A stretch of DNA of 64,000 nt from assembly GCA_902762305.1 (NCBI GenBank), contig CACWNW010000031.1, positions 19,047 to 83,046 of the forward strand, written 5' to 3'. Position numbers and translations under genes: made by a program. Source of the DNA: Fibrobacter succinogenes. Its GTDB lineage: Bacteria > Fibrobacterota > Fibrobacteria > Fibrobacterales > Fibrobacteraceae. This document shows, one piece after another, positions 1-64,000 of the stretch (its first letter is position 1; every line of letters starts with the position of its first letter). The notes under the pieces were generated by a model that did no database searches, had not been told where the DNA came from, and saw only the letters and a list, made by a program, of their open reading frames with translations.

Positions 1-851
1 ATGATGACGGTGATAAAATCGACGGCCGTAATGGAACCGTTGTAATAGAAGTAACCACCGAACGGCAGAACCGTCAATAGCGTGGCAGGAGCGACTGTGA
101 TGGCAAGGGCGTGCGGCCAAATGCAATTGCGCATCCATTCGACAAAACAGTCGCTCCCTTCTTTTGCGGCTACTACAAACTTGTCATAAGAAGACTTTGA
201 CTTGCCAAACGCCTTGATGACTTCGATGCCGTTGATGTATTCAACCGCGGTGTCGTTCAACGCCTTCGTTTTCTGGATAGAATTGTCGAACCACTTTTGT
301 GCTCCGGCAAACATGACGGCCATGGCGATCATACCGATCGGGAGCGTTCCAAGCGAGGCTAGTCCCATGCGCCAATCGATATGGAAAAGGTAGACGAACA
401 TGAGCACAGGGAGAATCAGGTTCGAGGTAAATTCTGGGACTACGTGCGCAAGCGTCGTTTCCATGCTGTCGATGCGTTCTACCAGGATGTTCTTGAGCGC
501 GCCCGAGGGCATGTCGAGAACAGAACCGAGCGGCACGCGCGAAAGCTTGTCGCAAAGGTCCTTGCGGATGTTGCCGAGAACGTTAAACGTCGCTACGTGC
601 GAAAGCGTCGTCGAAATGCTGTGGAACAGGACATTCCCGAACCAGAACGCCGCAATAATCAGGCATTCCTTAAGGTAAACATCCCAGTCGTGCACGCCCG
701 AAAGCAGTTCGCGCACGATGTTTGCGATAATGATGTAAGGAGCGATTCCGCAAGCGACGCGCAAAAGCGCAAAGAAAATGCTTGCGATGTAGTATTTTTT
801 CTTGTTTTTGGCAAACAGAAAAATCCAAGAGAGCAGAGATTTCTTTTTCAT
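1..851 (-). CDS. ABC transporter, fused permease/ATPase type; only the N-terminal transmembrane domain is in the window
   Basis: Minus-strand frame is open from ATG (851-849) to the window edge. It is absent from the ORF track because no stop lies in the window. My translation MKKKSLLSWIFLFAKNKKKYYIASIFFALLRVACGIAPYIIIANIV...NVLGNIRKDLCDKLSRVPLG...EYINGIEVIKAFGKSKSSYDKF fits a type-I ABC exporter TMD. Plus-strand ORFs 381-956 and 400-678 are shadows. Confidence 0.7.
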   Translation of the reverse strand, partial: MKKKSLLSWIFLFAKNKKKYYIASIFFALLRVACGIAPYIIIANIVRELLSGVHDWDVYLKECLIIAAFWFGNVLFHSISTTLSHVATFNVLGNIRKDLCDKLSRVPLGSVLDMPSGALKNILVERIDSMETTLAHVVPEFTSNLILPVLMFVYLFHIDWRMGLASLGTLPIGMIAMAVMFAGAQKWFDNSIQKTKALNDTAVEYINGIEVIKAFGKSKSSYDKFVVAAKEGSDCFVEWMRNCIWPHALAITVAPATLLTVLPFGGYFYYNGSITAVDFITVI

Positions 852-979
852 TGCTTTTCCTCCCCAAATGGGTTGAACCCAAATTTTGGAAAAATAAACT
901 TTTGTTTCTACTCCAAATGGTTTTTCATTAAACTTTTTGGAGTAGATGTATTTTGACTCGATTTCTCAATTTGGGGGCG

Positions 980-3262
980 ATGAAACACTTATTTGCATAT
1001 AAATTGATAACTATCGTCATTATTTTGATTGCCGTTGCAGTGGTTGCGTCGCGTGCACAGGAACCGATAGGCGCGAATTCGAGCGAGCCTGCTGAAGAAG
1101 TGACGAATTTTGATGACTTTTTTGCTGAAGAATCCTCTGAAAATACTAATGGCAGTGATAAGGTGAATGAAATTGCAAATGATTTGCAAATTGGTGTGAC
1201 GGTTCTCGACGAGATGGGCGTTGATGGTGAAGGAATCAACGAAGCCGCTCCTGTCGACAAGAAGACAAAGGCGGAATCGGTCAAGGTGATGGATGCTACG
1301 GAACTTCAGGGCTCCAGCGCCACTATCGCCGACGCCACGAATCGTTCTTCGGGCGTGAAAATTCGCCAGTCGGGCGGCATGGGCAGCGAAAGCAAAATCA
1401 ATATCCGCGGCATGGAAGGGAAGAACGTGAAGGTGCTTGTCGATGGCGTGCCTGTCGATAACGGCAACGGAAATTTCTCGGTCAACGACATCCCAATCGA
1501 CAAGATTGACCGCATTGAGATATACAAGAGTTACGTGCCCGAACGCTTTGCGACTGACGGCATGGGCGGTGTGATTAACATTGTGACGCATGACTTGCCC
1601 AAGAGTTCTGTGACTGGTTCCTACAGCTTCGGGAGTTTCAATACGCACAAGGCTTCGCTCGACGCAAAGTATGTGTGGGTGGTCGATTCGCTTAAGAGTC
1701 GCTCTATTGCAACGGGAATCTCTGCCTACTTCAACTACTCCGACAACGATTACGAATTTACCACGCCCTACATGGATACGACCGTAACGCGTGATCACGA
1801 CCGCTATTACAGTTACAATGTGCTGCCGTATGTCTCGTTCGAAAGGTTCTTTTTTGACCGCATGACCCTTGGCGTAATTTACAACGCAATGGATAAGGAA
1901 ATCCAGTCGAATGCCCACCGCATCGAAGAGGCTACCGCAAATGCGCAGTCGTACGGCGTGAATCTTTCCCTCGAAAAGGCAAACCTGTTTGTGAAGGGGC
2001 TTTCGATGGGACTTTCACTGAGCTACGCCTTCGGCAAGGAGGCGGTTGTCGATACGAGCCACACGTATTATTATGGCTGGAGTAAAGAGAATCCCCGCGA
2101 AAGCAAAAAGGCCTATGGCGAAATCACGATGGGCGGGGCTTCGCATATAGAACGCAAGAACCAGACTTTTGTTGCTCCCTGGAATTTTGATTATGCGTTT
2201 ACCCAGAATCATATTCTTACCTGGAGTGGCCTGTATCGCTATGAATCCCAGAAACCGACTGACAAGCGCTCCGTTAAAGGACAAAGGCTCAACAATGCCG
2301 GATTCCCGGGCCACAGCCATTCGCTGGTATCGGGCCTTTCGCTCGAAAACAATTTCTGGAATGAACGAATCCAGAACGTGGCGGGCATCAAGGGGTATTA
2401 TTATATCATCGAAGCCGAAAATGACGGCGAAAATCGAATCCAGCAGCTTGCCGATGACTATGCCGACAATAAGGATTTTGGTTACAGCGAAAACCTGCGC
2501 GTGAAAATTCTGGATCAGGTTGCCGTTGTTGATCAGTTTGCGGTCAAGGGCGGCTACCAGCATAGCCTGCGATTCCCGACTCGCGAAGAAATCTTTGGCG
2601 ACGGCATGTATGTGCAGTGCGCCCCGAACCTGAAGCCAGAAAAGTCGGACAACTTTACAGCGGGTGCCGAACTCGACCTGCGAGAGATTCCGTTGCTCTT
2701 GAAGCTGCATCTGGAATTCAATTGGTTCTATATGCTTATGGATGACCGCATTTTCTGGAACAATTATGCGGCTATTCCGCGCCCGTATTACAACAGCGTC
2801 GGTACCAAGACGACCGGCTTTGAAATCGATGCCGCTGTCGATATCAACGAGTATGTATCGCTTTCTTATAACCTGACTAAGCAAGATGCTGAAAGCCGCG
2901 AAACCGATTTGGCGTTTGGAATTGCGAAGGGCTTGACCGTACCGAATATTCCCACGCTTTACATGAACTTCGGTGCAGAATTCCATATCGGCGACTTGCT
3001 TTTCCGTGATGACTTTTTCAAGCTTTACTGGCTTGCAAACTACACCGACGAATATTACTACTCGTGGAAGGTCTCCAACAAACAGGACAGAACCATTCCT
3101 AGTTCCTTCTCGCAGGATTTGGGTGTCGAATATTCGATCTTTGCCAATAAGCTTTCGTGGAATTTTGAAGTGCGCAACTTCATGGATAGGCTCGTCTACG
3201 ACAAGTATGGTGAATCCAAGCCCGGTCGCGCCTTTGCAACAAAAATCAAGTTTACACTATAA
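980..3262 (+). CDS. TonB-dependent outer-membrane receptor
   Basis: Signal-like N-terminus (MKHLFAYKLITIVIILIAVAVVASRAQE). Plug-domain motifs (GVKIRQSGGMGSESKINIRGMEGKNVKVLVDGVPV; IDRIEIYKS). Long beta-barrel-like region ending ...ATKIKFTL. Start moved from TTG 953 to ATG 980. Confidence 0.85.
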   Translation: MKHLFAYKLITIVIILIAVAVVASRAQEPIGANSSEPAEEVTNFDDFFAEESSENTNGSDKVNEIANDLQIGVTVLDEMGVDGEGINEAAPVDKKTKAESVKVMDATELQGSSATIADATNRSSGVKIRQSGGMGSESKINIRGMEGKNVKVLVDGVPVDNGNGNFSVNDIPIDKIDRIEIYKSYVPERFATDGMGGVINIVTHDLPKSSVTGSYSFGSFNTHKASLDAKYVWVVDSLKSRSIATGISAYFNYSDNDYEFTTPYMDTTVTRDHDRYYSYNVLPYVSFERFFFDRMTLGVIYNAMDKEIQSNAHRIEEATANAQSYGVNLSLEKANLFVKGLSMGLSLSYAFGKEAVVDTSHTYYYGWSKENPRESKKAYGEITMGGASHIERKNQTFVAPWNFDYAFTQNHILTWSGLYRYESQKPTDKRSVKGQRLNNAGFPGHSHSLVSGLSLENNFWNERIQNVAGIKGYYYIIEAENDGENRIQQLADDYADNKDFGYSENLRVKILDQVAVVDQFAVKGGYQHSLRFPTREEIFGDGMYVQCAPNLKPEKSDNFTAGAELDLREIPLLLKLHLEFNWFYMLMDDRIFWNNYAAIPRPYYNSVGTKTTGFEIDAAVDINEYVSLSYNLTKQDAESRETDLAFGIAKGLTVPNIPTLYMNFGAEFHIGDLLFRDDFFKLYWLANYTDEYYYSWKVSNKQDRTIPSSFSQDLGVEYSIFANKLSWNFEVRNFMDRLVYDKYGESKPGRAFATKIKFTL

Positions 3263-3277
3263 ACAAAAGGAAGTCAA

Positions 3278-4690
3278 ATGAACCTCTTTAAAAATAAAAT
3301 CATGATGGCCTTGGCATCGGCAAGCCTTGTCTTTGGCCTTGCCGCTTGCGATGATTCTAGCAGTGCCTCTACAGATGAGCCGACGAGTTCCAGTTCTGTC
3401 GAAAAGACTAAGGACAAGAGCTCTTCTTCGAAGGGAAAGAGTTCTTCTTCTAAAAAAGAAAGCAAAAGTTCTAGTTCTTCTAAGGCAGATGATAAGTCTA
3501 GCTCTTCTAAGGAAGAAAAGCAGGAAGAATCCAAGTACGTTCTCTCCTTTATTATGGAAACTTCGCAGTTTGTGGGTATCGCTCCGCTTTCTGCCGACCA
3601 GAAAAAGGTCGTCAAGGATTTTATCGAAGCTCCGAACGCTGGTTCCGTCGCCTATTTCAACGGCTCTGTCTATATACTTGCTACAGACGACGCCATGAAC
3701 AGTACGCTTTCTCGTTACGAGGTTGATGACGATTACAAGATGGCTGACAAGCCCGCTGCCACGGCCAAGTTTACGGGTACAAACGCCATCGCCATGAAGT
3801 TCTTGCATACAGAAAAGTCTGACGGAAAACTGTATGTGGAACAGGCTTTGGGCGATGCGATTACTGTCGTTGATATCAAGACGCTCAAGACGGTTAAGAC
3901 GATTGACCTTTCTGGCTATCTTGATGAAGAAAGCGGAGCCATGAGTACGGTCCCGGGTTCTGCAGTCATTAAGGGAGACAAAATGTATGTGTCGCTCAAC
4001 CAGTTCGTCGATTTCACCAACTTGATTGCCGGCCCGCGCGGTTCCGTGGCGATTATTGACTTGAATGCCGACGAGGTGGAAAAGGTCATCTACACCGACA
4101 AGGTGGCGGCTCTCGGCGGTATGGACGACATGAACGGAACGGCCTCTTTTGTTGACGAAAATGGCGATATCTACTTCTATTCCAACGCCTCCTACAGCTT
4201 TATTGAAGGATACCAGGAAGGCTGGGTACGTATCAAGAGTGGCGAAAGCGAATTCGATACCAGCTGGGTGTTCCGCATGCACGATGCGGCCTACGACGGC
4301 AAGAAGACCAACAATAACAGCCTGATGGTCGGCGGCACCTACATTGGTGACGGCAAGTTCTTCGGATTCTTTGGCAACTTCGCCGATCCGACTAACTTCA
4401 ACAACTACGAATGGGAATTCGTGGTGGTCGATGTCTACAAGAAGACTGTTGAAAAGGTCAAGGGCCTTACTCCGACCATCCCGTGGTTTGCTCCTTCTAT
4501 CCACCTCGATGCCGACGGCAAGAGCGTCCTCGTTGGCCACGCTGACAGCAAGGGCGGTGCCATTTACCGCTACGATATTGCCAGCGGCAAGGTCACTAAG
4601 GAAATGGACGTGACCACCGGAACTGCCTACTACATCGTCCCGATTGTAGATTATTTCTATGACGTCAGACGCTGCTGTAACGCTAAATAA
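3278..4690 (+). CDS. Surface lipoprotein with Ser/Lys-rich linker, probable partner of the adjacent TonB-dependent receptor
   Basis: Lipobox LVFGLAAC at the N-terminus, followed by a low-complexity SSSSK linker and a globular beta-rich domain. The gene begins 15 nt after the receptor stop. Specific family not recognised. Confidence 0.7.
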   Translation: MNLFKNKIMMALASASLVFGLAACDDSSSASTDEPTSSSSVEKTKDKSSSSKGKSSSSKKESKSSSSSKADDKSSSSKEEKQEESKYVLSFIMETSQFVGIAPLSADQKKVVKDFIEAPNAGSVAYFNGSVYILATDDAMNSTLSRYEVDDDYKMADKPAATAKFTGTNAIAMKFLHTEKSDGKLYVEQALGDAITVVDIKTLKTVKTIDLSGYLDEESGAMSTVPGSAVIKGDKMYVSLNQFVDFTNLIAGPRGSVAIIDLNADEVEKVIYTDKVAALGGMDDMNGTASFVDENGDIYFYSNASYSFIEGYQEGWVRIKSGESEFDTSWVFRMHDAAYDGKKTNNNSLMVGGTYIGDGKFFGFFGNFADPTNFNNYEWEFVVVDVYKKTVEKVKGLTPTIPWFAPSIHLDADGKSVLVGHADSKGGAIYRYDIASGKVTKEMDVTTGTAYYIVPIVDYFYDVRRCCNAK

Positions 4691-4711
4691 GTATTTTGTC
4701 CAATCACCTAC

Positions 4712-4748
4712 GGCCACCTTGCGAAAGCGGGGTGGCTGTTTTTTTTGA
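4712..4748. terminator. Bidirectional rho-independent terminator between convergent genes
   Basis: GGCCACC..loop..GGTGGC stem followed by TGTTTTTTTT, located between the stops at 4690 (+) and 4765 (-). Confidence 0.6.
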
Positions 4749-4764
4749 GAAGGGGAGGTCGTGG

Positions 4765-5703
4765 TTATTTTCCCTTCATACTTGCCTGAATTTTGGCAAT
4801 AACCTCCTCCGGTGTCACAAAATTCAAAATGCTAAAAGCCGTCATTTCATTACCCATGTCCTTGAACGAGGCTCCAAAATGATAAACGGTATCATCTATT
4901 AGCAGGAATCGGTCATGGATGGTGCGCATAGTTTTTAGTTCCAAGCCGGGATGTTGCTTGTTGTGCATGTCCTTGGCTGCTTTGAATTCGGGTGTGATGC
5001 GTGCGGAATAAATGACCGCCTTAATATTTTTCGCACGCATCGCGGCAAATTTCAAAACCTCGATATTTGCATACGGATCGATAAACACCACGGACTGTTT
5101 CGCAGATTTCACTAAATCCGCAATCAGTACAAGCCCGTCAAACCGAGTCCCTGTTGCAAGAATGCCTCCAGTCGGTGTTTGTGCCGCTTTAACGAAAAAA
5201 TCAATGTGTTTTTCGACGGTCGATAGGCGAGTGTTTACATTTTCAAGTTTCGATCCCTGTTTTTCAATTAATTGCCTTTGTTCCTGAAACTGATTGGCAA
5301 TCTGCATTCCTGTTGCAACCATTCGTTGGTTCACGGCATAGCCCTTGAGCATATATTCCTTCAGGATTTTATTTGCCCAACGACGGAATAATGTTGCGTT
5401 TTTGCTATTGACTCTGTATCCGATTGAAAGAATTGCATCGAGATTATAATACTTGGTTTCATACACCTGCTTTGAGTCTTTGCCCATATGTTCCAAAATG
5501 GAACATGTGCTGCTTTCATCTAGTTCTTGCGATGCGTAGATATTTTTTAAGTGCTTTGTAATGGCCGGTCGTTTGGTGCCAAATAAATCGGCAATTTGCG
5601 CTTGCGTGAGCCAGACCGTCTCGTTTTCAACGCGCACCTCCAAGCGGACTTCTCCTTCCGGCTGGTAAAGGACGATTTCACCTTTTTCTTCATTTTCGTT
5701 CAT
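4765..5703 (-). CDS. RhuM-family (virulence-associated / DNA-binding) protein
   Basis: N-terminal half (VRLEVRVENETVWLTQAQIADLFGTKRPAITKHLKNIYASQEL...YYNLDAILSIGYRVNSKNATLFRRWANKILKEYMLKGYAVN) matches the RhuM family as I remember it. C-terminal part ends ...IHDRFLLIDDTVYHFGASFKDMG. Confidence 0.65.
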   Translation of the reverse strand: MNENEEKGEIVLYQPEGEVRLEVRVENETVWLTQAQIADLFGTKRPAITKHLKNIYASQELDESSTCSILEHMGKDSKQVYETKYYNLDAILSIGYRVNSKNATLFRRWANKILKEYMLKGYAVNQRMVATGMQIANQFQEQRQLIEKQGSKLENVNTRLSTVEKHIDFFVKAAQTPTGGILATGTRFDGLVLIADLVKSAKQSVVFIDPYANIEVLKFAAMRAKNIKAVIYSARITPEFKAAKDMHNKQHPGLELKTMRTIHDRFLLIDDTVYHFGASFKDMGNEMTAFSILNFVTPEEVIAKIQASMKGK

Positions 5704-5910
5704 TTTTTACTCCAATAAACAAAAAAAGCCGGCCTTTGGATATATTAAAATCCCAATAATTGTTGGGGATATACCAAAAGGCCGACTTATTCGTCAGTCA
5801 TGGCTTGCAGACGGAATTCCGCTGCCAGTGCCTGTTAGGGGATAATATACAAAATTTTTGGATAAAAGGGGAAAGCCTTCCCCTCGCTACAGCCCCGGCC
5901 CCTCCCTGGT

Positions 5911-5939
5911 GTCATGCCCGACTTGGTCGGGCATCTCCT
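5911..5939. repeat. Short GC-rich hairpin repeat (TGTCAT-stem-loop-stem-ATCTCC family)
   Basis: TGTCATGCCCGACTTGGTCGGGCATCTCC has a 9-bp perfect stem. A degenerate second copy lies at 6009-6036 and a related copy at 25534-25559. Confidence 0.6.
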
Positions 5940-6130
5940 ATTAAACCCGCCCTAGCCGGGTCTTCCGCTACCTCTTCTCCTAGGGGCGTAGCCCCTAAAA
6001 CCCCAAGATGTCATGCCGTACTTGAAGTTGCATCTCTTTTTTATGCATATTTATCTAATTTTAGAGAGACTTGTTTACGCTTTCGGTCGTAATAAAGCAA
6101 ATTTGTAGCAGGATAAATTCGGTACTTGAT

Positions 6131-6715
6131 ATGAAAAACATCATCCTTATAGATTATGAAAATCTTCAAGTGAGAAATCTTGATGATGTTTATCATCTAG
6201 ATGCTGATATCTATGTTTTTCGTGGCCCGACTCAAAATAAACTTCCTGCTGAACTCATTGAGAGTGCGCAGAAGTTTGGATCGCGAATTACGTGGATAAA
6301 AACTAGTCGGCCAGGATATAATGCCTTAGATTTCCATATTGCGTATTATGTAGGACAAATGGTGCAAAATGATCCGAAGGTGTTTTTTCATATTGTTTCT
6401 AAGGATGATGGCTTTGATGCCCTGATAGACTTTATGAAAGAACGGAAACTTTTTATTGATCGTGTAGAGTCAATAGATGAAATTCCTTTGGTCAAGAAAA
6501 TGAAAGCGATAGAGAGTAACCCAGTTGCTTTTATTAAGGACAGAATTTTGAATGTTTCTAGTCCGTCCCGACTCAAGACTTTGCGGACAGCAATTGCAAA
6601 GTGGCTAGAAAAAGACGAAGAAAAACTTATTGATGGAATTGTCGAGTCGCTTAAGAAGGAAAAGTTCCTTGAAATTGATGCACAGGGGAAGGTGAATTAC
6701 CCGAAAAAGCGTTAG
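6131..6715 (+). CDS. PIN/NYN-like domain protein (hypothetical)
   Basis: Start set at ATG 6131 (MKNIILIDYENLQ...). The pattern IDYEN...YVF...ALDFHI...HIVSKDDGFD resembles LabA/NYN-type PIN-like nuclease domains. This is a low-certainty family call. Confidence 0.5.
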   Translation: MKNIILIDYENLQVRNLDDVYHLDADIYVFRGPTQNKLPAELIESAQKFGSRITWIKTSRPGYNALDFHIAYYVGQMVQNDPKVFFHIVSKDDGFDALIDFMKERKLFIDRVESIDEIPLVKKMKAIESNPVAFIKDRILNVSSPSRLKTLRTAIAKWLEKDEEKLIDGIVESLKKEKFLEIDAQGKVNYPKKR

Positions 6716-6914
6716 GGATAGTTACCCCTTGGGGCGGAGACTTGCTTGCAAGGCTCCGTGAGCGAAGCGAGTATAGCCCGACCCACGCCTGTGGGGAACG
6801 CCCTGTTTTTACCCCCATTTTCCATAGTTTTGCCTTTACTAATTAGCCAAGGCTTTCTAAATTTAGCTATGACTAATATATAAGGTCTAATTTTCGACCA
6901 AACGGAGCCGTCCT

Positions 6915-7334
6915 ATGGAACAAGTCAAGTTAAGCCAGAGCCTTGAAGACTACTTGGAAATGGTGCATATGCTGCGCCTTGCGAACGGGATTGCCCGTGT
7001 TCGCGACATTGCGGCGGCGCTCAAGGTCAAGATGCCGTCGGTTGCCAAGGCGGTGATTGAACTCAAGAAGCTAGGCCTTGTGACGCAGGAGCCTTACAGT
7101 GGCATTGAACTCACTTCTGAAGGTGCGCTCGTTGCGTCCCAGATTCTGAACCGTCACATTCTGTTGAAGGGCTTCCTGATCAAGCTCGGCGTGTCCGAGG
7201 CGATTGCCGACAAGGACGCCTGCTGCATGGAGCACATCCTTTCGGCGGAGACTCTCGAGAAAATCGAGGAATTTGTGAACACGCCCAATGAGCCGTCGAA
7301 AAAGTCGAAGACCGCTAAATCTACGAAAAAGTAA
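6915..7334 (+). CDS. DtxR/MntR-family metal-dependent transcriptional regulator
   Basis: LSQSLEDYLEMVHMLRLANGIARVRDIAAALKVKMPSVAKAVIELKKLGLV...SEGALVASQILNRHILLKGFL is a typical DtxR-type wHTH plus dimerisation helix. It sits directly upstream of feoAB. Confidence 0.85.
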   Translation: MEQVKLSQSLEDYLEMVHMLRLANGIARVRDIAAALKVKMPSVAKAVIELKKLGLVTQEPYSGIELTSEGALVASQILNRHILLKGFLIKLGVSEAIADKDACCMEHILSAETLEKIEEFVNTPNEPSKKSKTAKSTKK

Positions 7335-7345
7335 ATCGTTGGTGT

Positions 7346-7544
7346 ATGAATAACGAACCGAAGTTTTCGGAACTTAAAAAAGGCGACAAGGCCGAAATTA
7401 TTGGATACAACACGGGTGCGTGGCGTGGTGCTGCAGGTTTTGCAGGTGGCTCCGCTCGGCGACCCGGTCGAGGTCAGTGTGCTTTCGTACAGGCTCTCGC
7501 TCCGCAAGCAAGAAGCCAATGTGCTTAAGCTGAGGAGGGTCTGA
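7346..7544 (+). pseudogene. feoA: feoA-like gene with apparent frameshift
   Basis: N-terminal part MNNEPKFSELKKGDKAEIIGYNTG is in one frame. The FeoA-like C-terminus VRGVVLQVLQVAPLGDPVEVSVLSYRLSLRKQEANVLKLRRV is in another frame and ends at TGA 7542-7544, overlapping the feoB ATG. The 199-nt span is not a multiple of 3. Confidence 0.5.
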
Positions 7545-9874
7545 TGCCTATCGAGAAAGAGATTTTCACGATTGCGATTGCGGGTAACCCGAACTGCGGA
7601 AAGACCGCATTGTTCAACTCGCTTACCGGCTCGAACCAGATTGTGGGCAACTGGCCGGGCGTGACCGTCGAAAAGAAGGAAGGTCAGTTCAAGCTCGACA
7701 ACCACACGATTCGCGTGGTGGACCTGCCGGGCATCTATGCGCTTTTCGCGAACTCCGAAGACGAACGCGCCGCTCTTGATTACCTGCTCAAGGGCGAGGC
7801 GGACCTGGTGGTGAACATCCTGGATGCCACGAACCTGGAGCGCAACCTGTTCCTCACGAGCCAGCTGATGGAAAAGGGTGTGCCGATGGTATTGGCGGTG
7901 AACATGATGGATATCGCGGCGAGTCGCGGCATCCATGTGGACCTGCACAAGCTCGAAGAAATCCTCGGCGTGACGGCGATTGGCCTCACGGCGGTTTCGC
8001 CCAAGAGCTGCGAAGGCTTCGTGAACGACTTGCACAAGCTGCTGCATAACAGCCGCGAGCTTCCGCTCCCGAAGGCGGTCAAGCATTCTGAAGTCCTGGA
8101 AAAGCTGATTGAAGAAATTTCGGTGCCGCTCAAGCCCGTGGCCGATAAACTCGGCGCAAGCCCGCGCTGGACGGCGGTGCAGTACCTGGAGCATAGTGGG
8201 CGAGTGCTGGAACTTGCCGACGAACTCGGTGTCGAAATCCCGCATGACAAGATTGAAGAAGACTTGGGCGAAGAGGTGGAATTTGCATTGGCCGATTCCC
8301 GCTACTCCTATGCCCGCGACATCGCGAAGGCGGTCATCCGCGACAACACCAATAAGCGTACGCGAACCGACAAACTCGACAAGCTCTTCCTGAACCGCAT
8401 TCTGGGAATCCCGCTTTTCCTTATCGCCATGTATCTGGTGTTCTGGTTTGCGGTAAAGGTCGGCAGCGCGTTCATCGATTTCTTTGACATTCTGTTCGGC
8501 GGAATTTTCGTGGACGGCATGACTGAACTCCTGACGAAGATTGGCGCGCCGGGGGTTGTCGTGGCGCTTTTGGCGAACGGCATCGGTACGGGTATCCAGA
8601 CGGTGTCGACGTTCATTCCGGTCATCTTCTTTATGTTCCTTTGCCTTTCGTTCCTTGAAGATTCCGGCTATATGTCGCGTGCGGCGTTCGTAGCGGATCG
8701 CTTTATGCGGTTCCTCGGGCTTCCGGGCAAGGCGTTCGTGCCGATGATCGTGGGCTTCGGCTGCTCGGTGCCGGCGCTCATGGGCACGCGTACGCTCGAA
8801 AACAAGCGCGAAAGGTTCCTTACTTTGTTCCTGGTGCCGTTCATGAGCTGCGGCGCGCGCCTTCCGGTGTATGCGCTGTTCGGTGCGGCGTTCTTCGGCG
8901 AAAGCGCAGGGACGCTCGTGTTCGGAATTTACCTGACGGGCATTGTGATTGCTCTGATTTACGGCCTGCTCTTGCGCCATACGGTTTTCATGGGCAAGGA
9001 ATCGACATTCATCATGGAACTGCCGCCTTACCATTTGCCCAAGGTGCGCAACCTTTTCCGCCACGCATGGCTCCGTCTCAAGGAATTCGTTTTCCGCGCG
9101 GGCAAGGTCGTGCTCATTATGGTGACGGTGCTCGGCTTTATGGGTTCCGTTGGAACGGACGGAAGTTTCGGTAACGACAACAACGAAAAGTCGGTGTTGA
9201 GTGCCGTGGGTACGGTGATTACGCCGGTGTTCGAACCCTTCGGTGTCGAACGCGATAACTGGCCAGCTTCGGTGGCGCTCTTTACGGGGCTCTTTGCGAA
9301 GGAAGCAATTGTCGGTACGCTCAATTCGTTGTATGCCATTGAGGGCACGGGCGACGCTAACACTGCCGTAAAAGCGGGGGAGGCCGGCGCGACAGAGACT
9401 GCTGCCGAAACCGCGGCGGACAATGGCTTTAGCCTGAAATCCACTATAAAAGAGGCTCTCGTGAGTGTTCCGGCGAACCTGGTGGAAGTCTTTACATCGA
9501 TTGCAAACCCGCTGGGTGTCAAGGCTGCGATTGAAGAATCCGAAGGTGCCGGAAACGAAGGCGCGTACAAGACGATGCAGGCGCATTTCAACCTCGGGCG
9601 TTTCCAGGTGCTGGCCTACCTGTTATTTATATTGCTCTATGTGCCGTGCCTTGCCGCCATGGGAACCGCCTTCCGCGAACTCGGGCACTTCTATGGGACA
9701 CTTATGATGGTGCTTCAGACAGTCATTGGCTGGAGTCTCTCGGTACTGTTCTTCCAGGTGACCTGCGGGCATTCTACCGCGTGGATTGTAACCTCGGTGG
9801 CACTCCTCGCCGGTGTGGTCGTGAGCCTCGTGCTGATTGGCCGTAATCAGCGCAAAAAGAAGGTCTTCGAGTAG
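7544..9874 (+). CDS. feoB: Ferrous iron transporter FeoB
   Basis: 776 aa. N-terminal G-domain (IAIAGNPNCGKTALFNSLTG...DLPGIY) followed by a polytopic membrane domain with the typical FeoB gate motifs. Confidence 0.95.
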   Translation: MPIEKEIFTIAIAGNPNCGKTALFNSLTGSNQIVGNWPGVTVEKKEGQFKLDNHTIRVVDLPGIYALFANSEDERAALDYLLKGEADLVVNILDATNLERNLFLTSQLMEKGVPMVLAVNMMDIAASRGIHVDLHKLEEILGVTAIGLTAVSPKSCEGFVNDLHKLLHNSRELPLPKAVKHSEVLEKLIEEISVPLKPVADKLGASPRWTAVQYLEHSGRVLELADELGVEIPHDKIEEDLGEEVEFALADSRYSYARDIAKAVIRDNTNKRTRTDKLDKLFLNRILGIPLFLIAMYLVFWFAVKVGSAFIDFFDILFGGIFVDGMTELLTKIGAPGVVVALLANGIGTGIQTVSTFIPVIFFMFLCLSFLEDSGYMSRAAFVADRFMRFLGLPGKAFVPMIVGFGCSVPALMGTRTLENKRERFLTLFLVPFMSCGARLPVYALFGAAFFGESAGTLVFGIYLTGIVIALIYGLLLRHTVFMGKESTFIMELPPYHLPKVRNLFRHAWLRLKEFVFRAGKVVLIMVTVLGFMGSVGTDGSFGNDNNEKSVLSAVGTVITPVFEPFGVERDNWPASVALFTGLFAKEAIVGTLNSLYAIEGTGDANTAVKAGEAGATETAAETAADNGFSLKSTIKEALVSVPANLVEVFTSIANPLGVKAAIEESEGAGNEGAYKTMQAHFNLGRFQVLAYLLFILLYVPCLAAMGTAFRELGHFYGTLMMVLQTVIGWSLSVLFFQVTCGHSTAWIVTSVALLAGVVVSLVLIGRNQRKKKVFE

Positions 9875-9899
9875 ATTCTTGAGGGGCGAGTATCGTAAA

Positions 9900-9926
9900 G
9901 GGCGGCAGCGAAAATGCCGTCCTTTT
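9900..9926 (+). terminator. Rho-independent terminator after feoB
   Basis: GGGCGGCA-GCGAAAA-TGCCGTCC followed by TTTT. Confidence 0.55.
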
Positions 9927-9928
9927 GT

Positions 9929-9945
9929 TTTACATGTAATGTAAA
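9929..9945. promoter_or_regulatory. Dyad TTTACAT-N3-ATGTAAA upstream of gltB
   Basis: Perfect 7-bp inverted repeat TTTACATGTAATGTAAA. Further TTTTACA(T) half-sites lie at 9958-9964, 10011-10018 and 10050-10057, the last abutting the sigma54 -24 box. Confidence 0.4.
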
Positions 9946-10060
9946 TGCGTTGTAGTATTTTACAAAATTTGAAATTCGAAAATCGCGAAAATGCCTTTGT
10001 AATCTAGGCCTTTTACATTTTTGACCATATTTTCAATAATTGGCGGGTGTTTTACATGTT

Positions 10061-10076
10061 TGGCACGATTTTTGCA
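10061..10076 (+). promoter_or_regulatory. Sigma54 (-24/-12) promoter of gltBD
   Basis: TGGCACGATTTTTGCA is an exact match to TGGCAC-N5-TTGCA, about 35 nt upstream of the gltB ATG at 10111. Confidence 0.7.
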
Positions 10077-10110
10077 AATAAAGAGCGCAAAAAGCAAGAA
10101 AAGGACTTTT

Positions 10111-13100
10111 ATGAACGCTCAAGCTCTTTACGATCCGATGAACGAACACGACGCCTGTGGTGTCGGCCTGGTCGCTAATATTAATAATGTTGCCTCGCAC
10201 CAGATTGTGCTGCAGGGCATTACTGTTTTGAAAAGGCTCATGCACCGCGGTGCAGCAGGTGGAGACCCGGAAACCGGCGACGGTGCGGGTCTTTTGCTTT
10301 CTATGCCGCACAAGTTCTTCCGCAAGGTGAACGCGAACCTGCCGGAACGTTATGGCGTGGCGATGTTCTTTGTGGACAATACGCTCGAGGCTACCGCCTT
10401 TGACGCGAAGATTAAGGAGATTGCCGCTGCCGAGGGCATGCCGGTGCTGAACTTCCGCGAGGTTCCGGTGAATGCCGACAAGATTGGTCGCACGGCCCGT
10501 GAGACATTGCCGCATATCCGCCAGGCGTTCTTCGATGGTTCCGCTTTCGAATCCGACAGCGCGTTCGACATCAAGCTCTATGTGGCCCGCCGCCTGATGG
10601 AAAAGGCTTGCAAGGGCCTCTACATCTGCAGCTGCAGCCGCCGTAGCATTGTATATAAGGGCCTGCTTCTGGCAAGCCAGATCGAGGGCTTCTACAAGGA
10701 TCTGAACGATCTCGATTTCGAAAGCCCGATTGCGCTTGTTCACCAGCGCTACTCCACGAACACTTTCCCGACTTGGCCGCTCGCGCATCCGTTCCGCTAC
10801 CTCGCTCATAACGGCGAAATCAATACGCTGCGCGGTAACCTCAACAGCCTGCGTGCACGCGAGCCGCACCTGAAGAGCGATATTATCGGCGATGACCTGC
10901 AGAAGCTTCTCCCGCTTGTTCCGGCGGGCCAGAGCGACTCGGCTAGCCTTGACAACATGTTTGAGCTCCTCGTCGCAGCGGGTCGTAGCCTCCCGCATGC
11001 GATGATGATGCTCATGCCTCAGGCCTGGGGCAAGAAGCATTACTTGGGCCGCGACGTGCGCGGGTTCTTTGAATACGAATCCATGCTCATGGAACCGTGG
11101 GATGGCCCTGCCGCCGTTGCTTTCTCTGACGGTGTGAATGCTGGTGCAATTCTCGACCGCAACGGTCTTCGTCCGGCACGTTACACTTTATGTAAAGACG
11201 GTCTCTTCGTGATGGCGTCCGAGACGGGCGTACTCGACCTCCGCGACGACGAAGTTGAAGAAAAGGGCCGCCTGAAACCCGGTGAGATTATCTACCTCGA
11301 CCTTGAAAACCACCGTATCTTGAAGAATGCGGAGATGAAGGCTCAGGTGGCGAGAGCCAAGCCTTACCGCCGCTGGGTTGCCGAAAACAAGATGAGCGTC
11401 CGTGGGCTCTTCAGCGAAATCAACCCGTCCGATGTTCCCGAAGATATCCTGGTGCAGCAGAAGCGCTTTGGTTATTCTGCCGAAGACCTCTCCATCATCT
11501 TGCAGCCGATGGCCAAGAACGGTGCCGAACCGATTGGCTCCATGGGTAACGATGCCGCGCTTGCCGTACTTTCGGACAAGCCGCAGCCGCTGTTCAACTA
11601 CTTCAAGCAGTTGTTCGCTCAGGTGACGAACCCGCCGATTGACCCGATTCGCGAAGAGCTGGTGATGAGTCTTACGACCTACATTGGGAACCACGGCAAC
11701 ATCCTGGAAGAGACTCCGGAGCAGGCACACCTCATCAAGATTCCGCGCCCGATTGTGACCGAAGATGAAATCCGCCGCTTTGAAAATATTGGCGATAAGG
11801 CTTTCAAGGCGAAAGTGCTCAAGATGCAGTTCCCGCTCGGCGGAAACGGCGAAGTGCTGGAAGCTGCCTTGCAGAACCTCGCCGGCGATGCCGTGCGTGC
11901 GGTGAACGACAATTACGATATCATCGTGCTTTCGGACAAGAACATTGATTGGGGCTACGTGCCTATGCCTTCGCTCCTTGCGACGGCTTGCGTGAACCGC
12001 GCCCTGGTGGAAGCGGGCGTGCGCCCTGAAATCGGTTTGATTGTTCAGTCCGGTGAAGTTCGCGAAGTGATGCACTTTGCTCTGCTGCTCGGTTACGGAG
12101 CGACGGTCATCAACCCGTATCTTGCGTTTGAGAGCATTACCAACATGTGCCACAACGGCGACCTGGATGTGGATCCGGTGACGGCTGCCGCGAACTACGT
12201 GAAGGCGGTGGACAAGGGCCTCTTGAAGATTATGAGCAAGATGGGTATTTCCACGCTCCGCAGCTACCGCAGTGCACAGATTTTCGAAGCCGTGGGCCTG
12301 AACCACGAACTCATTGAGAAGTTCCTGCCGGGTACGGCAAGCCGTATCGAAGGTATCGGCCTCGAAGAGATTGCCCGCGAAGTGGGCGAGCGCCAGAAGA
12401 TTGCATTTGCCGATGCAAGCAAGGTGCTTCAGTCGGGCGGCCAGTATGCATTCCGCAAGGAAGGCGAAAAGCACTTGTGGACTCCGCAGTCGCTTGCCGC
12501 GTTCCGCCAGGCGGTGCAGGGTGGCGACTACGAGAAGTTCAAGGTCTACAGCAAGCTCATCAACGACCAGTCTGAACGTCAGGCGACTTTGCGTGGTCTT
12601 TTCAAGTTCAAGAAAGCGACTCCGATTGACATTAGCGAAGTCGAATCTCGCGAATCGATTATCCATCACTTTGTGGCGGGCGCGATGAGCCTTGGCTCCT
12701 TGAGCCCCGAGGCCCACGAGACCATTGCCATTGCCATGAACCGCATCGGTGCCATGAGCAACTGCGGTGAAGGTGGTGAAGACCCTGACCGCGATACTCC
12801 GGCCTCCAACGGCGATATCCGCAGTTCTGCGATTCGCCAGGTTGCCTCGGGCCGCTTTGGCGTGACCATCGATTACCTGCGCCATGCGAAGGATTTGCAA
12901 ATCAAGATGGCCCAGGGCGCAAAGCCCGGTGAAGGTGGCCAGTTGCCGGCTCACAAGGTGAACGAGTTCGTGGCACGTATCCGTCACTCCATCCCGAATG
13001 TGTCGCTGATTTCTCCGCCGCCGCACCATGATATTTACTCCATCGAAGACTTGGCGCAGTTGATTTACGACCTGCGCAACGCCAACCCGAAGGCCCGTGT

Positions 13101-14535
13101 TTCCGTGAAGCTCGTGTCCGAAGTGGGTGTGGGTACGATTGCCGCGGGTGTCGCGAAGGCCCATGCCGACGTGGTGCTGATTTCCGGTCACGATGGCGGT
13201 ACGGGTGCATCTCCGCTTACCTCCATCAAGCATGCCGGCCTCCCGTGGGAACTCGGTATTGCCGAAGCGGAACAGACGCTCGTGCTCAACGACTTGCGTG
13301 GCCGCATCAAATTGCAGGTCGATGGCCAGCTCAAGACGGGCCGCGACGTTGTGGTGGCCGCCCTCCTCGGTGCCGAAGAATTCGGCTTTGCAACGAACCT
13401 TCTCGTAAGCCTTGGCTGCGTGATGGACCGCAAGTGCCATACGAACAAGTGCCCGATGGGTATCGCTACGCAGGATCCGGACTACCGCAAGCGCTTTGCG
13501 GGCAAGCCCGAATACGTGGAAAACTTCCTGTTCTTCATCGCCGACGAAGTCCGCGAAATTCTCGCAAGCCTTGGCCTCAGGAGCCTCTCCGAAGCCTGCG
13601 GCCGCAGCGACCTCCTGGAACGCGACGAGGCGATTGCCTTCTACAAGGCTCACAACCTCGACTTCTCCAAGATTTTTGAGACCGTCAATGGCGGCATCAA
13701 GTCCTTCGACAAGAACTTTGTGAAGGAACCGCTTGAAAACTTCGACCGTCGTGAACTCCTGCCGTTCGTGGCCGACACGCTCAAGAGCGGCAAGGCCGTA
13801 GAACTCTGCACGGTGGTGCACAACGTCGACCGTACGGTGGGTACGGAACTTTCCGGCGAGGTGGACGAACACTTCGGCGTGAAGGGCCTCCCCGAAGATA
13901 CCATCAAGATTCACCTTCAGGGTGTTGCGGGTCAGAGCTTCGGTGCATTCCTCGCTCCGGGTATTACGCTCGACCTCGAAGGCGAAGCGAACGACTTTAT
14001 GGGCAAGGGCCTCTCGGGCGGTAAGATTATCGTGCGCCCGCCTAGCAATGCAAGCTTCAAGGCCGAAGACAACGTGATTGCAGGTAACGTCATCGGTTAC
14101 GGTGGAACTTCGGGCAAGATCTTTATCAACGGTCTTGCTGGTGAACGCTTCGGTATCCGTAACTCGGGTATGCTCCTGGTGAGTGAAGGCGTGGGCGACC
14201 ACGGCTGTGAATACATGACGGGCGGTCGCGTTGTAGTGCTTGGCCGCGTGGGCGTGAACTTCGCCGCAGGTATGACGGGAGGCTTTGCCTACGTGTACGA
14301 CGAAACGGGTCACTTTGACCTGAGCTGCAACGTGGATTCTGCCGACCTTGAAAGCGTGCTCCCCGGTACCGAGAGCGAAAGCGAATTGCTCGACATCATC
14401 AACCAGCACGTTCAGGCGACGGGTAGCGAGAAGGGCAAACGCATTCTCGAGAACTGGAATAGCGAACGTCCGAAGTTCGTGAAGATATTCCCGGTGGATT
14501 ATAGGAACGCTCTTTTGAAGGCCCAAAAGGCATAG
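10111..14535 (+). CDS. gltB: Glutamate synthase large subunit
   Basis: Start set at ATG 10111 (MNAQALYDPMNEHDACGVGLVANI, Ntn-amidotransferase Cys). The FMN/Fe-S central domain and C-terminal GXGXG beta-helix domain are recognisable. About 1474 aa. Confidence 0.95.
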   Translation: MNAQALYDPMNEHDACGVGLVANINNVASHQIVLQGITVLKRLMHRGAAGGDPETGDGAGLLLSMPHKFFRKVNANLPERYGVAMFFVDNTLEATAFDAKIKEIAAAEGMPVLNFREVPVNADKIGRTARETLPHIRQAFFDGSAFESDSAFDIKLYVARRLMEKACKGLYICSCSRRSIVYKGLLLASQIEGFYKDLNDLDFESPIALVHQRYSTNTFPTWPLAHPFRYLAHNGEINTLRGNLNSLRAREPHLKSDIIGDDLQKLLPLVPAGQSDSASLDNMFELLVAAGRSLPHAMMMLMPQAWGKKHYLGRDVRGFFEYESMLMEPWDGPAAVAFSDGVNAGAILDRNGLRPARYTLCKDGLFVMASETGVLDLRDDEVEEKGRLKPGEIIYLDLENHRILKNAEMKAQVARAKPYRRWVAENKMSVRGLFSEINPSDVPEDILVQQKRFGYSAEDLSIILQPMAKNGAEPIGSMGNDAALAVLSDKPQPLFNYFKQLFAQVTNPPIDPIREELVMSLTTYIGNHGNILEETPEQAHLIKIPRPIVTEDEIRRFENIGDKAFKAKVLKMQFPLGGNGEVLEAALQNLAGDAVRAVNDNYDIIVLSDKNIDWGYVPMPSLLATACVNRALVEAGVRPEIGLIVQSGEVREVMHFALLLGYGATVINPYLAFESITNMCHNGDLDVDPVTAAANYVKAVDKGLLKIMSKMGISTLRSYRSAQIFEAVGLNHELIEKFLPGTASRIEGIGLEEIAREVGERQKIAFADASKVLQSGGQYAFRKEGEKHLWTPQSLAAFRQAVQGGDYEKFKVYSKLINDQSERQATLRGLFKFKKATPIDISEVESRESIIHHFVAGAMSLGSLSPEAHETIAIAMNRIGAMSNCGEGGEDPDRDTPASNGDIRSSAIRQVASGRFGVTIDYLRHAKDLQIKMAQGAKPGEGGQLPAHKVNEFVARIRHSIPNVSLISPPPHHDIYSIEDLAQLIYDLRNANPKARVSVKLVSEVGVGTIAAGVAKAHADVVLISGHDGGTGASPLTSIKHAGLPWELGIAEAEQTLVLNDLRGRIKLQVDGQLKTGRDVVVAALLGAEEFGFATNLLVSLGCVMDRKCHTNKCPMGIATQDPDYRKRFAGKPEYVENFLFFIADEVREILASLGLRSLSEACGRSDLLERDEAIAFYKAHNLDFSKIFETVNGGIKSFDKNFVKEPLENFDRRELLPFVADTLKSGKAVELCTVVHNVDRTVGTELSGEVDEHFGVKGLPEDTIKIHLQGVAGQSFGAFLAPGITLDLEGEANDFMGKGLSGGKIIVRPPSNASFKAEDNVIAGNVIGYGGTSGKIFINGLAGERFGIRNSGMLLVSEGVGDHGCEYMTGGRVVVLGRVGVNFAAGMTGGFAYVYDETGHFDLSCNVDSADLESVLPGTESESELLDIINQHVQATGSEKGKRILENWNSERPKFVKIFPVDYRNALLKAQKA

Positions 14536-14550
14536 GGATTTGAGGTTAAT

Positions 14551-15915
14551 ATGCAGGAAATCAACCGAATCGCAGACATCTACCGCCCTGTCGAAGAGCG
14601 TGTCAAGGACAATAACGAAGTCGAACGCAAGCTCACTTCGATAGAGGTCATCAATCAGGCGAGCCGCTGCCACACATGCGGAATCCCGTTCTGCCATGGT
14701 GCGGGTTGCCCCCTCGGTAACCTCGTCCCCGAATTCAATGCGGCTGTTGCCGTAGGGAATGCGGAACGCGCTTACGATATCATCAGCAAGACGGCGTTCT
14801 TCCCGGAGTTTACGGGCCGCGTTTGTCCCGCGCTTTGCGAGTCCGCCTGTACCGGCAACGTGCATAACGACCCGGTGATGGTGCGCCAGATCGAAAAGTT
14901 CATCATCGAGACCGCCTTCGAGGAAGGTCGCGTGGTGTTGCCGACGGCTGAACCCAACGGCAAGTCTGCCGCTGTCATCGGTTCTGGTCCTTCGGGCCTG
15001 TTCGCAGCCGAGGCATTGCGCCGCAAGGGCTATGCCGTCACGGTCTTCGAAAAGCAACCGAAGGCGGGTGGCCTGCTGCGCTACGGTATCCCGAACTGGA
15101 AACTTGACAAGTCCATTATCGACCGCCGCATCGCTTTGCTCGAAGCCGCCGGAATCAAGTTCGTCTACAATACCGAAATCGGCAAGGACATTGCCGCGGA
15201 ATACGTCCACAAGAATTATGACGAGGTGTTCCTCGCTATCGGTACGCCGAACGCCCGCGACTTGAAAATCCCGGGTCGCGAAGCCGAAGGAATCTTCCTC
15301 GCTCTCGACTTCTTGCACGGTGCCGAAAAGCCGGGCGAAACCAATCCCGAAAAGTTCAGCGCGAAGGGCCGTAAGGTTCTGGTGATTGGCGGTGGCGATA
15401 CGGGTAACGACTGCGTGGGCAAGGCCATCCGTGAAGGCTGCGAAAGCGTACTCCAGGTGGAATTCATGCCCAAGCCTCCCGAGGAACGTTCCCCGTCTAC
15501 ACCGTGGCCCGATTGGCCGTACATGCTGCGTACCAGCTATGCCCAGCACGAAGGCGGCGAGCGCCGTTGGAATGTTTCTTCCAAGCAGTTCATCGTGAAG
15601 GACGGCCGCGTGGCCGGCGTGGAAGCGGTTCGCGTGGAATGGGAAATGTCCCCGCAGGGTCGCCCGCTCAAGCCGAACGAAGTCCCGAATTCTACCGAAG
15701 TCATCGATACCGACTTGGTGGTGCTCGCCATGGGATTCACCGGCGTGCCTGCCGAAGGCATCGTGAACGACTTGGGCCTGCAACTCACTCCGCGTACGGC
15801 GATTATTGCAGATTCTGCCCGACACATCCATGCGGTGGGCGACTGTGCGAATGGCGCTTCCCTCGTGGTGCGTGCCATGGCCGACGCGAAGGCGAAAGTC
15901 GCGGCACTCAAGTAA
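14551..15915 (+). CDS. gltD: Glutamate synthase small subunit (NADPH)
   Basis: Cys clusters (CHTCGIPFCH; CPALCESAC) and two Rossmann motifs (AVIGSGPSGL; VLVIGGGDTGNDC). Confidence 0.9.
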   Translation: MQEINRIADIYRPVEERVKDNNEVERKLTSIEVINQASRCHTCGIPFCHGAGCPLGNLVPEFNAAVAVGNAERAYDIISKTAFFPEFTGRVCPALCESACTGNVHNDPVMVRQIEKFIIETAFEEGRVVLPTAEPNGKSAAVIGSGPSGLFAAEALRRKGYAVTVFEKQPKAGGLLRYGIPNWKLDKSIIDRRIALLEAAGIKFVYNTEIGKDIAAEYVHKNYDEVFLAIGTPNARDLKIPGREAEGIFLALDFLHGAEKPGETNPEKFSAKGRKVLVIGGGDTGNDCVGKAIREGCESVLQVEFMPKPPEERSPSTPWPDWPYMLRTSYAQHEGGERRWNVSSKQFIVKDGRVAGVEAVRVEWEMSPQGRPLKPNEVPNSTEVIDTDLVVLAMGFTGVPAEGIVNDLGLQLTPRTAIIADSARHIHAVGDCANGASLVVRAMADAKAKVAALK

Positions 15916-15980
15916 TGGTTTACAGCTTGTCGTGATATAAACTGCAATCAATTATTGTAATATAAACTGCGCGCGGAATT

Positions 15981-17994
15981 ATGTTCGGATTTTACCGTTT
16001 CGCATGCGTTTCTCCGGTGTTGAAGGTGGCCGATACCGCCTACAATACCGAGGAAATTATCAGAAGCGTGAAAATTGCTGCCTCTAACGGGGCGGCTTTT
16101 GTTGTTTTCCCGGAACTTTGCATTACGGGTTATACCTGCAGCGATTTGTTCCACCAAGAACTGCTTTTGCAGAACAGCACCCGCAGTTTGCTGAAAATTG
16201 CGGAAGCCTTGAAAGATAGCGACGCCGTGATTGCGGTTGGCCTGCCTTTGCGTATATTTGGTCGACTGTATAACTGCGCCGCCTTCGTGCAGCGCGGCAA
16301 GGTAATTGCGGTGACGCCCAAGATACACTTGCCGAACCAGCGTGAATTCTACGAGAAACGGCATTTTTCTAGCGGGCGCGATTTGTTGCGCGGTGATGCA
16401 GGCAATGGCTGCGCTCCTCTCCGTTGTTTTATCGAAGGTGCGGGCGAAGTACCTATCACGAATTTTATTACTGTGAAGGGCTGCGCATCTTGTAATTCGG
16501 GTTCCGAGGTTCGCATCGGCGTGGAACTTTGCGAAGACTTGTGGACACCGGCGCCACCCAGCGGGGAACTTGCTCTTGCGGGCGCGAACGTCATCGTGAA
16601 TCTCTCCGCGAGCGATGCGCTGGTAGGCAAGCGCGATTACCGCAGAAACTTGGTGATGAACCAGTCGGCGCGTTGCATGGCGGCCTACGTGTACGCCTCT
16701 GCCGGAGTGCACGAATCTACGACGGACATGGTCTTCAGTGGTCATTTGATGATTGCGGAAAACGGGAGCATGCTTGCCGAAAGCAAGCCGTTCTCGCGCG
16801 AAACCGAAATTGTCTATGCCGACGTGGATGTGGAACGGTTGAATATGCAGCGCCTGAGCGAAGGTTCGTTCCAGGATTTTGATAGCCGTGCCATCATCGC
16901 GCGGGCGGCAACACTTGATGGCCTGCGTGCTTGCGATACGCTCCAGTACCGCTTTGTTTCGCCTACGCCTTTTGTGCCGGGAAACACCGAAACCCGTGAT
17001 ATAAATTGCACCGAAATTTTCAACATTCAATGTGCAGGGCTTGCTAAGCGCCTTGAGGCGACACGCAGCAAGCGTGCGGTGATTGGCCTGAGCGGCGGGC
17101 TCGATTCTACGCTCGCGCTTCTTGTAGTTGCGGAAACGTTCAAGCTGTTGAACCGCCCGGCAAAAGAAATTCTCGCGCTCACGATGCCCGGATTCGGCAC
17201 TACAAAGCGTACCAAGAACAATGCGGTTGAACTTGCGAAACTCCTGGACCGTCGATATCCAGAAGGCATGCCTCCAGCATTTCGCTGACATCGGGCACGA
17301 CCCGCAGAAACTCGACGTGACTTACGAGAACGTGCAGGCCCGCGAGCGTACGCAGATTTTGATGGACATCGCGAACAGCGAAGGCGGAATCGTTATCGGT
17401 ACGGGCGACCTCTCCGAAATCGCGCTGGGCTGGAGTACCTACAACGCCGATCACATGTCCATGTATGCGGTGAACTGCGATATCCCCAAGACCCTCGTGC
17501 GGCATATCGTAAGCTGGTATGCCGACAGGTCCGGCGCGGAATCCATCCCGAATCAAAATGGCGCGCATCTAGATGCCGGCGAAAAAGCGAATTTGGCATC
17601 CGGCGAAAAAGGCGAGGCCCTCGCCGCCGTTCTCCGAGATATCCTCGACACGCCTGTCTCTCCGGAACTTTTACCCGCCGATTCAAGCGGCCAGATTGCG
17701 CAAAAGACGGAGAGCATTCTCGGTGCATACGAGATTCACGACTTCTTCCTGTATCATTTCGCGAAATACGGCGCCACTCCCGAAAAACTCCGCTACCTCG
17801 CAAAATACGCCTTCAATGGCCAGCATACCGACGAAGAAATCGACAAGGCGCTCGCCGTCTTTATCAGGCGTTTCTTTACGCAGCAATTTAAGCGCAGCTG
17901 CATTCCCGACGGCCCCAAAGTCGGTACCATCTCGCTGTCGCCCCGCGCCGACTGGCGCATGCCCAGCGACGCCTCTGCATCTGACTGGTTCTAG
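15981..17994 (+). pseudogene. nadE: Glutamine-dependent NAD+ synthetase interrupted by a +1 frameshift near 17247
   Basis: ORF 15981-17288 carries the CN-hydrolase domain plus the start of the synthetase domain (VIGLSGGLDSTLALLV...[10 protein letters not shown]). The protein continues in the next frame (ORF 17221-17994: [16 protein letters not shown]...[18 protein letters not shown]...[16 protein letters not shown]). Confidence 0.75.
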
Positions 17995-18131
17995 CTCGAC
18001 AATTCACGATTAAAATTCTCTCAATCGAATCGCCATGAACAATGGCGATAAAAAAATGCATAGAAAACCCCGAGACTTTTGTCTCGGGGCTTCTATCATG
18101 GAGTGAGGGAGGATGTGTTAGGGACAAACCA

Positions 18132-19352
18132 TTACATGTTGCTGAAGATTTGGAACCCGCTGTAGGATTCTTGTCCGTGTTCGCTTTGGTCGAGGCCGCG
18201 GAGTTCTTGACGTTCCGTGACGCGCAGGCCCATGGTCTTCTTGATGACGAAGAATATCAGGCTAGCGGCACCGAAGCAGGGGAGAGCGTAGGCGGCGACA
18301 CCGATGAGCTGAGTGAGCACGCTGTAATCGCCCGTCATATCGAAGATACCCACGGCAATCGTGCCCCACACGCCGTTCACCAGGTGAACCGAGAGAGCAC
18401 CGACCGGGTCGTCCAAGTGCAGGCGGTCGAACATGAACACCGCACCGACTACGAGCACGCCAGCGATGGCACCGATAATCCAGGAGGAAAGCGGAGTCAC
18501 CACGTCGGCACCGGCTGTGATTGCCACGAGACCGGCAAGGCATCCGTTGAGGGCCATGGTGGCGTCGGGCTTCTTCGAAACAATCCAGCTCGTGAGAGTT
18601 GCAGTAATGATACCGGCAACCGCTGCGAGGTTCGTGGTCACAAGAATCCAGCTAGTAGCCTTCGGGTCGCCAGAGAGTGCGGAACCGGCGTTGAATCCCC
18701 ACCAGCCGAACCACAGCATGAACACACCGACAGTAGCGAGCGGAATGTTGTGTGCCGGGATGGCGTGAACCTTGCCGTTCACGTACTTGCCGATACGCGG
18801 TCCGAGAATCATCACGCCAGCGAGAGCTGCCCAGCCGCCCACGGAGTGCACGAGGGTAGAACCGGCGAGGTCATGGAAGCCAGCCTTGCCAATGGTGGAG
18901 AGCCAGCCGCCGCCCCATGTCCAGCTGCCCACAATCGGGTAGACAAGAGCCACATAGATAAGCGTGAACACGAGGAAGGAATTGAGCTTCACGCGTTCGG
19001 CCACGGCTCCGGACACGATTGTCGCGGCAGTGGCGGCGAACATGGCCTGGAAAAGCCAGTCGGCGAACAGCGTAAAGTGGCCGTTATAGGCCGCTGTGAA
19101 CTTGGAGGGGTCAGCCCAATCACCGATACCGAAACCGGCGAATCCGAGAATTCCGTTGAAGGTACCCGGATACATGAGGCCGAAGCCGAGCAGGGCGTAC
19201 ATCGTGATACCGATGGCGGGAACCGCGATGTTCTTGAAGGCGACGTTTGCTGCACACTTGGCGCGAACGAGGCCCGCTTCAACGCAGGCAAAGCCCAGGC
19301 CCATGATAAACACCAGCATGGCGCTGATCATGATCCAAATGTTTTCTGTCAT
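18132..19352 (-). CDS. amtB: Ammonium transporter (Amt family)
   Basis: Start set at ATG 19352 (MTENIWIMISAMLVFIMGLGFACVEAGLVRAK). Typical Amt motifs are present (DLAGSTLVHSVGGWAALAG; FMLWFGWWGFNAGS). The plus-strand ORF 18042-19550 is a shadow. Confidence 0.9.
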   Translation of the reverse strand: MTENIWIMISAMLVFIMGLGFACVEAGLVRAKCAANVAFKNIAVPAIGITMYALLGFGLMYPGTFNGILGFAGFGIGDWADPSKFTAAYNGHFTLFADWLFQAMFAATAATIVSGAVAERVKLNSFLVFTLIYVALVYPIVGSWTWGGGWLSTIGKAGFHDLAGSTLVHSVGGWAALAGVMILGPRIGKYVNGKVHAIPAHNIPLATVGVFMLWFGWWGFNAGSALSGDPKATSWILVTTNLAAVAGIITATLTSWIVSKKPDATMALNGCLAGLVAITAGADVVTPLSSWIIGAIAGVLVVGAVFMFDRLHLDDPVGALSVHLVNGVWGTIAVGIFDMTGDYSVLTQLIGVAAYALPCFGAASLIFFVIKKTMGLRVTERQELRGLDQSEHGQESYSGFQIFSNM

Positions 19353-19381
19353 AAAGATGGCGTCGCTGACAGGTACGACAG

Positions 19382-19678
19382 TTACTGTTCCAGGCTGGTG
19401 ACGAAAATCTTTCCGTCGCCGATTTCGCCTGTGCGAGCGCCCGCGATAATCGCATCGATACAGGGCTGCACAAAGTCGTCGTTTACCGCGATCTTCAAGC
19501 AAATTTTCTTAAGCAGGTTGACTTCGGTAACGACACCACGGAAACGTTGATTGTACCCCTTCTGCTGGCCGCAGCCGAGTACGTTCGTGACAGACATCTT
19601 GAATATGTTTTTTTCGTAAAGGGCTTGCTTTACGAGATTTAACCGTTCTGGTTGTATGTATGCCGTGACAAGCTTCAT
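19382..19678 (-). CDS. glnK: PII-like nitrogen regulatory protein upstream of amt
   Basis: Start at ATG 19678 ([23 protein letters not shown]...GCGQQKGY...[21 protein letters not shown]). 98 aa with a somewhat shortened T-loop. It ends 29 nt before the amt start. Confidence 0.8.
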
Positions 19679-19728
19679 TTTTGATTCCTTTTTAGAAGTC
19701 CAATGGATTATGGATTCGTTCGCCTTTA

Positions 19729-19744
19729 TGCAAAAGCCGTGCCA
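19729..19744 (-). promoter_or_regulatory. Sigma54 (-24/-12) promoter of glnK-amt
   Basis: The minus strand reads TGGCACGGCTTTTGCA, an exact TGGCAC-N5-TTGCA, about 50 nt upstream of the glnK ATG. Confidence 0.7.
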
Positions 19745-20073
19745 AAAAATTGCAAAATGTCGAAAATGACGAAATTTGGCCATTTTTGCGCGTGAAAATG
19801 AAATATTTTTGGCCTTTCGGAGAAAATGGGGTGGTTGGCGGACCAAGTTTTTACACTTTTTACTTTTCGAAAAACGGAAAAGATTCATAAAATGTAAAAC
19901 ATGGTTAATTTGTATATAATCTGCTTTTTTTACCCCATAAATTTTTGTTTTTTTTGCATTGTTGAACGAGAATTTCGTTGCTATATTTTTCCGCGTTCCG
20001 CTTCCCTGCTTGCATCCGTACGGATGGGCTATGACCTTCGAGGTAGGGGAGGCTTAAAATTCAAAGAGGCGAT

Positions 20074-21459
20074 ATGCTCGAAGAATTGCATGAAGAATGC
20101 GGCGTTATCGGAATCTATAACGGCGATAACGTTGTTCGTAATGTCACCATGGGTCTCTACGCGCTTCAGCACCGCGGTCAGGAAAGCGCTGGCTTCGCGG
20201 TAACGGATGGCGAAAAAGTCCGCGTCCGTAAATCCATGGGTCTTGTTTCCACGCTTTTAAGAGAACACAATGTCGACGAGCTGCAGGGATTTGCAGGCAT
20301 CGGGCACGTGCGTTACAGCACCACGGGCGCAAGCACTCTTGCGAATGCGCAGCCGATTCTCGTGAGTTGCAAATGGGGGCAGCTTGCTGTCGCGCACAAC
20401 GGCAATATCACCAACGCGAACGAACTCCGCGCCGAGATGGAGGCCGACGGTCACATTTTCCAGACCACGTCCGATTCCGAAATCCTGCTCCACGAAATTG
20501 CGCGCACTCATGCAGATACTTTGGGCGATGCCATCAAGAAGGCTATTACGAAATTCACCGGGAGTTTCTGCCTGGTATTCATCAGTAAGGACACGATGTA
20601 CGTCGCCCGCGACGGGTTCGGGTTCCGCCCGCTTTCCCTGGCGCGTATGGGGAAGGCCTGGTGCGTTGCCAGCGAAACCTGCGCGTTCGACCTGCTTGGA
20701 GCGAACTATGTGCGCGATATTCAGCCGGGAGAATTCCTGACCATCACGAACAGCGGCCTGCATTCGGAACGCTTCACGCACAAGGAACGTCAGGCGCATT
20801 GCATTTTCGAATACATCTACTTCAGCCGCCCGGACTCTGTCATCTTTGAACAGAGTTGCGACAAGGTGCGCCGCAAGATGGGCAAGCAACTCGCGAAGGA
20901 ATGCCCCGTCGATGCGGACATCGTGATTTCCGTGCCCGACAGCGCGACGACCGCGGCGCTCGGCTATTCGCAGGCTAGCGGCATCCGTTTCGAGATTGGC
21001 CTGCTGCGTAACCATTACGTGGGCCGAACCTTCATCGACCCCACGCAGAACGTGCGCGAGCAGAAGGTGAAGCTCAAGTTTAACCCCATCGTGGGTGTGC
21101 TCAAGAACAAGCGCGTGTGCGTCGTCGAAGATTCCATCGTGCGCGGCACTACGCTCAAGATTCTTTCCCGCATGCTCCGTGACGCGGGTGCGCTCGAAGT
21201 GCATATCCGTATCGCATCGCCTCCGGTGGCACATCCCTGCTTCTTCGGGATGGATTTCCCGAGCCAGGGCGAACTTGCCGCAAGCTCGATGACTCCCGAT
21301 GAAATCGCCAAGATGCTGGGCGTCGAAAGCCTCGGTTATCTGAGCGTCGAAGGCATGAAGGAATGCACGGGCGATGGCGAACACTACTGCGCCGCCTGCT
21401 TCGACAACGATTATCCGGATTATATCGGAAACGACTACCACAAGACCCGTTGCGGGTAA
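20074..21459 (+). CDS. purF: Amidophosphoribosyltransferase
   Basis: MLEELHEECGVIGIY (Ntn Cys), a PRPP-binding loop (VCVVEDSIVRGTT) and C-terminal Cys ligands. Confidence 0.95.
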   Translation: MLEELHEECGVIGIYNGDNVVRNVTMGLYALQHRGQESAGFAVTDGEKVRVRKSMGLVSTLLREHNVDELQGFAGIGHVRYSTTGASTLANAQPILVSCKWGQLAVAHNGNITNANELRAEMEADGHIFQTTSDSEILLHEIARTHADTLGDAIKKAITKFTGSFCLVFISKDTMYVARDGFGFRPLSLARMGKAWCVASETCAFDLLGANYVRDIQPGEFLTITNSGLHSERFTHKERQAHCIFEYIYFSRPDSVIFEQSCDKVRRKMGKQLAKECPVDADIVISVPDSATTAALGYSQASGIRFEIGLLRNHYVGRTFIDPTQNVREQKVKLKFNPIVGVLKNKRVCVVEDSIVRGTTLKILSRMLRDAGALEVHIRIASPPVAHPCFFGMDFPSQGELAASSMTPDEIAKMLGVESLGYLSVEGMKECTGDGEHYCAACFDNDYPDYIGNDYHKTRCG

Positions 21460-21465
21460 CTTCTG

Positions 21466-21495
21466 GCCCACCCTTCGGGGTGGGTGTTTTTTTTC
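21466..21495 (+). terminator. Rho-independent terminator after purF
   Basis: GCCCACCC-TTCG-GGGTGGGT followed by a T-run. Confidence 0.6.
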
Positions 21496-21729
21496 TTTTT
21501 TATTTTCTTACAAATGAATTACGCTCGTTCTCTAACGAGCTTTTTTTCGTAGTTTATCCGAAGATTTTTGGAAAAACTAATGATTAGTCTGACTTTTTTT
21601 ACAAGTTTTGTGTTAGATTTATATTGGTAAACGAGTACTTTGTATGGAACTCGTAATACTATTTACACAATCTACTCTCGCATAATAAAGGAAACTCCGT
21701 TTAGGAGTTTCCCGAGTTAGGAGGAAACA

Positions 21730-23850
21730 ATGAAAAAAAAGATAATCACCATCACGGCGATGGCTTTAGCCAATGCATTCGCAACTTCACCCCAAATCCA
21801 AAATGCAAGCAAGGTCTATGACATTCTTGGCCGCAAGTACGATAAGGTAACTGCCCAACGAGTTATTAAGAATATCCCTGCGTCAAAGGCTCAGGTAACC
21901 GATGACTACTATCAATACAGCAGCTTCCCTACATCTAGACGCGCTGCACTCAAGGTTCGTCAGCCAGATGCAAATACATTGGCTGTAGGTCAGGATATCA
22001 ATTTCGCCATTACATCAATATTTGGTCCTTACGCTACCCCCATGCCAGCTCGTAAGGATACAAAACTTCTTGTCTTGGGTTGGGGGAAGCACATCGAATC
22101 CTATGGCTGGGACGTTTCGCATATGAACAGACGTCATTGGGATTACGAAGAAGAATACCGTTGCTGGGTTGTCGCCGCTCAGGAAATGAACCATGCTTAT
22201 ATGAGGAAAAAGCTTGGCAATGACTTTGTCGAGCACGAGCCCGACAGGATGCTCTTGACCCAGGATGAGATCAAGTACCGTATGTTCCACAACGAAGAGA
22301 ACAATCCTAACTATACTCCGGTCGACGACTTCCCCTTTGGCGGTGATGGTTCTGCCTCCAATGAAATAATAACAAAGGCCCTGAATTTTGCCTTAGGGAC
22401 AACAGGTACAAAGTTTTATGGAGACTTTGATGGGAGTCAAGACTTTGCTAATTGGAGTAGCAAAAACAACGTAAAGACCTACATCACCAGAACGATTGCG
22501 TTGAGCAAAGCTCCCGTAGTTATCGGAGAAAATCAGCATATCATGGTTGTTGACGCCTATGCATTCTCTAACAGTGGAGAAATGTGGATTCGTTTGCTGA
22601 ACCCCAATAACGATGGTTCGTTCCAGTGGAGAACTTTTAAATCCGTCAATATTTGCGGAATCGCAGTTGTCCCTCAAAATCAGGTCAATCCCCCCTATTC
22701 TGACCCGCTAATCTTTCAAGATGCCGATACTGATGGCTTGATGGATTTCGATGAAAAATACAGATTCCATACAAAATACGCTAGTATCAAGGATAGGGAC
22801 TCTGATAGAGACGGCGTTTGGGATAAGGACGAAATTCGTGCTTATACATTACGTGCCCTACCCAAATATGTAGATGGTGGCGTAAGTAGCGATCCAAGCG
22901 AAAACCCCTACAATATGTGGAATAACGTTTACATTACTAGTGCTGGAAAGAATTTCTGGGCAGATGCAAACCATAACGGGACAAATGCAGAAAATGATCC
23001 GAATGAAAATGGAAGTAACAATTACAACCCTCGTCCTGTTTATGCGACAGACGATGTTCCTAGGGGCTTTGATATTTATGCTCGCGAAAAAATCAATGTC
23101 GGTAGTAACGTGTCGTTAGGTTATGTTTCCATGGCTGCTGAAAAAGCTTCGTCTGGAACGACTGTCACGGTATCTGCAAATTCCAGCAGCAGTGTAAAAC
23201 TTTACACTCAAGGTAGTGTTGTTTTTAACGGAGGCGCACAAATCAAGATTCTGGAAAAATTCTCCGACAATAACAGCGTTAACGTCAGCTTGAGTAATGG
23301 AAGCCGGATTGAGTTATTCCAAGATAACAATGCTCGAAAGAATTGGGCTTGGCAGGTCAAAACAGATCTATCATCCATTTCTTGCGGGATAAATGAAACT
23401 GTGGTTAAGTCGGGAAAGACCTTTACACTGAAAAACGGGGCTAAATATTCGTCTCTCAGAGTTATGGATGGTGCAACGCTCGTCCTCGAACCTGGCGAAG
23501 TATATATCAAAAACCTTGTTCTTAATGAAGGAGCAAAAGTTGAGTATAGCGGCAAACTTACTATAATTCACATCAAGGGAGATGTAACATGGAAAGCCAA
23601 AAACATCAATTCCTCTGTTGATTCTCGTAAATCCCATGCGGCCGACCTCAAACTGATTCATCATGGAACGGCTCCCCTAAATATTACATCTGGATGGTAT
23701 GGTATAATCTACGCCCCTAACGCCGATTTGAATTTGGGATCCAACGGAGGTGACATTTATGGAAGATTTGTTGGAAAGAACATTAATATAGCTTCGGGAT
23801 CAAAAACGGCATTCATCGGTATCGACGTCAGAAGCAAAATAGTCAAATAG
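21730..23850 (+). CDS. Secreted protein with Ca-binding (thrombospondin type-3-like) Asp repeats; function unknown
   Basis: Signal peptide MKKKIITITAMALANAFA. Central DxDxDG-type repeats (DADTDGLMDFDE, DRDSDRDGVWDKDE, ADANHNGTNAENDPNENG). C-terminal beta-helix-like repeats. Lower GC than its neighbours. Confidence 0.65.
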   Translation: MKKKIITITAMALANAFATSPQIQNASKVYDILGRKYDKVTAQRVIKNIPASKAQVTDDYYQYSSFPTSRRAALKVRQPDANTLAVGQDINFAITSIFGPYATPMPARKDTKLLVLGWGKHIESYGWDVSHMNRRHWDYEEEYRCWVVAAQEMNHAYMRKKLGNDFVEHEPDRMLLTQDEIKYRMFHNEENNPNYTPVDDFPFGGDGSASNEIITKALNFALGTTGTKFYGDFDGSQDFANWSSKNNVKTYITRTIALSKAPVVIGENQHIMVVDAYAFSNSGEMWIRLLNPNNDGSFQWRTFKSVNICGIAVVPQNQVNPPYSDPLIFQDADTDGLMDFDEKYRFHTKYASIKDRDSDRDGVWDKDEIRAYTLRALPKYVDGGVSSDPSENPYNMWNNVYITSAGKNFWADANHNGTNAENDPNENGSNNYNPRPVYATDDVPRGFDIYAREKINVGSNVSLGYVSMAAEKASSGTTVTVSANSSSSVKLYTQGSVVFNGGAQIKILEKFSDNNSVNVSLSNGSRIELFQDNNARKNWAWQVKTDLSSISCGINETVVKSGKTFTLKNGAKYSSLRVMDGATLVLEPGEVYIKNLVLNEGAKVEYSGKLTIIHIKGDVTWKAKNINSSVDSRKSHAADLKLIHHGTAPLNITSGWYGIIYAPNADLNLGSNGGDIYGRFVGKNINIASGSKTAFIGIDVRSKIVK

Positions 23851-23856
23851 AAAAAA

Positions 23857-23881
23857 GGCAGCCCATTGGGCTGCTTTTTTT
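23857..23881. terminator. Bidirectional terminator between convergent genes
   Basis: GGCAGCCC-ATT-GGGCTGC flanked by an A-run and a T-run. Confidence 0.6.
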
Positions 23882-26561
23882 ATGAACCAGAGGGTTCTTT
23901 TTTTCTATCCTTCCACACGCTTTCGTTGAATAGCTGGCCTTCGCTCAGGCCGTATTTTTCTTCGACTCCGGCAAGGCGGATGGCTTCTTCGATGGAAATC
24001 TTCCCGCGGATGGCCTGCGTGTAGACAAGCGCCTTCTTGCGCACTGTCTCGGGCGGCTCCTGGAGCATTTCGAGCCTGAAATGCGAAACGCCGGATTTGC
24101 GCAACTCGGGGAAGAGCTTGAGGGCGGATTGCGGCTTGCCCACGAAAAGCGTGTTGCGGCATTCCGCGTCGCTCTGCAAGAAATGACTTTCGCCCTTGTG
24201 GTCCAGGATCTCGACCTTGTGCTGGGTGCATATCTTGCCGCATTCCGGGAACCGCCTCCCTGTGGTGAGGGCGCGCGCGAAGGCGCAGTATTCGGAATGG
24301 AATGCGGGCATGTATTGGTGCAGCGTGATTTCAAGACGGCTTGCGTCTATATTCTTCAGCAGGTCGAAAAGTTGGGTGCTGTTCAGGTCCCACGAGGGGT
24401 GTAACGTCGAAACTCCCTGCGTCAAAAGCCAGTCGAAGGTGGCGCTGTTCGAGGCGTTCAGGCTGTAATCCCCTTCGAGCGGGATTCCGCTTTCGCGCAA
24501 TATGGCGAGGGCGCCGAGACTGCGTACGAGGGCGAAATCGGGGGCAAGTTCCAGGATTTTTTTCAGGTAGTGGTTTTCGCCGGGCTTGTGGATGCGCAGC
24601 GTCGCCATCGCAGCGTTGAAACCGAGGTCGCGTATGCGCTGGAGCGGGGCTTCGTATTTTACGCCCCAGTCGAAATCCATGACGACATTGTCTATGTCGA
24701 GCCCGCGAAGTGCCTCGATTTGCTCGGGATTGCGGACAAGGACCGAGATAACGGGGCGCGCGCCGTTCTTGATCTGAGGCGGAATCTCCTTGCCATTTTC
24801 GCTCGCAACTTTCGTGCCAAATTTTACGGAGTCGAGGAATGCGCGGCCCGCCGTTGCACTCGGGTTCAGTACCTTCCATTCGCAGCGTTTCGTGTCGAGC
24901 AGTTCTATCGCCTTCTGGCGGAGCGTGCGCAGGAGTTTCCCGGGGATGAATGCTCCGCGCTCCACTTCGACTTCGAGATTCCTGAGGCTGTAGGCGGTTG
25001 CGCTCAGGCCCGAAAGTTCCTTCTGTGCGAGGTCGCGCAGTTTATCATCTGCGGCGCAGCTCTTACCGGCGTCCTTGCGATTGTCCGCGGCTCCATTCTT
25101 GCCCGCATCGGAACCATTCCTTGCGGCTTCCAGCACCGTGTCGCTTTCGACTTCGACGCGGTTACGCGGTACGTCATATACAGCGAGCTTGAGCAGGCCG
25201 CCGATGCTCCCCGAAAGTTCCATGTTCACGGGGATTCGCTTCGCCTGCTCGCGGTCGGTAAACGAACGGCGCAGTTCCTTTTCCAATGCAGGCGAGTCGT
25301 TGCGGTAAACCTTCATGCCGACGGCAATCTGGCGCGTGTCGAAGTCGCGCCCGAATTCGAGCCGCAGGTACTTCGGGTCGCCGCGCTTGGTGTGGGGGAG
25401 GTGCGCCTCCTGCGATGCATACAGGCGGCTTCCGATACTTACCCCGAGGGCTGCGTTCTCGAACAGGATTCCGTCACCCGGCCGCGGCCCCATGCCCGCG
25501 GCAACATCGTCGGCGCATCCCTTGTCCTGTTTTGTCATCCCCGCGAAGGCGGGGATCTCCAAGCCTTCATCTAATCCCACTACGACGCATCCGCGTTCCA
25601 CTTTCGCGACGGTTCCGAGGTATAGCCCGTGATGGTTGCTGAACGTACCGTCCACAAGTTCCTGGTGGTTGTCGCCGTCGAGCCATCCTGTGTTGAGCCC
25701 GCGGCTGAACAGGACCTCGAGCGGTTCCATGTCCTTGCCGTCGAGCATGATGTTGTTCAATGCCCTGCGGTAGGCCTTTGCGACTGCTGCCACGTATTCC
25801 GGACTCTTGAGACGGCCTTCCACCTTCAGCGAGTTTACGCCGATTTCTTCGAGCTCATTGAGCCTCGGGAGGGCGCACAGGTCGCGCGTGCTGAACAGGT
25901 ACTGCGCCGTTGTATCGCGGTATTCCTTGCCGTCGACGAATATGCGGTAGGGGAGCCTGCAGCTCTGGGCGCATTGCCCGCGGTTCGCGCTGCGGCCGCC
26001 GAAATTCTCGCTGGTGAGGCATTGCCCCGAATAGCTCACGCAGAGCGCCCCGTGGATGAATACCTCGAGCTCGAGCGGGGTCGCTTCCTTGATGCGTGCG
26101 ATTTCCTTGAGCGAAAGCTCGCGGGCGAGTACGGCTCGGTTGAACCCGATTCCTGCGACCAGGTTGACGGCCTCCGCGCTAGCAAGCGTCATCTGCGTGC
26201 TCGCATGAATTTCCTGCGTGGGGGCGATGGCGCGAATCAGGCGTGCAAGCCCGATATCCTGGATGATGAATGCATCCGGTTCCAGCGCAATGATTTTTTC
26301 CAGAAATTCGGGAAGTTCCTGCAGTTCGCGCTCGAATACGAGGACGTTCATCGCGAGGAACGTGCGCACTCCGCGGAGCCTCGCGTAGCGGATCATGTCG
26401 TAGACATCGTCGAACGAGAAGTCTTCCGTTCGGCCGCGCGCGTTCCAGTGCGGAACCCCGAAATAAACGGCATCGGCGCCGTTTGCGACGGCGGCCTCGA
26501 GCATCTCTCGCGTGCCCACGGGCAGGAGAAGTTCCGGAGTTGGCCTCGTACTCGAATTCAT
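23880..26561 (-). CDS. Peptidase U32 family protein (two-module, PrtC/YhbU-YhbV-like)
   Basis: N-terminus ELLLPVGTREMLEAAVANGADAVYFGVPHWNARGR and EVFIHGALCVSYSGQC are typical U32 motifs. A second U32-like module sits in the C-terminal half. 893 aa. Confidence 0.85.
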   Translation of the reverse strand: MNSSTRPTPELLLPVGTREMLEAAVANGADAVYFGVPHWNARGRTEDFSFDDVYDMIRYARLRGVRTFLAMNVLVFERELQELPEFLEKIIALEPDAFIIQDIGLARLIRAIAPTQEIHASTQMTLASAEAVNLVAGIGFNRAVLARELSLKEIARIKEATPLELEVFIHGALCVSYSGQCLTSENFGGRSANRGQCAQSCRLPYRIFVDGKEYRDTTAQYLFSTRDLCALPRLNELEEIGVNSLKVEGRLKSPEYVAAVAKAYRRALNNIMLDGKDMEPLEVLFSRGLNTGWLDGDNHQELVDGTFSNHHGLYLGTVAKVERGCVVVGLDEGLEIPAFAGMTKQDKGCADDVAAGMGPRPGDGILFENAALGVSIGSRLYASQEAHLPHTKRGDPKYLRLEFGRDFDTRQIAVGMKVYRNDSPALEKELRRSFTDREQAKRIPVNMELSGSIGGLLKLAVYDVPRNRVEVESDTVLEAARNGSDAGKNGAADNRKDAGKSCAADDKLRDLAQKELSGLSATAYSLRNLEVEVERGAFIPGKLLRTLRQKAIELLDTKRCEWKVLNPSATAGRAFLDSVKFGTKVASENGKEIPPQIKNGARPVISVLVRNPEQIEALRGLDIDNVVMDFDWGVKYEAPLQRIRDLGFNAAMATLRIHKPGENHYLKKILELAPDFALVRSLGALAILRESGIPLEGDYSLNASNSATFDWLLTQGVSTLHPSWDLNSTQLFDLLKNIDASRLEITLHQYMPAFHSEYCAFARALTTGRRFPECGKICTQHKVEILDHKGESHFLQSDAECRNTLFVGKPQSALKLFPELRKSGVSHFRLEMLQEPPETVRKKALVYTQAIRGKISIEEAIRLAGVEEKYGLSEGQLFNESVWKDRKKEPSGS
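25534..25559. repeat. GC-rich hairpin repeat embedded in-frame in the U32 gene
   Basis: GTCATCCCCGCGAAGGCGGGGATCTC has an 8-bp perfect stem and a GAAG loop. It translates on the minus strand as ...EIPAFAGMTKQ... in the linker between the two U32 modules. Confidence 0.7.
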
Positions 26562-26594
26562 ATAGCCAAAGATAATTTATTCTCTGGTCGGGAC

Positions 26595-27416
26595 TTACTG
26601 GTTCTCCGGTACTTGTCGCGGCATCTTCATGTTCAGGGGACGGTAGAGTTCTTCGTAAAATCCCTGGAGTTCCTTTTCCTCGAAATCGTACAGGCGGTAA
26701 GTCCCTATGATGCTTCTCGCCGTGTCGAGGTTGCCGAGATTCCTCCCTAGCTGGATATGCTTGAATCCGGCTATTTTGATTGCGTGCATAAGGGGGAGCA
26801 GTTCGTAAAGGTGTTCCCTGTTAAGGCCGTCTTCCAGTATCAGGACAATCCAGTCGATATCGGGATAATCGATGAACCGCCTGTGCGCTGTGACTAGGTC
26901 CTTGGCGATTACGTTGAATGCCGAAAGAGGCTTTATGCTTGCATCCGGGTAATCCTTGTCGCGGATGGCCTTGAGCGAATCGGATGGTTCTCCGCCGGCG
27001 TTCCCTTCTCCGGGGAGCGCGATGAAGGCTCCGCTGGAATCGGTGAGATAAGTCCTGCTGGAATCGTAGTAAAGGGCCCAGATTATCTTGCCCGGGTCTT
27101 CTTCGGATTCCTTGTGGATGGCGGCGTATTGCACGTCAGGCTTTCTCTTGCGAAAATCAGCAGATGACGGCCTGATGTGTTCCGTCAGGGTGGTGTAGTA
27201 GGTGTTCGGCAAGAACCCGCCCCGTGCACCGATTACGAGGAAGGTGTCTGCTTTCAGGGCGACCGCCATATGCAATGGCCTGTGTTGGCTGCTGTCAAAC
27301 GTAGCGGGAATGTCCTCGAACATGGTGCCGTCGGGCGAGGCTTTTGCCTGGTCCTTCGGTGACGAGCACGCTCCCGCAAGAATGCATATGATAGCGAATA
27401 AGATTGCCTTCTTCAT
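26595..27416 (-). CDS. Lipoprotein, function unknown
   Basis: Lipobox ILAGAC after MKKAILFAIIC. 273 aa. Confidence 0.65.
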   Translation of the reverse strand: MKKAILFAIICILAGACSSPKDQAKASPDGTMFEDIPATFDSSQHRPLHMAVALKADTFLVIGARGGFLPNTYYTTLTEHIRPSSADFRKRKPDVQYAAIHKESEEDPGKIIWALYYDSSRTYLTDSSGAFIALPGEGNAGGEPSDSLKAIRDKDYPDASIKPLSAFNVIAKDLVTAHRRFIDYPDIDWIVLILEDGLNREHLYELLPLMHAIKIAGFKHIQLGRNLGNLDTARSIIGTYRLYDFEEKELQGFYEELYRPLNMKMPRQVPENQ

Positions 27417-27442
27417 TTACTCCCCCCAGAGTTTTTTTATGC

Positions 27443-27880
27443 CTATATCAGGTCTTCGAGCTTGTATCCGAACTTTACTACGGCTCCGGATTCGCGCACC
27501 ATGAGGACCTTGCGGTGGGCGAGGCCTTCGAGTATGGCCTTGTCCAGCCTTTCCTGGATATCTTCGGGGCTGCCTTCGAACGAAATCTCGTCGATTCCAT
27601 CGGGGAATGCTCCGCTTGCCCAGTCGCGGGCCGCCTTGTCGCCAGCCTGCTTGATGACGGCCACCACGGTGTAGTCGGGGTCCATCTCGTAAAGGGCTTC
27701 GTGGATGAAAATGTCGTCGTCGGGGGTGTTCGCCTTGCTTGTGAATATGCCCGACGCTCCGGAATTTCCTGAATCGGGATTCCTTACGGAAACGGAACCT
27801 TTGTAATCCAGGTTCGTGAACCACGTCCAAACATTATCAATCATAACACCTTTTCCAAATTTTGAGTTTTCCTCTATCAT
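27443..27880 (-). CDS. Hypothetical protein
   Basis: Start trimmed to ATG 27880 (MIEENSKFG...), because the longer ORF overlaps the divergent gene at 27902. It lies 26 nt upstream of the lipoprotein gene, so the two are probably co-transcribed. Confidence 0.5.
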   Translation of the reverse strand: MIEENSKFGKGVMIDNVWTWFTNLDYKGSVSVRNPDSGNSGASGIFTSKANTPDDDIFIHEALYEMDPDYTVVAVIKQAGDKAARDWASGAFPDGIDEISFEGSPEDIQERLDKAILEGLAHRKVLMVRESGAVVKFGYKLEDLI

Positions 27881-27901
27881 ATTTATAATTAAATTTTGAA
27901 T

Positions 27902-28114
27902 ATGACAAGAGCTATTGGAATTTTGTTGTTTGTTATCTCGTTTTGTGCGTTTTCTGGCTGTACGGACCCCGAAAAGGCGGCCGAAATCAAGGTGTTGACT
28001 GCGAAAAAGGATTCCCTGGAACTGAATATCGGTATCCTGCGCGAGAAGGCGGATTCGCTCGCCCGCGAGAACGAGAAATTGCACAAGCGTCTTTCCGAAT
28101 TGGACATGGACTAG
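27902..28114 (+). CDS. Small lipoprotein with coiled-coil segment
   Basis: MTRAIGILLFVISFCAFSGC lipobox followed by heptad-like KKDSLELNIGILREKADSLARENEKLHKRLSELD. Confidence 0.5.
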   Translation: MTRAIGILLFVISFCAFSGCTDPEKAAEIKVLTAKKDSLELNIGILREKADSLARENEKLHKRLSELDMD

Positions 28115-28128
28115 TCAAGAGGTTTCGT

Positions 28129-29052
28129 ATGAAGGTTCTGGTGACGGGTGTTGGCGGCCAGCTGGGCCACGACGTGATGAACGAACTTGCCAAACGTGGC
28201 TACGAGGGCGTCGGCAGCGATATCGCTCCGGCCTATGCAGGATTTGCGGACGGAAGCGCCGTGACTACCATGCCTTACGTGCAGATGGATATCACCGATT
28301 CTGTCGCGGTCAAGTCGGTTTTCAATAGAGTCAAACCCGACGTGGTGGTCCATTGTGCCGCATGGACTGCGGTTGACCTCGCCGAAGACGAGGACAAACA
28401 GCCCAAGGTACGCGCCATAAATGCGAAGGGCACGGAGAACATCGCGCTCTGCTGCAAGGCTCTCGATGCGAAGATGGTCTACATCAGCACCGACTACGTT
28501 TTCGACGGCCAGGGCGAAAAACCGTGGGAACCCGACTGCAAGGATTACAAGCCCCTGAACGTTTACGGACAGACTAAGCTCGAGGGCGAACTTGCGGTAA
28601 GCGGGACTCTTGAAAAGTTCTTTATCGTGCGCATCGCGTGGGTGTTCGGCCTGAACGGCAAGAATTTTGTCAAGACGATGCTGAACGTGGGCCGCTCGCA
28701 CGATACCGTGAGGGTCGTGAACGACCAGATGGGGACGCCGACCTACACGCTCGACTTGAGCCGCCTGCTCGTGGACATGATTGAGACGGACAAGTACGGC
28801 TACTACCACGCGACAAACGAGGGCGGGTTTATCAGCTGGTATACTTTTACCAAGGAAATTTACAGGCTGGTGAGGCTTAGGACGAACGTATTGCCCGTAA
28901 CCACCGCGGAATACGGGTTGAGCAAGGCGGCACGCCCCTTCAACAGCCGCCTGGACAAGTCCAAGCTGGTCAAAAACGGGTTCAAGCCCCTGCCCACATG
29001 GCAGGATGCTCTTTCCCGCTACCTCAAAGAAATCGGGGAAACCGTCGTCTAG
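28129..29052 (+). CDS. rfbD: dTDP-4-dehydrorhamnose reductase
   Basis: MKVLVTGVGGQLG Rossmann motif, ISTDYVFDG, and YGQTKLEGE (YxxxK). About 307 aa. Confidence 0.85.
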   Translation: MKVLVTGVGGQLGHDVMNELAKRGYEGVGSDIAPAYAGFADGSAVTTMPYVQMDITDSVAVKSVFNRVKPDVVVHCAAWTAVDLAEDEDKQPKVRAINAKGTENIALCCKALDAKMVYISTDYVFDGQGEKPWEPDCKDYKPLNVYGQTKLEGELAVSGTLEKFFIVRIAWVFGLNGKNFVKTMLNVGRSHDTVRVVNDQMGTPTYTLDLSRLLVDMIETDKYGYYHATNEGGFISWYTFTKEIYRLVRLRTNVLPVTTAEYGLSKAARPFNSRLDKSKLVKNGFKPLPTWQDALSRYLKEIGETVV

Positions 29053-29552
29053 CCTTCGATCCAGTTCATTCTTCCGGTGAACTGGACTTCTTCGGGTATG
29101 GCCTGGAATGTGCAGCTGATTTCGACAGCGGCGTTCTTCGGGAGTGCGCTCACGCCCACGGCGGTGCGGGCGTGCTTGCCGTTGTCGCCGAGAATCTGGA
29201 CCGCGAGTTCGCTCGCTCCGTTCAGTACGGCCGGCTGCTCATGGAAATTGGCAGCGGACTGCACGAACCCCTGCATCTGCACGAGCTTGAGCGATTCCCC
29301 TTGCTGGAGCTGCGTCATGGCGGCGGCGATGTTGTTCAAGAGGCAGATGCGCGCGGCTTCTGTGGCCTTCTCGGCCGGAAGTTCATTGGGGACGATTCCC
29401 GTGTAGGCCGAAAAATCGCCCTTGACGCTCGGGAGCTGGCCCGATACGACGATGGTGTCACCGAAGCGGACGGCCGGAACATAGGCCGCAAGCGGTGCTG
29501 GGCATTGCGGGAGCGTGAGTCCCAGTTCAGAAACCTTCTTGACAATATCCAT
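29049..29552 (-). CDS. RidA/YjgF-family protein
   Basis: Start at ATG 29552 (MDIVKKVSELGLTLPQ...). The pattern AYVPAVRFGDTIVVSGQLP...RTAVGVSALPKNAAVEI is typical of the family. Confidence 0.8.
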   Translation of the reverse strand: MDIVKKVSELGLTLPQCPAPLAAYVPAVRFGDTIVVSGQLPSVKGDFSAYTGIVPNELPAEKATEAARICLLNNIAAAMTQLQQGESLKLVQMQGFVQSAANFHEQPAVLNGASELAVQILGDNGKHARTAVGVSALPKNAAVEISCTFQAIPEEVQFTGRMNWIEG

Positions 29553-29622
29553 AGTTTGTCCTTCCTTTTTTCCCTCGCGTGGGATTGTTGTCCCTGCCTC
29601 CAGGCGGGGACTTGGTTTAAAC

Positions 29623-29730
29623 TTACTTCTTCTTGAGCACCCTTGTGAAGCAGAATGCGCAAAGGGCCGTAATCGCCGTCCACGACGCAATCATAAAAAT
29701 GAGCCCGCCGGTAGTGAATTCAGCGTCCAT
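29623..29730 (-). CDS. 35-aa membrane micro-protein, MetS-like small subunit of the adjacent NSS transporter
   Basis: Not in the ORF track (under 60 aa). My translation is MDAEFTTGGLIFMIASWTAITALCAFCFTRVLKKK, one TM helix plus a basic tail. Its ATG starts 1 nt after the transporter stop (TAG-C-ATG). Confidence 0.5.
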   Translation of the reverse strand: MDAEFTTGGLIFMIASWTAITALCAFCFTRVLKKK

Positions 29731-29731
29731 G

Positions 29732-31438
29732 CTAGTTCTCCTTTACGGCGCTGGCCGCGTTGTCGGTTTCGTCGGAATTGCCGAGAGGCATCTTCTTGAT
29801 GTCCTTGCTGCGCCCCTTCTCGGCGGGGCCGCCCTTGCGCCAGGCGTAGGCGATGGCGACGTTCAGGAGGATAAAGAGCAGAAGCAGGAACCCGCGGAAA
29901 GCCCAGGTGAAGCCGACTTTCGGGAAGGTATGCCCGAGGAATTCGACGGTTGCGGTCGGGTCCACGTTGCTGAGCGTGATGAACGGAAGGCCGTCTGTCG
30001 CCGTGAACGAGACGAGCAGCACGATCAGGTAAATCGGGCATACGTACATGATGATGGGGCGCAAGAAGCGCGGAAGCTTGATCTGCGCGCCGTCGTTCAT
30101 CGTGGCGAATGCTTCGTTTTCGCCCGGTTCGATATCTACTTCGGCCGGGAGGTCGCCATTGGCCTGCGCTTCCTTAGCCTTGCGGCGCCCGAGCACGAGG
30201 CTGAATAGGACTGCCTGGATCATGCCGACAAACACGATGAGGTACGTACCGCCCCAGAAGTCAAGTTCGTCGACCGTGCCCGCGGCAAGGCCGAAGATGG
30301 CGGTGAGGCTACCGATGAACGTGATGGTGCTGACCGTGGTCACCGACTTTTTACGCGTGAACTTGAGGTCGTCTTCGCAGAAACTGATGAGCGGCTGGAT
30401 GATGGAAATTGCGCTTGTGATGCCCGCGAAGAACAGCATGGCGAACCAGACTGTCTGTAGGAACCCGCCGAGCGGGAGCGTGCCGAACACGTAGGGCATC
30501 GTCTGGAACCCGAGCCCGAAGGTGCCGAGCTTCGCGCATTCCTCGATGTTTGCGCCCGCGATGAGCACCGCCATCGGGATGACGACCGTACCGCCGATAA
30601 TCACTTCGGCAAAGCCGTTTGTGGCGCTAGCCGTGAGCGAAGAAAGTACGAGGTCTTCCTTGGGCTTGAGGTAGCTTGCGTAGCAGAAGATGATGGCCAT
30701 GCCGAGGCTCATGGTGAAGAACACCTGGCCGGCCGCCGCCATCCATACCTTGGGGCTTGCAAGTTCGGAGAGGTCGGGGTTCCACATGAATGCGAGACCC
30801 TTGCCGATGCCCGGGAGCGTAAGCACGCGTACCACCAGCACGAGGCCCAAAATCAAGAGGATGGGCATGCAAATCTTGTTCGCGCGTTCGATGCCCTTGC
30901 GCACGCCGAACGAAAGTACGACCATGTTCGCGGCGAAGGTCACGAGGAAGAAGATGATCGCCACGGGGATGCCGCCGACGCAGGTCTTGAGCATGATGTA
31001 GTTGCCGAAGAACTCCGTCATTTTTTCGGGGCCCTGCGCAACGACTTCCATCAGCGTGCCGGTAGCCGAATAGAAGGCGAATGCGAGAATCCACGACTGG
31101 ATGAATCCGTAGTAGAAGATGATGAAGATGGGCGGCAAAAGCCCGAGGGAGCCGAGGTACTTTGCCCAGGGTTTCTTCTTGTGGAAGATGACGTGGTAGG
31201 TGCTCGGGGAGGTGCCGTAGTTGTGGTAGCCGGCGTAGCGCCCGAGGGTCCATTCTATCCACGCGAGGGGAATCCCGAGGAAAACGAATGCGATGAGGTA
31301 GGGAATGATGAATGCGCCGCCGCCATTTGTTGCCGCCTGGACAGGGAAGCGCAAAAAGTTGCCGAGACCGACCGCCGAACCAGCGACAGCCAGGATGACT
31401 CCTATTTTGGAGCCCCAGTTTTCACGATTTTTTTCCAT
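29732..31438 (-). CDS. Sodium-dependent transporter, NSS (SNF) family
   Basis: MEKNRENWGSKIGVILAVAGSAVGLGNFLRFPVQAATNGGGAFIIPY is the canonical NSS N-terminus. 568 aa, polytopic. Confidence 0.9.
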   Translation of the reverse strand: MEKNRENWGSKIGVILAVAGSAVGLGNFLRFPVQAATNGGGAFIIPYLIAFVFLGIPLAWIEWTLGRYAGYHNYGTSPSTYHVIFHKKKPWAKYLGSLGLLPPIFIIFYYGFIQSWILAFAFYSATGTLMEVVAQGPEKMTEFFGNYIMLKTCVGGIPVAIIFFLVTFAANMVVLSFGVRKGIERANKICMPILLILGLVLVVRVLTLPGIGKGLAFMWNPDLSELASPKVWMAAAGQVFFTMSLGMAIIFCYASYLKPKEDLVLSSLTASATNGFAEVIIGGTVVIPMAVLIAGANIEECAKLGTFGLGFQTMPYVFGTLPLGGFLQTVWFAMLFFAGITSAISIIQPLISFCEDDLKFTRKKSVTTVSTITFIGSLTAIFGLAAGTVDELDFWGGTYLIVFVGMIQAVLFSLVLGRRKAKEAQANGDLPAEVDIEPGENEAFATMNDGAQIKLPRFLRPIIMYVCPIYLIVLLVSFTATDGLPFITLSNVDPTATVEFLGHTFPKVGFTWAFRGFLLLLFILLNVAIAYAWRKGGPAEKGRSKDIKKMPLGNSDETDNAASAVKEN

Positions 31439-31515
31439 GCCATAAATTTATGACATTCTATATGGCTTGGCAACCAGGGGATTGTTATTACAGGCTATTA
31501 ACGCCCGTTTATGGG

Positions 31516-32868
31516 CTAGCGGAGGCGGATTTTCTTTTGTCCGTAAATGCACTGGCTGCCGTTGCACAGGTAGGCGATAGTACAGGCGATAAAGAAAGCC
31601 GGCAGGGTATCGAACCCGAACATTTCGGCCCCGATGAAGATGGGGGCGAAAAGCGTGTTCGTGGCAGCGCCGAAGACGGCGGCATACCCGAGGGCTGCGG
31701 CAAGCGGGAGGGGGACCCCTACGATGGTCGCAACTACTGCGCCGAGCGTTGCCCCGATGGTGAACAGCGGGGTGACTTCGCCGCCCTGGAACCCGACCGA
31801 GAGCGTGACAATCGTAAGCACGAGTTTAAAGAGCCAGTCGTAGGCATAGATGCCTGCATCGCCAGCGGTAAGCGCTGCCGGGTTGGCAAAGCACATGTCG
31901 ACCAGGTTCGTGCCGAGGCCGGAATAGCGGCCCTGCCAAAGCAGGAGCATGAACACGCTGAGCACGGCTCCCATGATGGCGACGCGCTTGAGGGGGTTCG
32001 GGAACTTTTCGGCGAAGAATTTTCTGGATAGCGAGAGGAGTTTCGCGAACCCGCCACCGACAATTCCGAAAATAAGCCCGAGGGCCGCGAGTTTTAGGAT
32101 AAAGTAAACGTTTAGACCGGATTCACTGTACAAAAGGCTCGCGAGATTCCAGTCCGGCGAGAAGCTGTTCAGGTTGAGCGTGAAGCGCGAAATCCCGAGC
32201 ATTTCCGAAACCTTGTATGCCGTGATGGCGGCAACGGTGGCGGGGAGCAGGGCCGTAAGGGCCAGGTGACCCGCGATAAGGATTTCAAGCGAGATGGCGA
32301 TGGCGGCCATCGGGGTCTGGAACAGGCCCGCGAAGCCCGCGGCCATGCCCGAAATGAGCAAGATGCGCGGTGCGTTTTCTACCGGGATTTTCGAGCTGAT
32401 GTTGTGCCCGAGCGTGCCGCCGATTTGCATCGCGACACCCTCGCGCCCCGAGCTCCCGCCGAACAGGTGGGTAATCCAGGTGGCCGCCATGATGAGCGGA
32501 ATCAAGCGCAGGGGAATCTCACGTTCCTTGCCGTGCGCGGCATCGAACACGAGTCCCATGCCGCGTTCCGTGCCCTTGCCGACCTTCTTGTACGTGAATA
32601 CAATCACGACACCCGCCAGCGCCAAGGCCGGAATCCAGTACACCGGATGCATGTCGCGGATGTCGTTCACCCGCTGGAGCACCTGCCCGAAGAAGGCGGT
32701 AAGTGCACCGACGATTGCACCGAGGAACAGGGCCGCAACCACAAGTATCGGCTGCGAAAACCAGCGGGCGAGCTTTTCCTTGATTTGTGCCTTGGCCATC
32801 TTCATGGCCTGCTCCTTCATCTCGGGGCTCATGTTCCTGTAAATGTCTTTCCAGCGGTTCCAGTCCAT
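31516..32868 (-). CDS. CLC-family anion channel/antiporter, CLC-F (fluoride)-like motifs
   Basis: GGSSGREGVAMQIGG and GGEVTPLFTIGA replace the canonical GKEGP/GIFAP motifs. As I recall, GREG(T/V) and GGEVTP are features of the fluoride-specific CLC-F clade. Confidence 0.8.
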   Translation of the reverse strand: MDWNRWKDIYRNMSPEMKEQAMKMAKAQIKEKLARWFSQPILVVAALFLGAIVGALTAFFGQVLQRVNDIRDMHPVYWIPALALAGVVIVFTYKKVGKGTERGMGLVFDAAHGKEREIPLRLIPLIMAATWITHLFGGSSGREGVAMQIGGTLGHNISSKIPVENAPRILLISGMAAGFAGLFQTPMAAIAISLEILIAGHLALTALLPATVAAITAYKVSEMLGISRFTLNLNSFSPDWNLASLLYSESGLNVYFILKLAALGLIFGIVGGGFAKLLSLSRKFFAEKFPNPLKRVAIMGAVLSVFMLLLWQGRYSGLGTNLVDMCFANPAALTAGDAGIYAYDWLFKLVLTIVTLSVGFQGGEVTPLFTIGATLGAVVATIVGVPLPLAAALGYAAVFGAATNTLFAPIFIGAEMFGFDTLPAFFIACTIAYLCNGSQCIYGQKKIRLR

Positions 32869-32905
32869 ATCAGGTCCTTTTTTCCGCCGCCAAATTTAGA
32901 AAAAC

Positions 32906-34228
32906 TTACTTGAATTCGCTCGTGATTTGTACCGAGCCGCCACGTCCGTATTGGTCCTTGTAGATGAGGGTCCAATGGATGGGGCCAGTGGGAACTTTTT
33001 TTGAAATGTTGATGAGTCGGCTGGAAAATCTTTTGGGGAGGTCGGGCAGTTCCCAACCATGACAATATCCCGCCATTTCGTATTTGTAATAGGAATGCGA
33101 AATGACCTTGCAACCGTATTCATTCCTGGAAATAGAATATTCGATAGAATCCTTTTCATAGTAAGGGTAATTCGCGAATTTCTTTTCGGTGAATACGTCG
33201 AATATTCCGTTGTTGCAATGTGATCCATGTTCTTTTTCGCAATAACTGACTAACCATTGTATAGTGGCAATTTCATTTGTTATGGAGTCTGCCTTTTCTT
33301 GATCGTAAAGGCAAGTGTAATGTTCCGTTACTTTTTCAACGGGTATAGAATACTCCAAGGCAAGTGGGGAGTAACTAACCGTAGGATTGAGACCGATTCC
33401 GTCATGGTAGAAGATGATTCCCTCGGGAAGACCTTCGGCGTAAAGCCGGTAGTATCCTTCGTAGCGGAAAAGGACTTCGCATCCGTTGGCCGAGAGTGTT
33501 TCTAGATGGCTTTTGGCTTGAGCCTTGTCAAATTCGGGAATGTTGTAGTAAGGAATGTACGACGTGACGGCGCTGTCTCCGAGATTCAAATCGAAGAGAT
33601 ATGTTGTTTCTGTACTTTCGTGGAAGTATCTGCTGTATGCGCTGCTGTCCTTGTTTTGAGCGTTAACTGATATTGTAATTCCTCCATACGGAATACCGAT
33701 GGTGCCGCCGACTTCTTCCATGCACGATGCCTGCTTGCATTTAAAACTGCCGTCCTCATATAAAAGGCATTGTCCGAGAGGGAAAAAGCCCGTGTCGAGT
33801 TTCCCATCTTCTACGGGGTAGAGCAGACGCACGTTTACAGCGCGTGTTTCGTTTGAATCGATAAGCGACCGTAATGGTATTGCAACATCGCTACCGGAAG
33901 AACTCAGGGGTATGCCGGGATCGACCATATCATTATGTTTTTTGCTGGAACTACTGCGCTGAAGAATGTTGCTGGATGATGAGTGCGTGACGGAACTCGA
34001 AAAAGATGAACTTGTAGTAGAACTTGATGAAACTTGATTTGAAGAACTTGATGCGGAAACGGAACTTGAGACTGTTGCCGAAGAATCCTGAATGGAACTT
34101 GACGAATCCGTGGAGGATGAACTTTCTGTGCTTATGTCTTCGAAGAAAACCGTGGAATCAATTAGGCCTTCAGAGCAACTCACAAAAAGGCTTAATGCCG
34201 CAATTAGGTAGAGAACTTTTATTTTCAT
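32906..34228 (-). CDS. Lipoprotein with Ser-rich linker, function unknown
   Basis: Start trimmed to ATG 34228 (MKIKVLYLIAALSLFVSC lipobox). Long poly-Ser/Thr linker, then a Cys-containing globular domain. Confidence 0.6.
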   Translation of the reverse strand: MKIKVLYLIAALSLFVSCSEGLIDSTVFFEDISTESSSSTDSSSSIQDSSATVSSSVSASSSSNQVSSSSTTSSSFSSSVTHSSSSNILQRSSSSKKHNDMVDPGIPLSSSGSDVAIPLRSLIDSNETRAVNVRLLYPVEDGKLDTGFFPLGQCLLYEDGSFKCKQASCMEEVGGTIGIPYGGITISVNAQNKDSSAYSRYFHESTETTYLFDLNLGDSAVTSYIPYYNIPEFDKAQAKSHLETLSANGCEVLFRYEGYYRLYAEGLPEGIIFYHDGIGLNPTVSYSPLALEYSIPVEKVTEHYTCLYDQEKADSITNEIATIQWLVSYCEKEHGSHCNNGIFDVFTEKKFANYPYYEKDSIEYSISRNEYGCKVISHSYYKYEMAGYCHGWELPDLPKRFSSRLINISKKVPTGPIHWTLIYKDQYGRGGSVQITSEFK

Positions 34229-34316
34229 TGTCTTCCCCCAACAAGTTAACAATGAATATATATAAAAAAGAACGGAATAGTACATTCCGTCCTTTAAATG
34301 TCTTGTTTTTATGGGT

Positions 34317-34350
34317 CCTTCGCTCCCTAACGGTCACTCAGGATGACGAT
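34317..34350 (-). repeat. GTCATCCTGAG...CGAAGGAYCC short repeat (copy downstream of acn)
   Basis: The minus strand reads GTCATCCTGAGTGACCGTTAGGGAGCGAAGGACCC. Its partner copy at 36692-36728 is in the opposite orientation. Confidence 0.55.
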
Positions 34351-34368
34351 ATGGCTTGCGCTTTATCG

Positions 34369-36642
34369 TTACTTGTTGTTCGCGCGAATCAGGTTGAGGG
34401 CGGAGCCAGCCTTGAACCATGCCCACTGCTGTTCGTTGTAGGTGTGGCTGAGGGCGATATTATCGACCGAGCCATCCTTGTGATGGGCGACGAGCGTGAA
34501 CTCGGAACCCGGAGCGAACTTGGTGAGGCCAACGATGTCGAACACGTCCTGTTCCTGGATCTTGTCGTAGTCGGCGGCGTTCTTGAAGGTGAGGGCGAGC
34601 ATGCCCTGCTTCTTGAGGTTCGTCTCGTGAATGCGGGCGAAGCTCTTCACGATTACGGCCTTCACGCCGAGGAAGCGCGGTTCCATGGCGGCATGTTCGC
34701 GGCTACTTCCTTCACCGTAGTTTTCGTCACCGATCACGATGGAGCCCGTGCCCTTGGCCTTGTAAATCTTGGCAAGTTCCGGGACTTCCTTGTATTCACC
34801 GCACTGGCAGAGGACCTTGTTCGTTTCGCCGTTGAAAGCGTTCACGGCGCCGATGAGCATGTTGTTCGAAATGTTTTCGAGGTGACCGCGGTAGTTGAGC
34901 CACGGACCGGCCATGGAGATGTGGTCGGTGGTGCACTTGCCCTTGGCCTTGATGAGGAGCGGGGCACCAGTGATGTCCTTGCCGTCCCAAGCCGCGAACG
35001 GAGCGAGAGCCTGAAGGCGCTTGCTTTCGGGGTTGATGGAAACGGTAATCTTGGAACCGTCTTCGGCCGGAGCCTGGTAGCCGGCGTCCTTGACTTCGAA
35101 GCCCTTCGGCGGGAGTTCGCACTGTTCCGGCGGGTCGAGCTTCACGGCCTTGCCCTCATTGTTCACGAGGGTGTCGGTCATCGGGTTGAAGCGGATGTCG
35201 CCGCTGAGTGCTGCAATCACGGCCATGAGCGGGCTAGCCACAAAGGCGTGGGTGTTCGGGTTGCCGTCAGCGCGCTTTGCGAAGTTGCGGTTAAAGCTGT
35301 GGACGATGGTGTTGAGTTCCTTCTTGTCGGCTCCGGCACGGTCCCAGCGGCCAATGCAAGGTCCGCAGGCGTTCGTCATGATGGTGGCACCGAACTGCTT
35401 GAACAAGTCGATGAGGCCGTCGCGTTCGGCGGTGTAGCGCACCTGTTCAGAACCCGGGTTGATGAGGAGCGGGCACTTCGGGGTAAGACCCTTCGCGAGG
35501 GCCTGCTTGATCATGTTGGCGGCCATGAAGAGGTCTTCGTAGCTGGAGTTCGTGCAACTGCCGATGAGGGCGGCGCTTACGACCGGCGTAGATTCCGGCT
35601 TGGTTTCGGTGGCCTTGAGGCTTTCTGCCATGTCGGTCACGGCGTAGGCGCGGTCCGGGCTGAACGGGCCGTTGAAGTGCGGCACGAGCGTGCTCAGGTC
35701 AATTTCCACGACGCGGTCAAAATATTTTTCCGGATTTGCTTCGACTTCGGGGTCGGCCTTGAGGTGTTCTGCAATCTTGTCGGCAGCGGCGGCCACGTCG
35801 GCACGGCCAGTCACCTTGAGGTAGCGGCTCATGGAATCGTCGTAGCTGAAGGTGGAGCAGGTGGCGCCCACTTCGGCACCCATGTTTGCAATTGTTGCCT
35901 TGCCTGTTGCGGAGAGGCTGCGTGCGCCTTCGCCGAAGTATTCGATAATGGCGTTGGTGCCACCCTTAACAGTGAGGATGCCAGCGAGCTTGAGGATGAT
36001 GTCCTTGGCGGTAGCGAAGCCCTGGAGTTTGCCGGTGAGCTTCACGCCGATCATCTTCGGGTACTTGAGTTCCCACGGGAGGCCGACCATGGCGTCCACG
36101 GCGTCTGCACCGCCCACGCCAATCGCGAGCATGCCGAGGCCGCCAGCGTTCACGGTGTGGGAGTCGGTACCAATCATCATTCCGCCCGGGAAGGCGTAGT
36201 TTTCGAGCACCACCTGGTGGATGATGCCTGCACCCGGGAGCCAGCAGTCAATGCCGTACTTGGCAGAGACAGACTGCAAGAAGTCGTACACTTCCTTGCT
36301 TTCTTCCTTCGCGCGGGGGAGGTCCTTTTCGACACCTTCGCGGGCGATAATCAAGTGATCGCAGTGCACGGAACTAGGCACTGCCACGCGGGCCTTACCG
36401 GCGGTGGTGAACTGCAAAAGGGCCATCTGGGCGGTGGCGTCCTGCATGGCCACGCGGTCGGGGTGGAATTCGGCAAAATCCTTGCCGCGTTCGTAGGTCC
36501 TGTTCTCGGCGCCATCGATCAGGTGGCTGTAGATAATCTTTTCGGCGAGGGTGAGCGGACGGCCCAGCTGCTTGCGTGCAGCTTCAACGCGGGCAGGAAT
36601 GCGGGCATAGACGCCCTGGATCATGTCGAAATTGAAAAGCAT
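34369..36642 (-). CDS. acnA: Aconitate hydratase (757 aa, monomeric mitochondrial-type)
   Basis: IGTDSHT, the Cys ligands (GSCTNSS; NACGPCIG) and a swivel domain with [17 protein letters not shown]. The plus-strand 874-aa ORF 34024-36648 is a shadow. Confidence 0.95.
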
Positions 36643-36644
36643 TT

Positions 36645-36672
36645 TTAGGTCTTAGGTCTTAGGTTTTAGGTT
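36645..36672. repeat. 4 x 7-bp tandem repeat directly upstream of the acn start codon
   Basis: TTAGGTC TTAGGTC TTAGGTT TTAGGTT, located 3 nt from the ATG at 36642 (minus strand). Confidence 0.8.
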
Positions 36673-36691
36673 GTCGGATCGTTCTTAAGGT

Positions 36692-36728
36692 GTCATCCTG
36701 AGCGGAGTGAAACGGAGTCGAAGGATCC
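36692..36728 (+). repeat. GTCATCCTGAG...CGAAGGATCC short repeat (copy upstream of acn)
   Basis: GTCATCCTGAGCGGAGTGAAACGGAGTCGAAGGATCC shares both termini with the copy at 34317-34350. Confidence 0.55.
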
Positions 36729-36935
36729 AGTTAATTGTTTCGCGCGTAAAGATAGAAAAAATGGCTCCGTTTAGTCGAGGGCCCTACGCCGGAAAAGCCA
36801 ACGAACGGCCTTCGAGAATTGCCTGCGGTTTTCCTGTGAGCCCAAAGCGGCCCGTATCAACGGGCCGTGTGGGCGAGAGCGAGCGCATGCCGGAGTAATT
36901 TAATACCGAAACTTAGCGCGAGCGGTTTTGTAACT

Positions 36936-36979
36936 CTCACCTCCATAAAAAAAGACCCACATGAAGTGGGTCTTTTTTA
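36936..36979 (-). terminator. tmRNA terminator, part of a longer ~25-bp-arm palindrome
   Basis: The minus strand reads GACCCAC-TTCAT-GTGGGTC followed by TTTTTTT. The palindrome extends outward so that the trailer (ATGGAGGTGAG) is complementary to the tmRNA 3' acceptor strand. Confidence 0.65.
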
Positions 36980-37437
36980 TGGAGGTGAGGGGAGTCGAAC
37001 CCCTGTCCAAAATCACGTCCATGTCCATTCCTACAAGCTTTCCCTTCGCATTTAAGGTCTCGCCTTGTCCACGCCCAAGAAGGTCGGCGCAGATTTCAGC
37101 CAGCCTAGTGAATCTCGGACTCTAGCCCCAGGCATGCGAGAATCCTATCCCATATTTCGTCCGGACGTTCATCCCGATGGGAGCGGAACGAGGCCCGGCG
37201 TTGCCGCTAATTAGGCAGCGAGTGCGTAGTTTTCGTCAGCACTTATTTTTTTTCAGACTTTTTTACGAGTGCCCTCGTCTGAGACCTCGGCTTGCAACTA
37301 ACACTTCTCTGGTTGAGATCTGTCGACTAAATGCGAGCAGGCGAGCATTTAGGCCCTTGAGCACACAATGTGTGCGAAAGGCCCAAAGGGCAAAATCTCT
37401 GCGAGTAGCAGGGATTTTGGCAAACCAGAGCACCCCC
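36980..37437 (-). ncRNA. ssrA: tmRNA (SsrA)
   Basis: Minus strand: 5' GGGGGTGCTCTGGTTT..., 3' ...AGGGGTTCGACTCCCCTCACCTCCA (T-arm plus acceptor). The acceptor stem GGGGGTG/CACCTCC contains a G3:U pair. The internal tag ORF GCT GAC GAA AAC TAC GCA CTC GCT GCC TAA encodes ADENYALAA*. Ends are approximate and CCA is not encoded. Confidence 0.85.
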
Positions 37438-37554
37438 GAATGTTTAACCCCGAGTATCCCCGGAGCATTGCTCAAATATAGAAATTTATCGCCCCAAAGG
37501 GAAGATTTGTCTGGTTTTTGTCTTTTTTGTCCTCCAAAAAGTCCGAAAGTTAGA

Positions 37555-37782
37555 AAAATGGGGATTAAAAGCCTTCAAAATCTCCTCTTCATCCCCATTT
37601 TTACATATAAACTAATGAAAAATGCACGGCCAAGCATGATTTTCTAAAGAATTTGGGGATTGATTTCCTCGGAAAAGGCTTTTTTATCCCCACTGTTGCG
37701 CGCATTTCCTTCAAAATGGTTTGAACAAATTAACAAAATGGGGATTGAACATCCCTCAATTCGTACCTTTAGTCCCCATTTT
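37555..37782. repeat. Three imperfect inverted-repeat units (AAAATGGGGAT...N25...ATCCCCATTTT)
   Basis: Units lie at 37555-37601, 37651-37695 and 37735-37782, spaced about 85-95 bp, in the tmRNA-GH5 intergenic region. Confidence 0.5.
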
Positions 37783-37931
37783 CACCCTTTTTTGCATTTT
37801 TACTTCGCCCCGCCAAGCATTTCCCCCTTTTTTAGACCAATTTTTCAGCTCTCGACCGCGGCCCTTTTATATATTGCAGCCCATTTATATATATTTATAT
37901 GCGAAAAACAAGATTTTTGGAGTTTTTAGGC

Positions 37932-39554
37932 ATGAACATAGCCACCGCCAAACCAGGTTTCTTTGTGCAGGACCGTTTCCTCTACAGCAAGGACAACGAG
38001 AAGGTCATCCTGCGCGGCATAAACCACATGTTCATCTGGACCGACCGCGAAGGCAAAACGATTCCCGAAATGGCCAAGACCGGCGCGAACTGCGTCCGCA
38101 TCGTCTGGAACACCCGCGGGCGCATCAGCGATCTTGATTCCATCGTCGCCCAGAGCATCAGCAACGGGATGATTCCCATCGTCGAACTGCACGACACCAC
38201 CGGCAACTGGGACAAGCTGCCCGAAGTGGTCGATTTCTGGCTGCGCGACGAAATGCTCCAGATGATCAACAACCACCAGGAATACCTCATCCTCAACGTG
38301 GGCAACGAACCCGGTTCGCATGAGATTGACCCGGGCGAGTTCTTCGATACGTACAATGTGATTGTCACCAGGATGCGCGCCGCGGGGATTCGCGTGCCCA
38401 TCATGATCGACGCCGACAACTGGGGCCAGAACGAGAAGAACCTGCTCGCTGTCGGCCCGAGGCTCCTGCAGGCGGACCCGGAACACAACCTGCTGTTTTC
38501 CATCCACATGTGGTGGCCCAGCGAACGTCACAACGCGAAGTCGACCGGCTTCGAGACCGTCCAGGAACGCGTCACCGCCTGCCTCGAGGAATCCATCAAG
38601 GCGAATATTCCGCTTGTCGTGGGTGAATTCGCTCCGATGGCCGTCGCCGGAGTGCGCGAAATCCCGTACCGCCACATCATGAGCGAGTGCGAGCGCCTGA
38701 ACATCGGGTGGCTCTGCTGGAGCTGGGGCCCGGGCAACTCCGACTGCCCCGAAATGGACATGACGGAGCACGGCTCGTACAACACGCTTGTCGGCTGGGG
38801 CAAGGAAGTCGCTGTCGACAGCCCGCTTGGCATCCAGAACACGAGCGTCATCCCGAATTTCATCCAGAACAAGGATTTCACGACCGGCTCCCAGGGGGGC
38901 GGCGCGAACATCATCGAAAACGGCGATTTCTCCGCCGAGAACCCGCTCGACGGCTGGACTACCGACTTCTGGGGCGGCAAGGCCGAAGTCGTCGCGCACG
39001 ACGGCGCCATACGCTTCGACATCAAGCAGGCGGGCAAGGAGACCTGGGGCCTGCAGTTCAAGCAGCACCTGGTGCTCCGCAACGGCATCACCTACATCTT
39101 CAGCATGCGCGCGAAGGCCGACAAGCCCCGCACGCTCAACGTGAATATCAAGCGTGATTCCGAGGAATACACCCCGTACGCGAACGGGCGTATCCTCGAC
39201 CTGAGTACGAGCTGGCAGAACTTCAGCTGGAAATTCACCATGAAGGAGGACACCGACTCCGACGCGCTGCTCATCTTCGACATGGGCGGGAGCCCGATTT
39301 CGTGGACGCTTGCCGATATCAGCCTCGTGCAGGCCCGTAGCATCGCCGACCGCCTCAACCGTACCTTCCAGCGCAACGTGCAGAAGAACTCCGGCTACTT
39401 CAACGCGCCCAACGGCCCGTGGGAGCTGCACCTGTACAACGTGAAGGGCGAACTCGAAGAGGTGCTCGACCGTGGCAAGGGCGGGGAAGGCATGCGTAGC
39501 TACCCGAAAATCGAGAAGGGCGGCATCATGGTCGTCAAGGACGTCGCGGGGTAG
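37932..39554 (+). CDS. Glycoside hydrolase family 5 (mannanase/glucanase-like) with C-terminal carbohydrate-binding module
   Basis: LRGINHMFIW, VELHDTTGNW, LNVGNEPG (acid/base Glu) and VVGEFAP (nucleophile Glu). The C-terminal IENGDFSAENPLDGWTTDFWGGKAEV... looks CBM4/9/22-like. An alternative ATG lies at 37899. No obvious signal peptide. Confidence 0.8.
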   Translation: MNIATAKPGFFVQDRFLYSKDNEKVILRGINHMFIWTDREGKTIPEMAKTGANCVRIVWNTRGRISDLDSIVAQSISNGMIPIVELHDTTGNWDKLPEVVDFWLRDEMLQMINNHQEYLILNVGNEPGSHEIDPGEFFDTYNVIVTRMRAAGIRVPIMIDADNWGQNEKNLLAVGPRLLQADPEHNLLFSIHMWWPSERHNAKSTGFETVQERVTACLEESIKANIPLVVGEFAPMAVAGVREIPYRHIMSECERLNIGWLCWSWGPGNSDCPEMDMTEHGSYNTLVGWGKEVAVDSPLGIQNTSVIPNFIQNKDFTTGSQGGGANIIENGDFSAENPLDGWTTDFWGGKAEVVAHDGAIRFDIKQAGKETWGLQFKQHLVLRNGITYIFSMRAKADKPRTLNVNIKRDSEEYTPYANGRILDLSTSWQNFSWKFTMKEDTDSDALLIFDMGGSPISWTLADISLVQARSIADRLNRTFQRNVQKNSGYFNAPNGPWELHLYNVKGELEEVLDRGKGGEGMRSYPKIEKGGIMVVKDVAG

Positions 39555-39636
39555 GTTGCCCGCGCATTCCTTATATAGCGCACTCAGTATATAGCGCTTT
39601 CACTATATAGTTGTATCATAGCGTATTGTATCATGG

Positions 39637-39667
39637 CGGCGGATGGCTAAAATCCGCCGTTTTTTTT
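39637..39667 (+). terminator. Rho-independent terminator after the GH5 gene
   Basis: CGGCGGAT-GGCTAAA-ATCCGCCG followed by TTTTTTTT. Confidence 0.65.
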
Positions 39668-39875
39668 GTCGTTTTTTATCGATTTTAATCACTAAAATTA
39701 CTCCTCCCTGCAATATTCTAGTGTATAATATCATACAATTTCAACACATTTGTATCATGCCGAAAATTGTAAAAACGCGAAAATCGCGAAAAAGTGTCGA
39801 TATTTCAAAAAAAATTGATTTTTTGTATCATGACCTATTGCGTTTCGAAAAAAAAGAGTATATATTCAATGTTGT

Positions 39876-40715
39876 ATGAAACGTGTGATGGAATACCAGA
39901 ATTTTCGCCTTTATGTGCGCGACTTCTATACGGAGCGTAAAATCCGCTCCGGGTTCACCTGGCGTGACTTCGCCAAGGCGGCCGGGTATTCCTCTCCGGT
40001 GTTCCTCAAGCTGGTCTGCGACGGCAAGGCCAACCTGAGCGACGTGGGCATCGAGCGCGTGGCCAACGCCATGGGGCTGGTCGGTGCAGACCTGCAGTAT
40101 TTCCGCGCCCTCGTCAATTTCAACCAGGAAAAGGATTCCTCTAAGAAGAAGGTCGTCTTCAAGGAACTCCGCGCCATCGCCAAGGAAAACGAGATGACCC
40201 TCGTCGGCGAAGACCAGTACGACTACTACGAATCCTGGATCAACCCTGCGCTGCGCGAACTCGTGCCGCAGGTACCCGAAGCCACCCCGGCGCAGGTGGC
40301 TGACATGCTCGCATTCGATACCCAGGCAGCCGAAGTGAAGAAGGCACTCAAGCTCCTGGAAAAGGTCGGGCTTCTGCGCAAGGCTCCCGACGGCCATTTC
40401 GAACAGTCATCCAAGGCGATTACCACTGGCAATATCGAGGTTACGAGCCTCTCGGTGCGCGAGATGCACCGCCAGATGGGCGAGCTCGCCGTTCGTTCCC
40501 TGGACGAGGTCCCCGTGAACGAGCGCGACATCTCGGGCCTCACCGTGGGCATTTCTGAAGATGCATATGGCCGCATCACGAAGGAAATCGAGGATTTCCG
40601 CCGCCGTGTCGCGTCGATTGTCTTGCAGGACGCTGACGAAGATCGCGTCTACCGCCTCAACGTCCAGTTGTTCCCGCTGACCAAGAAGTTTAAGGGGGGA
40701 GTCAAGAATGCTTAA
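39876..40715 (+). CDS. TIGR02147-family protein (Fibrobacter paralogous family, HTH-like N-terminus)
   Basis: YQNFRLYVRDFYTERKIRSGFTWRDFAKAAGYSSPVFLKLVCDGKANLS matches my memory of the TIGR02147 N-terminal region. 279 aa. Confidence 0.65.
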   Translation: MKRVMEYQNFRLYVRDFYTERKIRSGFTWRDFAKAAGYSSPVFLKLVCDGKANLSDVGIERVANAMGLVGADLQYFRALVNFNQEKDSSKKKVVFKELRAIAKENEMTLVGEDQYDYYESWINPALRELVPQVPEATPAQVADMLAFDTQAAEVKKALKLLEKVGLLRKAPDGHFEQSSKAITTGNIEVTSLSVREMHRQMGELAVRSLDEVPVNERDISGLTVGISEDAYGRITKEIEDFRRRVASIVLQDADEDRVYRLNVQLFPLTKKFKGGVKNA

Positions 40716-42150
40716 CCTGCACCGCATATTCAGGCTATGTGCATCGATTGCCGGCGTTTCTGCCTGCACGGTTATGCTCGCTTGCGGTCCGCAGGTTGCG
40801 GAGGGCGGCATCGACGAGCAGACGAATACCATTGCTGGCGTCCTTGTCGATGCAGCCGGGCACACGATGGGCGGCGTCCCGGTGTGCGCCCGCCACTTCG
40901 TGCTCGATACGGTCGTCTATGCCGACACGACTGATTCCGAAGGCAAGTTCGGGCTGCCGGTTACGCTCCAGGGCCAGTACGGCCTCAGCGCCCAGAAGGA
41001 TTCCCTGGCATACTACAGCACCCTGTTCTTCAACGGCTCCGAGATGAAGTTCACGGCGGTGCTCGAGAAGGCGGGTGAAATTTCGGGCGACATGTACCTC
41101 CGCCCCGACACCGTCGCCAGCGATATCAGGATTTATATTCCGGGCTCCGACTGGGAGACCTTTACCGACGAGAACGGCCGTTTCTCTATGGGCAACGCGC
41201 CCGCCGGCGTCTTGCCGCTGCTCGCGAAGTCCCCGGATCCGGTGCACTACCTCGACGCCGTGTACGTCGTGTACGTGACCAAGAAGTCTACCTCGTTCCG
41301 CGGCCCCGTGCCCACGGGCATGTTCGGATACTTCTCCGTGAACTCGCAGCGGGTCGGAGAAGGTGAAGATTCTACCCTGCAGTCCACCGCGGCTCCCGTC
41401 ATCTCCATGGTCGACGATGTCGACGAACGCGACGCGACCAAGTTGCAGTTCCCGCTCTCCCCGGAATACGGGCTCAGGAGCTGGTGGCCGATGGACTACC
41501 TCGCCAGCACGCAGAAGGGCACCAAGAAGGTGAACGATGCCCGCGGCGGTACCGATGGCATATTGCTCTACGGCGTGGATTCCCTCGAAGAGGGCCCGGC
41601 CGAGAAGGCGCTCGCGCTCTACGGCAGCGACCAGTTCGGGGTAATCGAAGGCGAACGCAGTATACTCGACAGCGCGAAGGCCTTGACGCTCGAAGCCTGG
41701 GTGCAAATCGAGAAGCCCGAATCCAAGGACTACCGCAGGAACCTCATCGGCAAGCTCGGGTTCGGTTCCAGCGAAGACAACGATGTGTTCAGCCTCGCTC
41801 TCGTGCAGGGCGAATGCGACCGCGAACAGGTCTCGCTCGGCTTCTTCATCGCCGACGGATCCAGCAATTCGCTCGAATGCGAAGACGCCGTGTTTGCTGA
41901 CTACAAGAATTTCGACGAATGGGTATACGTGACAGCGATTTGGGACGGGAAAACCTCTGCGTTATTTATGAATGGGGTGAAGGTTGCCGAAAAGGCAGTC
42001 TCGGTGACGCAGATAGGTACTTCGCCTGAGCCGATATTCTTCGGCAAGGAAGAAGTGAATCTCAAACTAGACGATGTGCGGCTGAGTACGACGGCCATAG
42101 GGGAATCCGACGTGCTCTACCGTTACTATCTCAAGGGAGGTGAAATATGA
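40708..42150 (+). CDS. Lipoprotein with carboxypeptidase-regulatory-like and LamG/concanavalin-like domains
   Basis: Lipobox VMLACG. GVLVDAAGHTMGGVPV and FSMGNAPAGV are CarboxypepD_reg-like. The C-terminal LTLEAWVQIEKPE...VYVTAIWDGKTSALFMNGVKV is LamG-like. The gene overlaps the upstream gene by 8 nt. Confidence 0.65.
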   Translation: MLNLHRIFRLCASIAGVSACTVMLACGPQVAEGGIDEQTNTIAGVLVDAAGHTMGGVPVCARHFVLDTVVYADTTDSEGKFGLPVTLQGQYGLSAQKDSLAYYSTLFFNGSEMKFTAVLEKAGEISGDMYLRPDTVASDIRIYIPGSDWETFTDENGRFSMGNAPAGVLPLLAKSPDPVHYLDAVYVVYVTKKSTSFRGPVPTGMFGYFSVNSQRVGEGEDSTLQSTAAPVISMVDDVDERDATKLQFPLSPEYGLRSWWPMDYLASTQKGTKKVNDARGGTDGILLYGVDSLEEGPAEKALALYGSDQFGVIEGERSILDSAKALTLEAWVQIEKPESKDYRRNLIGKLGFGSSEDNDVFSLALVQGECDREQVSLGFFIADGSSNSLECEDAVFADYKNFDEWVYVTAIWDGKTSALFMNGVKVAEKAVSVTQIGTSPEPIFFGKEEVNLKLDDVRLSTTAIGESDVLYRYYLKGGEI

Positions 42151-42656
42151 TCGACAACGAAAACAACCTCGATATAGCCCGCTTCGAAGTCAACCAGAGC
42201 GGCCGTATCCTTTCGGGAAACAAGCGGTTCTGCCGCATGTTCGGGTTCACCGAATCCGAAGTCGTGTGGCACTACATTACCGATTGCTACCGCTACCACG
42301 GCGACTGGGAAACTTTCAGCAGCTGCGACAACCTTTCGCAGACGCAGTTCATCTTCCGCATGCGCAACCGCAAGGGGCGCAGCTTCAAGTGCTGCCTTTC
42401 GCGCGAGGTTGTCCAGGATGAGAACGGCAAGATAACTTTCCGCAACACGGTGAGCCGCCTAGGTGATCCGGTGCTGGCCAAGGACCCGGCACCCGTCGCC
42501 GAGAACCATTCCGTGGTGTTCATCAACAAGTGCGCCCACTGCGGCGAACAGGTGCGCGTGAATACGCTCGCCGAGACCCGCATGCGCGTGCTTTGCGACA
42601 ACTGCGCAGCCAAGGCCTACCCGGAGGCCTTCAATCTCGCTGCCGCACAAGTATAA
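42147..42656 (+). CDS. PAS-like domain protein with C-terminal CxxC...CxxC zinc ribbon
   Basis: ARFEVNQSGRILSGNKRFCRMFGFTESEVVWHYITDCY is PAS-like. The C-terminus is CAHCGEQVRVNTLAETRMRVLCDNCAAKAY. ATGA overlap with the upstream gene. Confidence 0.5.
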   Translation: MIDNENNLDIARFEVNQSGRILSGNKRFCRMFGFTESEVVWHYITDCYRYHGDWETFSSCDNLSQTQFIFRMRNRKGRSFKCCLSREVVQDENGKITFRNTVSRLGDPVLAKDPAPVAENHSVVFINKCAHCGEQVRVNTLAETRMRVLCDNCAAKAYPEAFNLAAAQV

Positions 42657-42751
42657 ATAAGGGGGAGGAGGAGACCAAAAAAAGGGGGTAAGAAGGAGAA
42701 AAGCAAAAACGAGGGGAGGCCCGTGTCTCGTCGATCTGATACGGGAAAAAT

Positions 42752-42786
42752 TCCGGAGGTGCCGAGTGTGCCTCCGGATTTTTTTA
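42752..42786 (+). terminator. Rho-independent terminator
   Basis: TCCGGAGG-loop-CCTCCGGA followed by TTTTTTT. Confidence 0.6.
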
Positions 42787-42796
42787 TTGCCTCCCC

Positions 42797-42819
42797 GTCG
42801 GGACGTTTATCTTGAACTT
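42797..42819. repeat. 23-bp exact duplicate of the integrase gene 3' end
   Basis: GTCGGGACGTTTATCTTGAACTT is identical to 43578-43600, which encodes the last residues (KFKINVPT) of the integrase on the minus strand. Confidence 0.85.
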
Positions 42820-42820
42820 G

Positions 42821-43423
42821 TCAAAACTCAATCTTGTCCAGAACAATCAGTTCTGAATCTTGCTGCAAGAACATGACCATGTAGATGGGCAGGTATGTCA
42901 CCTTTCCCTTTTGGGATACGTTGCAATTTGCAAAGACGAACCCTTCTTGCATTTGATATTCGGGATTTTCAAGGCAGTTGTTCATGGCGGAATGTATGGT
43001 GTAATCCTTGCCGCTTTTCACTTCGATGGGCAATGCGCGATTGTTGTATTCGATTACAAAATCAAGCTCACCCAGACGATTTGAATTGTAATAGTAAAGC
43101 CGGAATCCCTTTGAATAGAGTTCCTGCGCAATGGCGTTCTCGTAAATTCCGCCTGCATTCAGATTCTGATTTTTTGTCAGCAGCATGGACTTCGTGTTCA
43201 TCCCGTATTCTGAAGTGAGCATGCCGACATCCGCAAGATAAAGTTTGAATAAACTGCTTTTTTCGTTCAACTTGAGCGGAATCCTTGGCTCGGTGCTGTT
43301 GAAAACAGATAGTGCAACGCCTGCGTTTTTTAACCAGAGGAACGTGCTTTGCACGCGATCAAAATGGAGCCCTTTTTTCAAGTCCGTGCCGAATGGCGTG
43401 GGTTTTCCCCACCTGGCGGGCAC
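42821..43423 (-). pseudogene. C-terminal fragment of an AAA-ATPase/DUF4143 protein (N-terminal ATPase domain missing)
   Basis: 200-aa ORF with the DUF4143-like region (FLWLKNAGVALSVFNSTEP...LYLADVGMLTS) and a PD-(D/E)xK-like tail (GELDFVIEYNNRALPIEVKSGKDY). Full-length relatives are about twice as long and begin with a P-loop, which is not present here. Confidence 0.6.
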
Positions 43424-43466
43424 CTTTTACGAGTAAGGCCTTTTTTGGGCTGTTTTTGAGCCATTC

Positions 43467-43544
43467 TGTCAAAAATACAATAAAAATATACAACTTTTTG
43501 TCAAAAATACAAATACTTTTCTGTAGTTTTTGTCAAAAAACAAA
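43467..43544. repeat. Three direct repeats TGTCAAAAA(T)ACAA with 32-bp periodicity (iteron / arm-site-like)
   Basis: Copies at 43467-43480, 43499-43512 and 43531-43544, immediately downstream of the integrase stop (43571). Confidence 0.6.
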
Positions 43545-43570
43545 ACAAAATGTCTCCCCCTGCTCTTTTG

Positions 43571-44413
43571 CTACCCTGTCGGGACGTTTATCTTGAACTT
43601 TTCCATTTCGCGGTCGATGACCCTGTTGGAATAGTTCGCGTAAATGAGCGTCGTCTCGATGTTGGCGTGGCCGAGCACCTTCGATATCACCTCGATGGGC
43701 ACCCCGAAGGAGACGCACGAGGTGGCGAAGGTGTGGCGCGCGATGTGCGCGTGCAGGTGGCTGTGGAAATCCAGCTTCTTGGCGGCGGCGCGTAGGTTCC
43801 TGTTGAACGTGGAATTGTCCACTACGTGCAGTAACGTCTCGCCTGCGCCTTGCAGCAGGGCCAGCGCCTGGGCGGGAATCGGGATGTAGACCTGTGCGCC
43901 GGTCTTCTGCGTGAAAATCCGTATCTTGCCGTTGTGGATGTCGTGCGGGGTGAGCGCCTTGAGGTCCGAAAACCGCAGGCCCGTGAAGCACGAGAACAGG
44001 AACGCCCGCAGCGCCTCGCGCTCAGAAAAATTGAGCCTGTCCGAATGTTCCATGAAGCCGGAGTACAGCTTTTCGAGCTCGTCCACTTCCAGGAACTCGC
44101 GCCGGTTGCGGACCTTCTTGAGCGTGATATTCTGCATGGGGTTGCGGCGGATCTTGCGCCTGCGGAGCAGTTCCTTGACGAACATCCGGAGTATGGAAAG
44201 CGAACGGTAGATGCAGCCGGCGCTGTTCTTGCGCGAGTGCATGAAGTCGATGTAGCCGATGACGAACGCCTCGGTTACGTCGCTGCATTCCACCGCGGGC
44301 CTGTATAGCTGCAGCTTGTGCAGGTGGGAGAGGTAGGTCTCGTAGGTGTATCTCGACAGCGTGTTTGCCCTGGATTCCAGGATCGCGCGCGATTCGGCGT
44401 AAAAGTCGCTCAT
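43571..44413 (-). CDS. Tyrosine recombinase / phage-type integrase
   Basis: The C-terminal catalytic region (GLRFSDLKAL...HIARHTFATSCVSFGVPIEVISKVLGHANIETTLIYANY) shows the R..HxxR..Y signature. Confidence 0.9.
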   Translation of the reverse strand: MSDFYAESRAILESRANTLSRYTYETYLSHLHKLQLYRPAVECSDVTEAFVIGYIDFMHSRKNSAGCIYRSLSILRMFVKELLRRRKIRRNPMQNITLKKVRNRREFLEVDELEKLYSGFMEHSDRLNFSEREALRAFLFSCFTGLRFSDLKALTPHDIHNGKIRIFTQKTGAQVYIPIPAQALALLQGAGETLLHVVDNSTFNRNLRAAAKKLDFHSHLHAHIARHTFATSCVSFGVPIEVISKVLGHANIETTLIYANYSNRVIDREMEKFKINVPTG

Positions 44414-44513
44414 GGGCAGCTCCGTTTTTGAATGGTCTATCTACCTATAAGACGATTTCGCGGCAAAAATGAGCCGAAAAACTTTGTTTACATGATGTTT
44501 TTTGAAAAACAGA

Positions 44514-44542
44514 GTGGTTGTTCGGAATTTCCGAACAACCAC
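44514..44542. repeat. 29-bp perfect palindrome upstream of the integrase gene
   Basis: GTGGTTGTTCGGAA-T-TTCCGAACAACCAC has 14-bp arms. It lies about 100 nt upstream of the integrase ATG, at the GC-to-AT composition switch. Confidence 0.8.
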
Positions 44543-44633
44543 ATTTTCTGTAATCTCGCCAGACTTCCCTTTTGCCCTCCTGTTGAACTATAAAGAATTT
44601 CTTTACAGTTCCTCCGACATCCCAAGTCTACGA

Positions 44634-45434
44634 CTACAATGTTTCGAGAAAGGCTTCAATGCTATTCGTAATTGTCACGACATTTTCTCCGGTCCAGTTT
44701 TTGCCGCTGGCGGAAAGTCTTCCGATGTATAACTTGTCGGAAAATATATTTCGCATCCGCTTTACCACATCGGCGACGTTACATTCTCTCATTTGCTGGT
44801 CATTAAATATGTATGAATCTAGACATACATGCATTTTTTTATAGTCTACATGCTGGCTGAGATAGTAGATGTCGAAAAGATCCTTGTACCGGGTCGATAA
44901 AGCTCCGAATTTCAGTAGCGACCGCAATTTCTCGACCAACATCTGTTCGTTAGAATTAACCAATAGGCTAACACTCCCATTATCAAAGGAGATATCAAAA
45001 CAATATTCCTCTTGAGTTACATCTAACTTGGTATGCACGCCCAAGTCAATTTTGCTTTCAAGTTCGTGGCCGCTGGAATCTCGAATTTTTATGCGAATTC
45101 GCCGCCCCTTGTATTCCTGTTGCTTTAGTTCATCGATATTCCCAAACCTTTCGATACGGATTCCGTCTAGACAATTCATCTTCGCTACAAAGTCGTCAAT
45201 GGCTGTGTCCGATAAAGGAAGGCGAAGAAAATCCATGTCCAAATCCTGGGTCGCACGTCGGATATTCCCAGTCTTGCTCCTCATGACCACACCACCTTTG
45301 ACAGTGATGTTGCGATGCAGAGTCCCCATGGAAATAGCTTTTAAAACAATGTCTTGACAGACTTTCGCGGGGGCCGTGTTTTCATTATATCCTTTCTCGA
45401 TTTCTACAGCGACCATGCTTTTGAGGTTCAGCAT
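44634..45434 (-). CDS. abiEii: Nucleotidyltransferase AbiEii/AbiGii-family toxin
   Basis: NITVKGGVVMRSKTGNIRRATQDLDMDF fits the AbiEii NTase motif (KGG...DxD). 266 aa. Its start overlaps the stop of the upstream AbiEi-like gene. Confidence 0.75.
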   Translation of the reverse strand: MLNLKSMVAVEIEKGYNENTAPAKVCQDIVLKAISMGTLHRNITVKGGVVMRSKTGNIRRATQDLDMDFLRLPLSDTAIDDFVAKMNCLDGIRIERFGNIDELKQQEYKGRRIRIKIRDSSGHELESKIDLGVHTKLDVTQEEYCFDISFDNGSVSLLVNSNEQMLVEKLRSLLKFGALSTRYKDLFDIYYLSQHVDYKKMHVCLDSYIFNDQQMRECNVADVVKRMRNIFSDKLYIGRLSASGKNWTGENVVTITNSIEAFLETL

Positions 45435-45973
45435 TATAGCACCTCCGCTTCCAGCACCTTTCTAATCATATCCGCTTTCGGCATTTGCGGCAAATAATCC
45501 TGCACGAGCTGCATATCCAGTTCGTCAACTACCTTTCTATAGTTCAGGATGACTTCTTTGTAGTAGTCGAAAGGCAGGTTTGATTTGTTGCGGATCAGTT
45601 CAAGCAGCATTCGTTCCTTGTTATACATTGTAACGGTAGCGCCGTTGGCTTTTTCTTGTACGGCACCGAGAAACAGGATGTCGCTGTTCTCGAACTTCAG
45701 CACAATACGAATGTCGGAATTTTTTGCCCCACGCTCGGTTGCCAGATAGTATTTCTCGGGGATGGTATCGGTCAAGCCGTAATGATAAAAAGCGGTATTC
45801 ATCGTAAAAACCGACTTGGGGTATTTTGCGGAGATAAGCGAAGCCTGGGAAACATCTTTGCTCTCGGAATAGAACCCTTTTGCAATGCGAAACAGACGGC
45901 CTTCGGTAATGGCCTTTTTAATCAAGTATTTCGAGCCGAACATTTCAATGCATTGGGCGAAGGTCAGTATCAT
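45434..45973 (-). CDS. abiEi: AbiEi-family antitoxin / transcriptional regulator
   Basis: Start trimmed to ATG 45973 (MILTFAQCIEMFGSKYLIKKAITEGRLFRIAKGFYSE), an AbiEi-type wHTH N-terminus. Paired with AbiEii. Confidence 0.7.
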   Translation of the reverse strand: MILTFAQCIEMFGSKYLIKKAITEGRLFRIAKGFYSESKDVSQASLISAKYPKSVFTMNTAFYHYGLTDTIPEKYYLATERGAKNSDIRIVLKFENSDILFLGAVQEKANGATVTMYNKERMLLELIRNKSNLPFDYYKEVILNYRKVVDELDMQLVQDYLPQMPKADMIRKVLEAEVL

Positions 45974-46351
45974 CTTATTTCCTAAATTCTGTAAAATATA
46001 AGTTTTTACAGAATTATAGTAAAAATATACACTAATTTGCCAAAAAGTCAAGTCAACAAGTCCATTTTCACTCATATCATCTCCTTTGACGGATAGTACG
46101 ATAATACACAAATGTATACTATTTCTAAACAAATGTCAATAGGTAATTCAATTTATATGTCAGCCCCTTGTAGCATTTGCATAATTTTCTAACTTTTTTA
46201 CGAATAACTTACAACAGGTTGTTGCAAGCGCCGCATTTCGTTGTCTTCTATAGGTTCGGGCCCCCTCGCGATGATGCAGAACAGTGATATTTTGTTGAAT
46301 GGACCGCAGGCCGCAGTTCCCCGTGGACTGGGGGAATAAGCGGAGTTTCTC

Positions 46352-47146
46352 GTGACAGAATCCGTAAAATTGTCCATTTCCATTGTCGTCTACAAGAAAT
46401 ACGACGACGTCCTCCTGGCAATCGATTCAATCGAACGCTTCACGGACAAATCCCTGTCCAAGAGGCTGTACGTGGTCGACAACAGCTGCTATGCTGACGA
46501 CAACCACTACAAGAGTGCCTTTTTGGAGAGCCTCTCGAAATACGACGACGTGGAATATGTGGATACGAGGAAGAACCTTGGGTTTGGTAAAGGGCATAAC
46601 TATATAATTCCGTGTCTGAATTCGGAATACCACGCCATCGTCAACCCCGACATAGTCCTCTATTCCGATGTGTTTACCTCGCTGACATCTTTTTTGGACG
46701 CAAATCAAGATATTGGTATGACGGCTCCCGTACTGACGGATGAATACAACAATGTTCTCCGGGTGTACAGGCGGGACCTCACGGTATTAGATTTGCTGTG
46801 CCGCTATGTGCATCTAAATCTGCTGAAGAAAAGAATCGATTACCACACCATGGAAGATGTCGACAAGACGAAGGATTTCGATTGCGAATTCGTCCAGGGC
46901 AGTTTCTTGCTTTTGCGTACGGAAATTTTCAAGAAGGTCAGGGGTTTCGACGACCGCTACTTTATGTACGCCGAAGATGCCGACCTCTGCCGCACTATTC
47001 GCAAGTTTAGCCGCGTTGTGGTGCATCCGGAAACTCGCGTTGTGCATAAATGGGAAAAGGCCAGCCATACCAATTTCAAGTTGATGCGAATCCATGCCGT
47101 TTCGTTGGTGAAGTATTTCATGAAGTGGGGATGGAGATTATCGTGA
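46352..47146 (+). CDS. Glycosyltransferase family 2
   Basis: LSISIVVYKKYDDVLLAIDSI...YVVDNS...NLGFGKGHN...EDADLC is a GT-A/GT2 (rhamnosyltransferase-like) pattern. GTG start. Confidence 0.8.
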   Translation: MTESVKLSISIVVYKKYDDVLLAIDSIERFTDKSLSKRLYVVDNSCYADDNHYKSAFLESLSKYDDVEYVDTRKNLGFGKGHNYIIPCLNSEYHAIVNPDIVLYSDVFTSLTSFLDANQDIGMTAPVLTDEYNNVLRVYRRDLTVLDLLCRYVHLNLLKKRIDYHTMEDVDKTKDFDCEFVQGSFLLLRTEIFKKVRGFDDRYFMYAEDADLCRTIRKFSRVVVHPETRVVHKWEKASHTNFKLMRIHAVSLVKYFMKWGWRLS

Positions 47147-47223
47147 GTTTAGGCTTTGTAATTTGATTTTATGCTCTTTATGTTTGTTTAACACATTGTT
47201 TAAAAAATAGAGAAACACTATTC

Positions 47224-48345
47224 ATGAATGAATCGCAAATGCAATTAGTTGGAATGCGAGACGATGCCATTGATATTGTAAAAGGCCTCGCCATTATGGG
47301 TATTGTTTTGGGACACATTGGTGTGACGCTTCCTGCGTTTAAATTGTTTCATACAGGGGTGTTGCTCTATAGTATGTGGCATGTTGCCGTTTTTTTTGTA
47401 CTTTCAGGTTTCTTTCTAAATGATGAAAAATTAAAGAAGCCATGGTCATTTACCATTGGAAAAGTTAAATCGCTGTATTTGAAAACCTTGTGCTTTTATA
47501 TTCCCGCTGTTTTACTCCATAATATCCTAATAAAGATTGGATTTTATTCTGTGGATGTTAATTATGGGGGGAAAAAAATGGTGCTTTATTCTGGATTGGA
47601 TTTTGTAAAGAAAATTATAGAGTCTGTTTTGCTTGCAGGAAGAGAACCGATTGTTGGTCCTTTGTGGTTTGCATATGTTCTTTTCATTGCGTTGGTTGGT
47701 TATTCTATTTTATCATTTTTTATTGGAAAGTTTTTTAAGGATGAACAATATTGGATCGTTAAAGGGTTGCTTTGCTTTGCTCTGGCTATGGTGTCGAGTA
47801 TTTTAACGCAGAAATACTCTTTGACATTGAATCGTTTGAGTAATTCCGTTGCAGTAATGCTTTTGATTTTTTTTGGTCAACTTTTTAATGTTCGGTTGCG
47901 TCTCTCTTATAAATCAGGTTTATTTGCTATTGGAGCGGCGTTACTATTCTTTCATGAGGTTGTTTTTCATGGGGGAATAAGTTTAAATAATAATGCTTTT
48001 AATGGGGTTTTTCATTTGCTATGTGGTGGGGTGGCTGCGACATATATGTTGCTTTATATGGCAAAAAAAATTGAACATAATTTTTTGGGAATGATTTTGT
48101 CCTTAGTTGGGAGGCATTCTTTTGCTATTATGGCTCTACATTTGTTATCCTTTAAAATTTGCACGATGTTGTTAAATGGTTGCTTCGGTATGTCGATTCC
48201 TTTGGCAGAACTTATTCCTGGGGTTGGTAAAGAGTATGTTTTGGCAATTCCATATTTGTTGATTGGTACATTTGTCCCTGTTTTCGTTGCATGGTTGTTT
48301 TGCAAAATAAAGGGGTGCGCTATTTTGCGTAAAAAAGAATGCTAA
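47224..48345 (+). CDS. Acyltransferase family 3 (membrane O-acyltransferase)
   Basis: AIDIVKGLAIMGIVLGHIG followed by about 10 hydrophobic segments. Confidence 0.75.
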   Translation: MNESQMQLVGMRDDAIDIVKGLAIMGIVLGHIGVTLPAFKLFHTGVLLYSMWHVAVFFVLSGFFLNDEKLKKPWSFTIGKVKSLYLKTLCFYIPAVLLHNILIKIGFYSVDVNYGGKKMVLYSGLDFVKKIIESVLLAGREPIVGPLWFAYVLFIALVGYSILSFFIGKFFKDEQYWIVKGLLCFALAMVSSILTQKYSLTLNRLSNSVAVMLLIFFGQLFNVRLRLSYKSGLFAIGAALLFFHEVVFHGGISLNNNAFNGVFHLLCGGVAATYMLLYMAKKIEHNFLGMILSLVGRHSFAIMALHLLSFKICTMLLNGCFGMSIPLAELIPGVGKEYVLAIPYLLIGTFVPVFVAWLFCKIKGCAILRKKEC

Positions 48346-48387
48346 TACTTTATTGGTTGAATATGTTGATGATTAGAGGAAAATTTA

Positions 48388-49515
48388 ATGAGCCTTAATT
48401 TGGATTATATTCCTTCTACCATCAAAACAGTCATTGTTGTAAATGATTTCGATTATATTGAAGGTGGTGCTGCTAAGGTAGCTATCATGACTGCGGAAAC
48501 TTTAGTTAAAGCTGGCTATGATACGTATTTATTTTCGGCTGTTTCAAATGAGAATGCACCTAGGATAGATGGCTTAAAATACATTTCAGTGAATCAATAC
48601 CCATCACTTTTAGATCCGAATATCATTCGTGGGGCCTTGAATGGATTGTATAATTTTAAGGCCGCAAGAAAATTTAAAAAGCTTTTGAAAAAGTTGGATA
48701 ATAGAACAACATTGATTCATATTCATACATGGACAAAGGCTTTGTCTTGTAGTATTTGGAATGTTGCGTATGCATTGCATTTTCCTGTTTATTTAACATG
48801 TCATGACTATTTTTCAATATGTCCCAATGGCGGTTTCTTTGATTACCAAAAATTAGAAATTTGTCTTCGAAAGCCTTTGTCTGTTAAATGCCTAAAATGT
48901 AATTGTGATTCACGAAATTATGCTATAAAGCTTTATCGATTTGCTCGTTGTTTTGTGCAGAATAAAGTTGTGAATATTTTTGAGAAGACTGCAAAATTTA
49001 TATCCATTTCTGATTTTAGCGAAAGAATATTACAAGTATATTTTCCGCAAAATACCACGTTTCATCGAGTCAGCAACCCAATAGATAAAGTCAACCTACC
49101 CGAAATACATCCTGAAAAAAATGAATATTTTTTGTATGTTGGAAGACTTGCTAAAGAAAAAGGAATCGATATTTTCTGTCAAGCAATAAACGATAGCGGT
49201 GTAAAAGGTGTGGTTGTTGGTGATGGCCCTGAGTCTGAACTAATAAAAAAACAGTTCGCCAAAGCTAATATTGATTTTGTTGGATGGAAATCTCGTGATG
49301 AAGTCTTTGAATATATGAAAAGCGCTCGAGCACTAGTTTTTCCGTCAAGGTGGTATGAAACGGATGGATTAAGCGTTCGTGAGGCTTTGTCGATTGGACT
49401 GCCTTGTATTGTATCAAATAGCTGTGCTGCTAAGGAATATATAACGGATGACTCAAAGGGACGTGTATTTACTGATTATAAAATGTTAAAAAAACAAATG
49501 GAAGAGTTTGTATGA
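48388..49515 (+). CDS. Glycosyltransferase family 4 (GT-B)
   Basis: YVGRLAKEKGIDIF...VGDGPE...FPSRWYETDGLSVREALSIGLPCIVS contains the E-x7-E motif region. Confidence 0.8.
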   Translation: MSLNLDYIPSTIKTVIVVNDFDYIEGGAAKVAIMTAETLVKAGYDTYLFSAVSNENAPRIDGLKYISVNQYPSLLDPNIIRGALNGLYNFKAARKFKKLLKKLDNRTTLIHIHTWTKALSCSIWNVAYALHFPVYLTCHDYFSICPNGGFFDYQKLEICLRKPLSVKCLKCNCDSRNYAIKLYRFARCFVQNKVVNIFEKTAKFISISDFSERILQVYFPQNTTFHRVSNPIDKVNLPEIHPEKNEYFLYVGRLAKEKGIDIFCQAINDSGVKGVVVGDGPESELIKKQFAKANIDFVGWKSRDEVFEYMKSARALVFPSRWYETDGLSVREALSIGLPCIVSNSCAAKEYITDDSKGRVFTDYKMLKKQMEEFV

Positions 49516-49907
49516 AACCTTATAAATGCGCAATAACATATGGAACATTCGATTTATTCCATATCGGACACTTACGACTATTGGAGCGGATTTCTAATAT
49601 GGCTGAAAAAGTAATTGTTGCAGTTTCTTCAGACGAGTTTAATGCGTTAAAAGGGAAGAAGTGTGCAATTTCGTACGAAAATCGCCGTGATATTATTGCT
49701 GCATTAAGAGTAGTAGACAAAGTAATAAAAGAAGAGTGCTGGGAGCAAAAAGTTGATGATATTCGTAGAGAAAAATGCGATGTTTTTGTTATGGGAGATG
49801 ATTGGAAGGGTAAGTTTGATTTTTTGAAAACTGAGTGCGATGTCTTATACCTTCCTCGTACTCAAGGAGTCAGTTCTTCGGAAATAAAGGAATCTTTGCG
49901 AGGCTAA
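49512..49907 (+). CDS. tagD: Glycerol-3-phosphate cytidylyltransferase
   Basis: ITYGTFDLFHIGHLRLLERI (HxGH motif) and RTQGVSSSEIK. 131 aa. Confidence 0.9.
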   Translation: MKPYKCAITYGTFDLFHIGHLRLLERISNMAEKVIVAVSSDEFNALKGKKCAISYENRRDIIAALRVVDKVIKEECWEQKVDDIRREKCDVFVMGDDWKGKFDFLKTECDVLYLPRTQGVSSSEIKESLRG

Positions 49908-49908
49908 A

Positions 49909-50721
49909 ATGTCTTTCGATCCTGGTCTAAAAAGAATTCATGAAATTTTATTGGAAATAGCAGAATCTTTCCATCAGGTCTGCGAAAACAATAAAATCCA
50001 ATACTATATGCTTGGCGGAACCATGTTAGGGGCGACTCGTCATAAAGGGTTTATTCCTTGGGATGACGATATGGATTTTGGAGTTATGGCTGAAGATTGG
50101 CCTAAATTGATTGAGGTGCTAAATAAAGACTTGCCTCAATATTACAGGGTTCGTGATATAAAAAACACCAGAGGTATTTCTAATCCATCTATAAAGATTG
50201 AAGATGTTAGAACAATCATACAGGAAACAGACAAAGCTGGTGAAAATGATATTATTGGAATCAATATTGACATTTTTCCTCTTAATTACACAAATGAGAG
50301 AAAAAGTTTTTTTTCAAAAAATGGTTTAATTGAAAATTTAATTCGTTTGAATTTATGCCGTTTTTTAGATTATAGATCAAAACCTCTTATAAAAAGGGCC
50401 TTGTCGAATATATATAAGATAATTCTTTCCCCGTTTCCGAAAGATTTTCTTATCTCGATTATACAAAAGTATTTGGTGACCAATAATGGAAATTGTATTA
50501 CAAATTATTGGGGTGCATGGATAAATAAAGAAATTGTTCCTGCAGAAGTTATGGGAAAACCTTCCAAATATGTATTTGAAAATACTTTTTTTTGGGGTGT
50601 TGCAAATCCTGATGAATATTTAAAACATTTATATGGTGATTATATGAAAATACCTCCTGAGAATAAAATTCATTATCATGTTCTTGATTGGAAATATCGA
50701 GGTGATTACAAAAGTACGTAA
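49909..50721 (+). CDS. licD: LicD-family phosphotransferase
   Basis: YYMLGGTMLGATRHKGFIPWDDDMDFGV is the LicD signature (DxD). Confidence 0.85.
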   Translation: MSFDPGLKRIHEILLEIAESFHQVCENNKIQYYMLGGTMLGATRHKGFIPWDDDMDFGVMAEDWPKLIEVLNKDLPQYYRVRDIKNTRGISNPSIKIEDVRTIIQETDKAGENDIIGINIDIFPLNYTNERKSFFSKNGLIENLIRLNLCRFLDYRSKPLIKRALSNIYKIILSPFPKDFLISIIQKYLVTNNGNCITNYWGAWINKEIVPAEVMGKPSKYVFENTFFWGVANPDEYLKHLYGDYMKIPPENKIHYHVLDWKYRGDYKST

Positions 50722-50768
50722 AATCTAATTGTTTCGAAAAATAATTTGAATGCATAAATTGTGATAAA

Positions 50769-51839
50769 ATGAGAATATTATTTATAGTTAGAACGCTGGG
50801 ATATGGTGGCGCAAGCAAACAACTTGCTCTACTAGCTAATGCGTTGTCAAATTTTGGACATGAAGTCTCGATTTATGTGTATTGTGCAAAAGATATTGAA
50901 CAAGTCTTAAATTCAACGGTTTCGGTTTCTTTTGCCGATAATGTCCCGCAGAATAAAATTGTAGAATATTTACGTTCTGTCGCTTGTATAAGGCGTGAGA
51001 TAAAGAGAATTCAGCCGAATGTTGTTGTTTCATGGCGGTGCAATGCGGGGTGCTTAACAAAAATTGCATCCTTGGGATTGAGAGTGAAAACTATTTTTAG
51101 TGAGCGTACTGATCCTTTCACAGAAACCTCTTTTTTTCTAAAGATTTCATCTTTTGTCTGTGGCTTTTCTGATGGAGGAGTCTTCCAATTGGAGTCAGTT
51201 CGAAAATATTATGGGAGATTATACCATAAGAGTGTTGTTATCCCGAACCCAATTGAATATGCAGGGGAGTTAAATGAGATTATCCCGTATGAGAAAAGAC
51301 CTCTTCGAATAGCGTTTGTTGGACGGACTGTTATCTCGCAAAAGAGACAAGATGTGGCTATTGAAGCCTTTGAATTTTTTTTAAAGAAACATCCTGATTT
51401 TGAACTTCACATTTACGGAGATGGATGTGATCAAAATAAGGTTAAGGAAATGACTTCCCGAAAGGGTTTAATAGACAAGGTTGTATTTCATGGATCTGTA
51501 AAAAATATAACTGAGAAAATTTGTAACTCAAAAGTCTTGCTACTAACATCAGATTATGAAGGAATTCCTAATGTAATCTTGGAGGCGTTTGTTGCGGGCG
51601 TTCCCGTTGTGTCAACTAATTGCAGTCCTGGAGGGGCCAAATTCTTAATCGGCAACGATGAATGCGGTAGATTGGCTCCAGTTCAAAATCCTTTGGTTTT
51701 ATCTCAAAAAATGACTGAAATTGTTGAAAATGTGGAACTGGCTAAGAAGTGCATTTTTAATGGACGCTGTAGGCTGCATGATTTTTTGCCGGAGAATATA
51801 TATAAGAATTGGGAAAACTATTTGAAAACAATAATGTAG
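50769..51839 (+). CDS. Glycosyltransferase family 4 (GT-B)
   Basis: MRILFIVRTLGYGGASKQ...FVGRTVISQKRQDV...LLTSDYEGIPNVILEAFVAGVPVVST. Confidence 0.8.
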   Translation: MRILFIVRTLGYGGASKQLALLANALSNFGHEVSIYVYCAKDIEQVLNSTVSVSFADNVPQNKIVEYLRSVACIRREIKRIQPNVVVSWRCNAGCLTKIASLGLRVKTIFSERTDPFTETSFFLKISSFVCGFSDGGVFQLESVRKYYGRLYHKSVVIPNPIEYAGELNEIIPYEKRPLRIAFVGRTVISQKRQDVAIEAFEFFLKKHPDFELHIYGDGCDQNKVKEMTSRKGLIDKVVFHGSVKNITEKICNSKVLLLTSDYEGIPNVILEAFVAGVPVVSTNCSPGGAKFLIGNDECGRLAPVQNPLVLSQKMTEIVENVELAKKCIFNGRCRLHDFLPENIYKNWENYLKTIM

Positions 51840-51851
51840 ATGTGATTTATT

Positions 51852-52964
51852 ATGATTATTTATTGGTTGACATTTTTAATATCGTTTTCTTCGTATCATT
51901 TTTCTTTTTACTTTCGTAAAAAGGTGGTGTCTTTTTTTCTTAAAGGGATTGCGGTGATAATCCCATCTTTGGTTGCTGCTTTTAGAGATTTAGATGTTGG
52001 AAAAGATATTGCAACGTATGGCTTGCAGACTTTTGACCTGGCGATTAAATCAAACTCTTTTGCTAATCCTTTTGATCTTTTTCGAGATCAAGCTATTGAA
52101 ATCGGCTATATTATTGTTAATATGATTGTGTCCTTTTTTTCAACATCATATCATGTACTTTTCTTTGTTTTGCAGTTTATTGTTTTGGTATTGACTGTTG
52201 TTGGATGCGAACTTTTGAAGAAAAATCTAAAGCAACCACAATGGCTTTTTTTGATGTATTTATTGTTTAATTATTGTATGTCTTTTAGCATGTTAAGACA
52301 ATCTATTGCACTTGCGGTTTTTATTGTTAGTATTAGATTTTTATTAGATAGAAAAGTTTTCTTATATAGTCTATTTATTTTTATTGGATTTTTATTTCAT
52401 AAGTCAATTCTATTTGTTTATCCAGTGTATTTTGTACCAATCCTGCTAGAGAAATATCCCAAAGTGCCATGGTATGCGGTTTTAGCACTTCTTGGGGTTG
52501 GATTGTATTTCTTTTTCCCATCTCTAGTTCCTTGGGGAATTTCTATAGGAGTAATAGAACCTAAGTATATGCGTTATGTGGATGATTCTTTTTCAACTCA
52601 TAAGAATAATATGGCCTTTTTTGCGTTTACATTTTTCTATTTCTTCCTTATTTCAAAAATTAAGAACTTGACGCCTCTTTTAAAATATAAGCAGGTTCTT
52701 ATATGTTCCTTGTCGATCTGTGCGTTTATGATTGAATTGTGTGGTTCTTATAATGACGTTGCGTCACGTGTCGCAAAATATATTTTCTTATTGATTTTAG
52801 TTCTTTGGTTTGATTTTTTCCCGGCTTTTCAAGAAAAATGGAGAATAAATAGGCATGTTGTATTGCTAGTCGCATTTATGTTTGTTTATTTCTTGTATAA
52901 TTCACAATCACCTGATGGCTTGGCTAATACAATTCCTTATCGCTCTTCAATATTGGGTATTTAA
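51852..52964 (+). CDS. EpsG/O-antigen-polymerase-like polytopic membrane protein
   Basis: 370 aa with about 10 TM segments and no other motifs. Its position and topology match Wzy/EpsG-type polymerases. Confidence 0.6.
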   Translation: MIIYWLTFLISFSSYHFSFYFRKKVVSFFLKGIAVIIPSLVAAFRDLDVGKDIATYGLQTFDLAIKSNSFANPFDLFRDQAIEIGYIIVNMIVSFFSTSYHVLFFVLQFIVLVLTVVGCELLKKNLKQPQWLFLMYLLFNYCMSFSMLRQSIALAVFIVSIRFLLDRKVFLYSLFIFIGFLFHKSILFVYPVYFVPILLEKYPKVPWYAVLALLGVGLYFFFPSLVPWGISIGVIEPKYMRYVDDSFSTHKNNMAFFAFTFFYFFLISKIKNLTPLLKYKQVLICSLSICAFMIELCGSYNDVASRVAKYIFLLILVLWFDFFPAFQEKWRINRHVVLLVAFMFVYFLYNSQSPDGLANTIPYRSSILGI

Positions 52965-52965
52965 T

Positions 52966-53892
52966 ATGGATTTTATGAAAAAAATTGTTGTCTATTCTGA
53001 AAAGTCTCCATCTGCATCTTTTGTGATGAAAGGTGTGAATCACGATGTTGCAGAAACGGTTTGCCTTGCAATGAAAAAGGACTTTTTTTCAAAATTGTTT
53101 TTTAAAATATTTTTCTATTTGCACTTGTACAAGATTGCTGTTCTGTTTCGGTTTGAAAAAAATATTCGCATGAAAATAAAATCAGGAAAAATTCAAAAAG
53201 TGATTTTTTTTGATTGTGTCTTATTGAAAGAATATTTTGTTTTAGATACGCTGATGAAAAAAAAACAAGGGAAATACATCTATTTTTGGAATCCTATTAA
53301 ATATCGACAGTCTAATGAAAATAAAGCGAAATTCTTGTTGAAAAAACTGGAAAAAATGGGATTTGTTTTAAAAACGTTTGATTTAGAAGACTCTAAAAGA
53401 TATCAAATAGCTTTTTTAAAAAGTCCAAATAGAAGAATATCTTTTAATCAAAAGAGAAAGATTGTTGATTTTTATTTTGCTGGATTGCCTAAAGGTCGAG
53501 AATGTTTTTTGGAAACAATGAAGGAAGAATTGCTGAAAAAGAACTTTTCTTCAAAGTTTATTCTTGTTCGAGGTAAAAAAGATTATATCTCACAAGAAGA
53601 AAACCGAATTAATTCTGAAAATTGTAGGTGCATAGTTGATTTAGTGTCAGATGCTTATGGACAGGCGAATCTATCTTTGAGATCTACGGATGCTCTTTTC
53701 TTGGAAAAGAAGGTAATCACAAATTGTGAAGCTGTTGTTGATGCTGATTTTTATAATCCTGCAAATATTTTTTTAATAAGGAACATGTCTTTGGATGGAA
53801 TAGAAAATTTTATGAACAGACCGTACGAAAAGATTTCTGAAAACATTGTAAACAGTTATGAAATAAATAACTGGTTGAAAAATAATTTTTGA
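52966..53892 (+). CDS. Hypothetical polysaccharide-biosynthesis protein
   Basis: Start trimmed to ATG 52966, 1 nt after the upstream stop. Lys-rich, AT-rich. Family not recognised. Confidence 0.5.
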   Translation: MDFMKKIVVYSEKSPSASFVMKGVNHDVAETVCLAMKKDFFSKLFFKIFFYLHLYKIAVLFRFEKNIRMKIKSGKIQKVIFFDCVLLKEYFVLDTLMKKKQGKYIYFWNPIKYRQSNENKAKFLLKKLEKMGFVLKTFDLEDSKRYQIAFLKSPNRRISFNQKRKIVDFYFAGLPKGRECFLETMKEELLKKNFSSKFILVRGKKDYISQEENRINSENCRCIVDLVSDAYGQANLSLRSTDALFLEKKVITNCEAVVDADFYNPANIFLIRNMSLDGIENFMNRPYEKISENIVNSYEINNWLKNNF

Positions 53893-53901
53893 GGAAAGAT
53901 T

Positions 53902-54471
53902 ATGATTTCTACAAAACACGAATTGAAAGAATTTCTTACGGCAGATCGTGTGGCTATGGGTTTTGAAAAAAAATCCAGGTTGATTGAACTTTTAAAGGGG
54001 AACCTTGATTCTGTAATGCTTCTCAACCATATGATTTTTTTGCGAAAATATGAGTACTTTCTATCGAAAGGAAAAAGAAAATCTTTTTTTTATAAGTTGA
54101 GATATTTGTATTACAAACATACTTATGCTAGGAAGAAATTAAAAAGTAATTTATTTATTAGTCCCAATGTTTTTGATAAAGGACTTTGTTTAGTTCATCC
54201 TGGGTATGTGTGGATTGACCGATCCTCTAGAATAGGTAAAAACTGTACTGTTCTTCCCAGAGTTCTTTTGGGAAAAAAACACCCGGGAATTCCGGCTCCT
54301 TGCATTTTTATTGGCGATAACTGCTATATTGGTACGGGAGCTACTATTTTAGGGCCAATCCGTATAGGTAATAATGTGACAATTGCTGCAGGAGCTGTTG
54401 TGGTTAAGGATGTCCCTGATAATTGCATTGTTGCTGGGAATCCCGCAAAAATTGTAAAATACAAAGAATAA
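53902..54471 (+). CDS. Hexapeptide-repeat (LbH) O-acetyltransferase
   Basis: IGKNCTVLPRVLLG...IGDNCYIGTGATILGPIRIGNNVTIAAGAVVVKDVPDNCIVAGNPAKIV. Confidence 0.8.
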   Translation: MISTKHELKEFLTADRVAMGFEKKSRLIELLKGNLDSVMLLNHMIFLRKYEYFLSKGKRKSFFYKLRYLYYKHTYARKKLKSNLFISPNVFDKGLCLVHPGYVWIDRSSRIGKNCTVLPRVLLGKKHPGIPAPCIFIGDNCYIGTGATILGPIRIGNNVTIAAGAVVVKDVPDNCIVAGNPAKIVKYKE

Positions 54472-54477
54472 TTATAT

Positions 54478-55968
54478 ATGAATCAGCGTAAAATAGGTGC
54501 TTTACTCTCTTATGCGACGATAGGCTTACAGAATTTGGTAGGTCTTTTATATACGCCCTATTTATTGAGAATGCTTGGCAAATCTGATTATGGTTTGTAT
54601 TCTCTTGTAACCTCAATTATTTCGTATTTAACGTTGTTGGATTTTGGCTTCGGTGATGCTGTTGTTCGTTATACGGCGAAATTTCGAGCTGAGGGGAAAA
54701 CGAAAGAGCAATATTCCATGTTTGGGATGTTTTCCATGATTTATTTCGCTATTGCTATTGTAGCGTTAATTCTGGGCTTAGTACTTTCGTTTAATTTAGA
54801 ATATTTCTTTTCTGATACAATGTCGAAAACGGAAATATCTCGAGCAAGAATTATGTTGTTATGTCTTGCCGGAAACTTGGCTGTTACGTTTTTCTTTAGC
54901 ATATATAAAGCAATCTTGGATGCTTATGAACAATTTGTTTTTGTTCGTGCATTGAATGTAGCCAGGATTATTTTGAATACATTTATAATGATTGTTCTCC
55001 TTCAATACGGATTTAAGGCTGTTGCTTTAGTTGTTGTTACGACAATTTTAAATGTTGTGATTATGTTGATGAATTTTTTCTATTGCATGATTAAACTTAA
55101 TGTGCATGTGCATTTTCGTAATCTTCCGTGGTATAACTTGAAAGAAATTGGTTGTTATTCGATTTTTATTTTTTTGAATAGCTGCATAAGTCATGTTTAT
55201 TGGTTTTCTGGACAATTTATACTTGGCATGTATTGGGGGGCGCAACTCATTGCTGTTTATGCTATTGCCATTCAGTTAGTGAATATGTTTAAACATTTTT
55301 CTAGTGCTATCTCATCTGTTTTTTTCCCAAAAGTTGTATTGTTGTCGGTGCAAGAAAATTCAAACGAAGAAATATCAAATCTTTTTAATAGAATAGGTCG
55401 TTTGCAGTATATAATTATTTCTTTGATTATCTCTGGATTTATAGTTTTTGGACGAGAATTTATTCTATTGTGGGCTGGTGATGGCTATGAAAAGGCTTAT
55501 TTTATTACTCTGATTTTTTTCGTATCTTTGTTGCCTGCGCAAACTCAACAGATTGGATGGATTGTGTGTAAAGCAAGAAATCATTTAAAGTTTCGGACCT
55601 ATGTCTATATTGTAATTGCTATATCTTGTTTGATTGCGCAGGTTTTGGGATCTAAATATTTTGGTATTATGGGTAATGCAATTCCAATAGGTTTTTCTCT
55701 TATTTTAATGGAAGGCTTTATTTTGAATGTATACTACCAAAGAGTTGAACATATTGATATCATGAAATTTTGGAGAAATATATTGAAGCTGTCTGTAATT
55801 CCTGTTATATTGGTTTGGCTGTCTTTTTATTTGAAGCAAAAAGTAACTTTTGACTCGTGGCCCTTTTTGCTGTTGGGCATGGCTGTTTTCGGAACTGCTT
55901 TTGTTTTGTTGTCTTTCTTGTTCAGTTTTAATAAATATGAAAAGAATTTATTTTTCCGAAAAAAATAG
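54478..55968 (+). CDS. wzx: Wzx-type polysaccharide flippase (MOP superfamily)
   Basis: 496 aa with about 12-14 TM segments. The N-terminus (LLSYATIGLQNLVGLLYTPYLLRMLGKSDYGLYSL) is typical of polysaccharide-biosynthesis flippases. Confidence 0.75.
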   Translation: MNQRKIGALLSYATIGLQNLVGLLYTPYLLRMLGKSDYGLYSLVTSIISYLTLLDFGFGDAVVRYTAKFRAEGKTKEQYSMFGMFSMIYFAIAIVALILGLVLSFNLEYFFSDTMSKTEISRARIMLLCLAGNLAVTFFFSIYKAILDAYEQFVFVRALNVARIILNTFIMIVLLQYGFKAVALVVVTTILNVVIMLMNFFYCMIKLNVHVHFRNLPWYNLKEIGCYSIFIFLNSCISHVYWFSGQFILGMYWGAQLIAVYAIAIQLVNMFKHFSSAISSVFFPKVVLLSVQENSNEEISNLFNRIGRLQYIIISLIISGFIVFGREFILLWAGDGYEKAYFITLIFFVSLLPAQTQQIGWIVCKARNHLKFRTYVYIVIAISCLIAQVLGSKYFGIMGNAIPIGFSLILMEGFILNVYYQRVEHIDIMKFWRNILKLSVIPVILVWLSFYLKQKVTFDSWPFLLLGMAVFGTAFVLLSFLFSFNKYEKNLFFRKK

Positions 55969-55980
55969 GTTAGTAGATTT

Positions 55981-57444
55981 ATGCGCAAACTGATTATGCT
56001 ATTGCTATTTTTTTGGGGGAATACTGCTTTAGCGGCACCTGTTATTTCTCCGGAACGATATAATCTCAAGCTGCTAGAAACGGCGCCTTTGCTATTTGAA
56101 TTCCATAGACTTACAACAACTTCGGTAAAACAAGAGTTTTATTTCCCAAAAAGAGATTCAACTTGGCATGCTAATGCTGCAGAACGCGAGCGGAATGCTT
56201 TGTTGAAATATGGTTCGGATAAGGTTTTCTTGGCAGCAAGTGTTGTAGGGGGAGTTGAATATTGTGGTGGTGAAATTTTGGGTGATACCATATGGCCTGG
56301 GTTTGATGGTGGCTTGTATTTGAGAGGGTATGTTGATTCTTTAGAATTTGTATTAGATGCTCGTATTTATTCAGAAGGTCATTCAGCAAAAATTCCTAAA
56401 TCTTTTGATGGTGAATATATAGATATTCAAAGTGGCGAAAATAATGATGGAATAGAATATGCCAGTTATGCTCGATATCGAGGTCATATCGCTTTAAATA
56501 TGGGCTTTGCTCGTTTTGATGTGGGACGAGATGTGGTGCATTGGGGACCTGGCTATTATAATAATTTGGCGTTAAACCAATTTTCCTTACCTTTTAATTC
56601 AATGTCGCTTGACTTGCAAGCTGGTCCTCTTACTGTTGTTTCTATTTATGGCGATTTGCGTATTTATAAAGGATATGTTAACGAAGGCAATAAAAATGCT
56701 AGAAATCTATATGGGCATCGTTACGAATTGAATTTTGGAGACCTGATTATTGGTGTTAGCGAATTACAAGTTGTTTACGACGATAATGATATTTGGCTTT
56801 TTGTTCCAATTGTTCCGCTTTTCATAGAAAAGGGTAATTATACAGAAAGCTCTAATAATGGTGCGATTTCGTTAGATATTAATTATCGCCTATTTAACAT
56901 GGCTCGTATTTATACTGAATTCTTTTTAGATGACTTGCATAGTCCAAATAAACTTATCGAAAATAAGGATGTTCAGTCGAAATGGGCCTGGATGATTGGT
57001 TTGCAAGTTGGGCATGATTTTGAATATAAAACGCATTTGCTGGAATTGGGAATGATTGCTGAATATGCTCGTGTTGAACCTTATGTGTATACCCATTTTA
57101 AAAGTAATACAGCACAAATGGCTCATTTAGAGGTCCCTCTTGGTAATCAGAACGGTCCTAATAGTCGAACCATTGATTGGTTGTTTTATTCAAGGTTAGA
57201 TGATTGTTGGATGATTGCTTTGCATCAGAGATGGTCTTGGAAGGGTACTGATGCGGGAAGCTCTTTGGATGATCCTACGCCTGCATATCATGCTCATATA
57301 AACAAGTCTTTCCTGCGTGGTGCAAAAATGCAATATTCCATAACCCCAATTTTGGGATACGAAGGTCGTTTTACAAACTTCGCTCTTGAATGGACTTTTG
57401 TGGATGATGCTAAAGTTTATGCAAGAATGGGTTTTAAGTGGTGA
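55981..57444 (+). CDS. Wzi-like outer-membrane capsule-assembly protein
   Basis: Signal peptide (MRKLIMLLLFFWGNTALA). The beta-barrel-like sequence includes FDVGRDVVHWGPGYYNNLALNQFSLPFNS, reminiscent of the Wzi WGPG motif, and ends ...YARMGFKW. Confidence 0.5.
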   Translation: MRKLIMLLLFFWGNTALAAPVISPERYNLKLLETAPLLFEFHRLTTTSVKQEFYFPKRDSTWHANAAERERNALLKYGSDKVFLAASVVGGVEYCGGEILGDTIWPGFDGGLYLRGYVDSLEFVLDARIYSEGHSAKIPKSFDGEYIDIQSGENNDGIEYASYARYRGHIALNMGFARFDVGRDVVHWGPGYYNNLALNQFSLPFNSMSLDLQAGPLTVVSIYGDLRIYKGYVNEGNKNARNLYGHRYELNFGDLIIGVSELQVVYDDNDIWLFVPIVPLFIEKGNYTESSNNGAISLDINYRLFNMARIYTEFFLDDLHSPNKLIENKDVQSKWAWMIGLQVGHDFEYKTHLLELGMIAEYARVEPYVYTHFKSNTAQMAHLEVPLGNQNGPNSRTIDWLFYSRLDDCWMIALHQRWSWKGTDAGSSLDDPTPAYHAHINKSFLRGAKMQYSITPILGYEGRFTNFALEWTFVDDAKVYARMGFKW

Positions 57445-57566
57445 AGTGATGTAACTGGCAACTTGCAAAGTTTTAGATTTAAATGAGAGGCTGAGGATTT
57501 GGACTTCGCTTTCGAACTGTAATTGATATAACGGCGCTTTAGAATGATTGCGCGAAGGAACGCATT

Positions 57567-58649
57567 ATGAAGAATATCGTCATTACCGGTGGTGCAGGCT
57601 TTATCGGGAGCCACGTGGTTCGCCTTTTCGTGAACAAGTATCCCGAATACAAGATTATCAACCTCGACAAGCTTACGTATGCGGGCAACCTCGCGAACTT
57701 GAAGGACATCGAATTCTACAAGCTCATGCAGGACGAGCATGTAGACGGTATCATCCATCTGGCTGCCGAAAGTCACGTGGACCGCTCCATCAAGGACCCG
57801 TTCACCTTCGCGAAGACGAACGTGATGGGCACTTTGAGCCTGTTGCAGGCCGCGAAACTCTACTGGGAATCCTTGCCGGAAAAATACGAGGGCAAGCGCT
57901 TCTACCACATCTCGACCGACGAAGTTTATGGCGCCCTCAAGATGAACCATCCCGAAGGCATCACGCCCCCGTTCACCACGACGGCTAGCTCCAGCGAGCA
58001 CCACCTGGCCTACGGCGATGACTTCTTCTACGAGACCACCAAGTACACGCCGCATAGCCCGTATTCCGCCAGCAAGGCGGGTTCCGACCATTTTGTGCGC
58101 GCATTCCACGACACCTATGGCATGCCGACGATTGTGACGAACTGCAGCAACAACTACGGTCCGTACCAGTTCCCCGAAAAGCTGATTCCGCTCTTCATCA
58201 ACAACATCCGCCACAAGAAGCCGCTCCCGGTTTACGGCAAGGGCGAAAACGTGCGCGACTGGCTCTTCGTGGAAGACCACGCCCGCGCTATTGACGTGAT
58301 TTTCCATAACGGGAAGGTTGCCGAGACGTACAACATCGGCGGATTCAACGAATGGAAGAACATTGACATCATCAAGGTCGTCATCAAGACCGTTGACAGG
58401 CTCCTCGGCCGCGCCGAAGGCGAGGACATGAACCTCATCACTTATGTGACGGACCGCCTTGGCCACGACGCCCGCTACGCCATCGATTCTACCAAGCTCC
58501 AGAAGGAACTGGGCTGGGAACCGAGCCTCCAGTTCGAAGAAGGCATCGAGAAGACGGTGCGCTGGTACCTCGATAACCAGGAATGGCTGGACAACATCAC
58601 CAGCGGCGACTACGAGAAGTATTACGAAAAAATGTACGGGAACAGGTAA
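57567..58649 (+). CDS. rfbB: dTDP-glucose 4,6-dehydratase
   Basis: VITGGAGFIGSH, HLAAESHVDRS, YSASKAGSDHF and NCSNNYGPYQFPEKLIP. GC-rich like the core genome. Confidence 0.95.
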   Translation: MKNIVITGGAGFIGSHVVRLFVNKYPEYKIINLDKLTYAGNLANLKDIEFYKLMQDEHVDGIIHLAAESHVDRSIKDPFTFAKTNVMGTLSLLQAAKLYWESLPEKYEGKRFYHISTDEVYGALKMNHPEGITPPFTTTASSSEHHLAYGDDFFYETTKYTPHSPYSASKAGSDHFVRAFHDTYGMPTIVTNCSNNYGPYQFPEKLIPLFINNIRHKKPLPVYGKGENVRDWLFVEDHARAIDVIFHNGKVAETYNIGGFNEWKNIDIIKVVIKTVDRLLGRAEGEDMNLITYVTDRLGHDARYAIDSTKLQKELGWEPSLQFEEGIEKTVRWYLDNQEWLDNITSGDYEKYYEKMYGNR

Positions 58650-58653
58650 GTCC

Positions 58654-58734
58654 CGACAAGAACCCGCTACGGTAGGGTGAATCCTCGCCAAGGAAATTTT
58701 TGCGGAGGCGCTACGCGCCCCCGCAAATTTTTTT
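58654..58734 (+). repeat. Left copy of an ~80-bp direct repeat (epimerase 3' tail plus terminator)
   Basis: CGACAAGAACCCGCTACGGTAGGGTGAATCC...TTTGCGGAGGCGCTACGCGCCCCCGCAAATTTTTTT is about 89% identical by eye to 62216-62298. It contains GAC AAG AAC CCG CTA CGG TAG (DKNPLR*) and a terminator hairpin at 58699-58734. Confidence 0.8.
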
Positions 58735-58755
58735 CAAAAAAATGAAGCCGGTGTA

Positions 58756-58784
58756 TTGACAGCCGCTTTCTGTTTGTTTATATT
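58756..58784 (+). promoter_or_regulatory. Putative sigma70-type promoter of the three-gene cassette
   Basis: TTGACA (58756-58761), 17 nt, TATATT (58779-58784), about 90 nt upstream of the ATG at 58877. Confidence 0.45.
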
Positions 58785-58876
58785 TGATAGTGAACAAATG
58801 TGTAATATGTTGATTTTTTTGAAAATAATTGGTGGTCTGTCAGTTTATGGCGAAATAAGTTTTGTAATTTTAGCAT

Positions 58877-59746
58877 ATGAAGAAATTGTATGACATAGAA
58901 CAGCTTCATTACTACGCCTCCCTTTTCTCGGGGAATGTGGTTCAGCGTTCTTTGAAGTATAATGATTATTCAGCTATTTTTGAGTGCTTGCATAGGTATG
59001 ATTCTGATTTGATGAGTCGAGGTCTAACATACTGGGATTATTTCGACTATGTCTATCGTATTCTGGAAAAAAACTATCGTAATGAGTATGTCTACAAGAA
59101 TACTCTAATCAAAGGGTATATTGTAAAGGAATATTCGTTAAAAGAGACGAAAGTATTTAATGAGTTCCGGATAGGGTCGTCCATTGCTGATTTAGCGATG
59201 TTTAATGGAACAAGTAAGGCTTTTGAAATAAAAACCGAATTAGACAACGACAAACGGTTGGCTTCTCAGCTTGGTGAATATGCGAGGTTGATGGAGGAAT
59301 CGTATCTAGTCGTTTCGGCAGATTTAGTTGATAAGTATCGGTCAGATGTAGATAAATCGGTTGGGATAATTAGTTTGTGTCGACAGGGGCGCTCGTTAAA
59401 GATTGAACGGTTGCGCAAGGCTCGGAAAAATAGTTGTGTCGATATCGATATCCTTATGTCATCTGTTAGGTGTGACGAATATAGGTGGATGGTCAAGACG
59501 GCTTATGGTAGTTTGCCGGATGTGTCGGATTTTGAAATGTTTGATGCTTGCAAAGACCTTTTGAATCGATTGTCGTCTATAAAATTGCAGCGGCTTTTTT
59601 TGGATGCTGTCAAAAAAAGAAAAAATTCAACAGGTCTTCTGAAATCTGTTCCTCGATCCGCGAATTTATTGTGCTTGTCCATGGATTGGAATGAACGTTA
59701 TTTTGCAAAGTTGAATGAATTATATAGTCAACCGATAAAAATGTAG
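58877..59746 (+). CDS. PD-(D/E)xK nuclease-like protein, sce7726-type family
   Basis: 289 aa. The motif ...FNEFRIGSSIAD(105)LAMFNGTSKAFE(117)IK(119)TELDNDKRL... fits the restriction-endonuclease-fold D...ExK core. The overall layout matches my memory of the NCBI 'sce7726 family protein'. Confidence 0.65.
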   Translation: MKKLYDIEQLHYYASLFSGNVVQRSLKYNDYSAIFECLHRYDSDLMSRGLTYWDYFDYVYRILEKNYRNEYVYKNTLIKGYIVKEYSLKETKVFNEFRIGSSIADLAMFNGTSKAFEIKTELDNDKRLASQLGEYARLMEESYLVVSADLVDKYRSDVDKSVGIISLCRQGRSLKIERLRKARKNSCVDIDILMSSVRCDEYRWMVKTAYGSLPDVSDFEMFDACKDLLNRLSSIKLQRLFLDAVKKRKNSTGLLKSVPRSANLLCLSMDWNERYFAKLNELYSQPIKM

Positions 59747-59755
59747 GGGGTACAT

Positions 59756-60730
59756 ATGTACTATCCGTATTTGAGGGGAAAACAGTTTGAACTGTTGGCG
59801 CTGCGCGAACTGTCCAAAACGGGCGCGTTGCCCGACTATAGTCATGTTTGTCCTATTTTAGAACCACTTAAGGCTGACGTTTCCGCCAATCAGAACGCTA
59901 TTGGTGCGATGTTGAACTGTGGCATGCGGTTTGCTCTGATATTGAATCCTTTTCGTGGTGACTTTGGACGTGATTCGGGTGAATTTGCACAGGAATCCTT
60001 GAAATTTATCCGGGAAAGTGGCAGCACGTCTTGGATTCCGGCATTCTTAATGGACTCTAATGTTGATTTGGCCAGGACGATAATTAGGGAATGTCGACTA
60101 AAAGATATTATGCTTGTTGCTCAAGAAGATGCAGAATTTGATCAATTCGAAGAATGGCTTGCTTCTGGAATGGTCAAGTATTTCGTAGCCCCTGAATCAA
60201 AAAGGAATATGCGCAAAATTCAGCGCTTAAAAAGAAAACCGATGTTGATTCGTTTGGATGACAAGTTTCCTTCTGTTAAGCGTAATGATGATTATCGTAA
60301 TACGGACGAATCGCCCAATAATGAAGATCAGCTTTTTTCTGAGGAATATCTCTTTTACAAAGATGATCATTACGATGGTTTCGCCGATTATACGCTTTTG
60401 ACAAAAATGTTGACTGATGGCGGTGCCTTGCCGTATGTTGTGGCAATTCATTTAACATATTTGGGCAAAGATGATGAAATTAGGGTTCGCCATTTCTTGT
60501 CAGATTCCAATTCTAAGGGGCGCGAAAATATTCAGAGAAAGTTCGCAGAAGCGGCGGAAAAAGTAAAAATGTTCTTTGCTAAAAGGAATGACAGAACGGC
60601 TGCTGTAGATGAACTCGTTCAGTTTTTGGAGGATGGACATTATCCTGGTCTTGGAAGTATCAAGAAACTTTCCATAAAACATCACATTCAACTAGTGGAT
60701 CATCTTCTAAGAGAGGAGTCTGGAAGATGA
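59756..60730 (+). CDS. Beta-protein / sce7725-type family protein (function unknown)
   Basis: The N-terminus MYYPYLRGKQFELLALRELS is the hallmark of the Pfam 'Beta_protein' / NCBI 'sce7725 family' as I recall it. 324 aa. A GGGGG purine run lies just upstream of the ATG, which starts 9 nt after the previous stop. Confidence 0.6.
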   Translation: MYYPYLRGKQFELLALRELSKTGALPDYSHVCPILEPLKADVSANQNAIGAMLNCGMRFALILNPFRGDFGRDSGEFAQESLKFIRESGSTSWIPAFLMDSNVDLARTIIRECRLKDIMLVAQEDAEFDQFEEWLASGMVKYFVAPESKRNMRKIQRLKRKPMLIRLDDKFPSVKRNDDYRNTDESPNNEDQLFSEEYLFYKDDHYDGFADYTLLTKMLTDGGALPYVVAIHLTYLGKDDEIRVRHFLSDSNSKGRENIQRKFAEAAEKVKMFFAKRNDRTAAVDELVQFLEDGHYPGLGSIKKLSIKHHIQLVDHLLREESGR

Positions 60731-61725
60731 GAATATGCGCAGAATGTTTTAAAGCTCAAGATTGGGTAGAACATGTTAAGGCCTATGGTGCGCCAGGACG
60801 GTGCGGTTGTTGTAAATGTGAATCAGATTATACAGTTGATCTTTCTGACCTGCATGCCGTACTAGAAAACCTTTTGGATTTTTTTGAGCCTGTTGAAAAT
60901 GGCAAACCGTTGTCGGTGCTGATTCAAAATGATTTTGACATTGCGAAAAATGAAAAAGTCGTTAAGTTTATTTTTGATTGGCATTTTCAGAACGAATTGC
61001 GTGCAGAAAGCAATTTGGGTTACCGATATAAAGCATCTGTTTTGCAACCAATAGGGGAATGGAATGAACTTAAGGAAACGCTGAAATACAGGTTTCGGTT
61101 CTTTTCTGGGAATAAAACGGGTCAGTTGGCGTGGAAAGATTATTTTGAGTATAATGAAGAAATTCCAACGGGATGTCGCTTTTATCGAGGCCGTTTAAAC
61201 GAAAAAGAGAATTATGAGTACCATTTGCCGGAAGAATTGGGTATGCCGCCTAAAGGAATAACGCCAAATGGACGCGCAAATGCTCACGGAATCCCATGTT
61301 TGTATTTGACAACGAAGTTGGATACAACTATGTATGAATTACGCTCGGTTTTTGGTGATAAGATCTCAATAGCTTTTTTTGAAACTACTGATACACTGCG
61401 TGTTGTTGATTTTGATAAAAAGCCCTTGCTTTTCGAAGCCTATGAAAATGATATCTTGCCGAGTGTTATTAAAGGGTATTTTTTGAAAAAGCATATTGGA
61501 GAGAATCTTTCTAAACCGATGCGTCGTTATGATTACAAGGATTTGGAGTATGTTCCAACACAGTTCGTATGTGAATTTATAAAGCAGTCGGGGTTTGATG
61601 GAATTTTATTTAATAGCGCGGTACATCCAAGTGGAAAAAATTTAGTACTGTTTGATGATGCGAAGGTTAAGTTCGTTGATTATTGTGTAAAGACGGTTGG
61701 AAATACGCAGATGCAATTTGCCTGA
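60727..61725 (+). CDS. RES-domain protein with N-terminal Cys-cluster (HEPN/RES-NTD1-like) module
   Basis: N-terminus MRIC4AEC7...RC26GC28CKC31. RES domain motifs are FYRGR156, PPKGITPNGR183ANAHGIPCLYL, MYE204LRS and YVPTQFVCEFIKQSGFDGILFNS297AVHPSGKNLVLF. ATGA overlap with the upstream gene. Confidence 0.8.
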   Translation: MRICAECFKAQDWVEHVKAYGAPGRCGCCKCESDYTVDLSDLHAVLENLLDFFEPVENGKPLSVLIQNDFDIAKNEKVVKFIFDWHFQNELRAESNLGYRYKASVLQPIGEWNELKETLKYRFRFFSGNKTGQLAWKDYFEYNEEIPTGCRFYRGRLNEKENYEYHLPEELGMPPKGITPNGRANAHGIPCLYLTTKLDTTMYELRSVFGDKISIAFFETTDTLRVVDFDKKPLLFEAYENDILPSVIKGYFLKKHIGENLSKPMRRYDYKDLEYVPTQFVCEFIKQSGFDGILFNSAVHPSGKNLVLFDDAKVKFVDYCVKTVGNTQMQFA

Positions 61726-61739
61726 TGTTGTTAAGATAT

Positions 61740-62237
61740 GAAAAAGGCAAGGTGGTAAACCTCGCGGCACAGGCCGGCGTGTGCTACTCCATCACGAACC
61801 CGTATGCCTACATGCAGAGCAACATGGTCGGTTTTCTCAAAGCATCTGCTCTATGCGTCGTCCAGTTCTGTTTATGGCCTGAACAGCAAGGTGCCCTACA
61901 GCGAAGACGACAAGGTTGACAACCTGAGGGCGAGCCCATCAAGGTGTTCAACAACGGCGACATGATCCGCGACTTCACCTACATCGATGACATCGCTGAG
62001 GGCAGCGTGCATGCGCTCGACCACATGCCTGTCGCGGAAAAGTGCTCGAACGGCGTTCCGTACAAAGTATACAACATCGGCTGCAAGGTGCCGATGCAGC
62101 CCGGCGACGTTTACCAGACGAACGCCGATACCACGAAACTCGAGGCCGAATGCGGATACAAGCCGCACTGGAGCCTGCACGACGGCATCGCCGAGTTCAT
62201 GAAGTGGTACAAGAGCGACAAGAACCCACTGAGGTAG
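61740..62237 (+). pseudogene. Decayed NAD-dependent epimerase (UDP-glucuronate 4-epimerase-like) remnant
   Basis: Four collinear GC-rich pieces: GKVVNLAAQAGVCYSITNPYAYMQSNMVGFL / HLLYASSSSVYGLNSKVPYSEDDKVDN (other frame) / EPIKVFNNGDMIRDFTYIDDIAEG...PYKVYNIG / VPMQPGDVYQTNADTTKLEAECGYKP...WYKSDKNPLR*. The N-terminal Rossmann part and several internal blocks are missing. Confidence 0.75.
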
Positions 62238-62298
62238 GGTGAATCCCCGCCAAGAAAAGCTTTGCGGAGGCGCTAACGCGCCCCCGCAATATTTTTTT
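62216..62298 (+). repeat. Right copy of the ~80-bp direct repeat (epimerase 3' tail plus terminator)
   Basis: CGACAAGAACCCACTGAGGTAGGGTGAATCC...TTTGCGGAGGCGCTAACGCGCCCCCGCAATATTTTTTT. The terminator hairpin lies at 62261-62298. Confidence 0.8.
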
Positions 62299-62354
62299 GG
62301 CGGGGTTTGGGTGTTTTGGATGAAAAAAAGCGATTTAGGAGAGTATTAGGATGC

Positions 62355-62371
62355 TTTACATAAAATGTAAA
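62355..62371. promoter_or_regulatory. Second copy of the dyad TTTACAT-N3-ATGTAAA
   Basis: TTTACATAAAATGTAAA has the same 7-bp arms as 9929-9945. It lies about 165 nt upstream of the ORF starting at 62536. Confidence 0.4.
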
Positions 62372-62535
62372 AGGAGCGCGAGGTCGAAGGAAATTGTTAG
62401 AAAACATTTTGCCCTTTCAGGAATAAAGGGTTATGGGGTGTATCCTTATTCATGAATTGAGATTATATTACTGAATAAGGAACTTGCTCAATTGGGTGAA
62501 AAAGCTCAATTGAACCAGTGCTTTTGGGGGTCATT

Positions 62536-64000
62536 ATGAAAATAAATACTTCTGTGTTTTTGCTGAAGCAAGAATATTCATCGATAGATGACGCTTTTGT
62601 TGATAAAACAAATGTTTTGGAGGGAAATGGTTGCCGCATATATATAACGTCACGGGCATGCAATTTGCCTGCGTGGTCGGGTGTGGTACAGAAGTTTCTG
62701 CCTGAAGGAAAAGGGAGGAATATATTGCAATCTGCATCTTCTGGTGCGATAATTGCCTTAAAGGTAAAAGATCGTGTTATGGCATTAAGTTTTGCTTCCG
62801 GCCGCTATAATTTAGACCAAAACAAGATGGAAGATCGTTTTGGCTTGAAAACATGTTTGAATATGCAGACTTCGGATAAGTTTAGGAATTTGAAAATTCA
62901 GTCACTTGAAGTTAATGGCGTTCAAAAACTAGAGTCTCGTTCGTCATGGAGTGAAATGAATGATTTTTCAATAAATATTGAAAATGAGATGATTAAGTCT
63001 GTTACGGGACAGGTTGATGATGAGTGGTTTGGTAAGAATGTTAGTGGCTTTGATTCTCTTTCAATAAAGATAGATTTTGAAAATTGTGACATTAACGCTG
63101 TATGTGAAAAATTACTTGATGCGTACTACTCGGATGATTATAAACGACAGTATGATTTTATCGATAAAATATTTCCTGTAAATAAAAAATCTGTGTTAAA
63201 GAAACTGGATGAAGAACTTTTTCAAAAAATAAGAAATCATGATGAAAATGTTTGGATGTGTATTCCGGACTTTTTGGATTGGGAAAATGTTGAATATATA
63301 AAATATCTTGATGATGAGGAGGAAGACGATGTTCGTATTGAGAAATTCTACGAAGTAATAGATGGAAATGAAAATAAAACAATAGACTTTCTTAAAAAGT
63401 CTTATATAAAGTGTTATTCCAGTGAAGGAAAATGCTTGTATAAACAGAATGCATACTATTGCTCTACGGCTGAAGTTCATTTGGAAAATGTATCCTATAT
63501 ATTAAATAACGCCAAATGGTATTCGATATCAACGGACTTTGAGAAAGAATTAGATTTGTTAGACGAAGATATTCGGAATAATAGCGAAATTTATTCGTTG
63601 GTTGGTTTGCCGGCATGCACTTGTGATAAAGAAGAAGATTATAACAATGAATGCGCGCTGAGCCCTGATTTCGATTTGTGGGATCAACAATTAGTGAATC
63701 GAATAGAAGTATGTGATTTGTGGTCTAAGAGAAAAGAATTTATTCATGTGAAGAAATATTCATCTTCTGCAGTGTTAAGCCATTTATTTCTTCAAGGGCT
63801 GGTTTCTGCAACACGATTGTGCCAAAGTAAAAATTTTCGGCAGAAGGTTGAGCAAAAAGGGATGAAAGAAAATCTTTTTACTTCTGGAAAGATGTTTGCG
63901 TCGGTTGATACTTTCCACGCGAAAGACTATTCTGTAAAATTTGCGATTATAAGCAAAGATGTACAAAAATTTAGGTTGCCACGTTTCTCTTTAATCTCCT
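62536..64000 (+). CDS. TIGR04141/DUF6119-like sporadically distributed protein (partial; runs off the window end)
   Basis: Not in the ORF track (no stop). I translated 488 codons without a stop: MKINTSVFLLKQEYSSIDDAFVDKTN...SGAIIALKVKDRVMALSFASGRYNL...RFGLKTCLN...IEVCDLWSKRKEFIHVKKYSSSAVLSHLFLQG...YSVKFAIISK. The layout and the E-x-CDL...IHVK motif match my memory of TIGR04141. Confidence 0.6.
   Translation, partial: MKINTSVFLLKQEYSSIDDAFVDKTNVLEGNGCRIYITSRACNLPAWSGVVQKFLPEGKGRNILQSASSGAIIALKVKDRVMALSFASGRYNLDQNKMEDRFGLKTCLNMQTSDKFRNLKIQSLEVNGVQKLESRSSWSEMNDFSINIENEMIKSVTGQVDDEWFGKNVSGFDSLSIKIDFENCDINAVCEKLLDAYYSDDYKRQYDFIDKIFPVNKKSVLKKLDEELFQKIRNHDENVWMCIPDFLDWENVEYIKYLDDEEEDDVRIEKFYEVIDGNENKTIDFLKKSYIKCYSSEGKCLYKQNAYYCSTAEVHLENVSYILNNAKWYSISTDFEKELDLLDEDIRNNSEIYSLVGLPACTCDKEEDYNNECALSPDFDLWDQQLVNRIEVCDLWSKRKEFIHVKKYSSSAVLSHLFLQGLVSATRLCQSKNFRQKVEQKGMKENLFTSGKMFASVDTFHAKDYSVKFAIISKDVQKFRLPRFSLIS

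Follow-up and report, generated by a model that had tools for sequence, protein, structure and literature searches.

A conserved, mobile three-gene operon in Fibrobacter succinogenes related to the Gop-β-cII and aRES anti-phage systems

What three tightly packed genes, encoding an sce7726-family protein, an sce7725-family protein and a RES-domain protein, might do in Fibrobacter succinogenes is the question raised by this locus, which was analysed within a window (the whole stretch of DNA studied) of 64,000 nucleotides. An earlier note, made from the letters of the DNA, had proposed an NAD+-targeting, abortive-infection-type system with uncharacterised components. The domain assignments given there for all three ORFs are correct, and the proposed role is also the best-supported reading here. 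The components, on the other hand, are not uncharacterised: the cII and β families occur in the validated gop-β-cII system and the architecture of ORF3 is that of the validated defence protein aRES. The triad would seem to be a combination of two defence systems already described apart and not of an unknown kind. For the triad as such, no description or test was found in the searchable literature, as the note had supposed, although its parts are known separately; sce7725 and sce7726 themselves have only incidental mentions in gene lists.

The ORF listing bears out the positions and common strand of the three ORFs (Table 1). ORF1 and ORF2 are spaced by 9 nt (59747-59755), and the stop codon of ORF2 overlaps the start codon of ORF3 in the sequence ATGA (60727-60730), both as read directly from the sequence. 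The promoter-like site that had been pointed out is present upstream of ORF1, within the segment common to 95%-identical relatives; the region as a whole has 12 promoter-like sites against 9.4±3.1 expected, a total not above chance. Scanned against Rfam, the cassette with its leader gave nothing beyond a miRNA match at the level of chance, which fell on the hairpin. The cassette is, as claimed, AT-richer than its flanks, with a GC content of 38-42% compared with about 55% in rfbB and in the epimerase remnant; that of the window core is 52-60%. Nor is there an Xre-type antitoxin gene beside the triad in the window, as judged from the ORF listing and profile searches.

Table 1. Positions of the operon and associated features in the window.
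Feature	Position	Strand	Basis or remarks
Left copy of imperfect ~62-nt direct repeat	58666..58726	+	Alignment of left and right copies; directly 3' of the rfbB stop
Promoter-like site TTGACA-N17-TATATT	58756..58784	+	11/12 positions matched, best in the region; consensus may not be that of Fibrobacter
ORF1, 289 aa, sce7726 / P4 cII family, PD-(D/E)xK-type motif	58877..59746	+	Family profiles, BLASTP, invariant motif
ORF2, 324 aa, sce7725 family, likely remote P4 β homologue	59756..60730	+	sce7725_fam profile; AF2 model; family matches
ORF3, 332 aa, N-terminal CxxC...CxxC Zn-ribbon (HEPN/RES-NTD1-like) followed by RES	60727..61725	+	Pfam, AF2, hhalign
Decayed NAD-dependent epimerase pseudogene	61740..62244	+	5'-truncated, frameshifts, internal deletions, stops in frame 1
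Right copy of ~62-nt direct repeat	62227..62289	+	Epimerase 3' end and terminator-like hairpin 62262-62289

The cassette is horizontally mobile. Similarity to related loci starts at 58728 and stops at 62260, and relatives that are 95% identical carry the cassette between different flanks. The epimerase pseudogene accompanies the triad in related strains (loci L175-L177, with indels). In the window the left repeat contains the last codons of the epimerase ORF (DKNPLR and the stop codon) together with a GC-rich terminator-like hairpin at 58699-58727. When the window was searched for this flanking hairpin, allowing mismatches and with a regular expression, two copies differing by an indel were found and no more.

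The three genes form a real, conserved unit. Taken from the sce7725 side, the full triad was present at 73 of 80 species-representative loci, on one strand and in the fixed order sce7726-sce7725-RES, and most of the gaps lie between about -20 and +18 nt; contig edges truncate six of the seven loci without it. Taken from the RES side in metagenomes, sce7725 lay directly upstream at 76 of 77 loci and sce7726 at 63 of 64. The window and about 150 related loci show the co-directional order of cII-like, β-like and RES genes. An sce7725 gene of the triad type occurs in at least 581 of about 185,000 species-representative genomes, and the hosts comprise Bacteroidota, Fibrobacter, Salmonella ICEs and plasmids of Rhizobium and Moraxella, with 27-34% identity in a Salmonella ICE, a Rhizobium plasmid and a Moraxella plasmid. 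No conserved fourth gene, antitoxin or regulator, was found in the flanks of the 80 loci. The neighbours at some loci include Abi_alpha, an AAA_15/21 ATPase, DUF4062 and R-M genes, with a modest enrichment of defence genes in the immediate flanks (roughly a tenth of the loci, counting ±2 genes), and the flanks are often housekeeping or polysaccharide genes.

The first two genes lead to satellite phage P4. Its Gop-β-cII is a system of anti-phage defence giving protection from λ and P1; Gop is toxic without β, and the two were first described as a toxin-antitoxin-like pair (Rousset 2022, PMC9122126). The trigger is the phage protein orf184. The system, reportedly the subject of an earlier study by Ghisotti in 1990, is catalogued by DefenseFinder and PADLOC as 'gop_beta_cll', with the PADLOC models gop, beta and cll. 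ORF1 matches the NCBIfam profile sce7726_fam (E 2.9e-45) and, in BLASTP, P4 cII (E 2e-11); the two align at the E…D…ExK motif. P4 cII is itself labelled 'sce7726 family protein' by PGAP, and homologues of ORF1 carry PF26915 (Phage_P4_cII). At its N-terminus ORF1 is extended by about 70 aa that P4 cII does not have. The core D105...E117-I-K119 that had been picked out as a restriction-endonuclease fold is invariant in 27 homologues, P4 cII included, as are E96, I118, D123 and Q131. On this pattern of residues, E96...D105...E117-x-K119, ORF1 bears a PD-(D/E)xK-type motif and is a candidate for the corresponding nuclease fold. It had no Pfam nuclease match and no sequence relative among the PDB chains, and its family profile matched nothing meaningful among them.

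ORF2 matches NCBIfam sce7725_fam (E 1.4e-72), and its N-terminus had been given correctly as MYYPYLRGKQFELLALREL. Of the proposed Beta-protein/sce7725 assignment the sce7725 part holds, whereas ORF2 itself matches neither Pfam Beta_protein PF14350 nor the PADLOC 'beta' model, although 11 of 63 members of its family do match PF14350 (best E 4.3e-6). With P4 β, BLASTP gave an E of 0.001, in an alignment confined to the N-terminus, and hhalign against the single sequence an E of 0.005, and an N-terminal YYPxLR…E motif is common to both. It is likely from these similarities that ORF2 is a remote homologue of P4 β that falls outside the curated β model. A β-like protein is also the third component of PD-λ-2, a three-gene abortive-infection system, where it (PD-λ-2C) is required for defence and not for toxin neutralisation (Vassallo et al. 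2022, PMC9519451). P4 β matches PADLOC PD-Lambda-2_C at 8e-14, and ORF2 has no match to the PD-Lambda-2_C models. The AF2 model of ORF2 (pLDDT 87.4, pTM 0.89) alternates between β and α, and the top Foldseek matches are all TIM barrels, all of them weak (best E 1.6e-3, TM ≤0.40). The predicted fold is divergent and TIM-barrel-like, with the invariant polar residues of the β-like protein placed at the strand ends. The ORF2 sequence gave nothing meaningful against the PDB chains. Mutual homology of ORF1 and ORF2 was also considered and rejected; the two are unrelated.

ORF3 matches Pfam RES (PF08808) with an E of 1.6e-14, as do 35 of 35 members of its family. Among the RES residues listed in the earlier note R183, E204 and S297 are invariant, whereas R156 is conserved at about 90%, the invariant arginine of YRGR being R154. 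Similarly, in the Cys cluster the CxxC...CxxC core (C4, C7, C26 and C29) is conserved and C28 and C31 are not. Foldseek matched the AF2 model (pLDDT 85.7) to the catalytic domain of diphtheria toxin, the P. putida Xre-RES toxin and tankyrase; in this ADP-ribosyltransferase-fold match diphtheria toxin and tankyrase are as good as the RES NADases. Neither the ORF3 sequence nor its family profile gave anything meaningful against the PDB chains. The possibility that ORF3 is a divergent Gop was rejected, there being no similarity to P4 Gop and no match to the PADLOC 'gop' model.

The closest architecture to ORF3 is that of aRES, a defence protein described in January 2026 as an NAD+ phosphorylase. 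It depletes NAD+ by phosphorolysis to ADPR-1''-P and protects against phage; the homologues with demonstrated activity are those from E. coli, Klebsiella and Enterobacter alone, and in E. coli a single gene suffices (Osterman, …, Sorek, bioRxiv 10.64898/2026.01.28.702374). It is defined by RES PF08808 (printed as PF00808 in the preprint), an N-terminal PF18870 at HHsearch >80% and a length of 300-600 aa (bioRxiv 10.64898/2026.01.28.702374). In hhalign the ORF3 family aligned with a stand-alone aRES-type protein over both domains (99.6%, E 1.8e-23, residues 2-311 with 6-352). By hmmscan PF18870 (HEPN/RES-NTD1) is not matched by ORF3 itself, is matched by 6 of the 35 members of its family (best E 1.4e-6), and is matched weakly by the stand-alone protein (E 0.003). 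The N-terminal domain of ORF3 is very probably, from the alignment, the same as the HEPN/RES-NTD1 of aRES. With the validated aRES of E. coli UC5 the identity is about 25%, in the RES half only by BLASTP, and the PGAP name for the ORF3 family is 'RES family NAD+ phosphorylase'. The RES proteins of the triad are of 330-361 aa and do not have the C-terminal extension of about 107 aa seen in the 459-aa stand-alone protein, which fits with regulation being supplied in trans. The idea that the extension is a fused ORF1 or ORF2 was rejected (hhalign E 0.3-0.4).

Taken together, it seems fairly probable that the triad acts by abortive infection, with an aRES-type NADase replacing Gop under the control of a β/cII-like pair. 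ORF3 would be the effector, on activation phosphorolysing NAD+ to nicotinamide and ADPR-1''-phosphate, and the loss of NAD+ would arrest the infected cell. ORF1 and ORF2, as counterparts of P4 cII and β, would form a control module that keeps the RES enzyme inactive as long as a cell is uninfected, until a phage cue leads to its release or activation. This control role is suggested by analogy, in that β neutralises Gop and PD-λ-2C is essential for defence; defence by the triad and NAD+ phosphorylase activity of the ORF3 clade are also inferred. The division of labour within the pair, one partner sensing and one restraining, and the nature of the trigger are likewise presumptive. It is the synteny alone that suggests a need of ORF3 for ORF1 and ORF2, and stand-alone aRES needs no partners. 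The observations behind this reading are the homologies, the conservation of catalytic-type residues in each of the three proteins, and genes that are strictly syntenic, tightly coupled and mobile. Against it count the remoteness of the link from ORF2 to P4 β, the different gene order and orientation in P4, the low identity of ORF3 to aRES, the ability of RES domains to act as ADP-ribosyltransferases, as in ParT, and the modest enrichment of defence genes in flanks that are often of housekeeping or polysaccharide genes.

The same genes could instead serve to maintain ICEs, plasmids and islands, as an addiction or stabilisation module in which a labile antitoxin, ORF2 by itself or together with ORF1, would be paired with ORF3 as toxin, any defence being incidental. 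The presence of the triad on plasmids and ICEs is consistent with this, as are the standing of RES domains as classic type II toxins, the toxin-antitoxin-like beginnings of Gop/β and the only modest enrichment of defence genes in the immediate flanks. We consider it improbable, since both gop-β-cII and aRES protect against phage, many chromosomal copies are outside obvious mobile elements, and three genes with catalytic-type conservation in all of them exceed the need of a simple toxin-antitoxin pair. Less probable again is that ORF3, instead of depleting NAD+, uses it to ADP-ribosylate a specific target, be it a protein of the host (Prs, for example) or some component of the phage, with ORF1 and ORF2 helping in the targeting. 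ParT is a RES-domain ADP-ribosyltransferase, and the fold matches and the distance from validated aRES would allow this, but among relatives that share the two-domain architecture, the nearest of tested function are NAD+ phosphorylases, in keeping with the PGAP family name.

It is very improbable that ORF3 is an autonomous aRES with ORF1 and ORF2 a separate two-gene module hitch-hiking beside it with no functional interaction. Although aRES homologues function by themselves in E. coli and defence genes commonly cluster, mere neighbours would vary in order and spacing. Here, across phyla, the genes are almost never found apart, whichever side one starts from; their order is constant, they are separated by small gaps or overlap, as at the ATGA, and the RES proteins are a short clade without the C-terminal extension of the stand-alone forms. 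The control of an aRES-type NADase by a β/cII-like pair can also be put more broadly. It is conceivable, if rather unlikely, that a β/cII-type pair is a portable sensing and control module, coupled to Gop, to HigB/Xre-peptidase (β only) and to the aRES NADase. Because of the invariant polar residues at the strand ends, the β-like TIM-barrel protein may be an enzyme, one that would make, destroy or bind a ligand, either a small molecule or derived from nucleic acid, by which the RES enzyme would be gated via the Zn-ribbon N-terminal domain. If so, the regulatory route would be new for NAD+-depleting defences, and the functions of P4 β and cII, obscure since 1990, would for the first time be open to mechanistic study.

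In comparison with known systems, the triad and P4 Gop-β-cII have in common three genes, a cII/sce7726 protein, a protein that is β-related (in the triad probably so) and an effector that is toxic (in the triad presumably so), and the P4 system is mobile, toxin-antitoxin-like, abortive and triggered by a phage protein. The effectors are unrelated, Gop being a 133-aa protein without a RES domain, and the layouts differ: in P4 gop→β and cII are convergent, and P4-type plasmid loci retain β→ ←cII, in contrast to the co-directional cII-like→β-like→RES of the triad. The curated family of ORF2 is also sce7725 and not Beta_protein. Against the PADLOC models ORF1 matches 'cll', weakly (E 2.2e-17), and ORF2 and ORF3 are missed by the beta and gop models; because PADLOC matches ORF1 only, and weakly, defence annotation under-calls the triad. 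In PD-λ-2 the other two components are HigB-like and an Xre-peptidase and, unlike the triad, it has no cII/sce7726 and no RES protein. Xre-RES, MbcTA and ParST share with the triad a RES-domain NAD+-consuming enzyme, the P. putida Xre-RES toxin matching in fold, but the triad has no Xre/MbcA/ParS-type antitoxin, its RES protein has an extra N-terminal Zn-ribbon and the partners are of unrelated families. ORF3 is within the length range of aRES and has the RES domain and the N-terminal CxxC…CxxC, as in aRES. Whereas aRES was described and tested as a stand-alone protein, genes of the shorter ORF3 clade always have sce7726 and sce7725 in front of them. In contrast to these, the K. pneumoniae plasmid aRES-type gene lies between parAB and umuDC with no sce7725/sce7726 partners. 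Flavobacterium xinjiangense CGMCC 1.2749, in the aRES census, is also a bearer of the triad (locus L035), and a three-gene operon is probably the working context of many proteins, above all in Bacteroidota, that have been counted as aRES standing alone. The triad would then be a widespread natural hybrid that links P4 Gop-β-cII and aRES, and β and cII would gain a partner with an easy read-out, NAD+ to ADPR-1''-P, making their regulatory role testable.

The three genes of the cassette lie where the earlier note placed them, on the same strand, with a gap of 9 nt between ORF1 and ORF2 and an ATGA overlap at the ORF2/ORF3 junction. Its domain calls were also correct, with profile matches to sce7726_fam for ORF1 (NCBIfam, 2.9e-45), sce7725_fam for ORF2 (NCBIfam, 1.4e-72) and RES for ORF3 (Pfam, 1.6e-14). 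The GC content of the cassette is 38-42%, against ~55% for the flanking rfbB and the epimerase remnant and 52-60% for the core of the window. The protein encoded by rfbB belongs to a cluster of Fibrobacter sequences at 93% identity, which makes a Fibrobacter host the most likely one. The best sigma-70-like match of the region is a predicted promoter, TTGACA-N17-TATATT, at 58756-58784 (11 of 12 positions), though the total of such sites in the region is not above chance. Over 65 nt, the promoter-like leader (58754-58818) shares 80% identity with a site in a Fibrobacter MAG (L001:16484-16548), which is 7 kb from that MAG's triad and just upstream of an HTH gene; judged from sequence, the two may be a common regulatory element.

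Features of the cassette and its borders (window coordinates)
Feature	Position	Strand	Description
Imperfect ~62-nt direct repeat	58666-58726 and 62227-62289		brackets the cassette and the decayed epimerase
ORF1	58877-59746	+	sce7726_fam
ORF2	59756-60730	+	sce7725_fam
ORF3	60727-61725	+	Pfam RES
NAD-dependent epimerase remnant	61740-62244		~55% GC; 5'-truncated, frameshifts, internal deletions

In ORF1, residues Glu96, Asp105, Asn110, Gly111, Glu117-Ile118-Lys119, Asp123 and Gln131 are invariant among 27 homologues, a set that reads as the E…D…ExK signature of PD-(D/E)xK nucleases. The AlphaFold model of ORF2 (pLDDT 87.4, pTM 0.89) is built of alternating β-α elements, and all its matches in a Foldseek search of the PDB are distant TIM barrels (best E 1.6e-3, TM ≤0.40). 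Its invariant polar residues include Arg7, Gln10, Glu12, Glu36, Asn64, Arg166, Asp168, Asn177, Asp211, His232, His246, Ser249, Lys262, Glu265, Lys303 and Lys304. Several of these are positioned at predicted strand ends which, if the protein is indeed a TIM barrel, suggests a ligand-binding or catalytic site.

The segment common to the window and its 95%-identical Logan relatives (L175-L177) runs from 58728 to 62260, including the decayed epimerase, with the similarity beginning and ending at the ~62-nt repeats. These consist of the 3' end of the epimerase (its last codons) and a GC-rich terminator-like hairpin. In the relatives the same segment is found in a different polysaccharide locus, with its own pair of similar hairpins at the ends, and together these limits suggest insertion or recombination at terminator hairpins. 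The epimerase remnant accompanies the triad in the relatives as well, where it has extra stretches of ~165 nt and ~75 nt that are missing in the window.

The flanks, taken as two genes to either side of the triad, are heterogeneous across 80 loci, and no conserved fourth gene was found in them. Some type I/III restriction-modification genes occur there, as do mad2, PDC candidates, integrases and transposases, alongside housekeeping and sugar-nucleotide genes; GDP-mannose dehydratase or epimerase genes adjoin the triad in 3 of the 80. A Fibrobacter copy is found in a defence island that also has AAA_15/AAA_21 ATPases and Abi_alpha. The Fibrobacter MAG carries a full-length Abi_alpha gene immediately upstream of the triad (L001:4362-5129); in the closest relatives (L175:4195-4599, L176:3584-3988, L177:2368-2706) the gene at this place is truncated, and the window has none. 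In a Flagellimonas ICE the triad adjoins a T4SS coupling protein and, 1 kb downstream, a DUF4062 gene (L003:10047-10637). As DUF4062 is renamed a bacterial-immunity NADase domain in a September 2026 preprint, two NAD+-targeting defences may stand side by side here. Several polysaccharide or capsule loci also have the triad at their distal end, namely the one in the window (46000-57500), a capsule locus that it closes in Bacteroides sp. (L006/L007), and those of L175-L177. The glycan genes of the window have a GC content of 30-35%, well below that of the core, and thus were probably also acquired horizontally.

The best-supported reading of the triad is an abortive-infection system, in which an aRES-type enzyme, ORF3, would be the effector and the cII-like ORF1 and β-like ORF2 would form its control module. 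Three other explanations were weighed, the least likely being that the genes are functionally independent neighbours. A scan based on sce7725, with one genome per species, gave at least 581 relatives, and in 73 of the best 80 of these loci the three genes are all present, on a single strand and in an unchanged order; most of the gaps between them measure about -20 to +18 nt. Six of the seven incomplete loci are cut by contig ends; the Flavobacterium nitrogenifigens locus (L024) has sce7726 and sce7725 with no RES gene within 5 kb of downstream sequence. In three further loci (L063, L066, L074) the RES gene is truncated or interrupted, and these cases may reflect decay of the toxic effector or insertion events. 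In a metagenome search starting from RES, 76 of 77 informative loci had sce7725 immediately upstream, and 63 of 64 had sce7726 upstream. The sce7725 profile itself finds 1,517 representatives of 50%-identity clusters. A toxin-antitoxin module stabilising mobile elements is the most likely of the three rivals; copies of the triad with 27-34% identity are carried by an ICE of Salmonella houtenae and by plasmids of Rhizobium and Moraxella, where PGAP already names the genes 'sce7726 family protein / sce7725 family protein / RES family NAD+ phosphorylase'.

Ranking between these two rivals is the possibility that ORF3 is a ParT-like ADP-ribosyltransferase and not an NADase. The matches of its model (pLDDT 85.7) have ADP-ribosyltransferase folds, namely the diphtheria toxin catalytic domain, the P. 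putida Xre-RES toxin and tankyrase. Within the family a cysteine core, CxxC…CxxC (Cys4, Cys7, Cys26, Cys29), is conserved, and Arg154, Arg183, Asn185, Glu204, Arg206 and Ser297 are invariant. The main reading draws on the aRES enzymes. Reported in January 2026 as stand-alone proteins of 300-600 residues with RES and PF18870 (HEPN/RES-NTD1) domains, these convert NAD+ to nicotinamide and ADPR-1''-phosphate and shield E. coli from phage (10.64898/2026.01.28.702374). ORF3 is 25% identical to the validated aRES of E. coli UC5 over the RES half (BLASTP, E 3e-8), and its family aligns over both domains with a 459-residue stand-alone aRES-type protein (hhalign 99.6%, E 1.8e-23), encoded between parAB and umuDC on a K. 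pneumoniae plasmid. Since hmmscan detected PF18870 in 6 of 35 members of the ORF3 family and gave only a weak match for the stand-alone protein, the lack of a direct match in ORF3 itself is uninformative. The stand-alone protein differs in having ~107 extra C-terminal residues; a fused copy of ORF1 or ORF2 was considered for this extension and rejected. As the RES clade of the triad is without it, regulation supplied in trans would fit.

The earlier note had called this an uncharacterised system, which holds only in part. Each half falls within a defence system validated by experiment; the conserved operon that joins them has no description in the searchable literature, and the PADLOC 2.0 models miss the triad as a system. 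The published aRES family probably already includes triad-embedded proteins, since Flavobacterium xinjiangense CGMCC 1.2749, which carries the triad (L035), is in its census of 1,526 genomes, while the sce7726 and sce7725 partner genes go unmentioned in that paper (10.64898/2026.01.28.702374).

The other half is related to the Gop-β-cII system of satellite phage P4. Homologues of ORF1 match Pfam PF26915 'Phage_P4_cII', ORF1 matches the PADLOC model 'cll', and in the P4 record PGAP labels cII as 'sce7726 family protein' and β as 'beta family protein'. ORF1 aligns with P4 cII (E 2e-11), and the catalytic-type motifs of the two coincide in the alignment. The likeness of ORF2 to P4 β is remote and confined to the N-terminal YYPxLR…E motif (BLASTP E 0.001, hhalign E 0.005); Pfam Beta_protein is matched individually by 11 of 63 sce7725 proteins. 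Gop-β-cII protects against λ and P1, with Gop being toxic without β (PMC9122126), and its cell-death activity is triggered by the phage gene orf184 (bioRxiv 10.1101/2023.04.06.535777). P4 β is also similar to component C of PD-λ-2, which is required for defence and not for toxin neutralisation (PMC9519451). On proteobacterial plasmids the β and cII genes of P4-type loci remain convergent (β→ ←cII), with other genes upstream. The contents of the 'toxin slot' vary: on a P. putida plasmid it holds a 352-residue protein (L091:3686-4744) without a match in a Pfam search, and on an Azospirillum plasmid (L090) no gop-like gene is annotated, with an ImmA/IrrE peptidase and a sigma factor nearby. In the triad, ORF3 is unrelated to Gop, a protein of 133 residues without a RES domain. 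Given that the same partner families accompany toxins as unrelated as Gop, HigB/Xre-peptidase and RES, the cII-like and β-like proteins would probably work by sensing and by control at the level of protein, and not by effector-specific chemistry.
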